Of a stretch of DNA of 64,000 nucleotides, positions 1 to 64,000 are shown piece after piece (positions within the stretch are counted from its first letter, which is position 1; each line of letters opens with the position of its first letter). Under the pieces are notes generated by a model. That model searched no databases. It saw only the letters and a list, made by a program, of their open reading frames with translations, and was not told where the DNA came from. The stretch is from Escherichia virus TH58, in sequence record MT446423.1; one strand, given 5' to 3'. The position numbers were made by a program, and so were the translations under genes.

Positions 1-30
1 ATCTCTTATTCTAGCTATTCATTATGTCCT

Positions 31-369
31 ATGAGCCGAGCTCACGGTAAAGATGTATCATATCTTTCAATTCGGAAACGTGTAAACTTCAAACGTAGTA
101 CAGAGTATGTTGGTGGTCTCTTTGTTAAAGATAATAAAATAACCCGTATTAGTTATCCTTTAAGTGTAGGTCAAAAAGATGTTGATGTTGATTTAGACTT
201 AACTGAAAGTAACATTAATCGTATTGCTTCTGTATATTTTGATATCGATGAAAAAATTGTAGTGTGTGGATACGAATTACCACCTGAAGAAAAGGCTGAA
301 ACAATTGAAGTCGAATTAGAAATTTCTGTTGATGACCAAATATTTAATGCATTTATGAATCGAGGTTAA
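31..369 (+). CDS. hypothetical early protein
   Basis: ATG ORF upstream of primase in T4-like 61.x region; no recognisable motif. Confidence 0.4.
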   Translation: MSRAHGKDVSYLSIRKRVNFKRSTEYVGGLFVKDNKITRISYPLSVGQKDVDVDLDLTESNINRIASVYFDIDEKIVVCGYELPPEEKAETIEVELEISVDDQIFNAFMNRG

Positions 370-370
370 A

Positions 371-568
371 ATGACTACTGCAATTTGCACTGGTTCTAAA
401 ATTAGTGTTTTTACAAGTTTTGAAGATTATGAAGTTGTTTCAAAACACCAATGCCATATTAGCGTAAAAGCTAATGATGGTGTAATTTGGAATATTCCAC
501 ACTATGAAGACACTACATATGAAGTCACAGATGCGAACGGTGATAAAGCGATCTTTGTGATTGATTAA
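371..568 (+). CDS. hypothetical small early protein
   Basis: ATG ORF, tightly packed with neighbours. Confidence 0.35.
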   Translation: MTTAICTGSKISVFTSFEDYEVVSKHQCHISVKANDGVIWNIPHYEDTTYEVTDANGDKAIFVID

Positions 569-587
569 ATATACTCAGGAGGTACCT

Positions 588-1055
588 ATGGGTATTATTA
601 ACACTGCAATAGATTCTGTTTATGCATATAAGTTTATTCGACTAATGCAAAAACCTTTTACCGAATGGAAAGCATACGAAGCCAAAATCATCGATGAACG
701 TGGAAGTGTTCTTAAACGCCCTTCCACTCCCGAAGAGAAAGCTGCGTATACACCTTTTCATGCTTCAGTTCGTTCAATGAAGCGAATGATGAGCACTATT
801 CCAGGTCTTAATGGAATGGCCTCAATGATGTCTGCCTGGAGTGCTGTAGCTTCACGCTATAACATTACGGAAGAACAACAGAAAGAAATATTTAAAGAAC
901 TCCCTTTATTTGAGGATATGGTTGCTGGTGATTCAGGTGGCAGCCCTCAAGCTATTGCATCAGGAACAACTACAGGTGCAGTCGTAAATAAAGGTCCAGA
1001 AAAAATTCCTTCCAAGAAAAGAAAGCGAATTAAAGTAAATATTAATAAGTTGTGA
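588..1055 (+). CDS. hypothetical protein with basic C-terminal tail
   Basis: GGAGG RBS 7 nt before ATG at 588; C-terminal KKRKRIK. Confidence 0.45.
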   Translation: MGIINTAIDSVYAYKFIRLMQKPFTEWKAYEAKIIDERGSVLKRPSTPEEKAAYTPFHASVRSMKRMMSTIPGLNGMASMMSAWSAVASRYNITEEQQKEIFKELPLFEDMVAGDSGGSPQAIASGTTTGAVVNKGPEKIPSKKRKRIKVNINKL

Positions 1056-1094
1056 TATGATGGCCTTATTAATTTAAGGCCTCTGGAGAATACT

Positions 1095-2117
1095 ATGGCT
1101 GAATGGATAGATAATGAATTTGCTTATCGTGCGTTTTCTCACCTACCTCGTTTTAGACAAATCAATAATTCAAGCACATTTAAATTAACATTTCGATGCC
1201 CAGTTTGTGGCGACTCCCAGACAGATGCAATGAAAGCTCGCGGATGGTATTATGGCGGTACTCCAGGTAATGTGCATTGCTATAACTGTCAATATCATAA
1301 TACGATTTCCGGATACTTAAAAGAGTATGACGAAGAGCTTTATCGTGAATATCTAATGGAAGTTCGTAAAGAAAAAGCTAGAATGGAACCAAAGATTGAA
1401 AAGGTTCCTGAACATAAACCAGAACCGGAGAAAAAGACTATAAATTCTTTGCCGTCTTGTTCTCGTCTGGACAAGTTGCCTGAAGAGCATCCTATTGTGA
1501 AATATGTTAAGTCTCGGTGTATTCCTAAAGAATCATGGAACAGATTATGGTTCACATTAGAATGGCCTAAATTGGTCAACAAGATTCAACCAGGCACGTA
1601 TAAGAAAGAGATTCCAGAACCGCGTTTAGTGATTCCTATTTTTAATAAAGACGGGAAGGCTGAGTCATTTCAAGGACGTGCACTTCGCAAAGATGCTCCT
1701 CAGAAATATATCACTATTAAAGCGTTTGAGTCTGCAACAAAAATTTATGGTGTTGAACGTGTTAAGGAAGGAGACGTCTGGGTAATGGAAGGCCCTATTG
1801 ATAGTTTATTCATACCCAATGCAATCGCTATTACAGGCGGCTCAATAGATTTAGATGTGGTACCATTTAAAGAACGTCGGGTATGGGTGATGGATAATGA
1901 ACCTAGGCATCCGGATACTATAGCTCGTATGAAGCGATTAGTAGATGCAGGCGAACGTGTTATGTTCTGGGATAGAGCTCCATGGAGTTCAAAGGATGTG
2001 AATGATATGGTAATGAAAGAAAATGCAACACCACAAGAAATTTTAGAATATATGAAACAGAATATTTCAAGTGGGTTGCATGCTAAAATGAGATTATCTC
2101 GTTATTCGAAGATTTAA
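1095..2117 (+). CDS. 61: DNA primase (T4 gp61-like)
   Basis: 340 aa; N-terminal zinc ribbon CPVCG...CYNC; length and context match T4 gp61. Confidence 0.9.
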   Translation: MAEWIDNEFAYRAFSHLPRFRQINNSSTFKLTFRCPVCGDSQTDAMKARGWYYGGTPGNVHCYNCQYHNTISGYLKEYDEELYREYLMEVRKEKARMEPKIEKVPEHKPEPEKKTINSLPSCSRLDKLPEEHPIVKYVKSRCIPKESWNRLWFTLEWPKLVNKIQPGTYKKEIPEPRLVIPIFNKDGKAESFQGRALRKDAPQKYITIKAFESATKIYGVERVKEGDVWVMEGPIDSLFIPNAIAITGGSIDLDVVPFKERRVWVMDNEPRHPDTIARMKRLVDAGERVMFWDRAPWSSKDVNDMVMKENATPQEILEYMKQNISSGLHAKMRLSRYSKI

Positions 2118-2311
2118 ACAAGCCCTATAATAGCAAAGGCCAAATCAACTACAGTATCCAAAGGAACAGAAGGAACCATAACACCATGGGCAACTAACAA
2201 TGGTGCAATCCCGAAGTTCCATGAAATAATGCCACCTACAACTATTGCAGCGATAGCAGTTTTCTTTTTATTGCCTTTAATAGCGTTGATTAACGATGGA
2301 AGTTTAAACAT
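2114..2311 (-). CDS. small membrane protein (two predicted TM helices)
   Basis: 65 aa hydrophobic ORF on opposite strand; strong AAGGAGA RBS 6 nt upstream of ATG. Confidence 0.45.
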   Translation of the reverse strand: MFKLPSLINAIKGNKKKTAIAAIVVGGIISWNFGIAPLLVAHGVMVPSVPLDTVVDLAFAIIGLV

Positions 2312-2340
2312 AATATCTCCTTAGTTACCTTATTATTTAT

Positions 2341-2367
2341 TACGCTTTATAAAATTAATGTTAGAAT
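2341..2367 (+). promoter_or_regulatory. possible MotA-dependent middle promoter for gene 56
   Basis: MotA-box-like TACGCTTTA, 12-nt spacer, TAGAAT -10. Confidence 0.4.
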
Positions 2368-2401
2368 TAACTTCTCTTATACTGAATTGAAAGGAAAAAT
2401 A

Positions 2402-2923
2402 ATGGCGCACTTTAATGAATGTTCACAACTTATTTCTGGTGTTGATAAAGCAGAAGAAGCTTATTTTAATGCTCTGATTCACGAAGATAAAGACCCACTT
2501 CAGGTAATGCTTGATATGCAGAAATCTTTACAGGTTCGTCTGGCAAATGACAAGCCTGATCATAACAAACATCCTGATGAATTGGCCACTGCCGGCGATG
2601 TTGTTGATTGGTTGCGTAATCAGAAAGATTATATTGATGATGAATTCCGTGAACTGCTGACTTCACTTGGTGGTATGTCCAACGGTGAAAAAGCCGCTAG
2701 CTCTGTATGGAAGCCATGGAAAGCACAACATGCTGAATATCGAAATCGTCGTATCGATGAACTGTCTCCTGAAGACCAGCTTGAAATTAAATTCGAGATG
2801 ATTGATATCCTCCACTTTGTTCTGAATATGTTCCAAGGTCTGGGACTTTCCGCTGAAGAAATCTTTAAACTGTATTACTTGAAGAATGCTGAAAACTTCG
2901 CTCGCCAAAACCGAGGTTACTAA
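2402..2923 (+). CDS. 56: dCTP pyrophosphatase (dCTPase, T4 gp56-like, MazG fold)
   Basis: N-terminus MAHFNEC.. and overall sequence recognisably T4 gp56-like; start chosen at internal ATG after RBS. Confidence 0.85.
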   Translation: MAHFNECSQLISGVDKAEEAYFNALIHEDKDPLQVMLDMQKSLQVRLANDKPDHNKHPDELATAGDVVDWLRNQKDYIDDEFRELLTSLGGMSNGEKAASSVWKPWKAQHAEYRNRRIDELSPEDQLEIKFEMIDILHFVLNMFQGLGLSAEEIFKLYYLKNAENFARQNRGY

Positions 2924-2989
2924 TGGCTCGTTTAAATAAACGACAGCTTAAGAAAGCCCACAAGAAACGTATTGACCAGCTATTTAAAA

Positions 2990-3310
2990 ATGATAACAGT
3001 GAGCTTATTTGTAAGCTCCTGTCTAATCAGCTTCAGCATGTTAGTCAATTATCAGACCATCTACATATGGTTGATTGGGTTGCAAATGAAACTTGATTTT
3101 TATGCATGGCAAAAAGCCGGGAGACCGGCTAATAAAGCATTCGGCTCTGATGGATATAGTACTAGACTCCACTGGAAATTTAATACTCCGGATGATTATT
3201 CTCCGGTAATAATTAACGGTGATGTTGTTATATTAGCTAAATTCGGATATTTTATTGTCCCGAAGAAATTTATTATAAATACACCTGTAATTAAACAACA
3301 AAGGAGTTAA
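2990..3310 (+). CDS. hypothetical protein with N-terminal TM segment
   Basis: track ORF starts at TTG 2972; first ATG at 2990; hydrophobic N-terminus. Confidence 0.3.
   Translation: MITVSLFVSSCLISFSMLVNYQTIYIWLIGLQMKLDFYAWQKAGRPANKAFGSDGYSTRLHWKFNTPDDYSPVIINGDVVILAKFGYFIVPKKFIINTPVIKQQRS
3274..3281 (+). promoter_or_regulatory. late promoter (TATAAATA) for soc
   Basis: exact TATAAATA 32 nt upstream of soc ATG. Confidence 0.5.
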
Positions 3311-3312
3311 TT

Positions 3313-3549
3313 ATGGGTGGTTATGTAAACATCAAAACCTTTACGCATCCTGCTGGTGAAGGTAAAGAAGTTAAAGGCATGGAAGTTTCTGTACCGTTTG
3401 AGATTTATTCAAACGAACACCGGATTGCAGATTCTCATTACCAAATCTTTCCATCAGAAAAGGCAGCATATTCTACTGTAGTTTCTGATGCAGCTGATTG
3501 GAAAACTAAGAATGCTGCAATGTTTACGCCTACACCAGTAAGTGGTTAA
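3313..3549 (+). CDS. soc: small outer capsid protein Soc
   Basis: 78 aa; GYVNIKTF...HYQ.FPSEKAAYSTV motif matches T4 Soc; AAGGAG RBS. Confidence 0.8.
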   Translation: MGGYVNIKTFTHPAGEGKEVKGMEVSVPFEIYSNEHRIADSHYQIFPSEKAAYSTVVSDAADWKTKNAAMFTPTPVSG

Positions 3550-3558
3550 ATAATTTAA

Positions 3559-3585
3559 GGAATCCTTCGGGATTCCTTTTTTTGT
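3559..3585 (+). terminator. rho-independent terminator after soc
   Basis: GGAATCC-TTCG-GGATTCC hairpin plus T9. Confidence 0.7.
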
Positions 3586-3592
3586 TTCTACG

Positions 3593-3622
3593 GTTTACAA
3601 CCACTAAAAACTGTGTTAAGAT
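3593..3622 (+). promoter_or_regulatory. possible early promoter (weak -10)
   Basis: GTTTAC -35 after soc terminator; TAAGAT -10. Confidence 0.3.
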
Positions 3623-3650
3623 ATTCTTACTTACTCAAGAGGAGAACAAT

Positions 3651-3878
3651 ATGTTAAATCGTTGGATTAAACCTAATAACACATTAGGTGCTTTGATTGC
3701 TCAAGAAGTTTCGTTGAAATACGGCCTTGGATATTATGATGATGTAGTCGTACACTCATTCATGATGGATGGTGAAGACGTCAAATTTAATGCCGAAATT
3801 CGTTGGGATGATGGTGGTGTTCGTTTTGTTCGAGGAACAATTAATGCTTACGATGCTGAAGAAGTTGTTTGCTGTTAA
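3651..3878 (+). CDS. hypothetical protein
   Basis: ATG at 3651 after GAGGAGA RBS, downstream of terminator and promoter. Confidence 0.4.
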   Translation: MLNRWIKPNNTLGALIAQEVSLKYGLGYYDDVVVHSFMMDGEDVKFNAEIRWDDGGVRFVRGTINAYDAEEVVCC

Positions 3879-3891
3879 ACCAGGCGAAGGT

Positions 3892-4092
3892 ATGATGCCT
3901 ATTCCTGATACACACGAAAAAAGTTGGGAATATATCGGTGACGGAATGATGGAAGAAGTTGTTCGTCCAAAAGCAAAACATGTTAATGCTTCAAGCTCTT
4001 CCGATTATAATCATTCATACGTATCGTCTTGGCCTGGTGATTCTGGGCCAAGTTATTCTGATTGTGGTTCAAGCTCAGGGAGCTGCGAATGA
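3892..4092 (+). CDS. hypothetical protein, Ser/Cys-rich C-terminus
   Basis: ATG at 3892 just after upstream stop; C-terminal DCGSSSGSCE. Confidence 0.35.
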   Translation: MMPIPDTHEKSWEYIGDGMMEEVVRPKAKHVNASSSSDYNHSYVSSWPGDSGPSYSDCGSSSGSCE

Positions 4093-4268
4093 ACAAGATA
4101 GTTAAATGGTTTAAAAGCTGGAATGATGGAGTCGGTCCGGAAGATTGGCTGGATGTTCTTGAAGAGAATATGGCTAAAGAATTCCAGAAACACGAAGAGA
4201 AGCTCGTCGAAGATGAAGGCGAACGTATTGTAAAACTTTATATGGGTGAACCATCGAGGAAATTATAA
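4089..4268 (+). CDS. hypothetical acidic small protein
   Basis: ATG 4089 overlapping upstream stop; coupled to next ORF. Confidence 0.4.
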   Translation: MNKIVKWFKSWNDGVGPEDWLDVLEENMAKEFQKHEEKLVEDEGERIVKLYMGEPSRKL

Positions 4269-4732
4269 TGGATGCTATGTTATTTAAAATGTATTTGCTT
4301 GAAGCCAAGTCGTTTAAACATATACCAGTAGAAGATAAGACTCCACTGGAAATAGCTATTCTCATTAACAAAAGTCTAAATAACCCGCAATATATCGTAG
4401 AAGAATTCTGCAAATTGCAGATTCCTAAAGGTTACAAAATTCGTGTAGAGCGAGTTGGAGCTATTACTCGTTCTAAAAATTCTCCGTTTAGTCTTGAAGA
4501 AGGCATAAAGGACTTAGGTTATGAATCTACGGAAAATGCCGTTTATGTGAATCCTGAAAAGCGTTTAGACTTGTTTGAAAAGCGAGACCATAAGTATTTT
4601 GCCAAAAAATACTTTATTACATCATTAGCAGATTTAACCCATTTGCAACGAGCTATTTGGAAATTTTTTAAGACAAAAGGTGTAGCACTAGAAACATTCT
4701 CTGAACCTGCTAGTTTTTATCTCGGTGAATAA
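4268..4732 (+). CDS. hypothetical protein (occupies T4 mrh position)
   Basis: 154 aa ORF between soc and the Mod genes; positional only. Confidence 0.45.
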   Translation: MDAMLFKMYLLEAKSFKHIPVEDKTPLEIAILINKSLNNPQYIVEEFCKLQIPKGYKIRVERVGAITRSKNSPFSLEEGIKDLGYESTENAVYVNPEKRLDLFEKRDHKYFAKKYFITSLADLTHLQRAIWKFFKTKGVALETFSEPASFYLGE

Positions 4733-4733
4733 T

Positions 4734-4913
4734 ATGGACTTGATGAGTATGTTTGATGAGCCCGAAGTTGAGGCTCCTAAAGTGCATCGTAGTGAACTTG
4801 TTGATGAACTAGATAGTATTATAAAACGACACGGCTTTAGTTTACCTGTCGAAGCCCTGAAAGATCTTGCCTCTTATTATGACGACCCTCCACCATGGAG
4901 TCCTTGGAAATGA
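4734..4913 (+). CDS. hypothetical small protein
   Basis: first ATG at 4734 after stop of previous ORF. Confidence 0.35.
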   Translation: MDLMSMFDEPEVEAPKVHRSELVDELDSIIKRHGFSLPVEALKDLASYYDDPPPWSPWK

Positions 4914-5073
4914 AAGAGAAATTTAAAGAGAAATTCTTACTAGAAATCAAGGAAAAAGACTTTGAGACATGGTATCGAATGGTGAAAGGGTTGACATTGC
5001 TTTTTAAAGCATCATTATTCATGCTAGAACAACCTGGACCTGACGGACCTTTAGTAGGAAAGCTTAAAAAGTA

Positions 5074-5102
5074 GTTTACATTCCCTCCTCTCGTGTTATG
5101 AT
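5074..5102 (+). promoter_or_regulatory. T4-type early promoter
   Basis: GTTTAC -35, 17-nt spacer, TATGAT -10; upstream of Mod ART gene. Confidence 0.5.
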
Positions 5103-5129
5103 AGGCTTATCTTTAAATGGAGGTCTATC

Positions 5130-5711
5130 ATGACATGTCAATCTGAACTTCAAGAACGTGAATACCTAACAAATCTGATTGATAGCAAATTCACCCGCCA
5201 AGAACAAAACATTCTCTGGGCTTGCACTGATTCTAAGGAAGACCCGGATTTCCACTATGAATTAGACCATCTTGTTCGTAAGCATATGACTTCTACAGTA
5301 CCAGTAGAACTCTACCGTGGTGTAACTCCAGAAGAAGTAGAACGTCTTTCCCTTCTTTCTGTTGGATGTCATTGGTCTCCTGGACGAGTAACATCGTTCA
5401 CAACTGATTTCAGTACAGCTCGTCAATTCTCCGGGAGTTGGGAGTATCAGACGTACACTATTCTTAGTCTCAGGAATGCTCCATTCATTTTTGATTACTA
5501 CCAAAACATGATTAACATTGTACTTGCCGGAAAGAACCCTAAGCATGTTATGGAAGAAAAACGTGTTGACGTCCTAGATATGATTGAATCTGAACAAGAG
5601 TACATGGTCTCAGGTATCTCTAGATTTGAGATTGTGGAAATTGAAGACTTAGAATATGACCCTTTATCTCGATTATACAAAATCATTCATTTAAAAATGT
5701 TGAATTTTTAG
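5130..5711 (+). CDS. modB: Mod-family mono-ADP-ribosyltransferase (ModB position)
   Basis: R (LYRGV), S-x-S (FTTDFSTAR) and E-x-E (EQEYMV) motifs; GGAGG RBS; symbol assigned by T4 gene order only. Confidence 0.7.
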   Translation: MTCQSELQEREYLTNLIDSKFTRQEQNILWACTDSKEDPDFHYELDHLVRKHMTSTVPVELYRGVTPEEVERLSLLSVGCHWSPGRVTSFTTDFSTARQFSGSWEYQTYTILSLRNAPFIFDYYQNMINIVLAGKNPKHVMEEKRVDVLDMIESEQEYMVSGISRFEIVEIEDLEYDPLSRLYKIIHLKMLNF

Positions 5712-5740
5712 TGTACAAACTCTTCCGACGATGATACTAT
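5711..5740 (+). promoter_or_regulatory. T4-type early promoter
   Basis: GTGTAC -35, 18-nt spacer, TACTAT -10. Confidence 0.45.
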
Positions 5741-5768
5741 ACTTTTATCAACCACAGGAGAAACCTAA

Positions 5769-6377
5769 ATGTTTATGCCGTATAACGAGTGTGAAATTGA
5801 AGAAATGGTTCGTCGTGCTCAATGCCCGGATTATCAAGATATGCTTCAGTACAAAATCGATGAGCAATTCAGCGACATTGAACAAAGTGTACTATGGCAG
5901 TGTATGGAAAACAAGCCAGACAGCATCCAACAAGATTTAAGTGCAATTGTTCGTAGAAATTGGTCTTCTTCAGTTCCTGAGACAATGTATCGTGGAATCT
6001 CTAAGAAAACTATGGCCACACTTGATGATAAAGGCATAGGTAGTATTATTAAATTTGACAGAGTAATGAGCTTTAGTCCGGTGTTCGGTGTAGCACGTAA
6101 CTTCGCTTCATATAATTTTTACGGAACATTTAATATGTTCTGCATCAAAGATGCACCATTTGCTTTCAACTTCCGTGAACATATGCTTAACATGATTCTG
6201 GCTGCGCCATCTTGTGAGTTCAATGGAGCTTTCCCTGAAGCGACAAGACGGTCTAATGCTAGACTTATATCTGACGAATGTGAATTTATGCTCCCTATAG
6301 GGACTACACTGCGTGTAGATTCTATTATTCAAGATGGACGTTATACAATCTGGAATCTGTCTATTATCGGTTACTGA
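5769..6377 (+). CDS. modA: Mod-family mono-ADP-ribosyltransferase (ModA position)
   Basis: R (MYRGI), S-x-S (MSFSPVFG), E-x-E (ECEFML) motifs; tandem to previous ART; symbol positional. Confidence 0.7.
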   Translation: MFMPYNECEIEEMVRRAQCPDYQDMLQYKIDEQFSDIEQSVLWQCMENKPDSIQQDLSAIVRRNWSSSVPETMYRGISKKTMATLDDKGIGSIIKFDRVMSFSPVFGVARNFASYNFYGTFNMFCIKDAPFAFNFREHMLNMILAAPSCEFNGAFPEATRRSNARLISDECEFMLPIGTTLRVDSIIQDGRYTIWNLSIIGY

Positions 6378-6451
6378 CTGGATTGGAATAACCGGATGGA
6401 ACTCAGAACCATTATAACACATAAAAAATTAAAGCATTTTACGAAAAAAGT

Positions 6452-6480
6452 GTGTACACTACCTGAGGGCGTGATATTAT
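6452..6480 (+). promoter_or_regulatory. T4-type early promoter
   Basis: GTGTAC -35, 17-nt spacer, TATTAT -10, TAGACCTATC downstream box. Confidence 0.5.
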
Positions 6481-6530
6481 AGACCTATCAGCTAAATGAC
6501 CTTAACGTCCGTAAGACAGAGGAAAATATT

Positions 6531-7277
6531 ATGTTATCAAATAATAAAATTAACAAAATCAATCGTCGTCTTGACCACACCAGAGCTTCTGCGAAGAGAC
6601 GCTCTAAGGATTTTAACTTAGACTTTAATTACCTTAAAAACATTCTTGATCAAAAGGTCTGCGCTTACTCAGGTGAATCTTTCAATAACTCTGTTGAAGG
6701 TGAGAAATTATCCTTAGAACGTTTTAATAACGATATCGGCTACATTAAAGGTAATGTTATCCCAGTTAAGAAAAAATATAACACGGCTCGTTCTGATTTA
6801 ACATTAGAAGAACTTATTGAGAAACGTGATGCCATTGCAAGACGTATCGCTAATCCTTCTGCCCGTAAAGTAGAGAAACTTAATCTCGACGAGAAGAAAT
6901 GGGCCCAAATTAAAAAGGTTTATGATACTATTTTAAAAATCCGAGCAAAACGTGAAAATCGTGTTAAGCATATGGCGAACATGATGAAAAATCAACCTTT
7001 ATCTAACGAATCTAAACTTAAAATTGTTGCTTTGAAAGCACGCATTAATGGCTCACATCAAGCAGAAGGCCATGAACTTACTAAACTCAACGTTCTTCTT
7101 AAAGGCTCTGACTGGAAAACTAAAACTAAATTAACTGACGCTGAATCGCTTTTCGATACATATGATAAAGTTATCAAAGGTCTGCAACGTTTTGAAAAGA
7201 TCGGTTTCATTGGTAAATTAAAATTGAAACGTGGCTTACCACTTAGCGCATCATTATTCCAACTGATTAAAGGTTAA
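6531..7277 (+). CDS. hypothetical Lys-rich protein (occupies T4 srd position)
   Basis: 248 aa ORF between mod genes and dda; positional only. Confidence 0.5.
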   Translation: MLSNNKINKINRRLDHTRASAKRRSKDFNLDFNYLKNILDQKVCAYSGESFNNSVEGEKLSLERFNNDIGYIKGNVIPVKKKYNTARSDLTLEELIEKRDAIARRIANPSARKVEKLNLDEKKWAQIKKVYDTILKIRAKRENRVKHMANMMKNQPLSNESKLKIVALKARINGSHQAEGHELTKLNVLLKGSDWKTKTKLTDAESLFDTYDKVIKGLQRFEKIGFIGKLKLKRGLPLSASLFQLIKG

Positions 7278-7279
7278 TT

Positions 7280-7591
7280 ATGGTTTATGTATATGCAATA
7301 GTTTATCGAGATATGGAAGGATTTACTGTCCCGGTTCCACTCGATGAGCATCGTCCTGCAGTATTTTTTAGAAAGGATATTGCAGATAAAGTTTTCGATA
7401 CTTTGAAAACCCAGTATAAAACAGATTTAAAAATGGGAGCTCTAAGAATGGTCGAAACTCCGCGTAAGTTCTGGTTTAATAAGCTTGAAATGAAACACAT
7501 TAAACTAGATGCGGAGACGCAAAAATTGTATCAACGAATCCTGGATACAGGCCGTATTGTTAGTATTCCAATTGCAGGGACTTTACGATGA
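7280..7591 (+). CDS. hypothetical protein (dda.1 position)
   Basis: 103 aa; stop overlaps dda start (ATGA). Confidence 0.45.
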   Translation: MVYVYAIVYRDMEGFTVPVPLDEHRPAVFFRKDIADKVFDTLKTQYKTDLKMGALRMVETPRKFWFNKLEMKHIKLDAETQKLYQRILDTGRIVSIPIAGTLR

Positions 7592-8901
7592 CATTTGATG
7601 ATTTGACTGAAGGCCAGAAAAACGCCTTCAACGTTGTTATGAACGCTATTAAAGAAAAGAAACATCATGTAACTATTAATGGGCCTGCTGGTACAGGTAA
7701 AACAACCCTTACTAGATTCATCGTTGAAGCCCTTATTTCTTCTGGAGAATCAGGTATTATTTTAGCAGCCCCTACACATGCTGCTAAAAAGGTTCTAAGC
7801 AAACTTGCGGGTCAAGAAGCATCGACTATTCATAGCATTCTTAAAATCAACCCAACTACATACGAAGAAAACGTATTGTTTGAACAGAAAAAGGTTCCCG
7901 ACTTAGCCTTGTGTCGTGTACTGTTATTTGATGAAGCGTCAATGTGCGACCGTTCTCTGTTTAAAATAATGTTAGCTAGTATCCCTAAATGGTGTACAGT
8001 AATTGGAATCGGCGACAGATGCCAGATTCGTCCGGTAGACCCAGGCGAATCAACTGCGTATCTAAGTCCTTTCTTCACTCACAAAGACTTCGTGCAATGC
8101 AACCTTACAGAAGTTAAACGTAGCAATGCACCAATTATTGATGTTGCTACTGATATTCGTAATGGCAAATGGATCTACGATAAAGTAGTTGATGGGCACG
8201 GTGTTCATGGATATACAGACCTTAAATCGTATATGATGAACTATTTTAACGTCGTTAAAACTCCTGAAGACCTTTTCGAAAATCGAATGATGGCATTCAC
8301 AAATAAGTCGGTGGACAAGTTAAATTCAATTATTCGCCGAAAACTTCTTGAAACAGAAAAACCATTTATTAAAGACGAAGTCATTGTTCTACAGGAGCCA
8401 TTTACTAAGACATATAAGCTAGATGGTAAAAATATGACCGAAATGCTTTTCAATAACGGCCAATTCGTTCGTATTCGAGATGCTGTAGAAACGTCTACAT
8501 TCGTTAAAGCACGTGGTGTTTCAGGCGAATATATGATACGATACTGGAATCTTACAGTAGAAACATATGGGGATGATGAAGAATATATCCGTGAAGATAT
8601 AAAGGTTATTTCTTCTGAAGAAGAGCTTTATAAATTTAATTTGTTTTTAGCTAAGACCGCAGAAACATACAAATTTTGGAATAAAGGTGGTAAAGCTCCA
8701 TGGAGCGAATTCTGGGATGCTAAACGTATGTTCACTAAGGTGAAGGCACTACCAGTATCAACTTTCCATAAGGCCCAGGGTATGTCTGTTGACACGGCCT
8801 TTGTTTATACACCGTGTATCCATTATGCTGATTCAGAATTAGCTAAACAGTTATTGTATGTCGGCACAACTCGTGGTCGTTTTGACGTCCATTTTATTTG
8901 A
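7588..8901 (+). CDS. dda: Dda SF1B DNA helicase
   Basis: 437 aa; MTFDDLTEGQKNAFN.. Walker A GPAGTGKT; near-colinear with T4 Dda. Confidence 0.9.
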   Translation: MTFDDLTEGQKNAFNVVMNAIKEKKHHVTINGPAGTGKTTLTRFIVEALISSGESGIILAAPTHAAKKVLSKLAGQEASTIHSILKINPTTYEENVLFEQKKVPDLALCRVLLFDEASMCDRSLFKIMLASIPKWCTVIGIGDRCQIRPVDPGESTAYLSPFFTHKDFVQCNLTEVKRSNAPIIDVATDIRNGKWIYDKVVDGHGVHGYTDLKSYMMNYFNVVKTPEDLFENRMMAFTNKSVDKLNSIIRRKLLETEKPFIKDEVIVLQEPFTKTYKLDGKNMTEMLFNNGQFVRIRDAVETSTFVKARGVSGEYMIRYWNLTVETYGDDEEYIREDIKVISSEEELYKFNLFLAKTAETYKFWNKGGKAPWSEFWDAKRMFTKVKALPVSTFHKAQGMSVDTAFVYTPCIHYADSELAKQLLYVGTTRGRFDVHFI

Positions 8902-8910
8902 GAGAAAATT

Positions 8911-9588
8911 ATGAGCACTGATGTTATTATAGATTTTGAAACATTCGGCAATACATCAAAAGCGGCTGTTATTGACCTTGCGGTTATTGCATATAATTCC
9001 GACCCTGAAGTTGTTGAATCATTTGAAGAACTTGTTCAACGAGGTAAGCGAATTAAATTTAATCTAGCTTCTCAGAAAGGGAAGCGAGTTTTCGCTAAAT
9101 CCACTATGAAATGGTGGAAAGAGCAATCGGCTGAAGCACGTAAAAACTTGGCTCCATCTGAAGACGATGTCACTACGCTTGAAGGCATTAAAATCTTTTT
9201 AGACTATTGCCGAGCTAATAAAGTTGACCAATGGAAATCACAGATGTGGTGCCGTGGTATGAGCTTTGACTTCCCGATCTTGGTCGATTTGATTCGTGAC
9301 CTCTATCGTGATGAAGGTGTTCTTGAACCGGATATTGATACTGATAAATTAGAACCGGTTAAATTCTGGGCTCAACGTGATATTCGTACGGCAATCGAAG
9401 CTTACTCGTTGACACGAGGATTAAGTATGTGTCCATTACCGATGGGTACACTAAAAGGATTCGTTGCCCATGATAGTATTCATGATTGTGCTAAAGATAT
9501 TTTGATGTTAAAATATGCTCAGCGTTATGCGCTTGGTCTTGAAGATGTCCCTGAGAATCCTGACCCGTTAAGTGTAAAACAGCGATAA
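8911..9588 (+). CDS. dexA: exonuclease A (DexA, DEDD family)
   Basis: 225 aa; IDFETFG exonuclease motif; follows dda as in T4. Confidence 0.8.
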   Translation: MSTDVIIDFETFGNTSKAAVIDLAVIAYNSDPEVVESFEELVQRGKRIKFNLASQKGKRVFAKSTMKWWKEQSAEARKNLAPSEDDVTTLEGIKIFLDYCRANKVDQWKSQMWCRGMSFDFPILVDLIRDLYRDEGVLEPDIDTDKLEPVKFWAQRDIRTAIEAYSLTRGLSMCPLPMGTLKGFVAHDSIHDCAKDILMLKYAQRYALGLEDVPENPDPLSVKQR

Positions 9589-9593
9589 AACCA

Positions 9594-9623
9594 GTTTACA
9601 ACCAAGGATGGTTGGAGTATAAT
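9594..9623 (+). promoter_or_regulatory. T4-type early promoter with spacer hairpin
   Basis: GTTTAC, spacer AACCAAGGATGGTT inverted repeat, TATAAT. Confidence 0.55.
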
Positions 9624-9653
9624 CTTTCTATCTTAACCAAACAGGAAAACATT

Positions 9654-10148
9654 ATGAACATCAATACTACGGCTACTTACATCCTGAAAGACGAAAAACA
9701 AATCAACTGGTACGGTGCTTCAGTGCGAGCTTATGAAAAGTTTTGTGAAATTTTAGGTGCCACTCAAGGTAATAGTTTCACTATTGTTAACTTCATCAAA
9801 CAAGCTGAAGGTCCTTGGTTATTCTTAGAAATTAAAAATTCATATGGTACAATTTCTACTACCGCCCTTCCAAGCACCGACTTTGAACTGTTGATTGAAG
9901 AAGCACCTGTTAAAGATGGTCTCCACTTTGATATGGATATCGCTTGTATGTACGGTACTCTGATTAAGCCTATTGAGCCTACTGATTTGTTGTGTAAAGC
10001 TGTTTCGATTCGTCGTCCGTTTGCAGGTCCAGTGAGTGGATGGGTAACTGATCAGTGGATTGAAGACGGCGTTGAACTTCTGAACGTTGTTCATGCAGGT
10101 GATTTTAGTGTAGTTCCACGTAGTGCTGTGGTTAATATCCTTAATTAA
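9654..10148 (+). CDS. hypothetical protein, paralog 1 of tandem triplet
   Basis: C-terminal module GWVTDQWIEDGVELLNVVHAGDFSVV shared with next two ORFs. Confidence 0.55.
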   Translation: MNINTTATYILKDEKQINWYGASVRAYEKFCEILGATQGNSFTIVNFIKQAEGPWLFLEIKNSYGTISTTALPSTDFELLIEEAPVKDGLHFDMDIACMYGTLIKPIEPTDLLCKAVSIRRPFAGPVSGWVTDQWIEDGVELLNVVHAGDFSVVPRSAVVNILN

Positions 10149-10150
10149 TG

Positions 10151-10180
10151 TTGTACATCCAAGGATGGATGGAGTATAGT
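10151..10180 (+). promoter_or_regulatory. T4-type early promoter with spacer hairpin
   Basis: TTGTAC, spacer CATCCAAGGATGGATG, TATAGT. Confidence 0.45.
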
Positions 10181-10210
10181 GAATTCAATTTAAACAAAGA
10201 GAGAGAAATT

Positions 10211-10708
10211 ATGATTACTATTGGTGAAATCCTTCGTGTATCTCCTGCTTCTCGTTCTAAAGCTGCAGGTCGTCTGGTTGAAGTAGCAGGGCTTCGTACT
10301 AACGGCATGGGACGTGTTAAAGAAGTTAAAGTTCGAATCATGCCCAGTTTTGGCGGACAAGAGGCCCAGTATGCTTACGTAAGTCCTAAATTCCTGGAAA
10401 AACATATACGAGTCCAATTTGCTTCAAGCGAAGAAGTTGCACCTGCACACTTTGCTTCAAACGATATCGTTGAGCCTACTACACAGTTCAAATGGGCCCT
10501 TTGCAAAGGCGTTGAATTTATAACCGATAAAGAATTTGATTACATCGACGAATACGGTTATCCAAGCAAAACTGATATTATGTGCGGCTTCATTAGTGAC
10601 CAATGGGTTGAAGATGGTAAAAAGTTATACAATATTGTATTTTTAGGTGACTTCCGAGTTGTTGAAGAATCTGAAATCACTCGCTATGTTTCTCCTCGTA
10701 AAGCTTAA
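10211..10708 (+). CDS. hypothetical protein, paralog 2 of tandem triplet
   Basis: shares N-terminal ASRSK..LVEV and C-terminal GFISDQWVEDGKKLYNIVFLGDF with paralog 3; start at 10211 aligns with paralog 3 (an ATG at 10148 is also possible). Confidence 0.55.
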   Translation: MITIGEILRVSPASRSKAAGRLVEVAGLRTNGMGRVKEVKVRIMPSFGGQEAQYAYVSPKFLEKHIRVQFASSEEVAPAHFASNDIVEPTTQFKWALCKGVEFITDKEFDYIDEYGYPSKTDIMCGFISDQWVEDGKKLYNIVFLGDFRVVEESEITRYVSPRKA

Positions 10709-10717
10709 GGAATTATT

Positions 10718-11137
10718 ATGAATATTGCAAATCTCTCTATTGGTGATTATGTACACGTATCAGATGCTTCTCGCTCTAAAGTTGTCGGGAAGTTGGTCGA
10801 AGTTCTTTCTGTGAGTGATCCGGTTTTTGGACGTAACGAAGTTAAAGTTCGTGACGCTGATGGTAACATTGGTTACGTTAAAAGCCAATTCATTGAACCA
10901 GAAGAAAAAGCGTTCAAATGGAAACTGTGCAGATCGGTTTTAGTTGTAAAAGACCATGAATTTACTATTGCTGCTGCAACTGACGGGTCTCCATGGAAAA
11001 CTAAGCAAATAGCCGGATTTATTAGCGACCGTTGGGTAGAAGATGGTGTTAAGCTTTATAACATCGTTTTCGCTGGGCAGTTCATGGTAGTTCCTGAGTT
11101 CCAAATCAAAAAATATTGTCCAGCATCTTTTGCATAA
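10718..11137 (+). CDS. hypothetical protein, paralog 3 of tandem triplet
   Basis: GFISDRWVEDGVKLYNIVFAGQF module; AAGGA RBS. Confidence 0.55.
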   Translation: MNIANLSIGDYVHVSDASRSKVVGKLVEVLSVSDPVFGRNEVKVRDADGNIGYVKSQFIEPEEKAFKWKLCRSVLVVKDHEFTIAAATDGSPWKTKQIAGFISDRWVEDGVKLYNIVFAGQFMVVPEFQIKKYCPASFA

Positions 11138-11141
11138 AGTT

Positions 11142-11170
11142 GTTTACTTCTCCTCTAGATGTGTTACTAT
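11142..11170 (+). promoter_or_regulatory. T4-type early promoter
   Basis: GTTTAC, 17-nt spacer, TACTAT, TAGACCTATC box. Confidence 0.5.
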
Positions 11171-11198
11171 AGACCTATCAAAACAAGAGGAGAATATT

Positions 11199-11426
11199 AT
11201 GAAACGTCAAATCATTAAAAATGTAACTACTGATTCAAACATCGATGAGTTTGAAGATGTTCTGTTTAATCCTGATTTAGTTGTTGTACAGAAAAACTGG
11301 ACCGAATTTTTATGCTACACCGAAGTGGTTTACGTTTACGAAAAACTCGGTGATGAAATGCCTATCTACGGTATCTTCCGTGAAATCACTGAAAACGGTA
11401 CAACTTATTGGAAGGAAACTTACTAA
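11199..11426 (+). CDS. hypothetical small protein
   Basis: ATG 11199 after GAGGAG RBS, downstream of early promoter. Confidence 0.45.
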
Positions 11427-11836
11427 TGGCTAATAAATTCCGCGTTAACTCATGGTACCAATTTATAGATAAACGTGCCCAAGAAGAGTTTATTAAAGAC
11501 CACACTGATAATGGGATTTATGCACGACGTCTTGGCATGGAACCATTTAAAGTATTAGATGTTGACCATCTTGGTCGTCCTACTAAAATTGTGACATCTA
11601 CTGGCATGGTTGGATATGCAACAGGCGGTGATATCCTTGATGAAAACTTTATCTGGCTCTCCACGAATGAAGCAGAGTTCTTTGAAGAAGTTGGAAATCC
11701 ATATCAAGCGTCTGAAGAGCAAGATTCTGGTGAACTTGACGAATTGTCTGAATTTCCTGTGATGACGATTACTATCGAAAATAATGACCAGGCATGGTCT
11801 TTGTATCAAATGTTGAAAGCACATTTTAAGGAATAA
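11426..11836 (+). CDS. hypothetical acidic protein
   Basis: ATG 11426 with GGAAGGA RBS. Confidence 0.5.
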
Positions 11837-11838
11837 TA

Positions 11839-12018
11839 ATGCCGTTATACGACTATAAATGCCAATCTGAAGATTGTGGTCATGAATATGAAAAAATTAA
11901 AAGGATTTCTGAACGAGAAAACGATGTTTGCCCTGAATGTCATCGTCTGTCTACTCGTCGGGTTTCTGCTCCTAAACATGTGAACGGTGGTTTTTACGAC
12001 TTACTTAAGAAGGGTTAA
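11839..12018 (+). CDS. small zinc-ribbon protein (CxxxxC...CxxC)
   Basis: 59 aa ORF absent from track; CQSEDC...CPEC motif; start overlaps upstream stop. Confidence 0.45.
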   Translation: MPLYDYKCQSEDCGHEYEKIKRISERENDVCPECHRLSTRRVSAPKHVNGGFYDLLKKG

Positions 12019-12020
12019 TT

Positions 12021-12446
12021 ATGGCTTTTAAAGGTTTTGAAGTTGGTAAGAAATATCGTATTATCAAAGGACAGGAAGATAATTTCTTGAGACTTCTTAA
12101 TACGACTGGTAAACGTCTTAATACTAATCTGCATACTACTTTATTGTCCAAAGATTTTATTGTGGAAAAGATGATTGGTTACGGTGTTTCTGTGATTGCT
12201 GTAGAAGCCGTAGGCGATTATGGCCGAACTATTCATAGTATGCAAGGTGATATTCTGCTTTATGGTGCAGAATTTAAATTCTTTGAAGAAGTTCCGGAAC
12301 CAGATACAGCTGTCGATTTCAAAAAAGGCTCTGTAGAATTTGTTGATGGTTCGGTGATCGTATCAGGTGATGTGGTCATTACAGTTAAAAGTGAACAAGG
12401 GCGTTTGGCTGCAATTGATGCACTTCAGAAAATTAAATTTAAATAA
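12021..12446 (+). CDS. hypothetical protein
   Basis: 141 aa ORF followed by hairpin terminator. Confidence 0.5.
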   Translation: MAFKGFEVGKKYRIIKGQEDNFLRLLNTTGKRLNTNLHTTLLSKDFIVEKMIGYGVSVIAVEAVGDYGRTIHSMQGDILLYGAEFKFFEEVPEPDTAVDFKKGSVEFVDGSVIVSGDVVITVKSEQGRLAAIDALQKIKFK

Positions 12447-12464
12447 GGGCTTCGGCCCTTTTTG
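12447..12464 (+). terminator. rho-independent terminator
   Basis: GGGC-TTCG-GCCC hairpin plus TTTTT. Confidence 0.55.
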
Positions 12465-12487
12465 CTTTAGATTTCGGATGATAGAAT
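12461..12487 (+). promoter_or_regulatory. possible MotA-dependent middle promoter for gene 39
   Basis: TTTGCTTTA MotA box, 12-nt spacer, TAGAAT. Confidence 0.4.
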
Positions 12488-12509
12488 ACCTTCATAACGA
12501 GGAGACAAC

Positions 12510-14330
12510 ATGATTAAAAATGAAATTAAGGTATTGTCAGACGTAGAACATATTAAGAAACGTAGTGGCATGTATATTGGTTCTTCGGCCAAAGAAGCCC
12601 ACGAGCGTTTTTTGTTTGGTAAATATCAACAAGTTGAATATGTTCCTGGTCTGGTTAAATTAATCGATGAGATTATTGACAACTCGGTTGATGAAGCTAT
12701 TCGTACATCATTTAAGTTTGCAAATAAAATTGATGTGCAAATTAAAAATAATCAAGTTTCTGTTGAAGATAACGGACGTGGTATTCCTCAAGGTTTAGTT
12801 ACCGACCAAACAGGTGAACAAATTCCTGGGCCTGTAGCAGCCTGGACTATTCCAAAGGCTGGCGGTAACTTTGGTGATGACTCTGAACGTAAGACTGGTG
12901 GTATGAATGGCGTCGGTAGTAGTTTAACTAATATCTTCTCTACGTTGTTTACAGGCATCACGTCAGATGGTGAAAATGAAATCACTGTTAACTGTTCAAA
13001 TGGAATGGAAAACAAATCATGGACTTCTAAGAAATCTAAAGGTAAAGGCACTAAAGTAATCTTCACTCCTGATTTCTCTTCATTCGAAGAGCATAATTTA
13101 TCTCAAATTTATTTAGATATTACTTTAGACCGACTTCAAACATTGGCAGTCGTTTATCCTGATATCAAGTTCACATTTAATGGTAAAAAGGTTGATGGTA
13201 ATTTTAAACGATTTGCTAAACAATTTGGCGAAGATAACATCATTCAAGAAAATGATAAAGTCTCTATAGCATTCACAACATCACCAGACGGCTTCCGTCA
13301 TTTAACTTATGTGAATAACATCCATACCAAAAATGGCGGTCATCATGTTGAATGTGTAATGGATGATATCTGCGAACATCTTTTGCCGGGTATTAAAAAG
13401 AAATATAAGGGTATTGAAGTCACTAAAGCTCGTGTTAAAGAATGTCTCACAATGTTGATGTTTATTAGAGACATGAGCAACATGCGTTTTGATTCTCAGA
13501 CTAAAGAACGTTTAACGTCAACGTATGGTGATATTCGTAATCATATCCAATTGGATGCTAAGAAAATTGCTCAGGCACTTCTTAAAAACGAAGCCTTGAT
13601 TATGCCTATTGTTGAAGCAGCATTAGCTCGTAAATTGGCAGCAGAAAAGGCTGCAGAAACTAAAGCAGCTAAAAAGGCAACTAAAGCTAAGGTTCATAAG
13701 CATATTAAAGCTAACCAATGTGGTAAAGATGCAGATACGACATTGTTTTTAACAGAAGGTGATTCGGCAATTGGTTATCTCATTGATGTTCGTGACCGTG
13801 AACTACACGGCGGATTCCCATTACGTGGTAAGGTGATGAATAGCTGGGGTATGTCATATGCTGATATGATGAAGAACAAAGAGCTCTTTGATATCTGTGC
13901 TATCACAGGTCTTATTCTTGGTGAAAAGGCAGAGAATACAAACTATCGTAATATTGCAATTATGACCGATGCCGATCATGACGGTCTTGGAAGTATTTAC
14001 CCGGCTTTGCTTGCTTTCTTTAGTAATTGGCCTGAATTGTTTGAACAAGGACGTATTCGCTTTGTTAAAACACCTGTAATTATTGCACAAATTGGCAAAA
14101 CTCAAAAATGGTTTTATACTGTAGCTGAGTATGAAGAAGCCAAAGATACACTGCCTAAGCATAGTATTCGATACATCAAGGGATTGGGCTCACTTCAGCG
14201 GGATGAATATAAAGAAATGATTCAAAACCCTGTGTACGATGTAGTTAAACTTCCTGAAAATTGGAAAGAACTATTTGAAATGCTCATGGGTAACGACCCT
14301 GAACTCCGTAAAGACTGGATGCTTGGTTAA
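12510..14330 (+). CDS. 39: DNA topoisomerase II large (ATPase, GyrB-like) subunit, fused 39/60 form
   Basis: 606 aa; GHKL ATPase N-terminus and Toprim region; continuous ORF, not split as in T4. Confidence 0.9.
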   Translation: MIKNEIKVLSDVEHIKKRSGMYIGSSAKEAHERFLFGKYQQVEYVPGLVKLIDEIIDNSVDEAIRTSFKFANKIDVQIKNNQVSVEDNGRGIPQGLVTDQTGEQIPGPVAAWTIPKAGGNFGDDSERKTGGMNGVGSSLTNIFSTLFTGITSDGENEITVNCSNGMENKSWTSKKSKGKGTKVIFTPDFSSFEEHNLSQIYLDITLDRLQTLAVVYPDIKFTFNGKKVDGNFKRFAKQFGEDNIIQENDKVSIAFTTSPDGFRHLTYVNNIHTKNGGHHVECVMDDICEHLLPGIKKKYKGIEVTKARVKECLTMLMFIRDMSNMRFDSQTKERLTSTYGDIRNHIQLDAKKIAQALLKNEALIMPIVEAALARKLAAEKAAETKAAKKATKAKVHKHIKANQCGKDADTTLFLTEGDSAIGYLIDVRDRELHGGFPLRGKVMNSWGMSYADMMKNKELFDICAITGLILGEKAENTNYRNIAIMTDADHDGLGSIYPALLAFFSNWPELFEQGRIRFVKTPVIIAQIGKTQKWFYTVAEYEEAKDTLPKHSIRYIKGLGSLQRDEYKEMIQNPVYDVVKLPENWKELFEMLMGNDPELRKDWMLG

Positions 14331-14344
14331 TTGATAGATGTCCT

Positions 14345-14375
14345 AAGCTCCTGAAGGAGCTTCATTTTAATTTTT
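14345..14375 (+). terminator. rho-independent terminator after gene 39
   Basis: AAGCTCC-TGAA-GGAGCTT hairpin plus T-rich tail. Confidence 0.55.
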
Positions 14376-14389
14376 AATAAGGCTTAATT

Positions 14390-15490
14390 ATGAAAGTTAT
14401 GTTTATCCCATCTCGTGCGGTCCCATTTAATCCTGACCGTGTACAAGGTGGCCTTGAAGCAGTACATTTAAATGTGTTGAAATATTTAGTTTCTATTGGT
14501 GCTGATATTGATTATATCGGTTTTGATAATGACACGTTTGGTGACTGGAAAGTTACACACCATCCTGTTGGTCATCTGACTAAATTCAGTCTAGGTATGA
14601 GTTATACTATGGCTCGTAAGATTGTTGAACTAGCCGGCATCCATGAATACGATTTTGTTGTTACTATGGAACCGACTAAACTAACCGTTCAGGCAATTAA
14701 AGACGCAGGTCTCTCTAAAGTTCATAAGAATTTTATGGCAACACCATTTGAACCGGTATCTCGTGGCATTGTTCAAATTTGGGACCAGACTATTCAAATT
14801 CATAAGAATGGTGGTAAGAGTTATGCTCCTACTAAAGCCTTCCGTGAATTTGAACGTAAATATTGTTATATGACTTCAGGTCTGACTGACAAAATTGATT
14901 ATGATTATTGGCGAGCAAATCCGTTGTTTGAAGCCGAAGATTATCCGGTTATTTGTTTGAATGAGAAACCTGAAGTTCTTCCGGCGACTGATTTGATTAT
15001 TAGTGCACAACGTTATGACACTAAAATGCGTCGTACTGATGTTGCTCTTGAAGCGATTAAAGCACTAGGCGAAAATGGTGTAGGATATTGTCCAAGCAAA
15101 TGGGCACCACCAGCTAAATATCCTGTTATTATTGATGCTCAACATAGTGAAATCATGGAACGTCTTAAAACAGCTAAAGCACTTATTAATACGTGTCCTG
15201 ACACAGGTACGGTAGAGAATAGTTCTATTGAAGCCATCTCTAAAGGTGTCCCTGTAATCCAGTTAGTTTTTAAGGATTATCCTCATGCGACATTCGAATA
15301 CGACCCAGATACTGTGCGTGTAGAAATTGATTCCTCTACTCCTAAGAAAGAAGTAGTTGCGCTTTACACAAAAGCTGTATTAGAATTCACTGACACATAC
15401 GAAGCTCGAGTTAAACGTGCTGAAGCAGTATGGAAGAAGTATAATCGAGATGCAGTTGTTGCGATGTGGGATAAAATCTTCACAGCGTAA
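14390..15490 (+). CDS. putative GT-B fold DNA glycosyltransferase
   Basis: 366 aa; N-terminus resembles T4 alpha/beta-glucosyltransferase starts; C-terminal E...EA..G.PVI GT-B-like motif. Confidence 0.5.
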   Translation: MKVMFIPSRAVPFNPDRVQGGLEAVHLNVLKYLVSIGADIDYIGFDNDTFGDWKVTHHPVGHLTKFSLGMSYTMARKIVELAGIHEYDFVVTMEPTKLTVQAIKDAGLSKVHKNFMATPFEPVSRGIVQIWDQTIQIHKNGGKSYAPTKAFREFERKYCYMTSGLTDKIDYDYWRANPLFEAEDYPVICLNEKPEVLPATDLIISAQRYDTKMRRTDVALEAIKALGENGVGYCPSKWAPPAKYPVIIDAQHSEIMERLKTAKALINTCPDTGTVENSSIEAISKGVPVIQLVFKDYPHATFEYDPDTVRVEIDSSTPKKEVVALYTKAVLEFTDTYEARVKRAEAVWKKYNRDAVVAMWDKIFTA

Positions 15491-15582
15491 ATCCTGAATA
15501 GCCTGAGGCACTATTACACATAAGATGATAAATTATATGGTCTTTAGTAATAGTGCCCTAGCAATCTACTGAAGAGAATATT

Positions 15583-15783
15583 ATGAGAACGTATAACGTA
15601 GACTTGGAACTTTTTGATAAAGCAGTGCTCCGGGAATTCCGGCTTATCCAAAGATTTTTTGATATCGAATCAGCTGAAGCCTTTAAAGAACGCTTTAAGG
15701 AAATTCGATATAAAATACAAAACGATACAGCTACTAAAGAAGAACTTCTTGAAGTAGCAGAAATTTTTAAACGTAACTTGTGA
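15583..15783 (+). CDS. hypothetical small protein (rIIA.1 position)
   Basis: 66 aa ORF with GAAGAG RBS immediately upstream of rIIA. Confidence 0.45.
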   Translation: MRTYNVDLELFDKAVLREFRLIQRFFDIESAEAFKERFKEIRYKIQNDTATKEELLEVAEIFKRNL

Positions 15784-15795
15784 TGAGAGAAAAAT

Positions 15796-18009
15796 ATGAT
15801 TATTGAAACGGCTAAAGAAACGATTATTGGTTCAGGCGGTAAGAGCACAGCATTTACTATTCAAGGCAATAGCAAAGTTTATAAGATTTTGTCTAATGAC
15901 CTTTATACAAACAAAGAATTGGCTTGTGTACGTGAATTAATCACAAACTGTATCGATGGACAAATTCTTAACGGTTGCACTGATAAGTTTATTGTTCAGG
16001 CTCCAGGTCGTTTAGACCCGCGTTTTGTAGTTCGAGACTTTGGTCCTGGTATGAGTGATTTCACCATTCGAGGTAATGACGAAGAGCCAGGAATCTATAA
16101 CTCATATTTTGCTTCAACTAAAACATCGAGTAACGATTTCATTGGTGGATTCGGACTCGGCTCTAAAGCTCCACTAGCATATACCGATACGTTTAACCTT
16201 ACGTCTTATCACAACGGTGAAGTTCGTGGTTATGTAATTTATCAAGATGACAGTGGTCCACAAATTAAGCCAACCTTTGTAGATAAGATGGGCCCTGATG
16301 ACCGGACTGGCGTTGAAGTAGTTGTGCCTGTTAACCCAGAAGATTTTGAAAAGTTCGCATCTGAAATTGCATATGTTATGCGTCCTCTAGGTGATATTGC
16401 AGAAGTTCGTGGTGTTAAAGATATCAAATACTTCCCTGAATTTGACGATGTATATTTGGCCAAGGAAGCTCCATGGGGTGAACGCGGTAATATCATGGCT
16501 GTTTATGGCGGTATTGTATATCCAATCGGAAGTGTTATTAAAGAACAAACGTGGATGATGACGCGATGCACTACAGCTTATATTAAATTCCCTATGGGTG
16601 AACTAGATGTAGCTCCGTCTCGTGAAGCATTGTCATTTGATAAACGTACAGTAGCAAATATCCATAAACGTGTTGCAGAAATCGATGCTAAATTGTTCGC
16701 TGAAGATTCTAAGAAATGGATTGATTGTAAATACCCACGTCATGTGTTCCGTGAAATTGATTCTCTTGGCTATACCGCTCGTAAATACATGGAAAAGGCC
16801 GGGTCTAATATTGAATCACTGAAATACTCTAAAGAACAACTAACTTATTCTGAGTTGTACAAACGTTTTAAAATGGGGCCTGAGTGGTGTAATCTTGGTG
16901 TCGTATACGATATCGTTGAATCCCCTCGTCTTCGTCGTATTCGTGAAAGCGGTAGCTCAACGGCAACCATTTCAATTAACAGTCTGATTGGCATTAACAT
17001 TAAAAATGTTGAAATTGTTATTGACGACGTTAAGGGACGCGTTCCATTAATGCGAGCTCTTAATTCAATTGAAATGTCTAAAGACGAGGTTAAATTAACC
17101 GGTAAAGTTCCACGCGGTTTTGGTAAAAGCGTACTATTCGTTGACCCTACAGACGAAGATGCAATGAAACTTCTGGAACGCCTTAAAGTTATCTTTGATG
17201 GCGACAACATTAACATGTACAAGACTTCAGAGCTTTTACAAATCGTTAAGCCATGGATTGAAGTCAGGAAACGGACTAATGAGCCTCGTCCTAAATCGCC
17301 AAGTGCTCATCGATTCTTTAAGAATGAAAACGATGTTTGGGTATCAGAAGACCTCTTTATTCCGGCAAGTGAAGCAGATGAAATCCAAGGTTATGCTATA
17401 GTTCGTAATCGTTCTAATGCTGAATGTCTTGACGCAGATAAAGGTTGGTTGAACTATGACTCCAATTTCTTAACCCGTATTGCTGATTTGTCAGGTATTA
17501 AAGAGTTCACTGTAGTTCGTCCACAGATTGCTAAGAAAGTTCGTAAACTTGGTGAAGTAGAATGCTTGTTCGAAAAATCAATTAATGACTATATTACGCT
17601 AATCGATAAAGTGGATTATGATGAGTATGTATCACCAAGTCGTAGAGCACAGCCTTATTTGAATCATATTACTCGTAATGAAGAGCTTAACTTCCTTAGT
17701 AAGTATTTTAGCTCTAAGAACAAAGAAATCAGTAAAGACTTTGCAAAGCTCTCAACAGTAAATAATCGTTGGGGATGGAATCGATTCGCAGGTGCTACTA
17801 ATACAGACCTGAATAAGAAGTTAGAATTGTGTGCTAAAATTTTCGATAAGCTTAAAGATAATGCTTACGATAATGATGATAAAATGGTTATTGAATTTGA
17901 AACCAATTATCATATTGTGTCAGAATACATGGGACGACGTGGTACTCTTTCTAAAGAACAGGTCGCTCAAATCGTTAAATTCATGAAGGCCGTGGAAGCG
18001 GCCAAATAA
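15796..18009 (+). CDS. rIIA: rIIA protein
   Basis: 737 aa; size, position next to rIIB, GHKL-like N-terminal region. Confidence 0.85.
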   Translation: MIIETAKETIIGSGGKSTAFTIQGNSKVYKILSNDLYTNKELACVRELITNCIDGQILNGCTDKFIVQAPGRLDPRFVVRDFGPGMSDFTIRGNDEEPGIYNSYFASTKTSSNDFIGGFGLGSKAPLAYTDTFNLTSYHNGEVRGYVIYQDDSGPQIKPTFVDKMGPDDRTGVEVVVPVNPEDFEKFASEIAYVMRPLGDIAEVRGVKDIKYFPEFDDVYLAKEAPWGERGNIMAVYGGIVYPIGSVIKEQTWMMTRCTTAYIKFPMGELDVAPSREALSFDKRTVANIHKRVAEIDAKLFAEDSKKWIDCKYPRHVFREIDSLGYTARKYMEKAGSNIESLKYSKEQLTYSELYKRFKMGPEWCNLGVVYDIVESPRLRRIRESGSSTATISINSLIGINIKNVEIVIDDVKGRVPLMRALNSIEMSKDEVKLTGKVPRGFGKSVLFVDPTDEDAMKLLERLKVIFDGDNINMYKTSELLQIVKPWIEVRKRTNEPRPKSPSAHRFFKNENDVWVSEDLFIPASEADEIQGYAIVRNRSNAECLDADKGWLNYDSNFLTRIADLSGIKEFTVVRPQIAKKVRKLGEVECLFEKSINDYITLIDKVDYDEYVSPSRRAQPYLNHITRNEELNFLSKYFSSKNKEISKDFAKLSTVNNRWGWNRFAGATNTDLNKKLELCAKIFDKLKDNAYDNDDKMVIEFETNYHIVSEYMGRRGTLSKEQVAQIVKFMKAVEAAK

Positions 18010-18018
18010 GGAAACATT

Positions 18019-18966
18019 ATGTACAATATCAAATGCTTGTCCCAAGAAGAACAGTTAGAAGCTTACGGCCTGGTTGAATCAGGCAAATGGACTCGTAAAG
18101 AAATTGCTGATTACTTCGACATTTCAACAGATACTCTTCGTAAGATTGTTAAGAATTTTAAAGCTGAAGGCGTTGTCCCTGAAGCAAACGATGCCTCTTA
18201 TGTAATCGAAGAAGTTCCAGAAAATAATGAACCTATTATTACAGGTCACCGTCCAGAAATAGTATGGAACGCGTCATCTAAATTTATTTCAATCATTGAA
18301 GGACGCGTAGCATACAATGCGACCCCATCAAGTCATGCAAATTTTGAAGAAATTAAAGCTAATTTGGTCGCAGGAAACCTTAGTAAAGCTGTCGAACTTA
18401 TTAACATCAAGAAAGCTATTAGTAAGTTTGTTGACGGTAATGTTGTTATTGAAGGTGGTAGTTTATTTTATCAAGGTATAGAGATTCGTTCTGGTCTGGT
18501 TAATCGTATTATTGATTCTATGGAAAAAGGCGAAGACTTTAAATTCTATCTACCGTTCCTTGAAAACCTGTTAGAAAACCCAAGCGAAAAAGCTGTACAA
18601 CGTTTATTCGACTTCTTGGTTGCAAATGATATTGAAATCACTGAAGATGGGCATTTCTACGCGTGGAAAGTAGTTCGTAAAGATTATTTAGATTGCTATA
18701 GCGGTACATTTGATAACTCACCAGGTAAAGTTGTTTCAATGCCTCGTACTCGTGTTAACGATGATGATACACAAACCTGCTCCCGTGGTCTACATGTTTG
18801 CGCTAAATCGTATATTCGTTACTTTGGTTCTAGCTCAGATAAAGTTGTTAAGGTTAAAGTTCATCCACGTGATGTTGTGTCCATCCCAGTTGACTATGGC
18901 GATGCTAAGATGCGTACTTGTCGTTATGAAGTAATTTCAGACGTTACTGAATTATTTGCAGAATAA
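18019..18966 (+). CDS. rIIB: rIIB protein
   Basis: 315 aa; position and size match T4 rIIB (312 aa). Confidence 0.8.
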   Translation: MYNIKCLSQEEQLEAYGLVESGKWTRKEIADYFDISTDTLRKIVKNFKAEGVVPEANDASYVIEEVPENNEPIITGHRPEIVWNASSKFISIIEGRVAYNATPSSHANFEEIKANLVAGNLSKAVELINIKKAISKFVDGNVVIEGGSLFYQGIEIRSGLVNRIIDSMEKGEDFKFYLPFLENLLENPSEKAVQRLFDFLVANDIEITEDGHFYAWKVVRKDYLDCYSGTFDNSPGKVVSMPRTRVNDDDTQTCSRGLHVCAKSYIRYFGSSSDKVVKVKVHPRDVVSIPVDYGDAKMRTCRYEVISDVTELFAE

Positions 18967-18971
18967 TAATT

Positions 18972-18995
18972 GGGGACTTCGGTCCCCTTTTTTTC
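18972..18995 (+). terminator. rho-independent terminator after rIIB
   Basis: GGGGAC-TTCG-GTCCCC hairpin plus T8. Confidence 0.7.
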
Positions 18996-19008
18996 TTTAG
19001 GGGTAATT

Positions 19009-19296
19009 ATGATTCATCCATTTGACGTATCAGAATCCAAAATTGCTAATCTTCGTGGTCATCATAAGTGTAAATCAGTTTATTGTGCTAAATTGGTAAA
19101 ACATCCTGGCGATGCACACTACGGTTGGTTAGAATGCGACGAAGTTGTTATTGAAATCCCACCGGTAGATGCAGAATATCTTGAAGAAGGTGACCGCATT
19201 TATTTTGGCGAACTACACATCAGAGGTATCTATGGTAAAGACGAACTTGGGACTGTTGAGACTGAAGAATCTTCCGACATTTATCCTGTCGAATGA
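19009..19296 (+). CDS. hypothetical protein
   Basis: ATG 19009 after terminator; Cys/His-containing 95 aa. Confidence 0.4.
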   Translation: MIHPFDVSESKIANLRGHHKCKSVYCAKLVKHPGDAHYGWLECDEVVIEIPPVDAEYLEEGDRIYFGELHIRGIYGKDELGTVETEESSDIYPVE

Positions 19297-19312
19297 GTTT
19301 TTGACTAGTGAA

Positions 19313-19789
19313 ATGAAGGTGAAGATTGCTGACACTGCTCGGTATTCCCTGAGCCAAAATCCTGACCAAAACAAAGAAGATGTAGTTCGACGTTGTAAGG
19401 TTGCGGTCTTTGCAGAGTATGTAGTAGCAAATTGGCTAGACGGATATGTTAATAAAGGTATTGAAGATGTAGAAGACCCGTACACGTATGCATGGGACGT
19501 GTTAGCCCATCCCAAATATTGTGGAATTCGTGTAGAAGTCAAGACACACCAGATAGATTCTAAATGGATTTCTGTTACCACAGGATACAGTGGTGATTAT
19601 CCGGGTGGCAACGGAATCAATATAGGGCCCTTCTTGAACCATCGAGTCGCAGATTGCATTATTATATTAGATGTCAAAGAAACCTCACCTGACGTCTTCT
19701 CTTATTCTATAAAGTTCGTGGGAGACCATGAAGACCTAAAGAAAATCGTCCGCAAGAGCAACTACAATGGGTGGTATCTTCAACTTTAA
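19313..19789 (+). CDS. hypothetical protein (occupies T4 denB position)
   Basis: in-frame ATG at 19313; positional only. Confidence 0.4.
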   Translation: MKVKIADTARYSLSQNPDQNKEDVVRRCKVAVFAEYVVANWLDGYVNKGIEDVEDPYTYAWDVLAHPKYCGIRVEVKTHQIDSKWISVTTGYSGDYPGGNGINIGPFLNHRVADCIIILDVKETSPDVFSYSIKFVGDHEDLKKIVRKSNYNGWYLQL

Positions 19790-19801
19790 TTTCATAAAAG
19801 T

Positions 19802-19831
19802 GTTTACAACTAAGTAGGACTATGATATAGT
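19802..19831 (+). promoter_or_regulatory. T4-type early promoter inside inverted repeat (PeSL-like)
   Basis: GTTTAC, TATAGT; arms TAGGACTA/TAGTCCTA flank the -10. Confidence 0.55.
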
Positions 19832-19857
19832 AGTCCTATCTAAAAGAGGATAACATC

Positions 19858-20121
19858 ATGAAATTTAAATTTTTCTACGCAAAACATAAAGTAACAGGCG
19901 AATTTGTTTCAATGTACAACACTGCAGATGACGAAGGGATGATTTATACCCATTTGGGACTATCTCATTGGGACTCAGACGTGCCTTATATGTCATCTGA
20001 AGCCGAAATAACTCGTCTGGTTAATGGACATATGAACGACCATTTTAGTGTTATTCTTTCTAAAGACCTTAAAGAGGTTATCAACAAAGGATATATGGAA
20101 CTCGCGGAAGTTGAGATATGA
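19858..20121 (+). CDS. hypothetical protein
   Basis: 87 aa ORF downstream of early promoter. Confidence 0.45.
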   Translation: MKFKFFYAKHKVTGEFVSMYNTADDEGMIYTHLGLSHWDSDVPYMSSEAEITRLVNGHMNDHFSVILSKDLKEVINKGYMELAEVEI

Positions 20122-20204
20122 GCTCTAAAATGTGGATCGGAATATGGTTGCTTAGTATCCCTATGATTTGTATAATATTTTCAATTGCATTGAGGTACTT
20201 ATGA
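20118..20204 (+). CDS. putative 28-aa single-TM peptide
   Basis: ATGA overlap with upstream stop; hydrophobic; not in ORF track. Confidence 0.25.
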   Translation: MSSKMWIGIWLLSIPMICIIFSIALRYL

Positions 20205-20311
20205 AAAATGCACTTCTTATTGTACTAAGAACAATTTGCGATACAGGTTTTTACATCGCATGTTCGTTCACCGGAACATGGTTGGCTTTAACATATTTTA
20301 ATGTAATTTAA
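20201..20311 (+). CDS. putative 36-aa hydrophobic peptide
   Basis: ATGA overlap with previous peptide; not in ORF track. Confidence 0.25.
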   Translation: MKNALLIVLRTICDTGFYIACSFTGTWLALTYFNVI

Positions 20312-20313
20312 TT

Positions 20314-20343
20314 GTTTACATCAAGGTAGGATTATGGTATAGT
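20314..20343 (+). promoter_or_regulatory. T4-type early promoter inside inverted repeat (PeSL-like)
   Basis: GTTTAC, TATAGT; arms GTAGGATTA/TAGTCCTAC. Confidence 0.55.
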
Positions 20344-20371
20344 AGTCCTACTGAAACATGAGGAACACAAA

Positions 20372-20572
20372 ATGGCTAAGCTTTTTAAAGATGTTGAAAT
20401 TGGTGAAAAATTTGTTCTGAATAATGGTCAGCAGCTTATTCGTGTAGCTTCTATCGCCGGACAAACTCATAACTGTATCGCCCCAACGTGTTGGACTCGA
20501 TTCTTTATTGAAGATGATACTGAATGTTTAACTGTTGAAGAGCTTTTTGAACGTTCTGATATGGCCGAATAA
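20372..20572 (+). CDS. hypothetical protein
   Basis: 66 aa ORF with GAGGAA RBS after early promoter. Confidence 0.45.
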   Translation: MAKLFKDVEIGEKFVLNNGQQLIRVASIAGQTHNCIAPTCWTRFFIEDDTECLTVEELFERSDMAE

Positions 20573-20574
20573 AA

Positions 20575-20604
20575 TTGTACAAACTCTTGAGAGCAGAGTA
20601 TAAT
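20575..20604 (+). promoter_or_regulatory. T4-type early promoter inside inverted repeat (PeSL-like)
   Basis: TTGTAC, TATAAT; arms GAGAGC/GCTCTC. Confidence 0.5.
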
Positions 20605-20648
20605 GCTCTCATGGATTACAAAAACATTAATCAATTGAGGAAATTAGC

Positions 20649-21095
20649 ATGTCCAAATATTTAACTCGTAAAGACCTTCTGGCAGTTGGCGGTGAAGTTG
20701 TTGCAGTAGTTCGTAATGGCGAATACGGTTCTGAAGTTTCTAAAGAGTTTCGTTCTCGTGAAGGTTTTTACTTCTTTGTTAAAGGTTCATCTGATTGGCG
20801 TCAAGTAGCAGCACGATTCTTTGTAGGACGTCAACGTTCTAAACAAGGGTTGGATGCAATTCTTTCTCACATTCGTCAAGGCCGTTCGCAACTAGCCCGT
20901 ACCATGGGCACTAACAATATTGAATATGATGTAATCTTTGTTGCAGCTAAGAACATGAAACCACTGACTACTGGTTATGGTAAAGGACAATTGGCTCTAG
21001 CATTCACTCGCAATCATACATCAGAATATCAAACACTCACTGAAATGAACCGTCTTCTGGCAGATAATTTCAAATTCATTCTGCAGAGTTACTAA
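20649..21095 (+). CDS. ndd: nucleoid disruption protein Ndd
   Basis: 148 aa; FYVGxQRSKQG...LSHIRQ.RSQLART...[12 protein letters not shown] motif block matches T4 Ndd. Confidence 0.8.
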
Positions 21096-21102
21096 TTTAT
21101 AC

Positions 21103-21136
21103 GGGCCTATTAAGTTGGCCCTTTAATTTATTTTTT
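21103..21136 (+). terminator. rho-independent terminator after ndd
   Basis: GGGCC..GGCCC stem plus T-rich tail. Confidence 0.5.
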
Positions 21137-21148
21137 GAGGTAATTAAA

Positions 21149-21295
21149 ATGGTAACATGGATTATTGCATTGCTGTGTTGGACGTTTTTATTCGTTAACA
21201 CTTTAGTTACAGGCGAAACAACAGTATTTCAACAGGCGGTGTCACAAGGTACTTTAGCGGTCTTAGCTCTTTTTAACGTATTAAAAGGCGAGTAA
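21149..21295 (+). CDS. small membrane protein (possibly Ac-like)
   Basis: 48 aa two-TM ORF absent from track; T4 ac lies between ndd and 52. Confidence 0.35.
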   Translation: MVTWIIALLCWTFLFVNTLVTGETTVFQQAVSQGTLAVLALFNVLKGE

Positions 21296-21435
21296 TGATT
21301 AAGAAAATCTTAGCAGGAGCCTTCGGGCTCTTGTTGTTGCTTATGGTTCTGTACTATGGTGTGATGTTTGGACTAATCCAAGTAGTGCTTTTCATTTCAG
21401 ATGTTATAATGACTATTCGTTCATTAATATGGTGA
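21295..21435 (+). CDS. small membrane protein
   Basis: 46 aa hydrophobic ORF; TAATG overlap with previous ORF. Confidence 0.3.
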   Translation: MIKKILAGAFGLLLLLMVLYYGVMFGLIQVVLFISDVIMTIRSLIW

Positions 21436-21439
21436 AAAT

Positions 21440-22765
21440 ATGCAATTGAATTCTCGTAATCTAAAAAGTATTATTGATAACGAAGCCTTAGCATATGCTA
21501 TGTACACCGTTGAAAACCGTGCAATCCCAAACATGATTGATGGATTTAAGCCGGTTCAACGTTTTGTAGTTCATCGTGCATTAGATTTGGCTCGTGGTAA
21601 TAAAGAAAAATTTCATAAACTTGCGTCAATTGCAGGTGGTGTAGCAGACCTTGGATATCATCATGGTGAAATCTCTGCGCAAGACGCAGGTGCTTTGATG
21701 GCTAATACTTGGAATAATAACTTTCCTCTGTTAGATGGTCAAGGAAACTTTGGTTCTAGAACAGTCCAAAAAGCTGCAGCATCTCGTTATATTTTTGCTC
21801 GTGTAAGTAAAAATTTCTATAACGTATATAAAGATACTGAATATGCTCCAGCTCATGAAGATAAAGAACACGTTCCACCAAAATTCTATCTTCCTATTAT
21901 TCCGACAGTTCTTTTGAATGGTGTCTCCGGTATTGCAACCGGTTATGCAACAAATATTCTGCCTCATAGTTTTAAATCGGTCAAAAAGGCGGTATTACAA
22001 GCTCTTCAAGGTAAAAATGTCACTAAGCCAAAAGTTGAATTCCCAGAATTCCGTGGTGAAGTGCATGAAGTTGATGGGCGTTATGAGATTCACGGAACAT
22101 ACAAGTTCACATCTCGTACTCAAATGCAGATAACTGAAATCCCATATAAATTCGACCGTGAAACGTATGTGAGTAAGGTTCTTGACCCGTTGGAAGACAA
22201 AGGTCTAATCTCATGGGAAGATGATTGTGGTGAACACGGCTTTGGGTTTAAGGTGAAGTTCCGTAAAGAGTACTCGCTTCCTGATGATGAAGAGCTACGT
22301 CATGAAAAAATCATGAAAGATTTTAGTCTCATCGAACGTCGCTCACAAAACATCACAGTGATTAATGAAAAGGGTAAATTAGCGGTCTACGATAACGTAG
22401 TGGACTTAATCAAAGATTTTGTTGAAGTCCGTAAGACTTACGTTCAGAAACGTATTGACAACAAAATCCTTGAATCTGAAAAAGCATTTAAACTGGCTTT
22501 TGCTAAGGCACACTTCATCAAAAAAGTTATCAGTGGCGAAATTGTGATTCAAGGCAAGACCCGTAAAGCTTTGACTGAAGAGCTAGCACAAATCGAAATG
22601 TACAAAGAACATGTCGATAAACTGGTGGGTCTTAACATCTTCCATATCACTTCTGACGAAGCACGTAAACTGGCAGAAGAAGCTAAAGCTAAGAAAGAAG
22701 AAAATGAGTATTGGAAGTCTACTGATGTTGTGACAGAGTACACTAAAGACTTGGAGGCGCTTTGA
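21440..22765 (+). CDS. 52: DNA topoisomerase II medium (GyrA-like) subunit gp52
   Basis: 441 aa; N-terminus with ENRAIPNMIDGFKPVQRF GyrA-like block. Confidence 0.9.
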   Translation: MQLNSRNLKSIIDNEALAYAMYTVENRAIPNMIDGFKPVQRFVVHRALDLARGNKEKFHKLASIAGGVADLGYHHGEISAQDAGALMANTWNNNFPLLDGQGNFGSRTVQKAAASRYIFARVSKNFYNVYKDTEYAPAHEDKEHVPPKFYLPIIPTVLLNGVSGIATGYATNILPHSFKSVKKAVLQALQGKNVTKPKVEFPEFRGEVHEVDGRYEIHGTYKFTSRTQMQITEIPYKFDRETYVSKVLDPLEDKGLISWEDDCGEHGFGFKVKFRKEYSLPDDEELRHEKIMKDFSLIERRSQNITVINEKGKLAVYDNVVDLIKDFVEVRKTYVQKRIDNKILESEKAFKLAFAKAHFIKKVISGEIVIQGKTRKALTEELAQIEMYKEHVDKLVGLNIFHITSDEARKLAEEAKAKKEENEYWKSTDVVTEYTKDLEAL

Positions 22766-22841
22766 GTGCCCTAGCCTTAGGATTTCTCGGTGCAATAGCT
22801 GCACTAGTGATTTGGCTGTATTGGTTAGACAAACATGATTA

Positions 22842-22876
22842 GGGAGCTTCGGCTCCCTTTTGTGCATTTTTTTCTC
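22842..22876 (+). terminator. rho-independent terminator after gene 52
   Basis: GGGAGC-TTCG-GCTCCC hairpin plus T-rich tail. Confidence 0.65.
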
Positions 22877-22884
22877 ACAAAACA

Positions 22885-22913
22885 GTTTACATGTGCTTCA
22901 AACATGATATTAT
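22885..22913 (+). promoter_or_regulatory. T4-type early promoter upstream of motA
   Basis: GTTTAC, 17-nt spacer, TATTAT, TAGACCTATC box. Confidence 0.55.
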
Positions 22914-22952
22914 AGACCTATCAAAACAAAACAACCAAATTGGAGAAATAAA

Positions 22953-23585
22953 ATGTCTAAAGTTACTTACATCATCAAAGCTTCTGAAAACGCTCTGAAT
23001 GAAAAAACTGCTGCAATAATGGTTTATATCATTAAGAACAACTTCACCACTGCTGCCAATGTCCGTGAAGCTCTGGAAGCAGAATACAATGCATCAGTTG
23101 TTAACTCTAACATTGGTGTATTGATTAAGAAAGGTTTAGTCGAAAAATCAGGTGATGGACTTGTAGCAACAGGCGAAGCAATGGATATTATCCAAAAAGC
23201 CGCAGACCTCTTTGCCCAAGAAAATGCTCCAGAACTTCTTCAGAAACGTAACACCAGAAAAGCACGTGGAGTTACTCCTGAAATGCATGAATTAGCAAAC
23301 TTTGTTTTTGAAAATATTAAAGATAAAGTTGAAGTTAAAGAAATTGGCGAAAACCGTAGTAACTTAGAAGTTCGATTTGCAAAACGAGTTCTAGGTATTC
23401 GCCAGATCGAAATTCGTCGAGATGGTTCTCTTAGAATCTTTGCGTACAACATGTCAGAAACTGAATCAAAGCTGTTTACTTCTCTTGAAAATGATGTTAA
23501 GATTAAAATCGGTGGTAAATATACTTACATTGACTTCCCTAATGTGTCCAAAGAAATCATTACCCTTGTAACTAACGTACTGTGA
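22953..23585 (+). CDS. motA: middle-transcription activator MotA
   Basis: 210 aa; MSKVTYIIKAS..NSNIGVLIKKGLVEKSGDGL matches T4 MotA. Confidence 0.85.
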   Translation: MSKVTYIIKASENALNEKTAAIMVYIIKNNFTTAANVREALEAEYNASVVNSNIGVLIKKGLVEKSGDGLVATGEAMDIIQKAADLFAQENAPELLQKRNTRKARGVTPEMHELANFVFENIKDKVEVKEIGENRSNLEVRFAKRVLGIRQIEIRRDGSLRIFAYNMSETESKLFTSLENDVKIKIGGKYTYIDFPNVSKEIITLVTNVL

Positions 23586-23595
23586 GGAATACATA

Positions 23596-23925
23596 ATGAA
23601 TAAGCTGAATATTATTAACGAACTTCGTAAATGCGCAGAACCTACTCAGGAAGGATGGGATATTTGGTACCACGGAGCTTATCTTGGAACTATTGTAAAG
23701 ATTAAGACTGGTAAATACATGATTATTCGTGAATGTAAAGATGCTCCAGTAGGTATTCGCAATAATTTCATGGCAGCGATAAGTTCCTTTACAGATTCAG
23801 CTTACGAAATTTACCTTGCTGATTATAAAGAATTCCAGGAATCTCAACCAGTTATTCGCTCAATTGGTGTTAACAAAGCTCAACAGAAAACTTTGTGGCA
23901 ACGTATTAAAGGATGGTTTAAATGA
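23596..23925 (+). CDS. hypothetical protein
   Basis: 109 aa ORF in motA-asiA variable cluster. Confidence 0.45.
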   Translation: MNKLNIINELRKCAEPTQEGWDIWYHGAYLGTIVKIKTGKYMIIRECKDAPVGIRNNFMAAISSFTDSAYEIYLADYKEFQESQPVIRSIGVNKAQQKTLWQRIKGWFK

Positions 23926-24215
23926 ATATAAAGACAATCGAAGAGCAGTATAAAGATTACTCTAAGTTGGTTCATTCAGTAAAAACAATCAGCATTATTA
24001 ATCTTCAGGTTAATAATTTAACTCTTAATTTTGGTAATGAACTGGCTAAATATTGTTGTATTATTAATACAAATCTAACACCAGTTGATATGTATGGTTC
24101 ACGCCAAACTGCTGATATCAAGATTTCAGGTGAATCACTGAATGATGTATTAGATACCGCCGCCAAGATTCGAGCTTTCTGTGCAGTTAACAATTATGAG
24201 GCCTTAATCAAATGA
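23922..24215 (+). CDS. hypothetical protein
   Basis: 97 aa; ATGA coupling. Confidence 0.45.
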
Positions 24216-24673
24216 AAACTTTTAAAGAGCGCCTTGAACTTTTAGACCAGGCTTTATCGCGTGAGACTCCTGAAAGCCTAGCAGCTAAATTACAGTCCTA
24301 TGGTTATAATTATTCTGCTGATGATGTAATGAATGAAGTTCCTGAAATCTGTTGGCAAACGTGCTATTGGAATAATGACCAAAAAGTTCAACGTGTTATA
24401 GTATGTGCAGCTAATAGGTTTAAATTGAAGAGTGGTGGAACTCTGGTTATTCCTGGAGTTCGTCATTACTCTAAAGATATGGCTGAAGTACTTGATATAG
24501 TTGGTCCTCAATTAGTCTCGCAACAAGTTTGTGGTGACGACCAAGGCTTTATCGATCAATACTCTAATTACTGGACTCGTGAAGAAGCAATGATTATTGC
24601 AACGTATGCTGGACAGGTACGTATTGAACGTGGCGGAAGTGAGAAAGAACTTTATTCAGAGGACCTTTATTAA
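24212..24673 (+). CDS. hypothetical protein
   Basis: 153 aa; ATGA coupling. Confidence 0.45.
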
Positions 24674-24954
24674 TGAATATTAAACAACTGCAGAAAGATG
24701 CTATTGAATCACGTATCCAAGATATCAAACGTCTTAATCATATGATGGAAGAAAACTATGGTATGTATGCTAATCAGCCTGGTTGGGATGCTTTAGACCA
24801 TCCTTATTTGGTTAATTTATGTAAAGGTGATACGTTAGCAATTATTCGTGATGGGTTAAAACCTTTCTTGCGTGACATGTATATTAAAATGAACGAAGAA
24901 ATTATTAGCTCGTTGCAATATCAATTAAGGAAATTAGATGATGAGAATAATTGA
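24673..24954 (+). CDS. hypothetical protein
   Basis: 93 aa. Confidence 0.45.
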   Translation: MNIKQLQKDAIESRIQDIKRLNHMMEENYGMYANQPGWDALDHPYLVNLCKGDTLAIIRDGLKPFLRDMYIKMNEEIISSLQYQLRKLDDENN

Positions 24955-25156
24955 TTCTAAAGCAGATTATTTTAATTCTGTTAATGATAAGAATAAAGCT
25001 TTAATTCGTCACTTTATTACTGAGATGGGATATACCGACTCTAAAGATTTGAAAGAGCACATTGTCGAATGTTCTGTGGCTAAAAAGTTTTCTTTCACAG
25101 ACAAATGTTTAAACGAGGTTATAAATCATTATGAACAATCTTGTAGCAAAACATGA
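24938..25156 (+). CDS. hypothetical protein
   Basis: 72 aa, overlaps previous ORF end. Confidence 0.35.
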   Translation: MMRIIDSKADYFNSVNDKNKALIRHFITEMGYTDSKDLKEHIVECSVAKKFSFTDKCLNEVINHYEQSCSKT

Positions 25157-25239
25157 TTTCAATAAGGCTTCCGTCCATAAGGACAAGAAGAAATCAGAAC
25201 TTCAATCTAAACGTAAACAAAAACATAAGGGTAAAGACT

Positions 25240-25539
25240 ATGCTTACTAAAATCAAAGAAAATCCTGCCACTGAACTTGTTATTCGATGTGAAGAACTTG
25301 CAGAGCTTTATCAGGTTAACCGAGAAGTGTATCGTAGTGTTGTTGCAGATATGGCAGACGAAGTATGTTCTCGTATTCCTTTTAGTGTCGATTTCAATCA
25401 CATGAAGCCTGGTGAAATCACTATCGTCTTTGGTTCTGACTATACTGAAGAACGGGCTCTTAATGCCCTAGAATATGAAATGTCATTCTTTGACATACAG
25501 GACTATATTGATAGTTATAAGGAACGATATGAGTCATAA
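25240..25539 (+). CDS. hypothetical acidic protein (candidate DNA-mimic; Arn position)
   Basis: internal ATG 25240 after AAGGG RBS; Asp/Glu-rich; positional guess. Confidence 0.4.
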   Translation: MLTKIKENPATELVIRCEELAELYQVNREVYRSVVADMADEVCSRIPFSVDFNHMKPGEITIVFGSDYTEERALNALEYEMSFFDIQDYIDSYKERYES

Positions 25540-25693
25540 TCTTCAGAACGTAGTAGAGGCCGAACGTGAGCGTGAGGCTTTAGTCTATAATGAACTATTA
25601 GTTCCGTTCTTGGCCTTACACTCGTACGAACAAGAAGACTACATTGATTACGTTAAAAGCGTAGAAAAAGCCGTTTACAATCAACACCGATAA
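25529..25693 (+). CDS. hypothetical small protein
   Basis: ATG 25529 overlapping previous stop. Confidence 0.3.
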   Translation: MSHNLQNVVEAEREREALVYNELLVPFLALHSYEQEDYIDYVKSVEKAVYNQHR

Positions 25694-25736
25694 TGGTACT
25701 ATATCCATATCAACTAAGTGGAATGAATAAAACGTT

Positions 25737-26009
25737 ATGAATAAAGATATTGAAATCGTGCGTGAAATTATTACTATTGCTTCTATTTTGATTAAATTCT
25801 CTAGGGAAGATATTGTTGAAGACCGAGCAAGTTTCATCGGATTCTTGAATGAGATTGGAATTAAAAAAGATGGTCGGCAGCTAAATCAGAATTCGTTCAG
25901 AAAACTAATTACAAATTTAACTGCCGAAGAAAAGAAAACACTGATTAGTGAATTCAATGAAGGTTTTGAAAATATTTATCGTCATTTAGCGATGTATTCT
26001 AACAACTAA
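25737..26009 (+). CDS. asiA: anti-sigma70 factor AsiA
   Basis: 90 aa; MNK.I..VREIIT.ASILIKFSREDIVE.RA.FI.FLNEIG nearly colinear with T4 AsiA. Confidence 0.85.
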   Translation: MNKDIEIVREIITIASILIKFSREDIVEDRASFIGFLNEIGIKKDGRQLNQNSFRKLITNLTAEEKKTLISEFNEGFENIYRHLAMYSNN

Positions 26010-26669
26010 TTATTTAGCCCTTCCTAGTATTCGGACCGCTTGGTTGCATATAGCCGCTAAGCGATCCTCCTCAAGTATATTACTCCCCTTATACCAATAC
26101 ATCGTCACAGTTCCAGCATAGATGTTATCCAAATTAAAGTATGGGCAACTATACATATAAGAAAGTTCGGCAGTCTTAGATTTTGTAGGCAAAAATGCAA
26201 ATTCTGATTTAGATGAGAAATGACGGCCACTTAAATGAATTATATATTCATTAGCCGTTTTATCCACCGGGAATCCGCCAAGGGACTTTTCAGAAATTGT
26301 GCTAGGTAGTTTGCCTTCATAAGCTATAAGGTCGACGAAATAATTTAAGTTTTTAGGTCTGAAAGAATACACAGCACTAAAATCTGCACCAGATGAGATA
26401 TGAACTATTTGCAGTTGTTCTAGAGCCGCAGATTCAAAACGTAAAGCTCGTTCTTTTTGGATTACTTCAGTATAAGTATCATACTTAGCTCTTACATAAT
26501 AATCCAGCAAAATACTTCCTTTGTACCATATTAGTGCCATTAGGAACAAAAGAATAATTACCGCTACTCGGGATATTAAGACTTTCCCAGTAGCGTTATC
26601 TTTGAAAATACGATCTAGCAACCCAAATAGAATATCACTAGGCGAAAATGATACTTTTGGTGTTGCCAT
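26010..26669 (-). CDS. t: holin T
   Basis: 219 aa; near-colinear with T4 T holin. Confidence 0.9.
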   Translation of the reverse strand: MATPKVSFSPSDILFGLLDRIFKDNATGKVLISRVAVIILLFLMALIWYKGSILLDYYVRAKYDTYTEVIQKERALRFESAALEQLQIVHISSGADFSAVYSFRPKNLNYFVDLIAYEGKLPSTISEKSLGGFPVDKTANEYIIHLSGRHFSSKSEFAFLPTKSKTAELSYMYSCPYFNLDNIYAGTVTMYWYKGSNILEEDRLAAICNQAVRILGRAK

Positions 26670-26678
26670 AATACCTCC

Positions 26679-27230
26679 TCACTTAAAGATATTTATAATC
26701 GCTTTAATAATAGATTTGTTTTCAAGGTCAGGGAATTTAGGGAACTCGCCGCCAAGATGCTTGTGTTTTTCTAAAAGGGCAAAGAATTTTTTGAGCTCTT
26801 TAAATTTTTGTTTTTCTTCTCTATTAGCAACCTCAGCATCAATAAGAGAACTTAAAACACTGAATAATTTATAGAGTTCACGAATTTTCTTATCGCGTTG
26901 AACTGTGCGCTTATACACTTCATCTTCCTTCCATCCGTTGCCTGTCCAAAGGTCAAATTCACCCGGTTCTTCTGTGGTGACATTTTGAAGAGGGCCCAGA
27001 GTGTCAATAACAATTTTTTGCTTATCATAAGTCCATACTGTTTTTCCACGATGGTCTTCGATGTATTCCCAGTCCTTTTCACGTTCATTAAAAATAACAG
27101 CGTATCCATCTTTAGGTTCTAAAGGTGGTATTTCCGAGGAGTGTGCCGGTAATCCTAATCCCGGGATTACCGTATGGTCGGTTTCTTTATAAAATTCAAA
27201 TGTGTCATAATAATAGTGATAAATTTTCAT
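26679..27230 (-). CDS. 38: gp38 tail fibre assembly/receptor-recognition protein (T4-type, 183 aa)
   Basis: MKIYHYY.DT.EFYKE...GLGLPAHS...LEPK.GYAV matches T4 gp38. Confidence 0.85.
   Translation of the reverse strand: MKIYHYYYDTFEFYKETDHTVIPGLGLPAHSSEIPPLEPKDGYAVIFNEREKDWEYIEDHRGKTVWTYDKQKIVIDTLGPLQNVTTEEPGEFDLWTGNGWKEDEVYKRTVQRDKKIRELYKLFSVLSSLIDAEVANREEKQKFKELKKFFALLEKHKHLGGEFPKFPDLENKSIIKAIINIFK
26690..26697 (-). promoter_or_regulatory. late promoter for holin t
   Basis: TATAAATA on minus strand, followed by GAGGAGG RBS; lies just upstream of the gene 38 stop. Confidence 0.5.
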
Positions 27231-27256
27231 AATTAAAGGGGCTAACGCCCCTCTCC

Positions 27257-30200
27257 TTAGGCTAAGCGAACGATATAGTTAAAAGCAATGTTTTTAACAG
27301 TGTTTTCGGTGTTACCGGTGCTGTTAACAGTAATTGTATGGCCATGAGCAGCAATAGAAAACGTGTGAGTATGTGAACCTATAGCCACTGTATGGTTATG
27401 TGTACCGATATCAGTATAGTGACTATGTTCTGGAGCGACTGATGTAGTACCTGACCACGTGTGTGAGTGTAGACCATCCTCGTTAGTCCATGTCGTTGCT
27501 GTCTGACCGGAACTGGATGCTGCAAATCTACCGGACTGAACGTTAGCGTTGTTACCAAGTGAAGCAGTGTGTGCGTGCCTACCGTCAGTACTCGTTGTAC
27601 CGGATACTGTATGAGTATGTGCACCAGCGGTGTTAGTATGTTTACGGCCTAGATCTGTTGTACTAACAGTTTTAGTCCCTAAATCAGTAGCGCTTGTAGT
27701 ACCAGACAAAGCAGTAGTGGATGCAGAAGCAATATGGGTATGGGACTTAATACCATCAGCTTCAGCACTCAACACTGCGCGACCGCTCGGTTTACCCTTA
27801 ATAGTCTGCCCTCGCATATCAGGAATTACGCCACTAGGATACGCAACAGCTAGCTTTGGATATGCAGACTTATCAAAGGTCTGGCCTTCCATTAAAGCAA
27901 ATCCGGCTGGAACTGAATCACTCGGCCATGGAATCGGAGCACCGACCGGATAAGGTATCTGGGCATCAGAATACATCATATACACTTGTCCGAGTATATG
28001 GCCTGCAGGTAATTCTTCTACTGGTGTTTGGGCGCCGCTGTTAATCCCAACAACTGACACGGTGGAGTTGGCTGAGCACTCATATTCAACCACCAACGAG
28101 TTTGCATAGGCCCCAACATATACATAAACATCATACACATCACCGGAGGTATTCATGGTAGCAATATTAGTGAAACCCTTATCGGTACGAGACCATAAAG
28201 TAGCGTTAATGGCTTTAGGATTATTATTGCCTGTACGAAGAACAATTTCTGTAATAGTAGCTTGTTCCGGAGAATTGGCATTAAATCCACTACCACCCAT
28301 TACTTTAAAGCTTGCAGTCCCTACAGATTGTGGAATATTTACTGTAGCAAATTTATACCATCCAGCGCTTGCGCCTGCGGCACTCCAACCACCCGTATTA
28401 ACCTTACGGTCTAAAGTGGTGTTCAAGTTAGAAAAGTTACCAGTACCGCCAGTAATATTACCATCAGTTCCTAATTTAGTATTTCCTATTTTAAGAGGCT
28501 TAGTAATATCGACAGTATCAGAGTTTAATGCAATACCATGGGCGTAGGTGTAATTATGCATACGAACAATGTTTCCACCATCACCAATACCTACATACCA
28601 TTTTGTAACATCTGCTTTGCGTCCTTGGATGAAGTTAGAAGACTCTTGTGTTGGAGCATTTATTCTAATAGCATCGGCGGCAGTATTAACTGTTATACGC
28701 TGAGATGCTGTAGTACCTGATGTATCTACTTTAAACTTGCCCGCACCAATATCAACAACGTGATTCATAGAAACTGCGCCGGTGCCTAACTCAATACTAA
28801 ACGGGCGAAGGTTGTTTATTTCACCATTTTCCCCTTCATTTTCGTTAGTTGGGATAATATGTAATGATGTTTCTGAGCGTCGGAAAATGGCACCATAACG
28901 AGAGTTCCAAATTCTTAATGCATTGATGATGCCACCGATTTTAACTGGTCCATTTGCAGTTAAATTGTTGGTAAGTAAATTACCAAATGTCACAGTTTGA
29001 CCTTCACCGACGCCAAGGTTATTACGGGCAGCAGCTACAGAAGTCGCTCCAGTACCACCTAAATTAATCGGTTGAACACCAGATACAACTTCCTGCCATG
29101 CAGTCCACGATCCGCCTTGTCCGTAGCGAACATATACGCCTAAAGCATTACCGCTCTTTGTAGTAAAGGTCTGCTTACATGACCAGTCGCTATCGGAAAC
29201 TTTACGCAAAGACAGAACTTCGAGAACAAAGTTTCCATCAGAGGTAGGTTTGTTCAATATATTAGAACCACCACCAGAAGATGTACATTTATACAGCTTA
29301 CGAGTACCTAAATCTGAACGTCTAATAATCAGGCTATTAAGGTCAATAGTCTGGTCAGTAATATCAACTGCTTCTTCAACACCACGGTAAGTTTGCTTAA
29401 AAACTAAATCACCTTCTACTTCAAGACCGTTAGGTTTAATTAGAATATACTTACTAGGAGATGGAGTAACAACTGTAGGTTGATAACCAAATTGCACGTG
29501 TCCTTCAGGAGTAATTTTAAGCATTGCTACACCAGCGCCATCTCCAATTTTACGAGCAAGAGTTAATCTGCTATACTTATCAGATTCCTCTGAACCTAAA
29601 TCAACAAACGTTCCGTTGGTGTTTTCGACTTTTAAGTTAGCGTTAATAGTCAAGTTACCGGTCATGGTATCGCCGGTTTTACTTACTTTCTTATTATCAC
29701 CAGCAACAATGTCATTTTTAATAGAAGTCAAATAGTTGTTAAGGTTACCACCAAACAATGAACCTGACGTAATGTTACCGTCTTTGGTTAGCATCGCAGC
29801 CCCGCCGATTTTAACTGCTACAGGAACCTCAAATTGGCCATCAGAGCGGAAACTGTACTCGCCGGCAGAAACACCACCTGTGGTTTTTGCCCGAATACGT
29901 ACAGTGCCTAGGTCTGAGGTGTTTGGAGTAGCCCAAATCACACCACGTTCTATACCATTGTTATTTTCAAACCAAACATGTGTATTCGCATCGACATCTG
30001 GAGCACGAGCATAATAAGAACCAGACCGAGCATAATAAGTTGTTGCAATTATAGCGGCTCCAGAATTAATACCGCCCGTGGTATTAATACCAGCTAGAGT
30101 CTGAACATACGCACCATTTAATGTTAATTTACCGTTGATAGTCACATCACCATCGACTTGCCCACCTTTAGCGAAGCCAAGGTCGATAATTTGACCTGCA

Positions 30201-30328
30201 TCATCTTTAGTAAAAATTGTTCTATCTTTTAAGTTTATAGCCAATTCACCTTCGGCTAATACTGAAGCAGCAGGACGTGCACCTGCGGTTTTGCTTCTTT
30301 TAAATTGTATTTGTTTTAAAGTAGCCAT
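27257..30328 (-). CDS. 37: long tail fibre distal subunit gp37
   Basis: 1023 aa; size, order and His-x-His-rich C-terminal tip as in T4 gp37. Confidence 0.9.
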
Positions 30329-30336
30329 AAGTCCTC

Positions 30337-31002
30337 TTAATAATAGCCGAAATCTTGAACAGAATCCTTAATTACGATTTGGTCAAATCGTGGAACATGC
30401 GAAGGTTGAGATGCAGGATTCTGTGAGAAAAAGTTTGGCGCTGTTAAGTTACCTGTCATGGTATCACCTGACCGTAGCACCCTGGAATTTGCGTTATCTG
30501 TAACAATATTTATTCGTCCATCAACGTAATCTTTTCTTGTGAGATCATTCGCTGCTATAGGAGCAGTCGCATCACTTCTTACTTGACCAGCTGCCGACAC
30601 AACACCTTTTGTATTAATATCACCATTACGTGCATTAATTACAACAGTTCGGGCTGCTGAACCCTGTGATGATTTAAAACCAATGCCATTCCACGAAACA
30701 ATATCGATATTTGCTACAGCAAAAGTAGCATTATCACCGTTACCTGGATAAATACCACATGGGTTTGTATTGTTTACAGCATATGGTACTTGAACACCAG
30801 CATTAAATGTTACCTTTGATGCATAAGTACCGCCATTAGCTTTAGAAACGAAATCGTTATCAGCAGCTTGTGGTTTATTATATTCTGAATAAAGTTTAAA
30901 CGTTTTATACAGGACGTCATCACCTGCCGGCATTAAAGGGAAATTACCTTGATGCCATATAACGGCACCACCAGCTGTACTACCAGCTTTTAAATCGGCC
31001 AT
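30337..31002 (-). CDS. 36: long tail fibre small distal subunit gp36
   Basis: 221 aa as T4 gp36; position between 35 and 37. Confidence 0.85.
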
Positions 31003-31026
31003 AGTTGTCTCCTTATATGTATACCA

Positions 31027-31034
31027 TATTTATA
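31027..31034 (-). promoter_or_regulatory. late promoter for gene 36
   Basis: TATAAATA on minus strand between terminator hairpin and gp36 RBS. Confidence 0.55.
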
Positions 31035-31059
31035 CAAAAATGGGAGACCGAAGTCTCCC
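31035..31059 (-). terminator. rho-independent terminator after gene 35
   Basis: GGGAGAC-TTCG-GTCTCCC hairpin followed by T5 on minus strand. Confidence 0.55.
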
Positions 31060-31064
31060 TAAAT

Positions 31065-32192
31065 TTATTCTGATGCTTCTTTAAATTCTTGTCCAAATAC
31101 CTTACCAGTATCAGTTGAAGATTGAGTAGGTAATGTCATTATGTCTGGGGCACTTAAAGATTCTGAAACATAATTTACACGAATACCATTTATACCAAAC
31201 TCAGCAGGTTTTGAAACGCTTCCATTACCTGATACTTCAGTGAATATAATGTTTCTTAATCCGCCTTGTCCTATTGGAGCTGTACGATAACAATAAATCG
31301 TGAACCCGTCAGCACCAGCAGGAATTTCTATGTAGTCTTCATATATCTTCCATTCACCTGCGGCCCCATCAAAGTTTATATCCTTAAATGAAATAGGTGA
31401 AGTAGAAGGAGATTTAAAGAAACGAATAGAAAGACGTGTCGTTCCTTGTGCTAACAAATCAGCATCTGCCGTTAGTTGGAATTTCGTATAAAGGAAATTT
31501 CCGGGCTTCAATTTGTACCCAGCGAGAGGTGTAATAAGGGATGTTGTAGGCATCCTTTTAATTTCGTTATTAGTACCTCCAACAGCAGATAAAAATGTGT
31601 CTATCGATTCATACATACGTCTAGGGAAGCCAGTAGCACCAATATCATCAATCGTGTCATACACAACGTCAAGTGGTGTACTATAGTCAGTTGAAGTTTT
31701 CTTATTACTGTACTTAATATGTTCTAATGCTATAGCATTCTTACCGGAAATATAAAATGCTGAATAAGAAATGTCCACTATATTTAAAACTTGTTGTGCT
31801 AATGGAATAACAGAACTCCCGACTTTAGTAAACCATGCAAGAACTTCAGGAGGAAAGTTTGTTTTAGCATTAGTAACAAGGGCAAATATAAAATTAGAAG
31901 CATATGTGTCCATGTAAGTAACGAATGCACTCGACGTGGCGTCATTTACAGTAGAGAAATTATATGACTTAGATTCAACTACCGCACCTGTTGTAGGATT
32001 TATTACACGAACGTTTAATCCAACAGAAAAAACCTGAGACCCAAGTGGATTATCTTGGAACTTAATATAAGCAGGAGATGTTGATAGCGGGCAAGAGCCC
32101 GCTATGCTTAATTTAAATCGCACCGAATTGCTTTCCGATAAAAATGGCGTTTGGACATATCCTTGTCCAAACTTAGCCATAAATTTTTCCAT
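31065..32192 (-). CDS. 35: long tail fibre hinge connector gp35
   Basis: 375 aa; position between 34 and 36. Confidence 0.85.
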   Translation of the reverse strand: MEKFMAKFGQGYVQTPFLSESNSVRFKLSIAGSCPLSTSPAYIKFQDNPLGSQVFSVGLNVRVINPTTGAVVESKSYNFSTVNDATSSAFVTYMDTYASNFIFALVTNAKTNFPPEVLAWFTKVGSSVIPLAQQVLNIVDISYSAFYISGKNAIALEHIKYSNKKTSTDYSTPLDVVYDTIDDIGATGFPRRMYESIDTFLSAVGGTNNEIKRMPTTSLITPLAGYKLKPGNFLYTKFQLTADADLLAQGTTRLSIRFFKSPSTSPISFKDINFDGAAGEWKIYEDYIEIPAGADGFTIYCYRTAPIGQGGLRNIIFTEVSGNGSVSKPAEFGINGIRVNYVSESLSAPDIMTLPTQSSTDTGKVFGQEFKEASE

Positions 32193-32200
32193 AATACCTC

Positions 32201-35200
32201 TTATTCAATCCACTCGAATTTAACAGATTTATTCACAGGGTCTGGAATAATGCGGACATTACCAATTCGTAAGAAATCACGAATAGTAAGATTCCCCATT
32301 GTAGCATTATCAGACGGTAAAGCACCGATATCAGATGGTTGAGGAGGGTTACCTCCATCAAATACCTGAACAAAACTTGACCAAGAGTTTTTGGTTTTCT
32401 GCCATGTACGTGTCCAGCGAGTGGTACGCGCTTCTGGAGTTGTTGGATAAGTAATCCAATCTTGGTAAAGAGAATCAAGCGTATTACCAAACTGAGTCAA
32501 AGTACCAGGAGATTTAACTTCTTCGCCACGTTCTAAGTACGGAAGTCCAGTCACTTCATTAGTTTTTTCAACCATTTTAAAATAACCTGGGAACTGGTTA
32601 TAAGTGGCCGAATCATTAATGTCAATTGACCAGAATCCTACAGTATCAGATGTTGGCGCACGAGTATATAAATCAGATGTTTTAGTACCCTGAGAACGAA
32701 TTCTCGAGTTAACAGTCAAACCACCTGAATTTATAGTAGCACCTTTGGCAATGATTAAGCTTTCACCAATCGTAACCTGACCGGATTGATTATTAATTGA
32801 TAATGGACGTAATCCATTAAATCCACCGCTCTGATCACCTGCTGCAGTGAGCATAAAATAGGTGTCATTACCAGCATTACGAATAAAGAATCCGTAATTT
32901 CCGTTTATTGCTCTAAAAGCATTTGACGATTTACTGATAATTTCGCCGGTTGCAGTAACTGAACTACCGAATGTTGCAACGCCATTCGCATTCAATGAAC
33001 CCGAAGCATTTACATTTATCGGCATTACAGTACCATTGATATTAAACATTATATTTCCGGCTGTATTGCGCTGAGAATAAAAGTGATGAGATGTTTCATC
33101 ACCAACTTCAAATACAGTAGAACGCGTTGTATCTGGTCTGTCACTAAACTGATTTCCCCAAACTTTGATATCCATCGTCTGTGCTGGGTTAGTTCCAGTT
33201 TGAGGTCCTTTCTCAAAAATCAAACGAGATGCTGTTCCAGTTTTAGAAATAGTTAATGTATTTACCGTAACTGCCCCACCAAACGTAGCAGTACTAGATG
33301 ATACAAGAGGGGCACTCAGATTCGTTTGTTGGGTTAAGGTTAGTGAACCATTAACCGTCTGTGCAATGTCCCTACGAATGAACTGAGATGAATCTAGGCC
33401 ATCTAATAAATTTGCGTCAGCAGCTTTTGCTTTTAATGGCAAATAATTTGCTAATACACGGTTTAATTCATATGGTGATACCGCATAGCTATTTTTCTCA
33501 TATGATTCTAAAGGTTGTGTTGAACCAACTGTATCATCACCAACGAATGTAATAGAACCGGATGAAGTTTTAACGAATCCACGAATTGCCGTAGTAGCAG
33601 CCCATGTTGGTTCAGACTGGACAATCCATTTTAAATTCTTAGGCGATACAGCAGTATTAGCAGAAGTTCCTGTTACAGTTTCAGCCCGAGTAGCAACCTT
33701 AATTACGCCTTCAGACGTTTCAGTGGACTTAGTCCCTAAAAGCTTTTTAGGAGTAATAAGAACATCATCTAAAGTTCCTGCATTAGATTCTGCCTGAGTC
33801 GCTACGCGAAGTGTACCGCGTTGTGTTTCATTTGCTTTAGAAATATCAAGAGTATAATGGTTCCACAAGGTTCCTTCTTCAATAAGTCCGGAATCAGAAT
33901 TAACACTGGTACGGTCAGAAGAATCAAAATAAGTTTTAATTTTCAGTGGAGTCGAGATACGAGTATCATCAGTTCCAGTATCAAATTCAACTTGCGTAGC
34001 AATTTCGGCTATGCCGGATAATCCTTCCGTAGCTTTCCTACCATTTAATGTCTTAGGCGTTACTGCACGTGTATAATCAGTCCCAGCATTAGTTTCTGTT
34101 TGCGTAGCAATTTCAATTAAACCAATACGTCCATCAGTAGAAGTTTTCTTATGTAGTGTTTCAGGAGTTACTACAGCGTGAGAATAACCTGCTTGTGATT
34201 GTCCAGCAATAACTTCACTATCAACAGCTAAAATTACTGCACCTTGTTGAGCATAAGTTGCTTTATATTGGTCAAGGGCTTTAGGAGAAATAGTTAAATT
34301 ATTTACTGTTTTATTATAAACGTTAGTGCCTGCAGCCCCACGAGTTTCAGCAGGAGTAGCAGAAGTAGTCGATACATATTTAACTATACCCGATAGTGTT
34401 TCGGAACCCTGACGTGCCTGTAATTTCTTAGGCGTAATAATCGTTGTGTCATCAATACCAGCATCAGTTTCAGCCTGAGTAGCAATTTCAGCAAGACCAC
34501 GACGAGTTTCAGTTGCTGTACGCTCATTTAGTTTTTTAGGCGTAACAATAGTATCGTCCACAAATGATGCTATGGAATTCTGGTTAACTTGCGCTGTTGT
34601 AGCAATTTTGGCGATACCACGTCGAGCTTCAGTTGCTGTACGATTTGCCAACGTTTCAGGAGTAATAGCCACTTCTTTAGCTGGAGTATTCTCTAAATCA
34701 ACATTTGCTTGCGCTTGAGTAGCAAGAGCAATAACACCTAAACGAGCTCGTGTAGCATCAGATCCAGCATCAACGCGTTCTACCGTAGGGACATTCTGTT
34801 GCACAACCCAATAACGTGTACCAGCAACGGTGTCTTCGATATACGATAATTCTAATACAGGAACATATGAAGTAGTGCCATTGAATTCTAGTTCAGTAAC
34901 AGAGACCCATTGAGCATCAGGTGGATATTCAGAACGTTTAGGGAACTGAAGCAACGCAACAGAAGAAGCAATTGTATCACCTTCGGCAGCTTTAATTTTT
35001 ACTGTTTGGCCTTTACGCATGTAGTTCATTGAAATTTTAACGGTGTCACCACTCAAAATTCCGGTAGGCAGCGTAAGATTAATAGTTCCGGTTGCATCGT
35101 TATTTGTGCCAAAAATAAGAACTTCTTCATTTGGACGAATATTTGAATCCGCACGGATAATACGAAGACGCGATTTCTGGTCGCCTTCCCATATACGCCA

Positions 35201-36073
35201 TAAACTATTTGCAGCATCAAAAACAAAAAACGCGTCGGAGTCATTTCTGCCTTCGGCAATATGAGTCCCGACTTCACCAATAGACGTTGTATCATCAAAT
35301 GTTTTAACAATTGTATGATACAGTGGGTTTAATTTATCTAAATCGACTAGGCTGATTATATCGCCATTGTTAGCATTACGTGGAAGTGTAATGTTGATTG
35401 GTGCTGCACTAGTAAAACGACGAACGATAAAATCATTTGCTTGCGCTTGATATGGTGCTGCAGGTGTAACAGTGATTGATTCTTTACCATAATCAATGAT
35501 ATACATCTGCCACAAACGATTACTAAACACAAACACTAGTTGTGAACGTGGTCGCGTCATTAAAACTGAACGAACTTGTTCACCTCTAAAGTTTAAAATA
35601 CTCTGAACAGACGCGTTAATCTGTACTTTAACTGTCCCGGTTCTTCCACCAATATCAGCCAAAACAACAGTATCACCATCAACCGGTGTATTTGGCAATG
35701 TGAAAACCATATCATTGCCGGCACCAGTGTTAACCGAAATCGAATCACCTGAAGAAAGTTGATAAGTCCCAGAAGCGACAGTTATCCATTGTGCATCGGT
35801 ACGAACTGCACGCCATTGTAAAAGGTTAAATGCCCCGGAAGGAGACACGATATCATTTATTGCTTGATATAAACGGTTGTCATAAAGAACAACAAATCCT
35901 TTGTTATATCCACGCGTAGAATCATATACTTGAACGGTGTTTTCTTGTACCAGGAAGTCAACGTTTACGCCATCAGTACCTACTGTACGGTCGGCTAATG
36001 CTACGTTAACAATCTTGTCGCCACCGGCGTCCAGACCGTCTTCGGCTCTGAACTTACGTTTGATGTCGGCCAT
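32201..36073 (-). CDS. 34: long tail fibre proximal subunit gp34
   Basis: 1290 aa (T4 gp34 1289 aa); late promoter upstream. Confidence 0.9.
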   Translation of the reverse strand: MADIKRKFRAEDGLDAGGDKIVNVALADRTVGTDGVNVDFLVQENTVQVYDSTRGYNKGFVVLYDNRLYQAINDIVSPSGAFNLLQWRAVRTDAQWITVASGTYQLSSGDSISVNTGAGNDMVFTLPNTPVDGDTVVLADIGGRTGTVKVQINASVQSILNFRGEQVRSVLMTRPRSQLVFVFSNRLWQMYIIDYGKESITVTPAAPYQAQANDFIVRRFTSAAPINITLPRNANNGDIISLVDLDKLNPLYHTIVKTFDDTTSIGEVGTHIAEGRNDSDAFFVFDAANSLWRIWEGDQKSRLRIIRADSNIRPNEEVLIFGTNNDATGTINLTLPTGILSGDTVKISMNYMRKGQTVKIKAAEGDTIASSVALLQFPKRSEYPPDAQWVSVTELEFNGTTSYVPVLELSYIEDTVAGTRYWVVQQNVPTVERVDAGSDATRARLGVIALATQAQANVDLENTPAKEVAITPETLANRTATEARRGIAKIATTAQVNQNSIASFVDDTIVTPKKLNERTATETRRGLAEIATQAETDAGIDDTTIITPKKLQARQGSETLSGIVKYVSTTSATPAETRGAAGTNVYNKTVNNLTISPKALDQYKATYAQQGAVILAVDSEVIAGQSQAGYSHAVVTPETLHKKTSTDGRIGLIEIATQTETNAGTDYTRAVTPKTLNGRKATEGLSGIAEIATQVEFDTGTDDTRISTPLKIKTYFDSSDRTSVNSDSGLIEEGTLWNHYTLDISKANETQRGTLRVATQAESNAGTLDDVLITPKKLLGTKSTETSEGVIKVATRAETVTGTSANTAVSPKNLKWIVQSEPTWAATTAIRGFVKTSSGSITFVGDDTVGSTQPLESYEKNSYAVSPYELNRVLANYLPLKAKAADANLLDGLDSSQFIRRDIAQTVNGSLTLTQQTNLSAPLVSSSTATFGGAVTVNTLTISKTGTASRLIFEKGPQTGTNPAQTMDIKVWGNQFSDRPDTTRSTVFEVGDETSHHFYSQRNTAGNIMFNINGTVMPINVNASGSLNANGVATFGSSVTATGEIISKSSNAFRAINGNYGFFIRNAGNDTYFMLTAAGDQSGGFNGLRPLSINNQSGQVTIGESLIIAKGATINSGGLTVNSRIRSQGTKTSDLYTRAPTSDTVGFWSIDINDSATYNQFPGYFKMVEKTNEVTGLPYLERGEEVKSPGTLTQFGNTLDSLYQDWITYPTTPEARTTRWTRTWQKTKNSWSSFVQVFDGGNPPQPSDIGALPSDNATMGNLTIRDFLRIGNVRIIPDPVNKSVKFEWIE

Positions 36074-36103
36074 TCGTTTTTCCTTTATTGTTTCAATAAT
36101 ACT

Positions 36104-36111
36104 TATTTATA
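36104..36111 (-). promoter_or_regulatory. late promoter for gene 34
   Basis: TATAAATA on minus strand about 30 nt upstream of gp34 ATG. Confidence 0.55.
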
Positions 36112-36114
36112 CCA

Positions 36115-36144
36115 GTTTACGCTTTCAAATGAGTATGTTACTAT
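36115..36144 (+). promoter_or_regulatory. T4-type early promoter upstream of rnh
   Basis: GTTTAC, TACTAT, followed by palindrome TAGTCAAGTTGACTA. Confidence 0.5.
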
Positions 36145-36176
36145 AGTCAAGTTGACTAACTGAACAAGAGGTTCAT

Positions 36177-37094
36177 ATGGATTTAGAAATGATGTTGGAT
36201 GAAGATTACAAAGAAGGTATTGCACTTGCTGATTTTAGTAACATTGCATTGGCAGCCGCATTAAACAACTTTGAAGACGGCGATAAAATTACTGTTCCGA
36301 TGGTTCGACATGTAATCTTGAATTCAATTCGTAAAAACGTAGTGATGTTCCGTAAGCAAGGCTATACAAAATTTGTATTGTGTATGGATAATGCTACTTC
36401 AGGTTATTGGCGTCGTGACTTTGCTTACTATTACAAGAAAAATCGTAAAACCGATCGTGAAGCTTCAAAGTGGGATTGGGAAGGATATTTTACTGCACTC
36501 CATCAAGTTGTTGATGAGATTAAGAAATACATGCCATACGTTGTAATGGATATTGACAAGTATGAAGCGGATGACCATATTGGTGTATTAACTAAATATT
36601 TGTCATTAGCTGGACATAAGGTATGTATTGTTGCATCAGACGGTGACTTTACACAATTACACAAATATCCTAACGTTAAACAGTGGTCACCACCACAGAA
36701 AAAATGGGTTAAAATTAAGAACGGTTCTGCTGAAATTGATTGCATGACTAAAATTCTTAAAGGCGACCGTAAAGACGGCGTTGCATCTGTTCGAGTTCGT
36801 GGCGACTTCTGGTTTACTAGAGTTGATGGTGAACGAACTCCGAGCATGAAAACAACGATTATTGAAGCAATTGCCAATGACCGTTCTCAAGCTGAAGTAT
36901 TATTAAGTGCAGAAGAATATAAACGGTATCAAGAAAATTTGGTTCTCATTGATTTTGATTATATCCCTGATAATATTGCTTCAACCATTATAGAGTATTA
37001 TAACTCATATAAACCACAACCTAAAGGCAAGATTTATTCATACTTTGTAAAATCTGGTCTTTCTAAATTAACAAGTGTAATTAATGAATTCTGA
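36177..37094 (+). CDS. rnh: RNase H (5'-3' flap exonuclease)
   Basis: 305 aa; near-colinear with T4 RNase H. Confidence 0.9.
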   Translation: MDLEMMLDEDYKEGIALADFSNIALAAALNNFEDGDKITVPMVRHVILNSIRKNVVMFRKQGYTKFVLCMDNATSGYWRRDFAYYYKKNRKTDREASKWDWEGYFTALHQVVDEIKKYMPYVVMDIDKYEADDHIGVLTKYLSLAGHKVCIVASDGDFTQLHKYPNVKQWSPPQKKWVKIKNGSAEIDCMTKILKGDRKDGVASVRVRGDFWFTRVDGERTPSMKTTIIEAIANDRSQAEVLLSAEEYKRYQENLVLIDFDYIPDNIASTIIEYYNSYKPQPKGKIYSYFVKSGLSKLTSVINEF

Positions 37095-37101
37095 GGTAAA
37101 C

Positions 37102-37371
37102 ATGGCTAAGAAAGAAGCAGTTGAATTTAATCAAGATGTGCATGGTGAAGAACTGGCTAAACTAGTCAAGGAAGCTTCCGATAACAAACTTAAAATTTCT
37201 GGTTATAATGAACTGATTAAAGACATTCGTACTCGTGCTAAAGAAGAGCTTGGCGTCGATGGAAAAATGTTTAACCGTTTGTTGGCTCTTTATCATAAAG
37301 ACGCTCGTGATCAATTTGAAGCTGAAAACGAAGAGGTAGTCGAGCTTTATGACACAGTTTTCACTAAGTGA
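37102..37371 (+). CDS. dsbA: dsDNA-binding late transcription protein DsbA
   Basis: 89 aa from ATG 37102; MAKKE.VEF...HGE.LAK..KEASD.KLKISGYNELIKDIR matches T4 DsbA. Confidence 0.8.
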   Translation: MAKKEAVEFNQDVHGEELAKLVKEASDNKLKISGYNELIKDIRTRAKEELGVDGKMFNRLLALYHKDARDQFEAENEEVVELYDTVFTK

Positions 37372-37687
37372 TATTAAACCGGTTGATGAGACCGGTTTAT
37401 CTGAACAAGAATTAGCAGTAAAACACGATAAAGATGATATCGCTAAATTGCTTGACCGACAAGAAAATGGATTCATTATCGAATCCATGGTTGAACAATT
37501 TGGTATGTCTTATTTAGAAGCAACAACTGCTTTCTTGGAAGAAAATTCTATTCCAGAAACACAATTTGCTAAATTTATTCCTACAGGAATTGTTGAAAAA
37601 ATTACAAGCGAAGCAATTGACGAAAATATGCTTCGCCCATCAGTTGCTCGTGGTGAAAAAACTAATACGTTAGATTTCTTATTATGA
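37349..37687 (+). CDS. 33: late transcription co-activator gp33
   Basis: 112 aa; MTQFSL.DI.PVDETGLSE.EL matches T4 gp33. Confidence 0.8.
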   Translation: MTQFSLSDIKPVDETGLSEQELAVKHDKDDIAKLLDRQENGFIIESMVEQFGMSYLEATTAFLEENSIPETQFAKFIPTGIVEKITSEAIDENMLRPSVARGEKTNTLDFLL

Positions 37688-38337
37688 TTAAAATACGCAT
37701 GCCTCCTGATGGAGAACGTTATATTAACGGAAAATCGGTATACAAACTATACTTGATGTGCAAACAACATTTTAATGGTCGGTATGACGTAATCAAATAT
37801 AACTGGTGCATGCGTGTTTCGGATAATGCGTATCAAAAACGCCGAGATAAATATTTCTTTGAAAAACTAGCAGAGAAATATAAATTGAAGGAACTCACCT
37901 TGATATTCATAAGTAACTTAGTTGCTAACCAAGACGCATGGATTGGTGAGATATCAGACGCTGATGCATTAGTTTTCTATAGGGAATATATTGGACGTCT
38001 CAAACAAGCCAAGGAGACGTTTGCTGAAGATGTACGTAACATCTACTATTTCGGTAGGAAAGTTGAAGTTAGCGCGCTTCAAGAGATATTTGATTATAAT
38101 AATAAAGTTCAGTCGAGCTACATATTTAAATTGCTACAAAGCAATATAATTTCATTTGAAACCTTCTTGTTGTTAGATTCATTTTTGAATATTATAGATA
38201 AGCACGACGAACTCACCGATAACTTAGTCTGGCAAAATTATTCTACCAAATTAAAGGCATATCGAAAAATACTTCAAATCGATGGAAATGCTGCTAAGAA
38301 ATTGTTCATAGAAACAATCAAATCATGTAAGTATTAA
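37684..38337 (+). CDS. 59: helicase loader gp59
   Basis: 217 aa; near-colinear with T4 gp59. Confidence 0.85.
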   Translation: MIKIRMPPDGERYINGKSVYKLYLMCKQHFNGRYDVIKYNWCMRVSDNAYQKRRDKYFFEKLAEKYKLKELTLIFISNLVANQDAWIGEISDADALVFYREYIGRLKQAKETFAEDVRNIYYFGRKVEVSALQEIFDYNNKVQSSYIFKLLQSNIISFETFLLLDSFLNIIDKHDELTDNLVWQNYSTKLKAYRKILQIDGNAAKKLFIETIKSCKY

Positions 38338-38361
38338 GCTTTATTTCTTGTGTGTTAAAAT
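38336..38361 (+). promoter_or_regulatory. possible middle promoter for gene 32
   Basis: AAGCTTTA box, 12-nt spacer, TAAAAT. Confidence 0.35.
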
Positions 38362-38366
38362 TACTT

Positions 38367-38374
38367 TATAAATA
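38367..38374 (+). promoter_or_regulatory. late promoter for gene 32
   Basis: exact TATAAATA about 80 nt upstream of gp32 ATG. Confidence 0.5.
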
Positions 38375-38455
38375 AATCATACCAGCTACGAGGTATAAGT
38401 GTCGTAGCAACCAACTGTAAATAAATTAAATAATCTAAATAAAAGGTAATAATCC
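38375..38455 (+). promoter_or_regulatory. gene 32 5' leader: hairpin plus AU-rich tract (autoregulatory operator-like)
   Basis: stem GCTACGA/TCGTAGC (38385-38408) followed by A/U-rich unstructured run to the start codon. Confidence 0.45.
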
Positions 38456-39358
38456 ATGTTTAAACGTAAATCTACTGCTGACCTCGCTGCTCAAATGGCT
38501 AAACTGAATGGTAACAAAGGTTTCTCTTCAGAAGATAAAGGCGAATGGAAGCTGAAGCTAGATGCATCCGGTAATGGTCAAGCGGTAATTCGTTTCTTGC
38601 CAGCAAAAACTGATGATGCACTACCATTTGCAATTCTTGTTAACCACGGTTTCAAGAAAAATGGTAAATGGTATATTGAAAATTGCTCTTCTACACATGG
38701 TGATTACGACTCTTGTCCTGTATGTCAGTACATTAGTAAAAATGACCTGTACAATACAAACAAAGCTGAATATTCTCAACTGAAACGTAAAACTTCTTAT
38801 TGGGCTAATATTCTGGTTGTTAAAGACCCTCAAGCTCCAGATAACGAAGGTAAAGTATTTAAATATCGTTTCGGTAAAAAGATTTGGGACAAAATCAATG
38901 CAATGATTGCAGTTGATACCGAAATGGGTGAAACTCCGGTTGATGTTACTTGTCCGTTTGAAGGTGCTAACTTCGTTCTGAAAGCTAAGCAGGTTTCTGG
39001 TTTTAGCAACTATGACGAATCTAAATTCTTGGGTCAATCTGAAATTCCTCGTATTAATGACGAAGCATTCCAGAAAGAACTATATGACCAGATGGTAGAC
39101 CTTACAACTTTAACGGCTAAAGACCAGTTCAAATCATTTGAAAAATTAAATGAATCTTTCGCTAAGGTTCTTGGTACTGCCGCTCTTGGTGGTGCAGCAG
39201 CCGCAGCAGCTTCTGTTGCAGATAAAGTTGCTTCTGACCTTGACGATTTTGATAAAGACATGGAAGCCTTTAGTTCTGCAAAAACTGAAGATGACTTCAT
39301 GAGCTCTACCTCATCCTCTGATGATGGTGACCTCGATGACCTGTTAGCTGGTCTATAA
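38456..39358 (+). CDS. 32: single-stranded DNA-binding protein gp32
   Basis: 300 aa; [35 protein letters not shown] and zinc site C..H..C..C; acidic C-terminus. Confidence 0.9.
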
Positions 39359-39364
39359 TAAATC

Positions 39365-39387
39365 GGGAGACTTCGGTCTCCCTTTTG
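39365..39387 (+). terminator. rho-independent terminator after gene 32
   Basis: GGGAGAC-TTCG-GTCTCCC hairpin plus TTTT. Confidence 0.65.
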
Positions 39388-39413
39388 AGTATCTGTAAAT
39401 TGCCGAAAAAGTT

Positions 39414-39442
39414 GTTTACTTCTTCCCTGGATGTGTTAGTAT
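39414..39442 (+). promoter_or_regulatory. T4-type early promoter
   Basis: GTTTAC, 17-nt spacer, TAGTAT. Confidence 0.5.
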
Positions 39443-39471
39443 AGTCATATCAACAACATGAGGAAATCAAA

Positions 39472-39876
39472 ATGGAAATCGGAAAATCTTATATCATTAA
39501 CCCTTTATTTAAAGACGACTTTGTTCAAGAAGCACCACATAATAACGCTAAGATGTTAAAACTGATTGAACTCCATGGGCCTAGTTTTGTTGTAAACGGA
39601 ATGGAACCTGATTATGATAGCGATACGTCAAACGTAGTAAGTGTAACTATGGAAGATGGTACTGTATGTTCTGCCGGTGGTGAAATTGAAACTTATTTTG
39701 AGATTTATCCCGACGAGTTTAAATACTTTATTGAGTACTTTACTGAGGTAGATTTAGTAAAGCCTCAACCTACTAACGAAGGTATAACTTTAGGTGTAAC
39801 AAAAATCCATTGTATCGTAGATGAAACCAACGTCGACGAAATCATCAAACTTTTGCAAAAAACTTTTAAAAAGTAA
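39472..39876 (+). CDS. hypothetical protein (frd.x region)
   Basis: 134 aa after early promoter. Confidence 0.5.
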   Translation: MEIGKSYIINPLFKDDFVQEAPHNNAKMLKLIELHGPSFVVNGMEPDYDSDTSNVVSVTMEDGTVCSAGGEIETYFEIYPDEFKYFIEYFTEVDLVKPQPTNEGITLGVTKIHCIVDETNVDEIIKLLQKTFKK

Positions 39877-39905
39877 TATACAATCAGATAGGGTTATGTT
39901 ATAGT
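39877..39905 (+). promoter_or_regulatory. possible early promoter inside inverted repeat
   Basis: weak -35 TATACA, TATAGT -10, arms ATAGGG/CCCTAT. Confidence 0.35.
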
Positions 39906-39940
39906 AGCCCTATCAAATCAAAAGTGAAGCGGAGAATAAA

Positions 39941-40189
39941 ATGAGATTGCAACGCCAGAGCATCAAAGATTCTGAAGTTAGAGGTAAATGGTACTTCAAC
40001 ATCGTCGGTAAAGACGCTGAACTCCTTGAACAAGCTGAAGAAGCTTTACGCGAAATGGGTTGGAACGAAGAATGTGACAGATGTCCACTCTACGAAGATG
40101 GTGAAAGTGCAGGATTCTGGATTTATCATTCTGACGTCGATCAGTTTAAAGCTGATTGGAAAGTTGTTAAGAAAAATCTGAGGAAATAA
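39941..40189 (+). CDS. hypothetical protein
   Basis: 82 aa after promoter-like element. Confidence 0.45.
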   Translation: MRLQRQSIKDSEVRGKWYFNIVGKDAELLEQAEEALREMGWNEECDRCPLYEDGESAGFWIYHSDVDQFKADWKVVKKNLRK

Positions 40190-40191
40190 TT

Positions 40192-40440
40192 ATGAATGTT
40201 GTTGTTGAATACTCCCAAGGCGCTGATGTCGGATATGAAGTTTATACTTCAGTTAATTTAGACCATCCGGATTTGGCTGAATTCATTGGTGACGCATTTG
40301 ATTTATCCGGGCGATACACAACAAAACCTCGCGTTTGTGTTACAACATTTGACCAAACCGATGGTTTGGAAATTCAGACAGAACTAGTTTCGTCTAAATC
40401 AAAAATCCAAAAAGTTATTAAAGGACTTAAAAATGCTTAA
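40192..40440 (+). CDS. hypothetical protein
   Basis: 82 aa. Confidence 0.45.
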   Translation: MNVVVEYSQGADVGYEVYTSVNLDHPDLAEFIGDAFDLSGRYTTKPRVCVTTFDQTDGLEIQTELVSSKSKIQKVIKGLKNA

Positions 40441-41020
40441 ATTAGTATTCGCATGTGCTCCGTCTAAAACAGTTGATGATAAACTGGAATATGCTTTTGG
40501 GTTAGGTGATGGGCTGCCGTGGAAGCATATCAAACAAGATATGAGTAACTTTGTTGCTCGCACTAAAAACACTTTAATGGTTATGGGTGCTAAGACTTTT
40601 GCATCATTACCTCGTCTACTCCCAGATCGTACTCATGTGGTTGTCACTGATATGGCCAGAAAACTGCCTAGGACTAAAACTGATGAACTTGCACGGTTCT
40701 ATATCACCCAAGCAGAATTTATTACCCTGGTGACTGGTAGTGAAATTAACTTGTTCGGCCCTTCAACAGACGTACCGTTTAAACTTTCTACTGAACATGT
40801 TGATGTATCTGTTATCGGCGGTCCTGCTCTATTAAAACAAGCACTGCCTTATGCCGATGAAATTGTGATGACTAAAATCATTAAGAAATGTCGTGTTAAT
40901 TCCGATGTTCAACTTGATAAAGATTTCGTCCAAGATATTATGCTTCAACGTTCTATGGTAGAATCTCATTACTACAGAATCGATGAACTCACCGAAATTA
41001 CTGAGAGCGTTTATAAATGA
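40433..41020 (+). CDS. frd: dihydrofolate reductase
   Basis: 195 aa; N-terminal VFACAP...GLGDGLPW DHFR signature; adjacent to td. Confidence 0.8.
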   Translation: MLKLVFACAPSKTVDDKLEYAFGLGDGLPWKHIKQDMSNFVARTKNTLMVMGAKTFASLPRLLPDRTHVVVTDMARKLPRTKTDELARFYITQAEFITLVTGSEINLFGPSTDVPFKLSTEHVDVSVIGGPALLKQALPYADEIVMTKIIKKCRVNSDVQLDKDFVQDIMLQRSMVESHYYRIDELTEITESVYK

Positions 41021-41877
41021 AACAATACCAATACCTAATTAAAGATATCTTAGAAAATGGCTACGAAACAGACGACCGTACAGGCACAGGAACAATTGCC
41101 CTGTTCGGAACTAAATTACGTTGGGACCTGACTAAAGGATTCCCTGCAGTAACAACTAAGAAATTAGCATGGAAAGCTTGTATTGCCGAGTTACTGTGGT
41201 TCATGTCTGGTTCTACTAATGTTAATGAATTACGTCTTCGTACTCATGGTAGTCTAATTGAAGGTAAAACTATTTGGGATGATAATTACGAAAATCAGGC
41301 AAAAGACCTTGGGTACCATAGCGGTGAACTTGGTCCTATATATGGTAAGCAATGGCGTGATTTTGGTGGTGTAGACCAATTAGTTGAAACAATCAACCGT
41401 ATTAAAAAATTACCAACTGACCGTCGTCAAATAGTTTCTGCATGGAACCCTGCCGAAATTGACCAAATGGCTCTTCCTCCTTGTCATATGTTCTATCAAT
41501 TTAATGTGCGTAATGGTCATCTTGATTTACAATGGTACCAGAGAAGTGTCGATGTTTTCTTGGGTTTGCCGTTCAACATTGCCTCGTACGCTGCCTTGAC
41601 GCATATTGTAGCGAAGATGTGTAACCTTATCCCAGGTGATTTAGTGTTCTCAGGCGGCAACACGCATATCTACAGCAATCATGTAGAACAATGCAAAGAA
41701 GTTCTTCGTCGTGAGCCTAAAGAACTGTGTGAATTAGTTATTAATGGATTACCATACAAATTTAGACATCTATCAACCGAAGAACAAATCGAATATGTAT
41801 TAAAACTTCGTCCTAAAGACTTTATTCTTAAAAATTACGAATCTCATCCAACTATCAAAGCTAAAATGGCGGTATAA
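41017..41877 (+). CDS. td: thymidylate synthase (intron-less)
   Basis: 286 aa continuous ORF; active-site block PPCHMFYQF. Confidence 0.9.
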   Translation: MKQYQYLIKDILENGYETDDRTGTGTIALFGTKLRWDLTKGFPAVTTKKLAWKACIAELLWFMSGSTNVNELRLRTHGSLIEGKTIWDDNYENQAKDLGYHSGELGPIYGKQWRDFGGVDQLVETINRIKKLPTDRRQIVSAWNPAEIDQMALPPCHMFYQFNVRNGHLDLQWYQRSVDVFLGLPFNIASYAALTHIVAKMCNLIPGDLVFSGGNTHIYSNHVEQCKEVLRREPKELCELVINGLPYKFRHLSTEEQIEYVLKLRPKDFILKNYESHPTIKAKMAV

Positions 41878-42132
41878 ATGATTTTACGTTTTATTAATTC
41901 ATATGGCACAACAATTTTTGAAATGAAAAATCCAAGTGAACTGGATATCCCTTCACCAAATAGTGAAATCACAGTTAAAGGTGAACGATTCATTTGCTAT
42001 TCACACGAACGAATTTATGAATATCGTGAATTTTGTGGTGGATTCGGTATAGAAAAAGAACCGTTGGTTTATTTCGATATCACGGTCTTGACACCTAAAG
42101 AATACGAAGAAATTATTGCTGAGGATAATTAA
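41878..42132 (+). CDS. hypothetical protein
   Basis: 84 aa between td and nrdA. Confidence 0.4.
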   Translation: MILRFINSYGTTIFEMKNPSELDIPSPNSEITVKGERFICYSHERIYEYREFCGGFGIEKEPLVYFDITVLTPKEYEEIIAEDN

Positions 42133-42156
42133 CGCTTCAGTTTAAAAGTGTATAAT
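42132..42156 (+). promoter_or_regulatory. possible middle promoter for nrdA
   Basis: ACGCTTCA box, 11-nt spacer, TATAAT. Confidence 0.4.
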
Positions 42157-42219
42157 AAATTAACGGGATAAATACTATCCCGTTTGGAGTAATGTCTATC
42201 AACCTATACTGAGGAATAT

Positions 42220-44475
42220 ATGCAAGTAACTAAGAGCAGTGGGGTATCCCAAAATTTTGATGCACAGAAAATTATTCAAGTCTTAACTTGGCAATGTGAA
42301 GGAACACAAATCGACCCATATGAATTGTACGAAGAAATTAAGACCCATCTTGTCGATGGGATGAGCACCAAAGATATCCAGAAGATTTGTATTAAAGTTG
42401 CAGCTAACTCGATTTCTGTCGAAGAACCTGACTATCAATATGTCGCTGCCAAAGGGCTGATGTTTGCACTTCGTAAAGATGTATACGGACAGTTTGAACC
42501 ACCTGCTTTTATCGACCATATTTCTTACTGTGTTAATGAAGGCAAATATGACCCTGAGTTGTTGTCTAGATATTCTGCAGAAGAAATCATTTATCTTGAT
42601 TCTCGGATTAAACATGAGCGAGATTTTGACCTGACTTATGCTGGTGCTATGCAGCTTAAAGAAAAATATCTAGTTAAAGATAAAACAACTGGGAAGATTT
42701 ATGAAACTCCTCAGTTTGCTATCATGGCTATTGGTATGGCCTTACACCAAGACGAAACCCATGACCGTTTGAAACATATTATTCGTTTTTATGATGCCGT
42801 TTCTACTCATCAAGTTTCATTGCCAACCCCAATTATGGCAGGTGCTCGTACTCCAACTCGCCAGTTCTCTAGTTGTGTAGTTATTGAAGCAGGTGATTCG
42901 TTAAAATCTATTAACAAAACTTCAGCGTCAATTATCGAATATATTTCTAAACGAGCTGGCATTGGTATTAACGTTGGTATGCTTCGTGCAGAAGGTTCTA
43001 AGATCGGTATGGGTGAAGTTCGACATACGGGTGTTATTCCATTCTGGAAACATTTCCAAACTGCAGTAAAATCTTGTTCTCAAGGTGGTATTCGCGGTGG
43101 TGCTGCTACAGCGTATTATCCGATGTGGCACTTAGAAGTAGAGAACCTATTAGTTCTGAAAAATAACAAAGGCGTGGATGAAAACCGTATTCGACATATG
43201 GACTACGGAATTCAGATTAACGACCTCATGATGGAACGCCTTGGCAAAAATGATTATATTACTTTATTTAGCCCTCACGAAATGTCAGGCGATCTATATT
43301 ACTCATTCTTTGAAGATCAAGATAAATTCCGTGAGCTTTATGAGAAAGCTGAAAAAGACCCCACAATCAGAAAGAAAAGAATCAAAGCACTAGAACTCTT
43401 TGAATTGTTCATGACTGAACGTTCTGGTACTGCTCGAATTTATCCACAGTTTGTTGATAACACGAATAACTACACTCCATTTATTCGTGAAAAAGCTCCA
43501 ATTCGTCAGAGTAACTTATGTTGTGAAATCGCTATTCCAACTAATGATGTGAATGGTCCTGACGCTGAAATTGGTTTATGTACGTTATCTGCTTTTGTAT
43601 TGGATAAATTTGATTGGCAAGACCAAGATAAAATTAATGAACTTGCTGAAGTACAAGTACGTGCACTTGATAACCTGTTAGACTATCAAGATTATCCGGT
43701 TCCAGAAGCTTTAAAAGCCAAAAAGCGTCGAAATCTCGGTGTTGGTGTGACGAACTATGCTGCATGGTTAGCTTCTAACTTTGCTTCATATGAAGACGCT
43801 AACGATTTGACTCATGAATTGTTTGAGAGATTGCAATATGGCCTTATCAAAGCTTCAATCAAACTCGCCAAAGAAAAAGGACCTTGTGAGTATTATTCAG
43901 ACACTAAATGGTCTAGAGGCGAATTACCTATCGACTGGTACAATAAAAAAATTGACCAAATCGCAGCCCCGAACTACGTCTGTGACTGGGAAGAACTTCG
44001 AGCTGAACTCAAAGAACATGGAATTCGTAACTCAACGTTGTCTGCACTCATGCCTTGTGAGTCAAGCAGTCAAGTATCTAACTCTACAAACGGGATTGAG
44101 CCACCACGCGGTCCAGTAAGTATTAAAGAATCTAAAGAAGGTAACTTCCGTCAGGTTGTTCCTAATATAGAACATAACATGGGTCTTTACGACTACGCGT
44201 GGAAACTTGCTAAGAAAGGTAATAAACCTTATTTGACCCAAGTTGCTATCATGTTGAAATGGGTGTGCCAATCTGCTTCTGCTAATACTTACTATGACCC
44301 TGCAGTATTTGAGAAAGGTAAAGTGCCAATGTCAGTAATGCTTGACGATCTGCTTTACTTCTGGTACTTTGGCGGAAAAAACCTCTACTATCATAACACT
44401 CGTGATGGGTCAGGTACAGATGACTATGAATTAGAAACACCTAAAGCTGAAGATTGTTCTGCTTGTAAGCTTTAA
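42220..44475 (+). CDS. nrdA: ribonucleotide reductase class Ia large subunit
   Basis: 751 aa; ATP-cone N-terminus, C-terminal Cys pair; T4 NrdA-like. Confidence 0.9.
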   Translation: MQVTKSSGVSQNFDAQKIIQVLTWQCEGTQIDPYELYEEIKTHLVDGMSTKDIQKICIKVAANSISVEEPDYQYVAAKGLMFALRKDVYGQFEPPAFIDHISYCVNEGKYDPELLSRYSAEEIIYLDSRIKHERDFDLTYAGAMQLKEKYLVKDKTTGKIYETPQFAIMAIGMALHQDETHDRLKHIIRFYDAVSTHQVSLPTPIMAGARTPTRQFSSCVVIEAGDSLKSINKTSASIIEYISKRAGIGINVGMLRAEGSKIGMGEVRHTGVIPFWKHFQTAVKSCSQGGIRGGAATAYYPMWHLEVENLLVLKNNKGVDENRIRHMDYGIQINDLMMERLGKNDYITLFSPHEMSGDLYYSFFEDQDKFRELYEKAEKDPTIRKKRIKALELFELFMTERSGTARIYPQFVDNTNNYTPFIREKAPIRQSNLCCEIAIPTNDVNGPDAEIGLCTLSAFVLDKFDWQDQDKINELAEVQVRALDNLLDYQDYPVPEALKAKKRRNLGVGVTNYAAWLASNFASYEDANDLTHELFERLQYGLIKASIKLAKEKGPCEYYSDTKWSRGELPIDWYNKKIDQIAAPNYVCDWEELRAELKEHGIRNSTLSALMPCESSSQVSNSTNGIEPPRGPVSIKESKEGNFRQVVPNIEHNMGLYDYAWKLAKKGNKPYLTQVAIMLKWVCQSASANTYYDPAVFEKGKVPMSVMLDDLLYFWYFGGKNLYYHNTRDGSGTDDYELETPKAEDCSACKL

Positions 44476-44528
44476 GACTTTTGATTATAATTTACTCATG
44501 GATGAGTTAAACTAAGTGAGAAAATATA

Positions 44529-45668
44529 ATGAGTACAGTTTTTAACACGCAACAAGTCGATGTTTTGAATGAACCAATGTTCTTTGGTTCTGGTCTTGGC
44601 CTCGCACGTTATGATATTCAGCGACATAAAGTTTTTGAAGAACTTATTGAAAAGCAATTGTCGTTTTTCTGGCGCCCAGAAGAGGTAAACTTGATGTTGG
44701 ACTCTGCGCAGTTCAATAAGCTTCCTCAGTTCCAACAGGACATCTTTACAAACAATCTTAAGTATCAATCATTATTAGATTCTATCCAAGGCAGGGCCCC
44801 ATCTGCGGTACTTATGGCACTGATTTCCGACCCTTCATTAGATACGTGGGTTGCAACATGGACATTCAGTGAAACTATTCACTCTCGTTCGTACACTCAT
44901 ATTATGCGAAATCTTTATACCGATCCATCTAAGGTATTTGATGAAATTGTATTAGACGAAGCAATCATGAAACGAGCTGAATCAATAGGTAAATATTACG
45001 ATGATGTTCTAGTCAAGACTCGCCTTTACCAGAATGCTTTAGAAGAATATCACGAGTTTAGCGAAGGCGTAAAACAGGCTAAATACGAACTAATGCGTTC
45101 TCTTTACCTCTGTCTGCACGTAATCAACGCTCTGGAAGCTATTCGTTTTTACGTATCATTTGCATGTACTTTCAACTTCCATAAAAATATGGAAATCATG
45201 GAAGGTAATGCAAAGATTATGAAGTTCATTGCTCGTGACGAACAACTCCACCTCAAGGGTACTCAGTACATTATTCGTCAACTTCAATCCGGTATTGACG
45301 GCGATGAGTGGGTTAAAATTGCCCAAGAGTGTGAACAAGAAGCAGTTGATATTTTCATGGAAGTTAACCGTCAAGAGAAGGAATGGGCTGCACACCTCTT
45401 TAAAGATGGTACATGTCCAGGTATCAATACGCAGAGTATGTGTGCTTTTGTTGATTACTTGACTGTGTCTCGTATGAAACAGTGTGGTTTGCCATGCCCA
45501 ATCACTGATGCTCCGACCAAGCATCCGTATCCTTGGATTCGTGAATATCTGAACTCTGATTTAGTTCAAGCAGCTCCTCAGGAAGTTGAAATCAGTTCTT
45601 ATCTTGTCGCACAAATTGATAATGATGTAGACCAAAATGTAATCAATTCATACAAAAAATATTTCTAA
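44529..45668 (+). CDS. nrdB: ribonucleotide reductase class Ia small subunit
   Basis: 379 aa continuous ORF directly after nrdA. Confidence 0.9.
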   Translation: MSTVFNTQQVDVLNEPMFFGSGLGLARYDIQRHKVFEELIEKQLSFFWRPEEVNLMLDSAQFNKLPQFQQDIFTNNLKYQSLLDSIQGRAPSAVLMALISDPSLDTWVATWTFSETIHSRSYTHIMRNLYTDPSKVFDEIVLDEAIMKRAESIGKYYDDVLVKTRLYQNALEEYHEFSEGVKQAKYELMRSLYLCLHVINALEAIRFYVSFACTFNFHKNMEIMEGNAKIMKFIARDEQLHLKGTQYIIRQLQSGIDGDEWVKIAQECEQEAVDIFMEVNRQEKEWAAHLFKDGTCPGINTQSMCAFVDYLTVSRMKQCGLPCPITDAPTKHPYPWIREYLNSDLVQAAPQEVEISSYLVAQIDNDVDQNVINSYKKYF

Positions 45669-45672
45669 GGAC

Positions 45673-45694
45673 GGGACTTCGGTCCCACTTTATT
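45673..45694 (+). terminator. hairpin (weak terminator) after nrdB
   Basis: GGGAC-TTCG-GTCCC with short T-rich tail. Confidence 0.4.
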
Positions 45695-46105
45695 ATGAAA
45701 GATATCGCCGCCGAATATTCCTTTATTAAATATACAGAATTGGAGCTATTAGAAGATGCAACAATTAAAACAGTTGATGTCCCTAATAAGAAAAATGTCA
45801 TATACGCTATTGCTATAGATGACGAACTTGTGTATATTGGTAAAACCAAGAATTTAAAGAAACGCATTAACTATTATCGAACAGCCATAAATCGAAAAGA
45901 CCAGACTTCAGATTCAAGAAAATCACTTATGATTTTGGATGCCTTAATGCAAGGCAAAAAGGTTGAATTCTGGGCCCGCCAATGTTTTGACCTTTCAGTC
46001 ACCAACGAACTTGGTTCAATGACCATCGCAACAATGGACCTTGAAGAACCGCTTTTTATCAAAAAGTTCAACCCGCCTTGGAATATCCAACATAAGAAAA
46101 AGTAG
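45695..46105 (+). CDS. denA: endonuclease II (GIY-YIG fold)
   Basis: 136 aa as T4 EndoII; VIYAI...LVYIGKT GIY-YIG-like motif; between nrdB and RNA ligase. Confidence 0.6.
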   Translation: MKDIAAEYSFIKYTELELLEDATIKTVDVPNKKNVIYAIAIDDELVYIGKTKNLKKRINYYRTAINRKDQTSDSRKSLMILDALMQGKKVEFWARQCFDLSVTNELGSMTIATMDLEEPLFIKKFNPPWNIQHKKK

Positions 46106-46134
46106 TTTACACACCACAAGGATTGTGGTACAAT
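46105..46134 (+). promoter_or_regulatory. T4-type early promoter with spacer hairpin
   Basis: GTTTAC, spacer CCACAAGGATTGTGG, TACAAT. Confidence 0.5.
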
Positions 46135-46152
46135 TTAAAAAAAACTAACTGA

Positions 46153-47286
<1,134 letters not shown>

Positions 47287-47288
47287 CG

Positions 47289-47318
47289 GTTTACAAACAC
47301 CAAGGATGGTGATACTAT
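47289..47318 (+). promoter_or_regulatory. T4-type early promoter with spacer hairpin
   Basis: GTTTAC, spacer CACCAAGGATGGTG, TACTAT. Confidence 0.5.
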
Positions 47319-47347
47319 GGCTTTATCAACAACACGAGGAGAAAATT

Positions 47348-47848
47348 ATGAATATGCAATTGATTACTAACGATATGGTTGTGGCAGCATTTGGTGATTC
47401 TACAGATGGAATCCGGGTCTTTAAGAAAGGCCGTGCAGTTGGTTATCTTACAGACCTTCGTACTACTCTAGCGAAAAATGCTAAAAAGAAATTAAAGCAA
47501 AAGGAATATTCCACCCGATACGCTGAAGAGAAACGTGAAGCAATGCCGGAAGCAGTTAATGCTATGGTAGAATTTCTTCAAAACAATTTGACTAAATACG
47601 ACGCTAATGTGTTCGTTAATATTAGTCAACCTAACGTACATATCGCGGGTATAAAATTCTACATCATTTGCGACCCTCTTACCGACAAATTCAACCGTCT
47701 CGGAATTTCAAGTCCGTATCATACAGCAGAAGAGTTGTGTGTATTGTTTGAATCGTACAAAATTCAGTGTGATGGTCCGAAAACCGTTCTTATCAATGGA
47801 TTATCCCGAGATGAAATCATTGAGATTATTAAAACATGCTTAAAGTAA
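47348..47848 (+). CDS. alc: Alc, inhibitor of host transcription on C-containing DNA
   Basis: 167 aa from ATG 47348 (as T4 Alc); position between RNA ligase and pseT. Confidence 0.55.
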   Translation: MNMQLITNDMVVAAFGDSTDGIRVFKKGRAVGYLTDLRTTLAKNAKKKLKQKEYSTRYAEEKREAMPEAVNAMVEFLQNNLTKYDANVFVNISQPNVHIAGIKFYIICDPLTDKFNRLGISSPYHTAEELCVLFESYKIQCDGPKTVLINGLSRDEIIEIIKTCLK

Positions 47849-48192
47849 ATGCATCATATATTGTAGTGGCAGCTTTTGCGGTTGTTGCTACTGTAACAAT
47901 AGCATTTCTGAACCATAAAGTCGATTCGCTGAATACTGAATTGGCTTCTGTTAAAGAGACTGCTAAAAACAATGCTAAAGTATTAGACGACTTCAAGATT
48001 CAATATCAGTCTATAGAAGAAATGACATATAAGAATCGTGTTTTAGTTGACCAACTTAAGGCTGAAAATGAAAAGCTCCGTAAGGATTCGAAGAAGAAGA
48101 ACGTGGTGGCAAGTAAGCCAGGATTGGTCGAAAAACAAATCAACAGGTCCTTCGATTCCTTTGCAGAAGACCTCAGGAAGCTCTCAGAATGA
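47836..48192 (+). CDS. i-spanin (Rz-like; T4 pseT.3 equivalent)
   Basis: N-terminal TM helix followed by coiled-coil-like region. Confidence 0.6.
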   Translation: MLKVNASYIVVAAFAVVATVTIAFLNHKVDSLNTELASVKETAKNNAKVLDDFKIQYQSIEEMTYKNRVLVDQLKAENEKLRKDSKKKNVVASKPGLVEKQINRSFDSFAEDLRKLSE

Positions 48193-48479
48193 TTAAATTA
48201 ACTGTGGCTGTATTATCTATTGGTCTCCTAGTTGGATGTACTCAGGATGTGCCAGTAAGCCCTAAAGAAACTTTACATCCTTCATGGCCTACGCCTATTT
48301 CCGAATACAACCAGAAATGGCAAGTAAAGGTTATTGATGGTAATCCATGGGTTGGAATGCCGTTTGAAGACTCTCAAGAATTTCGTATCTGGTTAAACGA
48401 CGTAAAAAGATATGTACATGACCAGAAGACTATGTTATGTTATTATCGTAGTGGTTTAAAAGAGGAAAAATGCCAATGA
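48189..48479 (+). CDS. o-spanin lipoprotein (Rz1-like; T4 pseT.2 equivalent)
   Basis: signal peptide with lipobox LLVGC; immediately follows i-spanin. Confidence 0.6.
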   Translation: MIKLTVAVLSIGLLVGCTQDVPVSPKETLHPSWPTPISEYNQKWQVKVIDGNPWVGMPFEDSQEFRIWLNDVKRYVHDQKTMLCYYRSGLKEEKCQ

Positions 48480-48694
48480 CTAAAGAACAGCATGAATACA
48501 TTAAAGGGCTTATCTATGAATCTGAAATGGCGGCTATGATTTATGGGCGACAGATTCAACGATTAGAATCTTTGCCTCCGACTAATGACCGCTTGTTAGT
48601 TCAGTCTCGTGCTAATCTGAAAAATGAATATCAGAATAAGTGGGCAGTAGCTACTAAAGCTCTTCATGAGTATATTGGATCTTTAGTAAAATAG
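48470..48694 (+). CDS. hypothetical protein
   Basis: 74 aa. Confidence 0.45.
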   Translation: MPMTKEQHEYIKGLIYESEMAAMIYGRQIQRLESLPPTNDRLLVQSRANLKNEYQNKWAVATKALHEYIGSLVK

Positions 48695-48723
48695 TTTACA
48701 AACTCTCGGGAGCGGAGTATAAT
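48694..48723 (+). promoter_or_regulatory. T4-type early promoter inside inverted repeat (PeSL-like)
   Basis: GTTTAC, TATAAT; arms GGGAGC/GCTCC. Confidence 0.55.
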
Positions 48724-48751
48724 GCTCCTATGGATAATTGAGGAAATCTAA

Positions 48752-49050
48752 ATGAAAACATTACTAGAGAATTACATCAAACGGTCCGATGAGTATATTG
48801 ATATCTGCCGTGGAATGTCACTTGCCAATTATGACAAAGATGCAGCAAAGGCATTAGATGAAGCAGGTAAAGCTCTTCGTAAAGCTGCTAAAGAAAAAGG
48901 GGTGGATTTGCAACAACTCAAAAGTCATATGATTAAATTTATTTCTTCAAACGTTAGAAGTAAGTCAATTAATAAAAACGTTGCTGAAATTAATAAAGAC
49001 CGTCGCGAGCATAACATTCGTATTCTTGAAACTTTCTTAGGAATAAAATA

Positions 49051-49051
<1 letters not shown>
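48752..49051 (+). CDS. hypothetical protein
   Basis: 99 aa after early promoter. Confidence 0.45.
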
Positions 49052-50137
<1,086 letters not shown>

Positions 50138-50138
<1 letters not shown>

Positions 50139-50329
50139 TGAAACGATTATATGAAGTGATTGAGGCCATCGAACAGCATAAAGAATATTTGTTTGTAGCC
50201 TGGCCTTTAGTAAATGGACAATTCGGTATTGATGTGCTGGACTATGAGCATGAAGAACGTTTGGACGGCGGTATATTTGATAACGTCGACCAGGCAATTG
50301 AATGGTTAAATGAAAACTATGTACGATAA
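50138..50329 (+). CDS. hypothetical protein
   Basis: 63 aa. Confidence 0.4.
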
Positions 50330-50534
50330 ACATCATGAAATCGAAGATGAAGCATACAAAATGCTTCGTAAACTAGTGGGACTTAATATGAGTCCTACAT
50401 TAATTAACAAACTCGCAGGAATTCGTAATGATCTGAATACTCGTTACAAAGGCGAATATCATGTAGAGTTTGTTCCTGTAGGTGAACCGACCGAGCGATT
50501 TGTTGTTCGAGTTAAAGTAAATACTGTACACTGA
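50310..50534 (+). CDS. hypothetical protein
   Basis: 74 aa. Confidence 0.4.
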   Translation: MKTMYDKHHEIEDEAYKMLRKLVGLNMSPTLINKLAGIRNDLNTRYKGEYHVEFVPVGEPTERFVVRVKVNTVH

Positions 50535-50541
50535 GGTAATT

Positions 50542-50817
50542 ATGTTCCCAACTTATTCTGAAATTGTAAAGGTAGTCTTCAGTCAGATTATTGCTAATAA
50601 TATGTTTGAAGTGCTTGATAATGCAGCCGAACTCAGAGTTCATTCTCAACTAACTCATGTACTCAATGCTTTGCTCCCAGACCAAGTAGATTCTATTGCT
50701 ATTACTCTTCTCCCTGGGTCTGCACACGCCATAGTGGTATTTGATCTTGACGGCGATTTAGTTATCCAATGTGATATCAATTTCGGTACACAAAAAATTG
50801 AATGCAAAGCAATTTAA
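50542..50817 (+). CDS. hypothetical protein
   Basis: 91 aa. Confidence 0.4.
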   Translation: MFPTYSEIVKVVFSQIIANNMFEVLDNAAELRVHSQLTHVLNALLPDQVDSIAITLLPGSAHAIVVFDLDGDLVIQCDINFGTQKIECKAI

Positions 50818-50819
50818 TG

Positions 50820-50849
50820 GTTTACAACATGGTGGAGTTGTGATACTAT
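50820..50849 (+). promoter_or_regulatory. T4-type early promoter with spacer hairpin
   Basis: GTTTAC, spacer ACAAC..GTTGT, TACTAT. Confidence 0.5.
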
Positions 50850-50877
50850 AACTCTACCAACAAATGAGGAAATAGAA

Positions 50878-51114
50878 ATGCTAAGTGAAAACCCAATTAC
50901 AGTACACGAATTTCAGATTAAAGTAAAAGAATTTGCTCAAGCACTCATCAATAAAGTGTCTGAACGTTTCCAAGATGCAACATTACGAGTTATTCAAGAA
51001 TCTCCACGTTCTTTTCTCATAATCGTTAATCCTAAAGATGGTGACCAAATTACTAATCTTAAATTAGGCAGTGATGGTCTTGTTGAAGCAACTCGAGTAT
51101 ACGGAACACTATAA
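50878..51114 (+). CDS. hypothetical protein
   Basis: 78 aa after early promoter. Confidence 0.45.
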   Translation: MLSENPITVHEFQIKVKEFAQALINKVSERFQDATLRVIQESPRSFLIIVNPKDGDQITNLKLGSDGLVEATRVYGTL

Positions 51115-51234
51115 TGAGAGCTATCTCATTACTATCGAGAATGGTCATAAATCTGAGCACTACCAACTTAGCCTGTCTAATCCGGTTAAAGGTATTGTTG
51201 AATCAGAATCTTTTTATATCTCCTAAGGATTGTT

Positions 51235-52227
51235 ATGTTACCTGTCGTCAGAAAACTTATTTCTCCAAAAGAACTGGCTGAGATTATTCCTTTGTCGGAA
51301 GCTTACGCATCACAAGTGGCTTCTCATCGCGAACAAGTTAATTCGATTATGAATGGTGAAGACCCACGCAAACTTATTGTTGTAGGTCCTTGTTCAATTC
51401 ATGACCCTATTGCTGCTGTTGAATACGGCAAACGACTGGCTGAACTTCAAACTCGTCTTCCTAATGTTCTGTTAGTGATGCGCGTTTATTTTGAAAAGCC
51501 TCGAACTACCGTAGGTTGGAAAGGTCTTGTAAATGATCCATATCTTGACGGAAGCTTTGATATGAACCACGGTCTTATAGTTGCACGAACATTGTGTCGT
51601 AAACTTCTACGTATGGGACTTCCATTAGCAACTGAAGTATTAGACCCATTCACGATTAAGTATCTTTCTGGTATTTTCTCATGGGTTGCTATTGGCGCCC
51701 GTACGACTGAAAGTCAGACACATCGTGAAATTGCTTCAGGTCTACCGATGTGCGTAGGCTTCAAGAACGCAACTAATGGTTCTATTAAAGTAGCTACAGA
51801 CGCGATGTATAGTGCCGCCTGGCCTCATCGGTATATGGGTATGGACGTCGATGGTACTGTAGGCATTGTTGAAGCTGAAGGTAATCAGAATACGCATATC
51901 GTATTGCGTGGCGGGACTAACGGCCCGAACTATCATTCTTCTGATATTCAAGAAGCTTCTAACAAAGCAAGTGCATTAGGTCTGAATCATTATGTAATGG
52001 TTGACTGTAGCCATGCAAACGCTGATGGGTATTATAGCAATCAAATTGGTATTGGTAAAAATTTAGCAGCTAATGATTTGGTCAAAGGAATTATGATAGA
52101 ATCATTCCTACATGAAGGAAATCAAAAAATTTCTGATAATATGTCCTATGGCGTTTCCATTACCGATGCGTGTATCAGTTGGGAACAAACTAAAGAGCTG
52201 TTAACTTATATTAATAAGGTTCAATAA
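51235..52227 (+). CDS. class I (AroG/AroF/AroH-type) 3-deoxy-D-arabino-heptulosonate-7-phosphate (DAHP) synthase
   Basis: 330 aa; blocks VGPCSIHDP, RVYFEKPRTTVGWKGL, IGARTTESQ and VESFLHEGNQ match E. coli AroG active-site regions; TAAGGA RBS. Confidence 0.8.
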   Translation: MLPVVRKLISPKELAEIIPLSEAYASQVASHREQVNSIMNGEDPRKLIVVGPCSIHDPIAAVEYGKRLAELQTRLPNVLLVMRVYFEKPRTTVGWKGLVNDPYLDGSFDMNHGLIVARTLCRKLLRMGLPLATEVLDPFTIKYLSGIFSWVAIGARTTESQTHREIASGLPMCVGFKNATNGSIKVATDAMYSAAWPHRYMGMDVDGTVGIVEAEGNQNTHIVLRGGTNGPNYHSSDIQEASNKASALGLNHYVMVDCSHANADGYYSNQIGIGKNLAANDLVKGIMIESFLHEGNQKISDNMSYGVSITDACISWEQTKELLTYINKVQ

Positions 52228-52808
52228 TGAAAGCTAGCACATATCTTCAAATTGCTTATTTGATTTCTCAAGAATCAAAATGTTGTTCATGGAAAGTTGG
52301 TGCCGTCATTGAAAAAGATGGACGCATTATCTCTACTGGATATAATGGTTCACCGGCCGGTGGCGTTAACTGTTGTGAACATGCATCTGAAAATGGTTGG
52401 TTGAAGAATAAACCAAGCCCGGTCATCGTTGCTGGCCATAAAGAAGGCACTACAGCATTTGGACGGGTAGATAATTTTGTTTTAGCTAAAGAACATCGGG
52501 CCGCTCATAGTGCATGGTCTGCTAATAATGAAATCCATGCAGAATTGAATGCAATTTTGTTTGCAGCTCGTAAAGGTAATTCTATTGAAGGTGCTACGTT
52601 ATATACGACGCTTTCCCCATGTCCTGATTGCACTAAAGCTATTACGCAGTCAGGTATTAAAAAGGTTGTATACGCAGAATTATACGATCGATCTCCTGAA
52701 AATTGGGCAGACATTCTAAAACAAGCAGGTATTGAAGTAATTCAGTACTCTCGTAATAATCTTCGTTCTCTGAATTGGGAACAAATTCGAAACTTTTGTG
52801 GTGAATAA
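52227..52808 (+). CDS. cd: dCMP deaminase
   Basis: 193 aa; zinc motifs HAE and PCxxC (SPCPDC); start overlaps DAHPS stop (TAATG). Confidence 0.85.
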   Translation: MKASTYLQIAYLISQESKCCSWKVGAVIEKDGRIISTGYNGSPAGGVNCCEHASENGWLKNKPSPVIVAGHKEGTTAFGRVDNFVLAKEHRAAHSAWSANNEIHAELNAILFAARKGNSIEGATLYTTLSPCPDCTKAITQSGIKKVVYAELYDRSPENWADILKQAGIEVIQYSRNNLRSLNWEQIRNFCGE

Positions 52809-52809
52809 T

Positions 52810-53106
52810 ATGATTTTAACTGAACAAGAAACTATGGTTCTTCGTGAACGTATTAAAACTATTCTGTCTGTAGGCGTTCATTGTGTTGTATTTGAAAAGG
52901 CTAACGGCGAGGTACGCACCATGTTTGCTTCGCGCGATGAACTTGAAGTCAAATATGAAAATAACAATCCAGCAACAGAAGTTCGTTATGAACCTCGTGA
53001 ATCAGTTCGAGCATTCGATACCAAGTTAGGTCAGTGGCGTTCTTTCCGCCTTGATAAAGTAATTTCGGTTGATGGTACTCCGGTAGAACGTTTGCTTCTT
53101 ATGTAA
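52810..53106 (+). CDS. hypothetical protein
   Basis: 98 aa from ATG 52810. Confidence 0.45.
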   Translation: MILTEQETMVLRERIKTILSVGVHCVVFEKANGEVRTMFASRDELEVKYENNNPATEVRYEPRESVRAFDTKLGQWRSFRLDKVISVDGTPVERLLLM

Positions 53107-53133
53107 TATGCTTTACGAATAGTATGGTATTAT
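53107..53133 (+). promoter_or_regulatory. MotA-dependent middle promoter for gene 31
   Basis: TATGCTTTA MotA box, 12-nt spacer, TATTAT. Confidence 0.5.
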
Positions 53134-53163
53134 TAATCTATCGTCAAATAACAAGGAAATAAG

Positions 53164-53496
53164 ATGTCTGAAGTACAACTCCCAATTCGTGCTGTTGGTG
53201 AATATGTCATTCTGGTTTCTGAACCCGCTCAAGCAGGTGATGAAGAAGTTACCGAATCAGGACTTGTGATTGGTAAACGTGTTCAAGGTGAAGTTCCTGA
53301 ACTATGTGTAGTTCATTCTGTAGGTCCTGATGTTCCTGAAGGTTTTGTTGAAGTCGGTGATTTGACTCCACTGCCAGTTGGACAAATTCGAAATGTTCCA
53401 CATCCATTTGTGGCTTTGGGACTTAAACAACCTAAAGAAATTAAACAGAAATTCGTAACATGCCACTATAAAGCTATTCCATGTCTTTATAAGTGA
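53164..53496 (+). CDS. 31: GroES-like co-chaperonin gp31
   Basis: 110 aa; almost identical to remembered T4 gp31. Confidence 0.9.
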
Positions 53497-53504
53497 TATA
53501 AATA
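53497..53504 (+). promoter_or_regulatory. late promoter upstream of rIII
   Basis: exact TATAAATA immediately after gene 31 stop. Confidence 0.45.
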
Positions 53505-53620
53505 ACTATATGAAGAGAACACTCTTCTAAGCGGTAGCCTACAACTGAGAGACTTGTCGAAAGAAGGTGAAATTCAGACGAACGTGGCTACTAAATATTA
53601 TCTCGAATTGAGAATTTAAA

Positions 53621-53869
53621 ATGATTAAACAATTACAACACGCTCTCGAACTGCAACGCAACGCATGGAATAACGGTCATGAAAACTACGGTGCATCTAT
53701 TGATGTTGAAGCCGAAGCTCTTGAAATCTTACAGTATTTCAAACATCTGAATCCAGCACAAGCCGATCTTCGCGATATCCTGGTCCAGAAAGATGAATTG
53801 AAATATGCTAAGCCTCTGGCTTCTGCAGCACGTAAAGCAGTTCGTCATTTTGTTATTACCCTGAAGTAA
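53621..53869 (+). CDS. rIII: rIII lysis-inhibition accessory protein
   Basis: 82 aa; near-colinear with T4 rIII. Confidence 0.8.
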   Translation: MIKQLQHALELQRNAWNNGHENYGASIDVEAEALEILQYFKHLNPAQADLRDILVQKDELKYAKPLASAARKAVRHFVITLK

Positions 53870-53947
53870 GTTAAATCGAGGAGCCGTCGAACTGTTTGAT
53901 TAATGATTTGCGAATCATTATAGTTTTAAGACCTCAACAGTTTTACG

Positions 53948-53976
53948 GTGTACCTCTTGAATGTATTTTGTACTAT
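53948..53976 (+). promoter_or_regulatory. possible early promoter
   Basis: GTGTAC -35, 17-nt spacer, TACTAT -10; begins long structured leader. Confidence 0.4.
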
Positions 53977-54133
53977 CACGCGTCAGAAAAAGGTTATCTG
54001 TCTAAGTCGTGGTCGGTATGATGACGGGTTTATGGTTATCCTGTCGTTAAATATCCAAAAACCTATGTTCCCCTCGAGGGCTTGCGCAGGCAATGTCAAT
54101 AAGTCCTGCATTTTCATTTAAAGAGAATTTATA

Positions 54134-54313
54134 ATGGCAAAACAAGCTAAAGCAAAGAAAGCAGTTGAAAAGAAAGTTGATGGTACCTCTAAACGCGCTG
54201 GATACAAGCGTGGGTCGAACTCTCGTATTAATCAAACAGTTGAGAAGATCATGCGCAGAGCACGTGCAGTTCTTCGAGATGATGCTTCTCGTTTTGGAAA
54301 GGTTGTTGCATAA
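54134..54313 (+). CDS. small highly basic protein (59 aa)
   Basis: ATG 54134; Lys/Arg-rich; followed by strong terminator; not in ORF track. Confidence 0.45.
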   Translation: MAKQAKAKKAVEKKVDGTSKRAGYKRGSNSRINQTVEKIMRRARAVLRDDASRFGKVVA

Positions 54314-54318
54314 TTTTA

Positions 54319-54341
54319 GGGAGACCGAAGTCTCCCTTTTG
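54319..54341 (+). terminator. rho-independent terminator after small basic ORF
   Basis: GGGAGAC-CGAA-GTCTCCC hairpin plus TTTT. Confidence 0.65.
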
Positions 54342-54373
54342 TGCGTTTAGGGCAGAAAAAGTTTAAAAAAGAT

Positions 54374-54402
54374 GTTTACTCTCCTGTAGGATGTGTTACT
54401 AT
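54374..54402 (+). promoter_or_regulatory. T4-type early promoter
   Basis: GTTTAC, 17-nt spacer, TACTAT, TAGACTTGTACC box. Confidence 0.5.
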
Positions 54403-54443
54403 AGACTTGTACCACCTAATCAATAAAACAATCGGAGAATAAA

Positions 54444-54812
54444 ATGAAAATCAATCTGAACTCATACATCAAATGTAAAGACCACGATGGTTATAAAGCT
54501 ATCGAAATTAAAGAATTCCAGTGGATGTTATACAAAGAGCAATTTGAGTTCGTAGGTTGTATGACACCTGAAGGTCCTTCAGATGATTTCTCTTGGAAAA
54601 TTGTGTTAGCAAACTTTTTCACAGGTGACACATACGAATTAAAAACTATTATTACCGGTAAAATTCGTTCAGAAACATATGTTGACGAAGAAACTGGTTA
54701 CTCTGAAGATGTTACATGGTATCAAAATGGACGCATTACAGCAGATAACCTGATCGAAAAAATGAAAGCCAAAGGTGTTTTAAATTTAGACAATTGGATT
54801 AAAGTTGCATAA
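54444..54812 (+). CDS. hypothetical protein
   Basis: 122 aa; own early promoter cassette; GGAGAA RBS. Confidence 0.5.
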   Translation: MKINLNSYIKCKDHDGYKAIEIKEFQWMLYKEQFEFVGCMTPEGPSDDFSWKIVLANFFTGDTYELKTIITGKIRSETYVDEETGYSEDVTWYQNGRITADNLIEKMKAKGVLNLDNWIKVA

Positions 54813-54816
54813 AACA

Positions 54817-54845
54817 GTTTACTTTGGTACAGGTTATGTTATTAT
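54817..54845 (+). promoter_or_regulatory. T4-type early promoter inside inverted repeat (PeSL-like)
   Basis: GTTTAC, TATTAT; 10-bp arms TTGGTACAGG/CCTGTACCAA flank -10. Confidence 0.55.
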
Positions 54846-54886
54846 AGACCTGTACCAACAAACAACTTAAACATCTGGAGAATAAA

Positions 54887-55252
54887 ATGAACTACACCAA
54901 CTTCGAACGTAAATATGTTTCTAACGGTATCGCTGGTTCTATTGATACGATTTGTTTATGGAAACATAAAAATGGTTCAGTATGTGAAATTGAGCAGTAT
55001 ATGACTCCTAATTACGTTTATATGCGATTTGAAAATGGCATCACGGTTTCAGTCACAATGGAAGGTTCCAACTTCAAAATTGCATTAGATGACGATTTCC
55101 GTCAACGTGATTTAGGTACTCATCCTTGCTGGAACGGTGTTAATCGTAAACTTCTGGTTAAAACTTGGATTCGTCATATCCTGAGTAACCGAGCTAAACC
55201 TGAACATCTCGAAGCAATCTTTGATGTAGTTCTTAACGAATTCGATATCTAA
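54887..55252 (+). CDS. hypothetical protein
   Basis: 121 aa; own early promoter cassette. Confidence 0.5.
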   Translation: MNYTNFERKYVSNGIAGSIDTICLWKHKNGSVCEIEQYMTPNYVYMRFENGITVSVTMEGSNFKIALDDDFRQRDLGTHPCWNGVNRKLLVKTWIRHILSNRAKPEHLEAIFDVVLNEFDI

Positions 55253-55287
55253 TTTAACTGGGAGCCGAAGCTCCCAGTGAGGAAATT

Positions 55288-55902
55288 ATGTTTAAAGTTA
55301 ATACTTTTTATAAAATGAATTTTAAAAATGGGGATATTACTCCACGCCTTAAAAACATGTTCTCATATGACCTTATTGAGCCTTTTGAAGTTTTAGAAGT
55401 TACTGATGCCGGCTCGGTTTGTGAAATTAGAACTTCTGAAGGTAAAATTTATCAGGCAGGTGTTGGTAAATTTAGTAATTGTTTTACTTTAATATTCTCG
55501 ACCGATTTAGATGAGCATTTTATTGAATGTCCTAACCCTAAGGTCTACGAAGTTCCACATCAAGAAACTAAGAAAAACGGCCCGCACGAATATACGAAGG
55601 TTGAAACTCCTCACGGCGTGATGTGGCGTCATAACTCTCCTTTTGGAAGTAAAGGAACATTTGCTCAACCATCTAAACCGTATGACGATGAAAAATACAT
55701 CGTCGTCTTTTTATCTGAACAGGGTACTCAAGACCGTGGATGCCAACGAAGTGGTTTACTAAGTGAACTTGAAGCTCATAACCAAGCACGTGAATTCGTT
55801 GAGAAAAATCCTGGTTCTGAAGCTCTAGTCATGAAAGCAATTACTCAATATATCACTGCTCAACCTGTTGTTCATCCGGTAGAAATTAATTTCGTTAAGT
55901 AG
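55288..55902 (+). CDS. hypothetical protein
   Basis: 204 aa. Confidence 0.5.
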   Translation: MFKVNTFYKMNFKNGDITPRLKNMFSYDLIEPFEVLEVTDAGSVCEIRTSEGKIYQAGVGKFSNCFTLIFSTDLDEHFIECPNPKVYEVPHQETKKNGPHEYTKVETPHGVMWRHNSPFGSKGTFAQPSKPYDDEKYIVVFLSEQGTQDRGCQRSGLLSELEAHNQAREFVEKNPGSEALVMKAITQYITAQPVVHPVEINFVK

Positions 55903-55932
55903 TTTACATCCAAGGACGGATTAGAGTATAAT
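55902..55932 (+). promoter_or_regulatory. T4-type early promoter with spacer hairpin
   Basis: GTTTAC, spacer ATCCAAGGACGGAT, TATAAT. Confidence 0.5.
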
Positions 55933-55955
55933 GATTTCTTTAGTAAGTGGAAAAT

Positions 55956-56153
55956 ATGAAATTTTTAATAGCACAAACAGTCCAATTAAAAGGTGTTGGA
56001 ATCCCTGGGATGATTTTTAAAGTTCTCCATGAATTTAAAACCGCTGCTGGAATTATCAATGAAGCGTATGCTGTTCAATGGGTTGATGGGACTTCTGACA
56101 TACGTATGGGTAAAGAGTTATCTCCTATTAAAGGGTTGAAACATGTTGAATAA
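55956..56153 (+). CDS. hypothetical small protein
   Basis: ATG 55956 after early promoter. Confidence 0.4.
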   Translation: MKFLIAQTVQLKGVGIPGMIFKVLHEFKTAAGIINEAYAVQWVDGTSDIRMGKELSPIKGLKHVE

Positions 56154-56355
56154 ATTAATCCAGAAATTTTTTGGTACGGAAATGATTGAAGTTACGTATC
56201 GTGTGACTGATGTAAGCCCGTGGGCCCGAAAAGTTGAACCATATACTAAAACAATTAAAATGCTGAAATATGACGGTGGATTATCTATCAAAGACCGTCT
56301 ACCGGCTTATGGACATTGGGCTGATGTTGAAATTATAAGTGTTAAAGATGTCTGA
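56143..56355 (+). CDS. hypothetical small protein
   Basis: 70 aa. Confidence 0.4.
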   Translation: MLNKLIQKFFGTEMIEVTYRVTDVSPWARKVEPYTKTIKMLKYDGGLSIKDRLPAYGHWADVEIISVKDV

Positions 56356-56806
56356 GTTAGAGATTAGAAGCAATTTTAGATGGCCGTCATGTGCATTAAG
56401 TAACTTTGCTCAATGGCCTTTTGTTATGGATGGTATTCAATTCGGAGGTCTTGAAGGATTTCTCCAAGGATGTAAGGTGAAAAATGTTGAACAACAAAAA
56501 CGTATATTTGGGTTGTCTGGATTGGCTGCACAGCAAGCTGGAAGGTCTTATGCAAGAGCTCAGGACCGTGGGACTCTCTTCTGGTTAGGAGTTCCATTTT
56601 CAAGATACTCCGAAGCGTGGAAAGAATTATACACAAATGCATATTTTGAAGCCGCGATCCAAAATAAGGGGTTTCGTGATGCCTTACAAGCCTCTAAAGG
56701 AAAAATTTTGAAGCACAGCATGGCCAGCCATCTAACAAAAGATGATACAATATTAACCGAAGCCGAATTTATTGATGTGTTAAACCTATTAAGAGACTCT
56801 TTATGA
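56348..56806 (+). CDS. NADAR (YbiA/DUF1768)-like protein
   Basis: LSNFAQWPF..DG..F...E..LQ..K resembles the NADAR N-terminal signature. Confidence 0.5.
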   Translation: MSELEIRSNFRWPSCALSNFAQWPFVMDGIQFGGLEGFLQGCKVKNVEQQKRIFGLSGLAAQQAGRSYARAQDRGTLFWLGVPFSRYSEAWKELYTNAYFEAAIQNKGFRDALQASKGKILKHSMASHLTKDDTILTEAEFIDVLNLLRDSL

Positions 56807-57627
56807 AACCTACTATTTTGACTGATATTGATGGTGTATGTTTAAGCTGGCAATCTGGACTTCCTTATTTTGCCCAAAAATATAATCTTCCATTAGAACA
56901 TATTTTAAAAATGATTCAGGACGAAAAATTTATTTCTCCTGGTAAACTATTCAATACCGATGATAACCTTGGTAAACAATTAATAGAAAAATATAATAGC
57001 TCTGATTTTATTCGTTACTTAGCGCCTTATTCAGATGCTCTTCGAGTTATCAATAAACTAAAAGAAGACTATAATTTTGTAGCCGTGACGGCGCTAGGTG
57101 ATTCAATTGATGCTCGATTGAATAGACAATTTAATTTGAATGCTTTGTTCCCAGGCGCCTTTTCTGAAGTAATGATGTGTGGACATGATTCTTCAAAGGA
57201 ACAATTATTCGAACTAGCTAAAACAAAATATAACGTGATTTGTTACGTTGACGATTTAGCTCATCACTGTGACCATGCAGCAGAAATTCTTAATGTACCG
57301 ATTTATTGGTTGGCTCGTGGTGAACGTGATGATATTCCTCGCGCTGCACAACGTGTACACACGTGGGATGATATTGAATCTCGTTTGGTTCCACCAGAGC
57401 ATAATTCAGATTCAGATCGTGAAGACCTTTTAAAACGATTGGCGGATTTGCTTAAAGAATCTGGTGCAACAAGTCCAGGTGCATGGCCTAATCAAATTGG
57501 TGGCCCCTCGACAACACGTACTCCATATACCTGGCGAACCCCAGGACCAACTGATATGCAGCCGTGGTGGACGATTCAAAACTTTCCTTTAGATTCGTCT
57601 AAATGGACTTGGTCTATAAATTGTTAA
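56803..57627 (+). CDS. HAD-superfamily phosphatase-like protein with Trp-rich C-terminal tail
   Basis: N-terminal HAD motif I (TDIDGV); ATGA coupling to NADAR gene. Confidence 0.5.
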   Translation: MKPTILTDIDGVCLSWQSGLPYFAQKYNLPLEHILKMIQDEKFISPGKLFNTDDNLGKQLIEKYNSSDFIRYLAPYSDALRVINKLKEDYNFVAVTALGDSIDARLNRQFNLNALFPGAFSEVMMCGHDSSKEQLFELAKTKYNVICYVDDLAHHCDHAAEILNVPIYWLARGERDDIPRAAQRVHTWDDIESRLVPPEHNSDSDREDLLKRLADLLKESGATSPGAWPNQIGGPSTTRTPYTWRTPGPTDMQPWWTIQNFPLDSSKWTWSINC

Positions 57628-57636
57628 GGGTTAATT

Positions 57637-57906
57637 ATGTTTGTAGTTCATGATATTACAGATGGCAAAAACACCACACGTGACTACGGTCACGTTAACA
57701 TGTTCTTTCGAGACTGGCCATTGTTTCGTTCAGTAAAAGACGCAGAAATATTTAAAGAGTGTGTTGAACAAGGGTTCATCTACATTTCAGAATACTATGT
57801 TGAAGGACTCGGTAAATGGATTACCACTTATCAGAAAACGCTGAAATCGCTTCTAGATGAAGTGGCTTATAATAGAACCGTAACCAAAATCGAGGACATC
57901 AAATGA
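57637..57906 (+). CDS. hypothetical protein
   Basis: 89 aa; coupled to ligase start. Confidence 0.45.
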   Translation: MFVVHDITDGKNTTRDYGHVNMFFRDWPLFRSVKDAEIFKECVEQGFIYISEYYVEGLGKWITTYQKTLKSLLDEVAYNRTVTKIEDIK

Positions 57907-59396
57907 TTTTAGATATTTTAAACCAAATAGCTGCGATCGGTTCTACTAAAACAAAACAAGAAATCCTTAAGAAAAATAAGGACAACAAATTACTTGAACG
58001 TGTGTTTCGTTTAACATATGCACGTGGTATCCAGTATTATATTAAGAAATGGCCAGGACCGGGTGAAAGGTCTCAAGCATATGGTCTTCTTGAATTAGAT
58101 GACATGTTGGATTTTATTGAGTTCACATTAGCCACTCGTAAACTCACTGGTAATGCTGCAATTAAAGAGCTCATGGGTTATATCGCTGACGGTAAACCTG
58201 ATGATGTAGAAGTCCTTCGTCGTGTAATGATGCGCGACCTTGAAGTAGGTGCTTCAGTGTCTATCGCGAATAAGGTGTGGCCTGGACTTATTCAATTGCA
58301 ACCGCAGATGTTAGCATCTGCATATGATGAGAAATTGATTACTAAAAATATTAAATGGCCCGCATTTGCCCAATTAAAAGCAGATGGTGCTCGTTGTTTC
58401 GCTGAAGTTCGCGATGATGGCGTTCAATTCTTTTCTCGTGCCGGTAACGAATACCATGGTCTTACTCTATTAGCAGATGAACTAATGGAAATGACTAAAG
58501 AAGCTCGTGAAAGACACCATAATGGGGTTTTAATCGACGGTGAATTAGTTTATCATTCATTCGATATTAAAAAGGCTGTGAGCTCAGGAAATGACCTGTC
58601 GTTCTTATTTGGTGATAATGAAGAATCCGAAGAAGTACAAGTTGCAGACCGTAGCACTTCAAATGGTTTAGCAAATAAATCTCTTCAAGGGACTATTTCT
58701 CCTAAAGAAGCGGAAGGTATGGTTCTTCAAGCCTGGGACTATGTTCCTTTAGATGAAGTCTATTCTGATGGCAAAATTAAAGGTCAGAAATACGATGTTC
58801 GTTTTGCTGCTCTTGAAAATATGGCTGAATGCTTTAAGCGAATTGAGCCAATTGAAAATCAGTTAGTTCGTAATCTTGATGAAGCTAAATTGGTTTATAA
58901 GAAATATGTTGACCAAGGTCTTGAAGGTATTATCCTTAAAAACCGTGATTCATATTGGGAAAACAAACGCTCTAAGAACCTAATTAAATTTAAAGAAGTT
59001 ATTGATATCGCTTTAGAAGTTGTAGGATACTATGAACACTCTAAAGACCCTAACAAATTAGGTGGTGTCGAACTCGTATCACGTTGTCGTCGTATTACAA
59101 CCGATTGTGGTTCAGGGTTTAAAGATACAACTCATAAAACAGTTGACGGTGTAAAGGTTCTTATTCCTTTAGACGAACGTCATGATTTGGACCGTGAACG
59201 ATTAATGTCCGAAGCTCGTGAAGGTAAATTAATTGGACGTATCGCTGATTGTGAATGTAATGGTTGGGTTCATTCTAAAGGCCGTGAAGGTACTGTAGGT
59301 ATTTTCCTTCCAATTATTAAAGGGTTCCGTTTTGATAAAACAGAAGCGGATTCATTTGAAGACGTATTTGGACCGTGGTCCCAGACAGGTTTATAA
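57903..59396 (+). CDS. 30: ATP-dependent DNA ligase
   Basis: 497 aa; KADG adenylation motif; near-colinear with T4 DNA ligase. Confidence 0.9.
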   Translation: MILDILNQIAAIGSTKTKQEILKKNKDNKLLERVFRLTYARGIQYYIKKWPGPGERSQAYGLLELDDMLDFIEFTLATRKLTGNAAIKELMGYIADGKPDDVEVLRRVMMRDLEVGASVSIANKVWPGLIQLQPQMLASAYDEKLITKNIKWPAFAQLKADGARCFAEVRDDGVQFFSRAGNEYHGLTLLADELMEMTKEARERHHNGVLIDGELVYHSFDIKKAVSSGNDLSFLFGDNEESEEVQVADRSTSNGLANKSLQGTISPKEAEGMVLQAWDYVPLDEVYSDGKIKGQKYDVRFAALENMAECFKRIEPIENQLVRNLDEAKLVYKKYVDQGLEGIILKNRDSYWENKRSKNLIKFKEVIDIALEVVGYYEHSKDPNKLGGVELVSRCRRITTDCGSGFKDTTHKTVDGVKVLIPLDERHDLDRERLMSEAREGKLIGRIADCECNGWVHSKGREGTVGIFLPIIKGFRFDKTEADSFEDVFGPWSQTGL

Positions 59397-59584
59397 TGAA
59401 AGCTTATTTAGAAACAGTTATTGTAGCTAAGAAGGAAGGTGGAGATGTTTCCACCTCTTGTTCCCAAATTGTATTAGATTTTCCTAATAACGATTCCTAT
59501 AATATTTTTATGGACAATTTTGATAAGTACGAAAAAGGCCCTAATTTTGAAGTTTATCGTACTTTGCTCCTGATTGTGGATTAA
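59396..59584 (+). CDS. hypothetical small protein
   Basis: ATG overlapping ligase stop (TAATG); followed by terminator. Confidence 0.4.
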   Translation: MKAYLETVIVAKKEGGDVSTSCSQIVLDFPNNDSYNIFMDNFDKYEKGPNFEVYRTLLLIVD

Positions 59585-59603
59585 GAGCCTTCGGGCTCTT
59601 TTT
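59584..59603 (+). terminator. rho-independent terminator upstream of alt
   Basis: AGAGCC-TTCG-GGCTCT hairpin plus TTTT. Confidence 0.6.
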
Positions 59604-59605
59604 GG

Positions 59606-59619
59606 CATAAATATAAATT
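59606..59619 (+). promoter_or_regulatory. possible late promoter for alt (near-consensus)
   Basis: CATAAATATAAATT, two overlapping near matches to TATAAATA. Confidence 0.3.
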
Positions 59620-59639
59620 ATTACTAAAAGGAAAACACT

Positions 59640-61727
59640 ATGTCTGAACAATTAAATGAAGTGTTTGAATCTGAAGGCAGTCTTCCTGTCGTCAATTTGA
59701 ACCCTAAAGCTAAAGTTCCACAAGTCTGGAAAATTGGTGATATCGATACAAACATCGTAGTTCGTTTATTCTCTTACCTTTCCGAAGGCGATGCTGTAAA
59801 ACAAGTTAAACTTGGTGACAAATACGCTCATGTCGTTATTATGAGTCTTTCTGAAAAGGGTAATCTCGCTGAATTGAAAAATGGCCTTGGTCCTGCTCCT
59901 ATTGATGCAATCAACACCATTTTCAATACGGTATATGAACAGGTTAAAGCTCTTCGTATGGATGCAGTTCTGTTCCGATTCCCTACCAAGAAATTGAAAG
60001 GACGTGGACAACAACTTCAAACTCTTCTTGCTCGTTTAGTTTCTACTAAAACCGGTGGTCGTTTTAAAGTATTGTCTGCAATGTATCAATTCACAGGTAA
60101 ACACACATATGTGATGATGGTTCGTAAAAATGCCGACATTGAAGATATTAAAGGCATCCCTAACATTAACACAGAGTTGTACACGAAAGTAGATTCTGAT
60201 GTTGGTGAAGTTTATGTGAGTAAAAAGACTGGCGAAAAAGTCACCAAAGAAATGGCTATCGCTGGTTCTATTGCTGCTGTAGAAGAAAAACGTAAAGATA
60301 AGCCTGTTATTGCTCGTACTAAAATTTCTCGTCGCGCTATTGCAGCAAGTCAATCTTTAGAAGCTGACCGCCAAGAAGGTGAGCTATTCCAGAAATACGA
60401 AAATTCTGCTAAAGAAGTTAGTGGCCCAGCTACAGCTGAATTACTTCCTGAAGCATATGAAATCGTACTAGCCCAAGCATCGTCCACAGCAAAAGGCACT
60501 TTAGTTGCTGATATCGAAAATAAGATTTATAATCGTATTGATGAATCCTTTAGATTTGCTGATGAAGTTTCTTATGGCAGTGTTATTAAGCCAACTTTAG
60601 AAAAGTTTGCTAAGAAAATTAAAACTGAAAAAACAACATCTGTTAAAGCATTAGCTGCTTTTGTTGAAGCTGCAAACGAAATTGCAGACTCTATTAAAGA
60701 CGAATGGTTTGAAGATTTTAGACGAGATAATTTCCAACTGGCTGACGACGTTTTAGCTGAAGTATCTGAAAAAACTTGGAAACAACGTAAATCAGCGTTC
60801 TTGTCTAATGTGATGTATACTTATGCACGAGAATCGGCTAGAGGCACCTTTAATATAACAATGAATCGGGACCCTAAACAATACTCTGTTGCTGAAAAAC
60901 GAGCTATTCGTGAATATGCCTCTTCTGCGTATACCGATATCAATAATATGTTGTTAGGCCGTTATAAACCGGATTTTTACGATGTTGCAGATGAAGATGA
61001 AGTTAAACGCGCTATCGATGGTCTTGATTCGGCGTTTTTAAATGGAGACCGTTTACCTGAAGGACTAACGTTATATAGAGCTCAGTCTATCAGAATGCCT
61101 ATTTACGAAGCAATGGTTAAAAATAAGGTATTCTACTTCAGAAACTATGTTTCCACTTCACTAGCTCCTATTATTTTCGGTGGGTTTAAAGAGAACGTTG
61201 CCCTTGGACTTGCTCCTGAAGAAGTTCGCAAAGAGCTTAACATTGACAATAATGACGAAGGTGTTACTATTTCTCCTAGTCAAGTAAGAACAGCTATGCA
61301 TGCACCAGAACAAATCCGTGTTAACGTTGGATGGGCTATTGATGGCGCCCATAAAGTTAACGTGATTTATCCTGGACAGTTGAGTAATCACCCTAATGAG
61401 CAAGAAATTATTTTGCCTAGAGGCATTCTCTTGCAGATAAATAAAATTACGGATGCGTCATCTGACACTGGTGCAGGTTTAGAATCCAACCTTAAATTTA
61501 TTCAAGCTGAAGTCATGTCCTCAGACCAGTTGGACGAAGCTGTCATTTACGATGGTGATGTTCTCATGGAAACAGGCGAGGTTGTTGCTATGACTGGTGA
61601 AATCGAATCGGATGAGCCGGTATCGTTCTCTTCATTTGTAGAAAAAACTAGTGCTCCTAAAGGATTGAAATTGTTAGCATCTTTAATGGATTTAGAATCA
61701 GTTCCGTTTAAATTTGTCCAAGGATAG
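59640..61727 (+). CDS. alt: Alt ADP-ribosyltransferase (virion-packaged)
   Basis: 695 aa; R (LYRAQS), STS (YVSTSLAP), E-x-E (EQEIILPRG) in C-terminal part; T4 Alt size and position. Confidence 0.85.
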   Translation: MSEQLNEVFESEGSLPVVNLNPKAKVPQVWKIGDIDTNIVVRLFSYLSEGDAVKQVKLGDKYAHVVIMSLSEKGNLAELKNGLGPAPIDAINTIFNTVYEQVKALRMDAVLFRFPTKKLKGRGQQLQTLLARLVSTKTGGRFKVLSAMYQFTGKHTYVMMVRKNADIEDIKGIPNINTELYTKVDSDVGEVYVSKKTGEKVTKEMAIAGSIAAVEEKRKDKPVIARTKISRRAIAASQSLEADRQEGELFQKYENSAKEVSGPATAELLPEAYEIVLAQASSTAKGTLVADIENKIYNRIDESFRFADEVSYGSVIKPTLEKFAKKIKTEKTTSVKALAAFVEAANEIADSIKDEWFEDFRRDNFQLADDVLAEVSEKTWKQRKSAFLSNVMYTYARESARGTFNITMNRDPKQYSVAEKRAIREYASSAYTDINNMLLGRYKPDFYDVADEDEVKRAIDGLDSAFLNGDRLPEGLTLYRAQSIRMPIYEAMVKNKVFYFRNYVSTSLAPIIFGGFKENVALGLAPEEVRKELNIDNNDEGVTISPSQVRTAMHAPEQIRVNVGWAIDGAHKVNVIYPGQLSNHPNEQEIILPRGILLQINKITDASSDTGAGLESNLKFIQAEVMSSDQLDEAVIYDGDVLMETGEVVAMTGEIESDEPVSFSSFVEKTSAPKGLKLLASLMDLESVPFKFVQG

Positions 61728-61756
61728 TTTACAAACACATGGATGTGTGATACTAT
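61727..61756 (+). promoter_or_regulatory. T4-type early promoter with spacer hairpin
   Basis: GTTTAC, spacer ACACATGGATGTGT, TACTAT. Confidence 0.5.
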
Positions 61757-61785
61757 CATCCCATCAACAACATGAGGAAAACGTT

Positions 61786-62079
61786 ATGAAATCTATGCTT
61801 CGCTTTAATGGTCAAGAACTAGTAGTTGAAGATGCTATCCCAGCGGATGATGTTTTTAACGAAGCTGTGATTGACGAATTGAATCGAGTATTCCCAGGTG
61901 CATTCCATATTGCTATGGAACCTCTTAAAAACTTTCGTGACCCTGAGCACACTGATCAAATTTTTGTCGGTGTAGTGACAGGTCATTTAGAAACAGAGGT
62001 ACCAATGGTCGTATTAGTTAAATACTCTAAAGATGATACTCCATTCCGAGCACCAGCATTCCTTTCATTCCGTAAATAA
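61786..62079 (+). CDS. hypothetical protein
   Basis: 98 aa from ATG 61786 after early promoter; followed by terminator. Confidence 0.45.
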   Translation: MKSMLRFNGQELVVEDAIPADDVFNEAVIDELNRVFPGAFHIAMEPLKNFRDPEHTDQIFVGVVTGHLETEVPMVVLVKYSKDDTPFRAPAFLSFRK

Positions 62080-62088
62080 ACCCCTAAA

Positions 62089-62112
62089 GGGAGACAACGT
62101 CTCCCTTTTTTC
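62089..62112. terminator. terminator between convergent genes (alt-distal ORF and gene 54)
   Basis: GGGAGAC-AAC-GTCTCCC hairpin plus T7 on + strand. Confidence 0.6.
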
Positions 62113-63075
62113 TTATAGACCTAAAACTCTTGATGTAGAATTCACCATACCTGTCATTGTGTTTATATTAGACACACCTCCAGCGGTCCCACCTAATCTA
62201 GAAAGTCTTGATACTGCACTTCCTAGCCCAGAATCATTCTGATTATTCCCAAACATTCCTGAAACACTACTAATAAGTCCTGATTCCAGCCATTCTAAAG
62301 CAGCCTGTCTATTTACAGCACCTGATTGCATAACGCGATAAGCAAATGTTACATCAAAAACTGTTATCTGATTATCACCATCATACGTTAACTCAGGAGA
62401 AGAGACACTAACAGGAATACATCCTGTGAACATGACAGCGGTATGTGGTAAACCATTTCGTGCATGTAAATTAACCTGAATATCTGCTTCGACGTCTTGT
62501 GGTAAAGCACGAAGACCTGTTACAGGGTCTTGGACCGAGTTTACCCAGTCTTGCATTGCTCTAAAGTTAGATGCTTCGGAATCCATTCTAAAGCTTATTA
62601 CTAACGGGTCCATTTCACGACCGGTAATTCGGATATTCGGGGAGTTATAGTTGAAATCCGTTTCATAAGATAATCGGTTCTCAGGCATTTTTACAGAATA
62701 AATCATTAAACCCGTATTATTATATGCCATATTGAAGAAGTCTATCAGATAAGTTCCTACTGTGAACTCACCTAACAAGCTTTGTACCGTACGTTGACTC
62801 ATTGCTCCAATCAGATATTTACTTGCACCCGATTTTCGAATTAATTTCTGTGTTCCTGCTGTAATCAAGGTTGTTACGCCCTGATTGATATCACCTTGAG
62901 ACAATCCTAGCCAATCTGAATCCAACCCTAAGTTATTATAAGCAAAACTACCAATTGACGAAATTAGTGAAGACGATTTGGTTGATGGTGTAGTAGCAAA
63001 TACACAACTAAACATATTGTTTCGTTGGAAATCTGCATTTATAGCTTGGTTATTAAATTCTTCTAAAGAGTACAT
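62113..63075 (-). CDS. 54: baseplate tail tube initiator gp54
   Basis: 320 aa as T4 gp54; adjacent to alt and 48. Confidence 0.8.
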   Translation of the reverse strand: MYSLEEFNNQAINADFQRNNMFSCVFATTPSTKSSSLISSIGSFAYNNLGLDSDWLGLSQGDINQGVTTLITAGTQKLIRKSGASKYLIGAMSQRTVQSLLGEFTVGTYLIDFFNMAYNNTGLMIYSVKMPENRLSYETDFNYNSPNIRITGREMDPLVISFRMDSEASNFRAMQDWVNSVQDPVTGLRALPQDVEADIQVNLHARNGLPHTAVMFTGCIPVSVSSPELTYDGDNQITVFDVTFAYRVMQSGAVNRQAALEWLESGLISSVSGMFGNNQNDSGLGSAVSRLSRLGGTAGGVSNINTMTGMVNSTSRVLGL

Positions 63076-64000
63076 TAGAAAGTCCCCGCATAAAGTGAAG
63101 AACGGTTTAATGTAATAATTTCTCGCATTGTTATCTCTAACGTAAATGTTGACGGTAAGTTAGGAGCAACAGCAAGACCATTAAATTGTCCATTTGGAGT
63201 TTTATCAAAACGTACGCTTTGAATTTGGCATGGGCCAAATACGTCAGTTAATCCATCAAATTTAGACGTATAACCAAAGTTTTTAACCATCCAAATTGTA
63301 GGGTTGCTTACAACTAATACGTTTGTTAATGACGCAGTAATCTTTTCAAACAATGTCTTATTTTTTACTGCATCATCCGGCGTCATAGGCTCAATAAACG
63401 TTGAACGGTACCATTCGTCTAAATAACTTTTAATCTCTTGGGCGTACTGTGATTTACCGGTCTCACCATATGAGAAATAGTTAAAATACTGGTAAATGTT
63501 TATAATAGCCATAAGGTCTTCAGTTGAACGTGGAGTTAAATCCCATGTAAAGACTTTAGTACGGTTCTCAGCACCGCCATACATACTACGAGAAGTCGTA
63601 TAAATCTGTTCGTTATTATCAGCCATAAGCCCTTGAGTAATAGAATCTAATGCACCAAAAACTGCAGTAGAAGCAATGTTACTTAAAACACCTGTAGCAG
63701 TACCTCCACCTTTAGTAATAAGGCTATCACCGATATCATTAAAACGATGTGAAGTTGTATCAACGTCAGATTTGGAACGTGGCAAAAGTATATTAGCAAC
63801 AGGAGTTTTATTTATAGTAGGTTTATTAGCTCCGGCAGGAAGCAACCCATTAGAGAATTTAGTCACTGCATCTTTCACATTATCAGTTAAATCTGATATG
63901 ATACCGTTAGATGAAGTGCCGGCATATGCAGGACGTAAATTCCTGAGGGATCCTGAATCGCGTGCAGACATATTGTACGCGGTAAATAATAATCCGTTCT
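63075..64000 (-). CDS. 48: baseplate tail tube cap gp48 (partial, 5' end beyond window)
   Basis: reading frame stays open to window edge; T4 gp48 is 364 aa; order 48-54. Confidence 0.7.
   Translation of the reverse strand, partial: NGLLFTAYNMSARDSGSLRNLRPAYAGTSSNGIISDLTDNVKDAVTKFSNGLLPAGANKPTINKTPVANILLPRSKSDVDTTSHRFNDIGDSLITKGGGTATGVLSNIASTAVFGALDSITQGLMADNNEQIYTTSRSMYGGAENRTKVFTWDLTPRSTEDLMAIINIYQYFNYFSYGETGKSQYAQEIKSYLDEWYRSTFIEPMTPDDAVKNKTLFEKITASLTNVLVVSNPTIWMVKNFGYTSKFDGLTDVFGPCQIQSVRFDKTPNGQFNGLAVAPNLPSTFTLEITMREIITLNRSSLYAGTF

Follow-up and report, generated by a model that had tools for sequence, protein, structure and literature searches.

The characterized enzymes of the U32 family (PF01136), namely, RlhA, TrhP and UbiU/V, are prephenate-dependent, O2-independent hydroxylases, and these cellular proteins depend on the genes of the shikimate pathway (PMC5727448, PMC6599085, PMC10990095). 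RlhA makes ho5C2501 and needs prephenate for this reaction (PMC5727448), TrhP, the enzyme of ho5U34, is likewise prephenate-dependent (PMC6599085), and for UbiU/UbiV, which function in the anaerobic synthesis of ubiquinone, prephenate is the oxygen donor (PMC10990095). Among phages, the CmoA/CmoX pathway of Synechococcus phage S-B43, which produces 5-carboxymethylcytosine, consumes prephenate, and its authors left the availability of prephenate open (PMC12783734). RB69, HY126 and other Mosigviruses form no hydroxymethylcytosine (hmC) and make 5-hydroxy-dCMP by means of a flavin/O2 enzyme; the DNA of RB69 carries mono- to tri-arabinosylated cytosine (PMC13326640). This phage 5-hydroxy-dCMP synthase, the only one known, requires O2 (PMC13326640), and yet the hosts of these phages are gut bacteria. 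On the side of the shikimate pathway, the relevant precedents are the Tyr-sensitive type I-alpha DAHP synthase AroF of E. coli (PDB 6AGM) and the engineered or selected feedback-resistant enzymes (AroG P150L, S180F, D146N and L175D, and the AroF fbr alleles). The AroG variants P150L and S180F escape feedback inhibition, the inhibitor is bound by Q151/Q152 and S180/S181, and substitution at the pocket positions 150, 151 and 180 abolishes inhibition by Phe or Tyr (PMC9529685).

The window analyzed here is a stretch of 64,000 nucleotides from a Mosigvirus genome, with 99.5% nucleotide identity to phage SF. A sequence-only reading of this window had recognized a class I DAHP synthase gene in an ORF for a 330-aa protein (51235..52227, + strand) that begins with ATG and has no in-frame start further upstream in the ORF list, which opens each frame at the first start after a stop. 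Profile searches bear out this assignment at levels well beyond chance: the protein matches Pfam PF00793, DAHP_synth_1 (E=1.7e-74; 250.6 bits against a cut-off of 25.5; residues 36-323), TIGR00034 for aroFGH (E=7e-128; 426.2 bits against 173.2) and PRK12755 (454.2 bits against 343), and retrieves E. coli AroF from the PDB with E=1.5e-104. The scores with the AroG equivalog NF006723 (362 bits against 568) and the AroH model NF009396 (385 bits against 463) are below the cut-offs. Three of the four motifs that had been quoted, VGPCSIHDP, RVYFEKPRTTVGWKGL and IGARTTESQ, are exact, and the fourth reads IESFLHEGNQ, not VESFLHEGNQ. In the alignment with AroG, all metal, PEP and E4P ligands are present, and the conserved catalytic residues are C53, H260, E289, D311, R83, K88-P89-R90-T91, R156, K177 and R225. 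The metal ligands C53, H260, E289 and D311 (AroG C61, H268, E302 and D326) are invariant in five phage genera and in all 120 database homologs checked, and the residues that contact PEP and the E4P phosphate (AroG R92, K97-P98-R99-T100, E143, G163-A164-R165, K186 and R234) show no change in the window protein or in four other phage genera, so that none of the four metal ligands and 12 PEP/E4P residues varies among the five genera. Judging from these matches and conserved residues, the gene encodes a complete type I-alpha DAHP synthase that is predicted to be catalytically competent and to convert PEP and erythrose-4-P to DAHP.

The intact active site bears directly on an alternative that the sequence-only reading had raised, namely, that a repurposed aldolase joins PEP to arabinose-5-P or some other aldose and so yields a sugar that decorates the phage DNA. 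Family PF00793 includes KDO8P synthases as well, pentose-5-phosphates are poor substrates of E. coli DAHP synthase, and the window does encode a DNA glycosyltransferase; this protein is the homolog of RB69 gp3 and thus marks the phage as one with arabinosyl-5-hydroxycytosine (ara-5hoC) DNA. However, the protein scores as an aroFGH equivalog with every E4P/PEP ligand unchanged, and the four matching NCBIfam models are all DAHP synthase models, with none of the KdsA (KDO8P synthase) type among them. Furthermore, the DNA sugar is arabinose, and other phage enzymes account for the whole route from ribulose-5-P to UDP-arabinose without such a condensation. The idea of a sugar pathway fails because RB69, in which a whole-genome tblastn search detects no DAHP synthase (best E=2), nevertheless has poly-arabinosylated DNA (PMC13326640), and we regard this alternative as close to refuted. 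All the same, the sequence-only reading may have been right to suspect a connection with DNA modification, through hydroxylation of the base and not through the sugar.

The phage enzyme is 50% identical to AroF over its full length and shares with it the metal ligands, the KPRT motif, the PEP/E4P residues and a Gly at the AroG-S211 position that is found in the Tyr-sensitive isozymes. The differences concern the inhibitor pocket and the genetic setting: the phage gene belongs to a lytic phage, adjoins the dCMP deaminase gene and is not under TyrR control. The N-terminus is 9-10 residues shorter than that of AroF, in which N8 and I11 have no counterpart in the phage protein, and, as previously noticed, 8 residues shorter than that of AroG, the active-site Cys being residue 53 instead of 61; the segment with AroG D6, D7 and I10 is absent, and this missing strand is the part that closes the inhibitor pocket. 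Within the pocket itself, the phage protein has I, K, G and P in place of AroF P151, Q152, D156 and S181, namely, I141, K142, G146 and P171 at the positions of AroG P150, Q151, D155 and S180. Most members of the phage clade have the same set of replacements (P150I, Q151K, D155G and S180P), with F209 also changed. The short N-terminus (7-11 residues before the AroG-P18 position, compared to mostly 15-20 in bacterial homologs) and the Pro at the AroG-S180 position are each found in 28 of 28 clade members; I/K/P at AroG 150/151/180 is present in 26 of these, the two basal members having I/R/P and P/K/P, and about 92 bacterial homologs show P(V,G)/Q/S(T). Thus, Q151 and S180, the residues that hold the main chain of the inhibitor in AroG, correspond to Lys and Pro in the phage clade.

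The aromatic-amino-acid feedback site accordingly appears to be dismantled throughout the clade, and the phage enzyme is predicted to be insensitive to feedback inhibition. Deregulation had been proposed on account of the late start of the protein; with the N-terminal segment gone and P150, Q151, D155 and S180 replaced across the clade, the case is stronger than it was, and the enzyme is probably deregulated, although the altered pocket could bind a different effector instead of none. The phage changes fall on the same positions, 150, 151 and 180, as those of the engineered feedback-resistant enzymes, but they are natural, multiple, clade-wide and paired with an N-terminal truncation, and here the resistance is a prediction. 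In this naturally occurring DAHP synthase, several positions that engineers change for feedback resistance are already altered, and this candidate deregulated enzyme can serve as a test case for the loss of the type I-alpha allosteric site.

Phylogenetic analysis showed that the 28 phage DAHP synthases are monophyletic (100 of 100 neighbor-joining bootstraps), with AroF as the sister group, and dN/dS values of 0.14-0.21 between genera indicate purifying selection. The clade descends from an AroF-like ancestor, and many non-T4 Straboviridae have inherited its gene at the pseT-cd locus. The gene as such is already known, contrary to what the sequence-only reading implied: it is annotated in about 140 near-identical phage records, RefSeq included, and is catalogued as an auxiliary metabolic gene in PHROGs, where the protein matches phrog_5045 over residues 1-330 (E=8.6e-182; category 'moron, auxiliary metabolic gene and host takeover'). 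Full-text literature searches yielded no described function for a phage DAHP synthase, returning only bacterial or irrelevant papers. What is new is the monophyly of the clade, the rebuilt feedback site and the co-occurrence with a phage U32 protein.

This co-occurrence is nearly complete. Among 50,697 records searched with tblastn, 221 matched the U32 protein and 212 the DAHP synthase, the union being 242 and the overlap 191; of the 21 records with a DAHP synthase match only, 17 are non-clade matches below 60% identity, so that 191 of about 195 records with the clade-type enzyme also encode the U32 protein. The U32 protein scores above the threshold of Pfam Peptidase_U32 (PF01136) in SF (gp149) and RB69 (gp50). 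In SF the gene lies at 94799-95959, beyond the part of the genome covered by the 64-kb window, and we infer its presence in the phage of the window from near-identical genomes such as that of SF. The U32 gene is located in the cytosine-modification cluster, and its Cys-rich product is highly conserved, with 81-88% identity across five genera and 13 invariant Cys, including C340-X4-C345-X3-C349-X2-C352; AfhE is only 42-73% identical across comparable genera. The identity to RlhA, TrhP and UbiU/V is 15-21%. Like the cellular U32 enzymes, the phage protein is rich in Cys, as expected of an Fe-S protein, but it has a Cys pattern of its own: as aligned, it lacks part of the classical U32 Cys signature, and only C192 aligns with a Cys common to all E. 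coli U32 proteins. A PDB sequence search with the phage protein gave no match.

In most genera, a third gene joins this pair. A chorismate mutase (CM_2, above the Pfam threshold) adjoins U32 in Kanagawavirus, Bragavirus, Tegunavirus and Thanatos, and tblastn places a chorismate mutase next to U32, beside the synthase, in Marfavirus, Winklervirus and EcS1. The phage mutase is monofunctional, its catalytic residues are conserved, and the U32-mutase pair remains adjacent where the cluster is rearranged. In Mosigvirus, no chorismate mutase is recognizable, and the slot is occupied by an unrelated 79-aa ORF; RB69 p049 is negative with Pfam and NCBIfam and gives only E=6.9 with BLASTP and a probability of 0.1% with hhalign, and a six-frame hmmsearch of the complete RB69 genome, the window and parts of SF produced nothing better than E=0.006. 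Hence the proposed module of DAHP synthase, mutase and U32 is incomplete in Mosigvirus and must rely on the host PheA/TyrA. RB69 retains U32, and Tegunavirus retains both U32 and the mutase, in the absence of the DAHP synthase, which implies that the DAHP synthase gene is dispensable for the module. Dhakavirus JS98 has the UDP-arabinose genes and lacks U32 and the chorismate mutase in the cluster, and no Acinetobacter record is found among the U32 matches, compared to 57 that are AfhE-positive; by the record counts, the Acinetobacter phages and JS98 also lack the clade-type DAHP synthase. The co-occurrence is confounded by shared ancestry, with few independent gains and losses visible.

The best reading of these observations, which we put forward tentatively and with a little less than even confidence, is that the deregulated DAHP synthase supplies prephenate for the anaerobic synthesis of 5-hydroxycytosine. 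With the phage enzyme, flux into the shikimate pathway would continue even while Phe, Tyr and Trp shut down the host AroG, AroF and AroH, as under rich or gut conditions, and the extra flux would most likely be used for prephenate. The proposed route leads from the phage DAHP synthase through the host shikimate enzymes and a chorismate mutase of phage or host origin to prephenate, which the phage U32 protein would use to make 5-hydroxycytosine, in parallel with the O2/flavin 5-hydroxy-dCMP synthase, just as nrdDG parallels nrdAB. Each of about 64,000 cytosines per genome would need one prephenate, and this demand would be the reason why the rate-controlling enzyme is carried. The general form of the proposal, that phages of facultative anaerobes combine a feedback-blind DAHP synthase at pseT-cd and, in most genera, a mutase to provide prephenate to a U32 Fe-S hydroxylase that places the 5-OH on cytosine without O2, is possible and somewhat less probable still. 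The function of the prephenate/U32 module is drawn from the cellular enzymes by analogy: like that of RlhA, the proposed chemistry is hydroxylation of cytosine at C5, and, as distinct from the cellular enzymes, the putative substrate is a deoxynucleotide or DNA, with genome-wide stoichiometry. To our knowledge, no cellular system has a DAHP synthase and a chorismate mutase of its own for prephenate-dependent hydroxylation. The S-B43 pathway would be similar as a genome-wide phage modification of cytosine that uses prephenate, but there prephenate goes into carboxy-SAM instead of donating oxygen, and that phage has no reported genes of the shikimate pathway. The Dhakaviruses infect E. coli and carry none of the DAHP synthase, chorismate mutase and U32 genes, which implies that an anaerobic route is not universally needed by enteric ara-5hoC phages.

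The nesting of the DAHP synthase among phages with U32, and usually with the mutase, would bring three unexplained genes under one hypothesis. In the searchable literature, we found no paper that combines chorismate mutase, U32 and phages and none that links DAHP synthase, U32 and prephenate in phages; neither the RB69 paper (PMC13326640) nor the Thanatos paper nor the review of base modification in Tevenvirinae mentions DAHP, shikimate, prephenate or U32. If the proposal is true, viruses would here be seen for the first time to employ prephenate as a source of oxygen, and the recently discovered chemistry of 'organic oxygen donors' would reach both viruses and DNA. The U32 route would be the anaerobic counterpart of the flavin/O2 5-hydroxy-dCMP synthase, would close the gap between an O2-requiring route and gut hosts and would explain how gut phages fully modify their DNA in anoxia. 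The proposal would further predict that phage therapy strains such as Mosigviruses have weak points that depend on oxygen and nutrients.

A simpler view, which we consider rather unlikely, is that of a generic auxiliary metabolic gene, with the deregulated enzyme lifting chorismate and aromatic amino acids for the burst of phage protein synthesis that follows the shut-off of host transcription, and without any specific tie to DNA modification. Auxiliary metabolic genes typically encode only the rate-controlling step of a host pathway, and an intact enzyme with a remodeled feedback site, the PHROGs category and the success of RB69 without the gene, as expected of a conditional booster, all fit this view. 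It leaves unexplained, however, the near-restriction of the clade-type gene to phages with U32, the phage chorismate mutase beside U32 and the lack of the gene in Dhakavirus JS98, Acinetobacter phages and all other T4-like groups, which have the same need for aromatic amino acids; moreover, the host DAHP synthases persist through the 25-minute infection.

The supply of folate, which was the main hypothesis of the sequence-only reading, would channel chorismate through pABA to thymidylate synthesis and the baseplate. The frd and td genes are indeed in the window, td still needs methylene-THF, and the T4 baseplate is reported to contain a folate. Folate is catalytic and recycled by frd, implying a small demand, and no pab or fol genes accompany the DAHP synthase gene. 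T4 and its relatives, which need folate for hmC, presumably lack a DAHP synthase gene; consistent with this, among the best 60 of the 212 tblastn matches, those from Escherichia or Shigella all belong to near-identical Mosigviruses or to separate genera (EcS1, vB_SdyM_006). The demand of hydroxymethyl-dC synthesis, on which the rationale was built, does not apply, as RB69-type phages make 5-hydroxy-dCMP with flavin and O2 instead of hmC (PMC13326640), and the folate hypothesis appears improbable. Even less probable, and purely speculative, is a carbon-flux valve, in which the consumption of E4P and PEP would shift the pentose-phosphate flux toward ribulose-5-P and arabinose-5-P, or clear E4P-derived isomerase inhibitors, for nucleotide and UDP-arabinose synthesis. 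E4P and its oxidation product inhibit sugar-phosphate isomerases, and the gene is confined to phages whose arabinosylation consumes much ribulose-5-P; yet Acinetobacter phages and Dhakavirus JS98 have the same UDP-arabinose genes without the DAHP synthase, E4P is an intermediate of the non-oxidative branch and not a dead end, and no sequence feature points to such a valve. The folate, sugar-aldolase and carbon-valve readings are thus all ranked low on the evidence against each.

The gene lies between pseT and cd, as originally described (Table 1), in the slot that T4-style naming leaves as the cd.1 position in the RB69 and PEi26 records, and the order pseT...DAHP synthase...cd is conserved in Mosigvirus, Kanagawavirus, Winklervirus, Marfavirus, Bragavirus and two uncultured relatives. 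The TAATG overlap that had been taken as a sign of translational coupling to cd is real, the TAA at 52225-52227 sharing a base with the ATG at 52227-52229, but coupling was overstated, given that a Shine-Dalgarno-like TAAGG of its own precedes cd by 7 nt and that in other genera the two genes are set apart by one or two small ORFs.

Table 1. Features of the pseT-cd interval and the arabinosyltransferase gene (positions in the 64,000-nucleotide window)
Feature	Position	Strand	Basis
RB69 gp3 homolog, beta-arabinosyltransferase 2	14390..15490	+	98.9% aa identity to RB69 p003; function per PMC13326640
pseT, polynucleotide kinase/phosphatase, upstream edge of interval	49239..50138	+	Pfam HAD_PNKP E=2.2e-58 and AAA_33
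cd.3 homolog (DUF7355)	50542..50817	+	Pfam E=2.8e-34
Sigma-70-like promoter match TTTACA-17-TACTAT with upstream TG	50821..50849	+	Pattern scan; sole upstream intergenic gap
cd.2 homolog (DUF7320)	50878..51114	+	Pfam E=1.5e-35; RB69 cd.2 in same position
Small ORF, 51 aa, GTG start; hypothetical gp243 in phage SF annotation	51071..51226	+	ORF list, SF record
Left copy of 19-bp imperfect direct repeat (ATAATGAGAGCTATCTCAT), duplicated cd start	51111..51129	+	RB69 junction, BLASTN
Shine-Dalgarno-like TAAGGA, 5 nt before ATG, overlapping the stop of the upstream small ORF	51224..51229	+	Read from sequence
DAHP synthase CDS, 330 aa, type I-alpha, phage clade	51235..52227	+	Profile/PDB matches and conserved catalytic residues
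Right copy of direct repeat (ATAATGAAAGCTAGCACAT), true cd start	52224..52242	+	RB69 comparison
TAATG stop/start overlap, DAHP synthase gene/cd	52225..52229	+	Read from sequence
dCMP deaminase (cd), 193 aa	52227..52808	+	Pfam dCMP_cyt_deam_1 E=1.6e-26; 91% identical to RB69 cd

The sigma-70-like match might serve to transcribe cd.2, the small ORF, the DAHP synthase gene and cd, but as a candidate promoter it is only suggestive; the totals of matches in the sigma-70-like and terminator scans did not exceed the shuffled expectation, and no terminator-like site was found on the + strand between 48000 and 54500. A MotA middle promoter for the DAHP synthase gene was dropped: the MotA-box pattern (TGCTT-N11-13-TANNNT) has nine matches against 12.2 expected, with none upstream of the gene. 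In the comparison with RB69, the segment of approximately 1.1 kb between the two copies of the direct repeat (about 51130-52223), which includes almost the entire small ORF, is absent from RB69, which has ...ACACTATAATGAAAGCTAGCACAT... at the junction, and the BLASTN alignments of both flanks share the 19-bp repeat.

The open reading frame that the sequence-only reading had taken for a complete DAHP synthase gene is real: it begins at the first available start after an in-frame stop, is preceded by a Shine-Dalgarno-like TAAGGA, and overlaps by its stop codon, as had been claimed, the start of the dCMP deaminase gene, cd. The profile and sequence matches are overwhelming, namely, Pfam DAHP_synth_1 (E=1.7e-74), NCBIfam TIGR00034 aroFGH (426 bits, with a cut-off of 173) and E. 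coli AroF in PDB (E=1.5e-104), and the protein is almost certainly a DAHP synthase; three of the four motifs originally quoted are exact, the fourth being IESFLHEGNQ rather than VESFLHEGNQ. When the protein was aligned with AroG, AroF and AroH of E. coli MG1655 and with its counterparts in four further phage genera, all four metal ligands (C61, H268, E302 and D326 of AroG) and all 12 PEP/E4P residues, the KPRT motif among them, were invariant, as expected of the intact enzyme that had been proposed. The dN/dS values between phage genera are 0.14-0.21, and the gene differs from that of Escherichia phage SF (Mosigvirus; 99.5% DNA and 100% protein identity) by synonymous substitutions only; selection acts to keep catalysis.

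Coordinates of the features discussed (window positions unless a locus is named; locus coordinates are local)
Feature	Position	Remark
pseT (polynucleotide kinase/phosphatase)	49239-50138	upstream neighbour
19-bp imperfect direct repeat	51111-51129 and 52224-52242	flanks RB69-absent segment; duplicate of cd start codon region
Shine-Dalgarno-like TAAGGA	5 nt upstream of DAHP synthase start	read from sequence
DAHP synthase gene	51235-52227 (+)	330 aa
TAATG stop/start overlap	52225-52229	read from sequence
cd	52227-52808	downstream neighbour of DAHP synthase gene
Single repeat copy at junction	RB69 L011 ~8237-8255	1.1-kb segment absent
U32 gene	SF L010 10800-11960	Pfam Peptidase_U32
U32/mutase locus	Entb_45 L016 4989-6397	
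U32/mutase locus	Thanatos-2 L021 3501-4891	
U32/mutase locus	Pm5461 L020 3495-5285	
U32/mutase locus	TG1 L022 3495-5171	
Mosigvirus mutase slot	RB69 L012 26256-26495; SF L010 11960-12239	RB69 p049, unrelated 79-aa ORF, phrog_8601, unknown function

In a neighbor-joining tree of the best 120 homologues from a collection of 5.8 billion proteins, the 28 phage enzymes were monophyletic in 100 of 100 bootstraps, and their sister group contains E. coli AroF. All 28 have a short N-terminus, with 7-11 residues preceding the site that corresponds to AroG P18 as against mostly 15-20 in the bacterial proteins, so AroG D6, D7 and I10 (AroF N7, N8 and I11) are without a counterpart. Moreover, positions 150, 151 and 180 of AroG are occupied by Ile, Lys and Pro in 26 of the 28 (I/R/P and P/K/P in the two most basal members), whereas the bacterial homologues (about 92, in addition to AroF, AroG and AroH) have Pro (or Val/Gly), Gln and Ser (Thr in one); D155 is replaced by Gly in 27 members and F209 by Tyr in all. 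The AroG substitutions P150L and S180F confer feedback resistance, and Q151/Q152 and S180/S181 contact the main chain of the inhibitor (PMC9529685). Together with these mutants, the altered positions provide good grounds to think that the phage enzyme is probably insensitive to Tyr, Phe and Trp. The earlier suggestion of a deregulated enzyme is thereby upheld as probable, the clade-wide changes in the pocket being better evidence than the eight-residue truncation alone.

The presence of the gene is already known from databases: copies with at least 95% identity occur in 139 phage records, many labelled phospho-2-dehydro-3-deoxyheptonate aldolase, and in PHROGs it is phrog_5045, filed under 'moron, auxiliary metabolic gene and host takeover', so the bare observation is not new. 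No role for it is described in the searchable literature. Altogether, 212 records were retrieved by tblastn, including phages of Klebsiella, Serratia, Erwinia, Proteus, Edwardsiella and Enterobacter. The gene lies between pseT and cd in Mosigvirus SF, Winklervirus X20, Marfavirus F48, Bragavirus PM2, Kanagawavirus PEi26 and two uncultured T4-like contigs, either abutting cd or with one or two small ORFs in between, which points to a single old acquisition followed by vertical descent. In the window, the order is pseT, cd.3-like, cd.2-like, a 51-aa ORF, DAHP synthase, cd and a WYL_2 protein. The last of these (52798-53106, the gp31.1 position) has a WYL_2/Sm-like SH3 domain (Pfam E=2.3e-9), and the cd-WYL_2 pair recurs in the uncultured T4-like contigs L024 and L028; in L028 (1-4915), nrdA, for the ribonucleotide reductase large subunit, is in pieces, one with an intein-splicing domain, with unrelated ORFs between them. 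The top sigma-70-like promoter match of the region (48695-48723, TTTACA-17-TATAAT, 11/12), directly upstream of an ORF that starts at 48752, may be an early promoter of the pseT-side genes.

The gene is missing from RB69, the type Mosigvirus, in which cd.2 directly abuts cd: tblastn against the complete genome gave a best E of 2, compared with 2.6e-117 for the cd control. The absent 1.1 kb corresponds to window ~51130-52223 (the small ORF and the DAHP synthase gene), and the repeat that flanks it, present once in RB69, looks like the expected trace of a clean deletion or insertion via short-homology recombination. About 13 Mosigvirus-type records are without the gene, as the UDP-arabinose enzyme AfhE is found at 95% identity or more in 152 records versus 139 for the DAHP synthase. 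The RB69 cd (L011 7660-8252, minus strand) leaves the window frame near the C-terminus, ending in ADILKPSWY and a stop where the window has ADILKQAGIEVIQYSRNNL, and then resumes matching sequence, so that 169 aa are annotated instead of 193; the probable cause is a local sequencing error in this old record, for which split ORFs have likewise been noted (PMC13326640).

Both functions previously proposed for the enzyme prove wrong. RB69 DNA contains mono- to tri-arabosyl-5-hydroxycytosine, not hydroxymethylcytosine, the gene-42 homologue forming 5-hydroxy-dCMP with flavin and O2, and UDP-arabinose is derived from ribulose-5-P via phage isomerase, kinase/uridylyltransferase and phosphatase (PMC13326640, NAR 2026). 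RB69 gp3, arabinosyltransferase 2, shares 98.9% identity with the product of the ORF at 14390-15490, which confirms that the window phage belongs to this type. Therefore, the argument that folate is supplied as methylene-THF for hydroxymethylcytosine falls, and a PEP-aldose condensation is unnecessary for the DNA sugar, which RB69 attaches without any DAHP synthase. The arabinosyltransferase-2 gene lies ~609 bp further along than collinearity with SF predicts (window ~13780-15490, SF 118439-119539), which implies an indel between the two phages within the first 14 kb of the window.

The modification cluster of SF, 9 kb upstream of the window and thus outside it, encodes a 386-aa Peptidase_U32 protein (above the Pfam threshold), the counterpart of RB69 gp50, which is tabulated merely as a 'sugar or heterocycle reductase' and otherwise undiscussed (PMC13326640); PHROGs labels it 'peptidase'. 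Across five genera, this protein retains 81-88% identity and 13 invariant cysteines, including CX4CX3CX2C, AfhE being 42-73% identical across comparable genera; it is a distant member of its family (15-21% identity to the E. coli U32 proteins). Among these, RlhA makes 5-hydroxycytidine in 23S rRNA and requires prephenate biosynthesis and Fe-S assembly genes (PMC5727448), TrhP makes ho5U in tRNA alongside the O2-dependent TrhO (PMC6599085), and the oxygen donor of UbiU/V is prephenate, by 18O labelling (PMC10990095). The U32 proteins characterised to date are prephenate-dependent, O2-independent hydroxylases. Chorismate is the precursor of prephenate, and DAHP synthase stands at the entrance to this pathway.

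By tblastn, U32 occurs in 221 phage records, and its distribution over host genera is nearly that of DAHP synthase (Escherichia, 136 and 124; Klebsiella, 26 and 25; Shigella, 14 and 12; Proteus, 7 and 7; Serratia, 7 and 6; Enterobacter, 4 and 4; Edwardsiella, 3 and 3), whereas AfhE occurs in 373, among them 57 records of Acinetobacter phages and also Dhakaviruses, for example JS98. A chimeric query of both proteins retrieved 242 records, hence 191 contain both. Among the 21 with DAHP synthase only, 17 are matches outside the clade at less than 60% identity (faecal contigs, a bacterial contig and the like), and the remaining four include at least one fragment, of 14 kb; practically all complete genomes that carry a clade-type DAHP synthase have U32 as well. 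The 30 with U32 only include RB69 and six Yersinia records.

An AroQ-type chorismate mutase, of 'unknown function' in PHROGs, adjoins U32 in most genera examined. In Enterobacter phage Entb_45, a 79-aa mutase (Pfam CM_2 E=2.4e-10, above threshold) follows U32 and is coupled to both neighbours; CM_2 proteins are also found in the cluster of Bragavirus, Tegunavirus and Shewanella phage Thanatos-2, where the order is changed and U32 and the mutase are still an overlapping pair. The mutase lies beside the synthase in 51 records by tblastn, including Marfavirus, Winklervirus and EcS1. Six of its residues are invariant and match the AroQ catalytic set, spaced as expected except for one shortened segment. 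In Mosigvirus, no chorismate mutase was detectable; in SF, the slot is split into unannotated ORFs of 34 and 33 aa. As negative controls, JS98 carries genes for the isomerase, AfhE, AfhF, the kinase, the synthase and the transferase and lacks those for U32 and the mutase, and both are likewise missing from the tabulated cluster of Acinetobacter phage DLP3 (PMC13326640).

Conceivably, the purpose of the phage DAHP synthase is to supply prephenate for U32, a proposal that we put forward tentatively, as somewhat short of an even chance. The enzyme, blind to aromatic amino acids, would keep carbon entering the shikimate pathway; a chorismate mutase, which most genera encode themselves and which the host would provide for Mosigvirus, would make prephenate; and U32 would use it to hydroxylate cytosine C5 when O2 is short. 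The model has several weak points: few independent evolutionary events underlie the association of U32 with DAHP synthase; the latter is dispensable, since U32 is retained without it in RB69 and Tegunavirus TG1; all three genes are missing from the Dhakaviruses that infect E. coli; Mosigvirus has no detectable mutase; and the phage U32 is only distantly related to the E. coli proteins. A 169-kb genome at 37.9% G+C contains ~64,000 cytosines, so a burst of at least 100 phages would need millions of prephenate molecules, a demand that would fall at times when rich-medium or gut conditions shut off the host enzymes and that could plausibly explain why the rate-controlling step is carried. This hypothesis, absent from the searchable literature, is more specific and testable than the two it replaces, and the two-route arrangement that it posits would resemble the aerobic/anaerobic pairs nrdAB/nrdDG, TrhO/TrhP and UbiIHF/UbiUV.

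Follow-up and report, generated by a model that had tools for sequence, protein, structure and literature searches.

Conserved RNA modules in the spacer between rIII and 30.9 of T4-type phages, their exchange between sites and their possible roles

The rIII–30.9 locus and its transcription

The window analysed here is a stretch of 64,000 nucleotides of DNA from Escherichia virus TH58 (sequence record MT446423.1). The region described below is that of an RB69-like (Mosigvirus) T4-type phage, and its best DNA matches are Mosigvirus genomes (94–97% identity). The genes follow each other in the order cd, 31.1, gp31, rIII, 30.9, 30.8 and 30.7 (Table 1). The synteny gp31 – rIII – 30.9 – terminator – 30.8 is found in the window, in T4 and in ten other genera. 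The rIII gene shares 89–91% identity with its annotated counterparts in ATK47, PhAPEC2 and T4.

Table 1. Genes, signals and RNA modules of the rIII–30.9 region (positions in the window)
Feature	Coordinates	Strand	Basis or remarks
cd	52227-52808	+	gene order along the region
31.1	between cd and gp31	+	gene order along the region
gp31	53164-53496	+	gene order along the region
Module F, sister element in the gp31–rIII gap	53533..53592	+	similarity to the D2 insert of phage Moon
rIII, 82 aa, upstream cistron	53621..53869	+	ORF list; stop codon 53867-53869
rIII–30.9 intercistronic spacer, 264 nt, non-coding, with RNA modules	53870..54133	+	773 matching phage records
Module A, rod-like multi-helix stem	53878..53956	+	compensatory changes
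Module A helices	P1 53878-81/53953-56; P2 53883-87/53945-49; P3 53889-96/53936-43; apical hairpin 53901-53920	+	
Module X, hairpin	53971..54018	+	conserved apical loop AAAAGGUUA; 3' internal loop UCUAAGU
Module C, H-type pseudoknot	54023..54065	+	P1 54023-28/54040-45; P2 54031-37/54060-65
Module D1, short G-C hairpin with conserved flanks (GUUCCCC-UCGA-GGGCUUG)	54067..54084	+	contains the palindrome CCCTCGAGGG
Module D2, hairpin GCAGG/CCUGC with conserved 14-nt loop CAAUGUCAAUAAGU	54086..54109	+	one pair switch
30.9 translation initiation region, weak Shine-Dalgarno AAGAGA (~54121-54126)	54110..54133	+	possible hairpin AUUUUC/GAGAAU
Gene 30.9, 59-aa basic protein	54134..54313	+	homologue of T4 30.9; ATG 54134, TAA 54311-54313
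Intrinsic terminator closing the rIII–30.9 unit	54318..54343 (stem 54318-54337)	+	hairpin and U-tract
T4-early-type promoter for 30.8, GTTTAC-N17-TACTAT with upstream A-tract	54374..54402	+	start of the next unit
30.8, then 30.7	downstream of 30.9	+	gene order along the region

The ORF following the spacer had been noticed in a preliminary description of this DNA as a basic protein gene absent from the list of open reading frames. It does encode a basic protein, but the gene is not novel: it corresponds to T4 gene 30.9 (NP_049823), with 96% identity of the proteins over residues 1–56, and homology places its product in phrog_1427 (E 2.4e-31). Homologues were found by tblastn in 1006 phage records. 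The ORF is labelled ‘30.9’ in related records and is annotated in T4 and many relatives. Among the protein clusters with a named source, 65 of 65 come from T4-type phages or their hosts, most clusters being unnamed. Judged by homology, the ORF at 54134–54313 is a real and highly conserved gene, already described.

The protein is small and Lys/Arg-rich; in the alignment, the core SKRAxYK..SN is invariant and the C-terminal half is helical and conserved. The AF2 model consists of a disordered N-terminus and two helices, at low confidence (pLDDT 66.8). Searches of Pfam and PDB gave no significant match for gp30.9, and a literature search on its function returned nothing beyond one expression study from 2003. 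From its composition it may be guessed, but no more than guessed, that gp30.9 binds nucleic acids.

A late promoter (TATAAATA) is located upstream of rIII, and an intrinsic terminator closes 30.9. The strong terminator reported in the preliminary description is confirmed as an 8-bp stem (−13.2 kcal/mol, z −3.75) followed by UUUGUG; a simple terminator scan of the window did not include it among its calls. The terminator is found directly 3' of 30.9 in every Tevenvirinae genus sampled, with the hairpin and U-tract of the intrinsic type. Its stems covary across genera (GGGAGAC/GUCUCCC, GGACUCC/GGAGUCC, GGGAACC/GGUUCCC), and it is already annotated in ATK47 and PhAPEC2. It is missing in Pseudomonas phage L013. 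A GTTTAC early-type box follows the 30.9 terminator in most genera; in the window, the GTTTAC-N17-TACTAT element is presumably a promoter, as assumed from the T4 early promoter consensus.

A further promoter, GTGTAC/TACTAT, had been proposed inside the spacer. Both hexamers are present (53948–53953 and 53971–53976, 17 nt apart), but as a promoter they are not conserved. TACTAT belongs to module X, which is missing in T4; L017 has a spacing of 11 nt, and in Gaprivervirus module B is inserted there. The promoter scan gave 5 sites versus 5.7 in shuffles, with GTGTAC/TACTAT not among them. Since a late promoter precedes rIII, a conserved internal promoter is lacking and a terminator follows 30.9, rIII, the spacer and 30.9 are probably co-transcribed, the spacer forming part of one unit that would end at the 30.9 terminator.

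RNA modules of the spacer

Long rIII–30.9 spacers are present, besides T4, in Jiaodavirus, Kanagawavirus, Mosugukvirus, Dhakavirus, Gaprivervirus, Gelderlandvirus, Karamvirus and Moonvirus. Their length varies from 120 to 416 nt across the Tevenvirinae genera sampled and is 244 nt in T4 (T4 130541–130784). Between the window and T4, identity reaches 96.6% in module A and 98.3% in the C-D-E stretch. The corresponding values for the flanking genes are 89.3% in rIII (69.9% at third codon positions) and 92.1% in 30.9, with 77.5% in cd and 72.9% in 30.8 further away. In terms of nucleotide identity, the spacer is more conserved than the flanking coding DNA.

Coding capacity does not account for this conservation. 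Insertions or deletions of single nucleotides separate close relatives within the spacer (GACGGG/GACGAGG, CCTGTC/CCTGGTC, CAAAAC/CAAAAAC), so that every internal reading frame is broken. A leader peptide starting from the conserved AUGAUG before module C was considered and rejected, its frames and stops not being conserved. The same was found for ORFs of 41 and 57 codons in the spacer, which 1-nt indels between close relatives also interrupt.

Pairing asymmetry gives the strand. In the helices, G·U combinations greatly exceed A·C combinations (41:4 in module A, 19:1 in X, 22:5 in C and 37:4 in the related module B), which indicates that the sense (+) RNA is the selected folded molecule and argues against a duplex-DNA element. 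Thermodynamic stability was discarded as a strand test: the minus strand folds at least as well (whole-spacer z −3.05, versus −0.98 for the plus strand), which makes the measure uninformative.

Conservation of the spacer could also originate from a DNA-level element, such as a promoter cluster, a replication origin or a recombination or homing site, or from unannotated small ORFs. A 10-bp ‘ori type 2 repeat’ is labelled in the spacer of one related record, short hypothetical ORFs are annotated there in some others, the minus strand folds well, and the cassette shuffling described below implies frequent recombination at the spacer. This explanation is nevertheless very improbable. The G·U over A·C asymmetry of the plus strand is not expected of duplex DNA or cruciforms; the changes are compensatory in helices and not synonymous; the 1-nt indels break all reading frames; and promoter-like sites are no more frequent than in shuffled sequences, the GTGTAC/TACTAT pair itself not being conserved.

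Five modules follow each other in the spacer of the window. In module A, three helices stack into a rod with a hairpin at its tip (MFE −24.6 kcal/mol, z −3.37). All motifs listed in the preliminary description were found in place, including this hairpin, TAATGATT-TGCG-AATCATTA (53901–53920); it is the apical stem of module A and not a separate element, and a terminator role for it was ruled out on the same ground. The consensus of module A has 25 pairs, of which five are changed on both sides, and 98.9% of the cells are paired, a value that 0 of 500 shuffles reach, the covariation consisting of few events among closely related phages. Two G·U pairs are invariant.

Module X is a hairpin with an MFE of −11.9 kcal/mol (z −2.06). 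Both sides are changed in six of its 14 pairs, and in one phage the lower stem is completely exchanged. Its position is variable: it is missing in T4, follows C in L036, and an X-like hairpin is located 5' of C in the metagenome locus L282.

Module C is an H-type pseudoknot. Its P1 (GACGGG/CCUGUC) is formed by the two segments that had been pointed out earlier as GACGGG (54023–54028) and CCTGTC (54040–54045), and its P2 is formed between the loop UA-GGUU and the downstream AACCUA. The two helices are joined by a near-invariant A-rich linker of 14 nt (CGUUAAAUAUCCAAAAC, 54046–54059). In 25 distinct sequences, 84.3% of the cells are paired, versus 70.2% in shuffled alignments (0 of 500 reaching the observed value) and at most 45% in slid ones, in an alignment assembled block by block around invariant bases, a procedure that may bias it towards the pseudoknot. 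Both sides are changed in seven pairs and 54 cells. The second pair of P1 is UA in 17 sequences, AU in seven and GC in one; the third is CG in 15, GC in seven and UA in three. The covariance model R1 scores module C of the window at 68 bits.

Module D1 is present in most genera, beside D2 or directly after the rIII stop codon; it was not found in L007/PM2 or L031. Its CCC/GGG stem is kept and the loop varies, with one variant CCUC/GAGG, and the covariation in D1 is weak. The perfect palindrome CCCTCGAGGG (54071–54080) is present in the window as described earlier, but as a perfect palindrome it is confined to this genome: relatives have, among others, CCCTTGAGGG, CCCTTCGAGGG or CCCTTTGAGGG, and only a hairpin of 3–4 bp is kept.

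Module D2 is only weakly supported by compensatory change, namely by one A-U to U-A switch in the Proteus-phage type with the loop unchanged. The MFE fold pairs AGGGCUUG with UAAGUCCU instead; this alternative was rejected, as the Proteus-type change is uncompensated there and compensated in the D2 hairpin. In other genera, different hairpins occupy the D2 slot, closed for instance by GGGAGC/GCUCCC or GAGAG/CUCUC.

The search of positions 53400–54700 against Rfam 15 gave best matches of 12.8–23.4 bits, versus gathering values of 34–65 (E 0.67–9.2). With permissive thresholds, related and unrelated loci returned only one weak sub-threshold match, at the T4 30.9 terminator, and tRNAs with their antisense echo. 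The earlier proposal of a structured non-coding leader was borne out by the covariation found in the helices across related phages. As far as comparative analysis goes, it shows the modules to be real RNA-level structures, evidently under strong purifying selection.

Exchange of modules and occurrence of pseudoknot C in unrelated phages

The order of modules differs between genera. It is A-X-C-D in the window, h0-A-C-D in T4, h0-A-B-C-D in Gaprivervirus, h1-C-h0-B-D in Jiaodavirus, and hairpin-B-C-D in Kanagawavirus and Karamvirus. Module B is a pseudoknotted element of 135 nt, found once per genome in 19 IMG/VR contigs. Six different hairpins occur in the slot after D1, each closed by complementary stems. 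The distance from C to the AUG is 68 nt in the window and about 280 nt in L005, and the module sets do not follow the two sequence types of gp30.9.

The gp31–rIII gap has the same architecture as the rIII–30.9 spacer. Module F, located in this gap in the window, belongs to the 30.9 leader in Moon, PG7 and Jiaodavirus. Over 48 nt, it shares 87.5% identity (E 6e-8) with the D2 insert of the Citrobacter phage Moon 30.9 leader. Its fold is that of a closed hairpin (region z −2.38), the closing stem of which covaries (GGUAGCC/GGCUAC versus GGGAGC/GCUCCC). Apart from module F in the 31–rIII gap, extra copies of the modules were found neither in the 64-kb window nor in the T4 tRNA region. Comparison of the gaps across genera shows the modules as self-contained cassettes, shuffled, swapped and moved between the rIII–30.9 and gp31–rIII gaps by recombination.

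Module C also occurs outside T4-type phages. It was searched for by pattern scans followed by profile filtering and the covariance model R1. In metagenomes, the first pattern gave no match and the second gave five new non-T4 loci. In bacterial genomes, 27 of 27 exact-pattern matches had no pseudoknot and were chance matches. Four to five further contexts were obtained in this way, with R1 scores of 39–55 bits.

In L072, a 55-kb contig of a non-T4 phage with a different terminase, C occupies the 58 nt that separate tRNA-Asp from tRNA-Pro in a cluster of 12 tRNAs (55 bits). In L193, it is found in a stretch of about 500 nt lacking convincing ORFs, after a terminase gene and a tRNA-Ile (39 bits). 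The L282 group includes five metagenome contigs, in which an X-like hairpin lies just 5' of C and a tRNA-Met is nearby (about 41 bits). In L286 (Vibrio phage 1.187.O), C lies in an ORF-free region of 1.65 kb beside two tRNAs (42 bits). These copies add compensatory P2 variants (AGUU/AACU, CUAUGUU/AACAUAG). The presence of C in unrelated phages among tRNA genes suggests a general phage RNA function.

In the tRNA clusters and ORF-free stretches of these phages, C cannot serve rIII or 30.9.

Pseudoknot C could be considered as the aptamer of a riboswitch, by which a small molecule would regulate expression downstream. The preQ1-I/II, SAM-II and guanidine-III aptamers share the H-type pseudoknot architecture with an A-rich third loop, and module C has such a topology, a conserved A-rich third loop and highly conserved unpaired bases. 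However, no Rfam riboswitch model matched even at E ≤ 10, and C overlaps neither a terminator nor a Shine-Dalgarno sequence. In L072 it lies between two tRNAs, and the neighbouring genes have no common metabolic theme. A riboswitch is highly unlikely, because C has neither an expression platform nor a fixed distance to the next gene.

Possible roles of the modules and comparison with known systems

The preferred reading, held tentatively and at somewhat less than even odds, is that the modules are cis-acting processing or stability structures of the rIII–30.9 mRNA. In T4 mRNAs, cleavage by RegB and RNase E and the initiation of translation are documented to be under the control of RNA structure (PMC3014915). 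The plus-strand RNA would fold into a chain of independent elements, i.e., rod A, hairpin X, pseudoknot C and hairpins D1 and D2. Within the polycistronic mRNA, these would serve in cis as sites recognised by, or roadblocks to, ribonucleases or RNA-binding proteins. The modules could thereby set the cleavage points of the message and the survival of its rIII and 30.9 halves, and with them the amount of each protein. Pseudoknot C with its invariant A-rich linker would be the best candidate for a triplex-stabilised roadblock or a protein-binding site.

Under the same reading, the modules would not control the 30.9 ribosome-binding site as a ligand-operated switch. The AUUUUC/GAGAAU hairpin before 30.9 is seen in the MFE fold. 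Trapping of the Shine-Dalgarno sequence by this last hairpin was considered and dropped, the pairing probability being 0.51 versus 0.48 with shuffled upstream sequence. With pairing of the 30.9 Shine-Dalgarno no higher than in this control, there is no support for a simple translational trap. The preliminary description had suggested that the leader could control the basic peptide; this part of it was not supported, the order of modules and their distance to the start codon also varying between genera.

The leader could be an autoregulatory operator, with gp30.9 putatively binding the structure and repressing its own translation or destabilising the mRNA. This is an improbable alternative, although gp30.9 is small, Lys/Arg-rich and predicted to be helical, and in Tevenvirinae 30.9 always lies after a long structured leader and before a terminator. 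Pseudoknot operators are, moreover, the classical form of such loops (PMC3014915). Contrary to this model, C is present at phage loci where no 30.9 homologue was found within the DNA covered, and its distance to the start codon ranges from 68 to about 280 nt. In addition, module content does not covary with the two gp30.9 sequence types, and a leader of this kind is lacking before the distant 30.9-like gene of Pseudomonas phage PspYZU05.

A weightier competitor of the cis-acting reading is that the modules, above all C, are autonomous small stable RNAs, putatively cut out and acting in trans, for example as a decoy or partner of a host or phage protein (a ribosome, tRNA-processing or defence factor). 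T4 RNAs C and D have long been suspected of playing such a part. Autonomy of the modules is possible, with a probability somewhat below that of a cis-acting function. It agrees with the L072 locus, where C fills the spacer between tRNA-Asp and tRNA-Pro and tRNA processing would release it, and with the C-like elements (R1 39–55 bits) near tRNA genes or in ORF-free stretches in unrelated contexts. One copy per genome examined, the free order of modules, nearly invariant loops and linkers, and module sets independent of the two gp30.9 sequence types are also consistent with it. On the other hand, the window contains no tRNA gene, the T4 tRNA/RNA C/D region has no copy of a module, the Tevenvirinae modules are always found at one locus directly before 30.9, and there is no known trans target.

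The near-invariant single strands, namely the C linker, the D2 loop and the X loop, point to a specific partner or a tertiary fold, which a generic nuclease barrier does not explain. These strands and the C copies in tRNA clusters sit uneasily with the cis-acting model, and the autonomous RNA alternative therefore stays close to it.

In its broadest form, the trans-acting alternative extends to other phages: Tevenvirinae and at least four unrelated phage groups may share a toolkit of small, autonomous, structured RNAs (pseudoknot C, module B and the hairpins X, F, h0 and h1), the cassettes of which would be exchanged between intergenic sites and tRNA clusters, released as stable species, and directed in trans at host or phage machinery. 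RNases, tRNA-targeting defence nucleases or ribosomal components would be examples of targets, with the RNAs serving as decoys. Such a shared set is conceivable, though rather unlikely. If true, T4-type phages would thereby gain their first functional non-coding RNAs other than tRNAs.

The spacer bears on the dosing of RIII (lysis inhibition, S1 binding) and of the highly conserved gp30.9. T4 itself, among the best-studied viruses, carries these uncatalogued structures, which are better conserved than the neighbouring proteins. According to a review of 2010, no T4 riboswitch or trans-acting small RNA had been functionally characterised, and the roles of RNAs C and D were unknown (PMC3014915). 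The locus is small and non-essential-looking and the phage is genetically tractable, which makes the question directly testable.

Several known systems resemble the modules in part. In those closest in gene context, an H-type pseudoknot likewise lies in the untranslated leader preceding a gene whose product is a small protein of the nucleic-acid-binding type, and the gene 32 leader of T4 is in addition phage-encoded and from the same phage family. T4 gp32 and the ribosomal proteins S15 and S4 are autoregulated via such pseudoknotted mRNA leaders. Module C has no sequence relation to the gene 32, S15 or S4 leaders; unlike them, it is not fixed with respect to the start codon and is also found away from 30.9. 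Nor does an AU-rich lattice for cooperative binding extend to the ribosome-binding site in the 30.9 leader.

T4 RNAs C and D (species 1 and 2) are likewise phage-encoded, non-coding and structured, and module C is located in tRNA clusters of other phages. These RNAs are 119–139 nt long with a tRNA-like 3' part, whereas module C is a pseudoknot of about 45 nt, and they lie in the tRNA cluster, whereas the modules of Tevenvirinae lie in an mRNA spacer; the modules do not belong to this class. HMMs of modules C, X, B, D1 and h0 gave no match in T4 68000–76000, the tRNA/RNA C/D region.

GOLLD and ROOL are large, conserved, structured non-coding RNAs, typically located beside tRNA genes in phage DNA. 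The C-containing ORF-free stretches of L193, L282 and L286 have the same context. In contrast, no Rfam match to either was obtained in the region or the related and unrelated loci searched, and the element of the window is a set of small separable modules within an mRNA, not a single large RNA.

The preQ1-I and SAM-II aptamers are similar to C in size and topology, with a short P1, a loop-to-tail P2 and an A-rich linker possibly placed in the P1 minor groove. C differs from them in the lack of a covariance-model match, of an expression platform and of a related gene context, and in its longer linker (14–17 nt).

With respect to mobility, the nearest parallel is provided by the PeSL (promoter-early stem-loop) cassettes of Arbiol, Comeau and Krisch (2010), which reportedly consist of an early promoter and a stem-loop, occur in many copies and flank variable ORFs. 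Both are short non-coding cassettes of T4-type phages moved between intergenic regions by recombination. The modules differ from PeSL in having no conserved promoter, in being single-copy except for the sister module F, and in showing RNA covariation and a pseudoknot, and are not PeSL elements. Neither Rfam 15 nor the T4 literature consulted contains them, and a catalogue from 2023 of about 10,000 anonymous viral candidate RNAs (PMC10690425) may list some of them. Set beside these systems, the modules represent newly described conserved structured RNA motifs, the unusual feature of which is their cassette-like shuffling.

The gp31-rIII gap and module F

The gap between gp31 and rIII retains one common build throughout, across genera. 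Its first element, a late promoter, is followed by a hairpin, then by a "slot" hairpin, and then by a hairpin carrying the rIII Shine-Dalgarno sequence (CCUCAUUUGAGG; UCUCGAAUUGAGA in the window). The slot is filled either by module F or by a GCGCAGC-YUAAAC-CUGGUACCG element. Module F is a closed hairpin whose inner stem is capped by C(GAAA)G; Citrobacter phage Moon, PG7 and Jiaodavirus carry, in their 30.9 leaders, an insert that is 87.5% identical to it (the features considered here are collected in the table).

Features and their coordinates (L-numbers denote phage or metagenome loci compared with the window)
Feature	Sequence	Position	Description
gp31-rIII gap	window	53497-53620	
Late promoter	window	53497-53504	TATAAATA
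Module F	window	53533-53592	in gp31-rIII gap
Gene 30.9	window	54134-54313	
T4-early-type promoter	window	54374-54402	A-tract, GTTTAC, 17 nt, TACTAT
Module B	L009	about 923-1060	also L006, L011, L012, L005, L025, L027, L029, L030, L034, L039; L024 and L031 hold divergent versions
h0	L001	1775-1802	GGUGAUUCGCUACCUUAGUGCGGCUAG; also T4, L005, L010
h1	L005, L007, L031		candidate stem enclosing invariant loop UGUACG
ORF-free stretch	L286 (Vibrio phage 1.187.O)	959-2607 (MG592553 53775-55423)	1.65 kb
C-like pseudoknot	L286	1479-1530	inside the ORF-free stretch
Pseudoknot C	L072 (non-T4 phage contig)	6797-6854	exact fill of tRNA-Asp/tRNA-Pro spacer
473-aa protein ORF	L072	8936-10357, - strand	phrog_850 ("RNA-binding protein"); Pfam DUF2828 + DUF7788

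Promoter, strand and annotation around gene 30.9

The T4-early-type promoter is located directly 3' of the 30.9 terminator and 5' of 30.8. The preliminary description had placed a candidate promoter in the rIII-30.9 gap; this call was probably misled by the same TACTAT hexamer, which occurs inside module X, a hairpin of the gap. When 53870-54140 was folded against shuffled sequences, the antisense strand performed better (z -3.05, sense z -0.98). Contrary to these z-scores, pair statistics favour the sense strand.

Annotation of gene 30.9 differs between public records. Many GenBank records name the product "1,4-alpha-glucan (glycogen) branching enzyme, GH-13-type". In UniProt, the start of a 97-aa entry ("11.1 kDa protein in Gp30-rIII intergenic region") falls within the non-coding leader, and hypothetical ORFs are annotated within the rIII-30.9 gap in several records.

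Modules B, h0 and h1 of related phages

In phages such as Gaprivervirus, Jiaodavirus, Kanagawavirus, Karamvirus and Moonvirus, the rIII-30.9 gap holds module B, an RNA of ~135 nt that is absent from the window. Its consensus fold comprises 37 pairs, 16 of them changed on both sides, and GU outnumbers AC in the pair counts by 37:4. A loop-loop pseudoknot (YGAUGG with CCAUCR) is probable. One copy per genome was found (19 IMG/VR contigs). A search of Rfam with module B returned no match, and the module looks like an undescribed complex structured RNA.

Two smaller modules are found in related phages. Judged by eye, the h0 element resembles a small pseudoknot (CGC/GCG replaced by UGC/GCA and CAC/GUG). 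In the candidate stem of h1, CCAUG/CAUGG is replaced by CUCUG/CAGAG and CUUUG/CAAAG.

Pseudoknot C outside T4-type phages

The 1.65-kb stretch of Vibrio phage 1.187.O lies directly 3' of tRNA-Arg and tRNA-Met, and every ORF in it is of 68 aa or less. No family match was obtained for this stretch in Rfam; it may represent a large non-coding RNA region. Its second element (AACCUGUAACAAGGUCGAGUC..UGAC.GGUAAUA) shares 87-90% identity with four metagenome loci (L279 and L282-L284).

In the non-T4 contig L072, the phrog_850 ORF is situated ~2 kb from pseudoknot C. The terminase family phrog_979 is common to this contig and locus L193.

Follow-up and report, generated by a model that had tools for sequence, protein, structure and literature searches.

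The 30.8-30.7-30.6A region of Escherichia virus TH58: ordinary T4-type early genes exchanged at promoter cassettes

Close to the rIII end of the T4-type early region of Escherichia virus TH58, three consecutive open reading frames raise the question of whether they are unknown accessory genes, each acquired individually together with its own early promoter, as the original prediction proposed from the DNA alone, or familiar genes in a familiar order. To answer it, we analyzed the three ORFs within a stretch of 64,000 nucleotides (the window). All three had been delimited exactly right by that prediction, and they are listed with the surrounding signals in Table 1. The stretch belongs to a T4-type phage that is RB69-like (Mosigvirus), and 30.8, 30.7 and 30.6A are ordinary, previously described, non-essential early genes of such a phage, ordinary because the genes are catalogued and their early promoters and RegB shut-off sites were already known. 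It is likely that the whole locus is explained as the part of the T4-type "30.x" early cluster that lies nearest to rIII, with these three genes. The discovery value is small: mapping work on T4-related phages had located the genes, their promoters, the RegB sites and the hairpin some twenty years ago. The check serves to avoid mistaking a T4 early transcription unit of the textbook kind for something new.

Table 1. Features of the 30.8-30.7-30.6A region of TH58 (positions in the window)
Feature	Position	Strand	Remarks
30.9 intrinsic terminator	54318..54345	+	stem GGGAGAC, loop CGAA, U tract; dG -18.3 kcal/mol, z -4.0
P30.8	54374..54402	+	A-rich upstream region, GTTTAC 54374-54379, 17-nt spacer, TGn, TACTAT 54397-54402
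30.8 Shine-Dalgarno and RegB/S1 site GGAGAATAAAA	54434..54444	+	exact consensus match
Gene 30.8 (ORF1)	54444..54812	+	122 aa, pI 4.9, hypervariable early protein; Pfam PF06019
P30.7	54817..54845	+	GTTTAC 54817-54822, 17-nt spacer, TGn, TATTAT 54840-54845
11-bp inverted repeat TTGGTACAGGT / ACCTGTACCAA	54824..54858	+	perfect; flanks the P30.7 -10 hexamer
30.7 Shine-Dalgarno and RegB/S1 site GGAGAATAAAA	54877..54887	+	exact consensus match; unpaired in predicted fold
Gene 30.7 (ORF2)	54887..55252	+	121 aa, highly conserved early protein; Pfam PF06919
Intercistronic hairpin after 30.7	55257..55278	+	dG -16.9 kcal/mol, z -4.9; no U tract
30.6A Shine-Dalgarno GAGGAA	55279..55284	+	lacks GGAG
Gene 30.6A (ORF3)	55288..55902	+	204 aa; N-domain 1 to ~88 GoF-like, C-module ~92-195
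Promoter of 30.5	55902..55932	+	(G)TTTACA, 18-nt spacer, TATAAT; 11/12 positions match
Gene 30.5 (context)	55956..56153	+	right boundary of the 30.6A replacement; T4 and SP18 homology restarts at 55956

Identity and distribution of the three genes

The three ORFs had been described as having no recognisable motifs, which proved wrong for two of them. The first matched Pfam PF06019 (Phage_30_8) over residues 2-121 of 122 with 149.2 bits (gathering cut-off 25; E 6.7e-44), and the second matched PF06919 (Phage_T4_Gp30_7) over its full length with 178.2 bits (cut-off 27; E 5.2e-53). The third is not nameless, since it shows 98.5% identity across 204 aa with gp30.6A of phage TuIa (CAF21717), a name that dates from 2004-06 (GenBank AJ621579); the TuIa protein is attributed to Truncaite et al. 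(2006, Virology 344:378). It also matched phrog_17531 (1.4e-146). Remote homology searching had been put forward by the original prediction as its check. Sequence and profile searches of the PDB with all three proteins returned nothing below E 0.1, fold searches returned nothing informative for the proteins of the region, and NCBIfam, PADLOC and Rfam gave no matches for it. None of the three ORFs showed homology to characterised housekeeping phage proteins, in keeping with the prediction.

The gene order agrees with these assignments, as 30.8 sits between 30.9 and 30.7, where it is expected in Tevenvirinae. Genomes of relatives already annotate gp30.8, gp30.7, gp30.6A and gp30.5, and the TuIa record AJ621579 carries the promoters, ribosome binding sites and stem-loop as annotations. 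In T4, the 30.x cluster is expressed early at the RNA and protein level and the entire cluster was scored as non-essential on K-12 by transposon mapping; its 30.8 orthologue gives early RNA and early protein and is non-essential. T4 shares with TH58 the slot of 30.8 and 30.7 between 30.9 and 30.6, the early promoters and the GGAGAAUAAAA leaders, and also the dyad around the P30.7 -10 hexamer and the hairpin after 30.7.

The two Pfam families differ in conservation. Of the 1,037 phage records in which gp30.8 occurs, 635 fall below 60% identity, and the T4 protein is only 37% identical to that of TH58, the alleles of SP18 (87%), Moon (76%) and RB69 (57%) being closer. The gp30.7 family comprises 998 records with 543 at 95-99% conservation, and T4 gp30.7 is 96% identical. 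We considered whether gp30.8 and gp30.7 might be remote paralogues and rejected this (hhalign probability 0.1%). The slot after 30.7 holds gp30.6 in 832 phage records and the unrelated gp30.6A in 120, mainly Mosigvirus. T4 gp30.6 matches different PHROGs from gp30.6A, and the reading of gp30.6A as a diverged T4 gp30.6 (phrog_2153) was discarded at a BLASTP E of 1.6.

Promoters, leaders and hairpins

The early promoters described for T4 combine UP, -35, TGn and -10 elements (PMC2988021), and P30.8 and P30.7 are, judged by their sequence, strong host-sigma70 early promoters of this type. In the window, 21 copies of the pattern GTTTAC-N16-18-TAnnnT stand against an expectation of 3.0 +/- 1.8, sevenfold above chance, with 20 of the 21 on the coding strand. 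A generic sigma70 scan, by comparison, did not list P30.8 and returned 17 sites in the region versus 14.9 expected, which is no excess; discrimination of early promoters was given by the T4-specific pattern only. P30.7 starts 5 nt past the 30.8 stop codon, and the two promoters are mutual nearest neighbours among 18 early promoters (69% versus a mean of 47%). P30.7 is 93% identical to its T4 equivalent and 97% to those of RB69 and SP18. The original prediction had assigned a promoter of its own to every gene, which is correct for 30.8 and 30.7 and incorrect for ORF3, as the third cassette follows ORF3 and serves 30.5. Its GTTTAC element was likewise well chosen, but the first two cassettes have TACTAT and TATTAT as their -10 hexamers, a true TATAAT being present only in the promoter of 30.5. 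The proposed TAGAC(C/T) box dissolved on inspection into the final T of the -10 followed by A-G-x-C-Y-T-A-T-C, which is generic in TH58 early promoters.

TuIa has no gene 30.8, so that a cassette equivalent to P30.8 drives 30.7 there, with annotated -35/-10 signals. The 30.5 promoter, whose -35/-10 signals are also annotated in TuIa, accompanies the 30.6A module. T4 lacks it: there 30.6 and 30.5 overlap at TAATG, and no promoter separates them.

A GGAGAA ribosome binding site had been noted for two of the genes, and GGAGAATAAAATG does precede both 30.8 and 30.7. This site reproduces exactly the RegB/S1 cleavage consensus published as GGAGAAUAAAA (Durand et al. 2006, PMC1702504), in which GGA(G/U) precedes, in single-stranded RNA, 7 nt that are rich in A and free of C. 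As in the RegB/S1 targets of T4 early mRNAs, the same 11 nt serve as the Shine-Dalgarno sequence, here as read from the sequence, and GGAGAATAAAA at 54434 and 54877 is unpaired in the minimum-free-energy fold. The T4 30.7 leader is an experimental RegB substrate that is cut, according to an account (PMC9409239) citing Truncaite et al. (2006), and sites with GGAA are cut very poorly (PMC1702504). If the published T4 rules hold in TH58, 30.8 and 30.7 would be made in an immediate-early burst, after which a RegB cut in GGAG would shut off their translation. By the same rules, 30.6A would be read through from P30.7 and escape RegB, so that its synthesis might last longer. The regB gene lies outside the window.

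Three elements of secondary structure accompany these signals. The 30.9 terminator, which doubles as the stem-loop half of a PeSL-like cassette before 30.8, is annotated as a stem_loop in TuIa and as a terminator in phage WFK, and every relative examined has TTCG in its loop. The inverted repeat at P30.7 is kept in T4 and folds with a dG of -19.5 kcal/mol (z -3.7; -17.9, z -5.1, in a 42-nt folding window); transcripts reading through from P30.8 would carry it as a hairpin. A dyad around the -10 hexamer is not a universal promoter feature, since no more than 5-6 of the 18 early promoters have a strong one. The third element, predicted as a stem-loop without a T tract after the second ORF, was confirmed, and it recurs in T4, TuIa (annotated there as a stem_loop), RB69, SP18, Moon, a Klebsiella phage and PS49, usually as C(UUCG)G. 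In both the 30.9 and the 30.7 hairpin, TH58 has a CGAA loop where relatives, TuIa among them, have the stabilising UUCG, so that the behaviour of the two hairpins may differ.

The strength of its stem, together with the label of putative terminator given to the equivalent hairpin in WFK, would allow the hairpin after 30.7 to be a functional terminator that leaves 30.7 monocistronic and 30.6A silent or expressed from another promoter. However, the U tract is absent, the 30.6A Shine-Dalgarno sequence begins 1 nt past the stem, the hairpin did not appear in the terminator scan, and the region yielded no MotA-box promoter. Moreover, T4 30.6 occupies the equivalent slot behind the same hairpin, has no promoter, and yet its early RNA and protein are made. 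We regard termination at this hairpin as highly improbable compared with read-through from P30.7 into 30.6A.

Gene exchange at the cassettes

The prediction that the units were individually acquired held insofar as the region is a gene-by-gene mosaic with breakpoints at the cassettes, and failed insofar as it made 30.8 and 30.7 novelties. Homology to T4 ends at the end of 30.9 and restarts exactly at the P30.7 GTTTAC (54817); it breaks off a second time 7 nt inside ORF3 (55294), to return at the 30.5 ATG. In comparison with RB69, both promoter cassettes are 97% identical, P30.8 included, versus 67% for the intervening 30.8 coding sequence. The 30.8-less junction of TuIa falls in the 15-nt repeat GGAGAATAAAATGAA that is common to both cassettes, and the flanks of TuIa 30.6A match those of TH58, with hairpin and Shine-Dalgarno sequence upstream and the 30.5 promoter downstream. 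On its left, the swappable 30.6/30.6A slot is bounded by the hairpin after 30.7. When the two cassettes of one genome are compared with each other, their identity is 0.76-0.81 in five of eight phages; for the same cassette compared between genera, it is 0.60-0.80 in most comparisons.

This arrangement resembles the promoter-early stem-loop (PeSL) cassettes and the cassette-mediated shuffling described by Arbiol et al. (2010, PMC2839356) and Comeau et al. (2014, PMC4122927). Tandem PeSLs consist of a stem-loop, TTTACW-N17-TAYWAT, a Shine-Dalgarno sequence and an ATG (PMC4122927), flank variable ORFs and mark the breakpoints of indels and replacements, and the same is seen in TH58, where P30.8 follows the 30.9 terminator hairpin, P30.7 carries its dyad, and replacement breakpoints lie at the cassettes. 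There are two differences: the stem-loop of P30.7 surrounds the -10 hexamer, whereas in PeSLs it lies upstream of the promoter, and the 30.7/30.6A junction has the hairpin and Shine-Dalgarno sequence only and is promoterless. On comparison of the genomes, the promoter/Shine-Dalgarno cassettes are near-repeats and behave like the recombination joints of the PeSL model, which accounts for the swaps of 30.8 alleles, for the disappearance of 30.8 from TuIa and for the exchange of 30.6 for 30.6A together with the 30.5 promoter.

The stronger claim, that each promoter-gene unit is a recently and individually acquired foreign accessory gene (a moron), draws on the coincidence of cassettes with breakpoints and on the restriction of 30.6A to 120 records, mostly Mosigvirus, with eight relatives among 1.84 billion representative proteins. 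Mapping of presence and absence, which favours it for 30.6A, goes against it for 30.8 and 30.7: with about 1,000 phage records each, in fixed order across at least eight Tevenvirinae genera, these two genes are ancestral rather than recent acquisitions. ORF3 itself, the sole gene that truly is a cassette alternative, lacks a promoter of its own. In addition, relatives of both 30.6A domains are found solely in Tevenvirinae (GoF and ORFs of SP18 and CkP1), which points to shuffling inside the phage group and not to import from outside. Recent foreign acquisition is therefore an improbable account, and exchange at the cassettes within Tevenvirinae is the reading that we carry forward.

Possible functions of the encoded proteins

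The leads that remain concern unexplained genes of T4-like phages, namely the GoF-like domain of gp30.6A and the confidently modelled orphan fold of gp30.7, which together are what is modestly new here, and a clean natural exchange of genes and domains at repeated promoter cassettes that adjoins the proven counter-defence gene adfN. All three products may be small, soluble, dispensable accessory proteins. The AlphaFold model of gp30.7 is confident and its secondary structure comprises seven beta-strands followed by three helices; fold searches with the model found no structural relatives, and the protein may thus represent an orphan alpha/beta fold. A zinc site was considered and dismissed, as conservation of C23, C33 and C81 does not extend across genera. 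The modelling alignments were shallow because the concatenated gp30.8 and gp30.7 query gave few homologues.

A more specific possibility, compatible with the regulatory reading above and making a stronger functional claim, is that the region is a counter-defence island, each of its three proteins being dedicated to the inhibition of host systems directed against phage (such as toxin-antitoxin or abortive infection), in the manner of the neighbouring gp30.3/AdfN, a proven anti-DarTG1 enzyme of the same cluster (PMC11257639; HIDEN-SEQ). Early expression and dispensability of the cluster on K-12 are consistent with it, and the hypervariability of gp30.8 amid conserved flanks and the alternation of 30.6 and 30.6A would then reflect an arms race; for gp30.8, variability may fit a host-interaction or counter-defence role. 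On the other hand, the conservation of gp30.7 is not an arms-race pattern, none of the three proteins has a homology or fold match to known anti-defence proteins, and the main text of the HIDEN-SEQ study reports no conditional phenotype for 30.6-30.8. We consider dedicated inhibition by all three proteins somewhat doubtful, and return to the reading of them as accessory early proteins.

For gp30.6A, the N-terminal domain is homologous, on sequence comparison, to the LSm-like domain of GoF (BLASTP 31% identity over 95 aa, E 1e-6; hhalign probability 92.5%, E about 5e-7), and the protein matched phrog_622 at 4.5e-5. As in GoF, likewise the product of an early dispensable gene, the N-domain, which spans ~88 residues in gp30.6A, is followed by an unrelated C-terminal domain (PMC12152347; the paper does not mention gp30.6A). 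The GoF/MotB.1/Frd.2 family has the fold of a bent five-stranded antiparallel beta-sheet (LSm/SH3-like); the gp30.6A model, which is poor overall (pLDDT 54), places six beta-strands at residues 7-69 with pLDDT below 50. The C-terminal module is different, rare, and forms its own small family, and GoF residue D25 is not conserved. An effect on RNA level or stability is known only for the D25Y mutant of GoF, wild-type GoF being without demonstrated activity (PMC12152347). The N-terminal domain of gp30.6A may thus be LSm/SH3-like in the manner of GoF, and the most plausible target of the protein would be RNA or a host factor that handles RNA.

A broader proposal, which we think unlikely to hold in full, is that gp30.6A is an unrecognised branch of GoF-type LSm-like proteins, with a small mobile C-module attached to the putative RNA-handling barrel, that the paired promoter/RegB cassettes evolve in concert, and that the 30.x region is a site of gene and domain shuffling; if so, this shuffling would yield new early effectors acting on the RNA metabolism or the defences of the host. 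For 30.6A, exhaustive searching of the 1.84 billion representative proteins gave the eight relatives mentioned and no more. The C-module stands alone in SP18 and CkP1, occurs in other ORFs of the 30.x slot (PS49), and is fused to the gp30.8 N-terminus in an Enterobacter phage.

Gene identities and early promoters

The window derives from a T4-type phage, and its sequence runs the way the early genes are transcribed. Around the locus it shares 95-97% identity with RB69-like (Mosigvirus) phages, e.g., moskry, JS09 and JK42, and is collinear with T4 (cd, 31.1, 31, rIII, 30.9, 30.8, 30.7, the 30.6 slot, 30.5, 30.4, 30.3, 30.2, 30.1, 30). The three ORFs of the original prediction were located correctly, but they are not free of motifs as it had held: ORF1 matches Pfam Phage_30_8 (6.7e-44), ORF2 matches Phage_T4_Gp30_7 (5.2e-53), and ORF3 is gp30.6A. 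An assignment of ORF3 to T4 gp30.6 was rejected, there being no similarity between the two; its counterpart is "gp30.6A" of phage TuIa (GenBank AJ621579), at 98.5% identity. In this 1,418-bp record, which accompanies Truncaite et al. (2006; Virology 344:378), gene 30.6A is annotated along with the -35/-10 signals, the RBSs, the stem-loop that follows 30.7 and a promoter preceding 30.5, and the JS09 and JK42 genome records name the same genes gp30.8, gp30.7, gp30.6A and gp30.5. The locus is a T4-type early transcription unit, correctly seen by the original prediction and already described; our additions are modest, namely a GoF-like domain in gp30.6A, an orphan fold in gp30.7, and signs that domains are shuffled and that the promoter/Shine-Dalgarno cassettes evolve in concert. 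All three proteins are small, soluble and mildly acidic. While gp30.7 is 96% identical to its T4 counterpart, gp30.8 is only 37% identical and is hypervariable (635 records below 60% identity). Some GenBank records (PV204681, MZ868638, MN648445, MN850651) name gp30.8 'glycogen branching enzyme GH-13' or 'glycogen enzyme', gp30.9 'lysis protein' and other cluster genes 'baseplate hub subunit'; since the proteins match only Pfam 30.x families, these labels look like propagated misannotations.

Features of the 30.8-30.5 region (window coordinates)
Feature	Coordinates	Strand	Description
P30.8	-35 54374-54379; -10 54397-54402	+	GTTTAC, 17-nt spacer with TGn, TACTAT (sequence)
ORF1 (30.8)	54444-54812	+	
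P30.7	-35 54817-54822; -10 54840-54845	+	GTTTAC, 17-nt spacer with TGn, TATTAT (sequence)
ORF2 (30.7)	54887-55252	+	
Post-30.7 hairpin	55257-55278		dG -16.9 kcal/mol, z -4.9, no U tract
ORF3 (30.6A)	55288-55902	+	
P30.5 cassette	55902-55932	+	3' of ORF3, serves 30.5; only TATAAT of the three

The T4-specific pattern GTTTAC-N16-18-TAnnnT has 21 matches in the window where 3.0 +/- 1.8 would be expected (20 of the 21 on the coding strand); a generic sigma70 scan gave no discrimination (17 sites vs 14.9 expected). The title of the original prediction credited each gene with its own promoter, and its text gave two of them a TATAAT -10 element; only two of the three have a promoter, neither with that hexamer, and the third cassette belongs to the next gene. 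The claimed "TAGAC(C/T)" box dissolves into the final T of the -10 and, after it, the consensus A-G-x-C-Y-T-A-T-C, which is common to ~18 early promoters of the window. A strong inverted repeat brackets the -10 hexamer in 5-6 of these 18 (z -2 to -5; 19802, 20314, 48694, 50820 and 54817), the others being without one, and may be the stem-loop part of promoter-early stem-loop (PeSL) elements.

Exchange at the cassettes and within genes

Homology to T4 stops at the end of 30.9, returns exactly at the GTTTAC of P30.7, stops again 7 nt into 30.6A and returns at the ATG of 30.5. Compared with RB69, both cassettes are 97% identical and the 30.8 coding sequence 67%; the nearest 30.8 allele comes from a different genus, in phage SP18 (87% identical as protein). 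P30.8 and P30.7 are mutual nearest neighbours among the 18 early promoters (69% vs a mean of 47%) and share an exact 15-nt repeat, GGAGAATAAAATGAA, inside which lies the junction in TuIa, a phage without 30.8. Within single genomes of Moon, a Klebsiella phage, PS49 and RB69 the two cassettes are 0.76-0.81 alike, exceeding most same-cassette comparisons between genera, which suggests that they undergo concerted evolution. Lineage-specific sequence downstream of the -10 is also common to both cassettes of a genome (L006, L007, L009 and RB69), as in TATAGTATAAACTCAATAA of Moon and TACTATAGACCTGTACCACCCAAACAGATA of a Klebsiella phage, suggesting gene conversion between them. The cassette-bounded exchange seen here all agrees with the PeSL model, described for the T4/PST pair with promoter consensus TTTACW-N17-TAYWAT (PMC4122927). 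The idea of individually acquired units holds for the exchange breakpoints and fails for 30.8 and 30.7, which by their distribution (1,037 and 998 of 50,697 phage records, in conserved order) are ancestral genes rather than recent acquisitions. In the slot that follows 30.7, 832 records have gp30.6 and 120 have gp30.6A. Because RB69, with gp30.6, lacks 30.5, and 30.6A-bearing phages have 30.5 with its own promoter (cf. 55902-56153), the exchanged module may be 30.6A plus P30.5, possibly including 30.5.

Residues 1 to ~88 of gp30.6A share homology with the GoF/ComC-alpha N-terminal domain; the GoF orthologue in the window is ORF 11426-11836 (72% identical to T4 GoF; 31% identity to gp30.6A, E 1e-6; profile-profile probability 92.5%, E 4.8e-7). 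An RNA-stabilising effect has been demonstrated for the GoF(D25Y) mutant only, in a paper that makes no mention of 30.x genes (PMC12152347). Homologues of this N-domain occupy the 30.6 slot or the 30.8-30.7 gap in Moon, PS49, PEi26 and a Klebsiella phage. Residues ~92-195 form a rare module, with only 8 matches among 1.84 billion representative proteins, that stands alone in SP18 and CkP1 and also lies within a PS49 ORF. A 153-aa protein of Enterobacter phage vB_VIPECLOM01 (P0021) joins the N-terminal ~62 residues of gp30.8 to such a module, and this indicates that domains, besides whole genes, are shuffled in the 30.x region. The AlphaFold2 model of gp30.6A was poor (pLDDT 54), and weak ClpS-like matches were therefore set aside. 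Separately, the 141-aa ORF 12021-12446 in the 39.1 slot has a weak resemblance to GoF (E 0.022) and may be a further LSm-like family member.

An in-frame fusion between gp30.7 residues 1-78 and the C-terminal half of gp30.3/AdfN also occurs naturally (P0006, an ENA metagenome contig; cluster of 6 members). It joins the window equivalents of ~55120 and ~56600, arose where 30.7', 30.6, 30.5, 30.4 and '30.3 were deleted at an RDLGT/DRGT microhomology, and shows this cluster to be dispensable and deletion-prone in nature.

Predicted RegB sites, hairpins and defence context

Efficient cleavage by T4 RegB/S1 needs the 11-nt GGAGAAUAAAA, and GGAA is cut very poorly (Durand et al., 2006; PMC1702504). 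The Shine-Dalgarno sequences of 30.8 (54434-54444) and 30.7 (54877-54887) are exactly this 11-mer, so the predicted GGAGAA RBS is correct as a Shine-Dalgarno and is, beyond a plain RBS, part of an exact RegB consensus. The consensus recurs just once more in the 64 kb, as GGAGAATAAAA at 39931-39941, where it follows the early promoter at 39414 by ~500 nt. In T4, the 30.7 leader serves as a standard substrate for RegB (PMC9409239). Leaders of the remaining cluster genes contain no GGAG, that of 30.6A reading GAGGAA, and T4 30.4-30.8 are early as RNA and as protein (PMC9697503 supplement). We infer that 30.8 and 30.7 would be expressed in a burst and then translationally inactivated by RegB, and that 30.6A would be expressed by read-through from P30.7 across the hairpin, escaping this inactivation.

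The stem-loop without a T tract claimed after the second ORF is real. A G+C-rich hairpin, its tetraloop mostly C(UUCG)G, separates the 30.7 stop from the following Shine-Dalgarno in T4, TuIa, RB69, SP18, Moon, the Klebsiella phage and PS49 irrespective of the gene that follows, and is therefore a fixed intercistronic element forming the left edge of the variable slot. Since it lacks a U tract and T4 30.6, which has no promoter of its own, is expressed early downstream of the same hairpin, an RNA-stabilising or processing element is more likely than a terminator. In the window the hairpins at 54318-54337 and 55257-55278 both have a CGAA loop; TuIa, RB69 and four close Mosigvirus relatives have its reverse complement, TTCG, at both sites. 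In effect, two loops are inverted inside 1 kb and the stabilising UUCG tetraloop is lost, which may stem from genuine template-switch inversion or from an error of assembly. TTCG is retained in nine further hairpins of the window, and a third CGAA hairpin, also with a GGGAGAC stem, lies at 31042-31059. A terminator-like hairpin with a T tract (55682-55716; ATGACGATG...CATCGTCGT CTTTTTAT, z -2.8) falls in the conserved DDEKYIVVFL region of gp30.6A and could be coincidence or an attenuator of read-through.

Because none of T4 30.1-30.9 is essential on E. coli K-12 (transposon mapping, HIDEN-SEQ supplement) and the neighbouring 30.3 is AdfN, an anti-DarTG1 enzyme (PMC11257639), a counter-defence role of 30.8, 30.7 and 30.6A is plausible; direct support for such a role of the three genes was not found in this analysis. 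AdfN is full length in the window (56348-56806; 96.7% identical to T4), whereas the RB69 allele is truncated by a frameshift and DarTG1-sensitive; the TH58 phage is therefore predicted to resist DarTG1.
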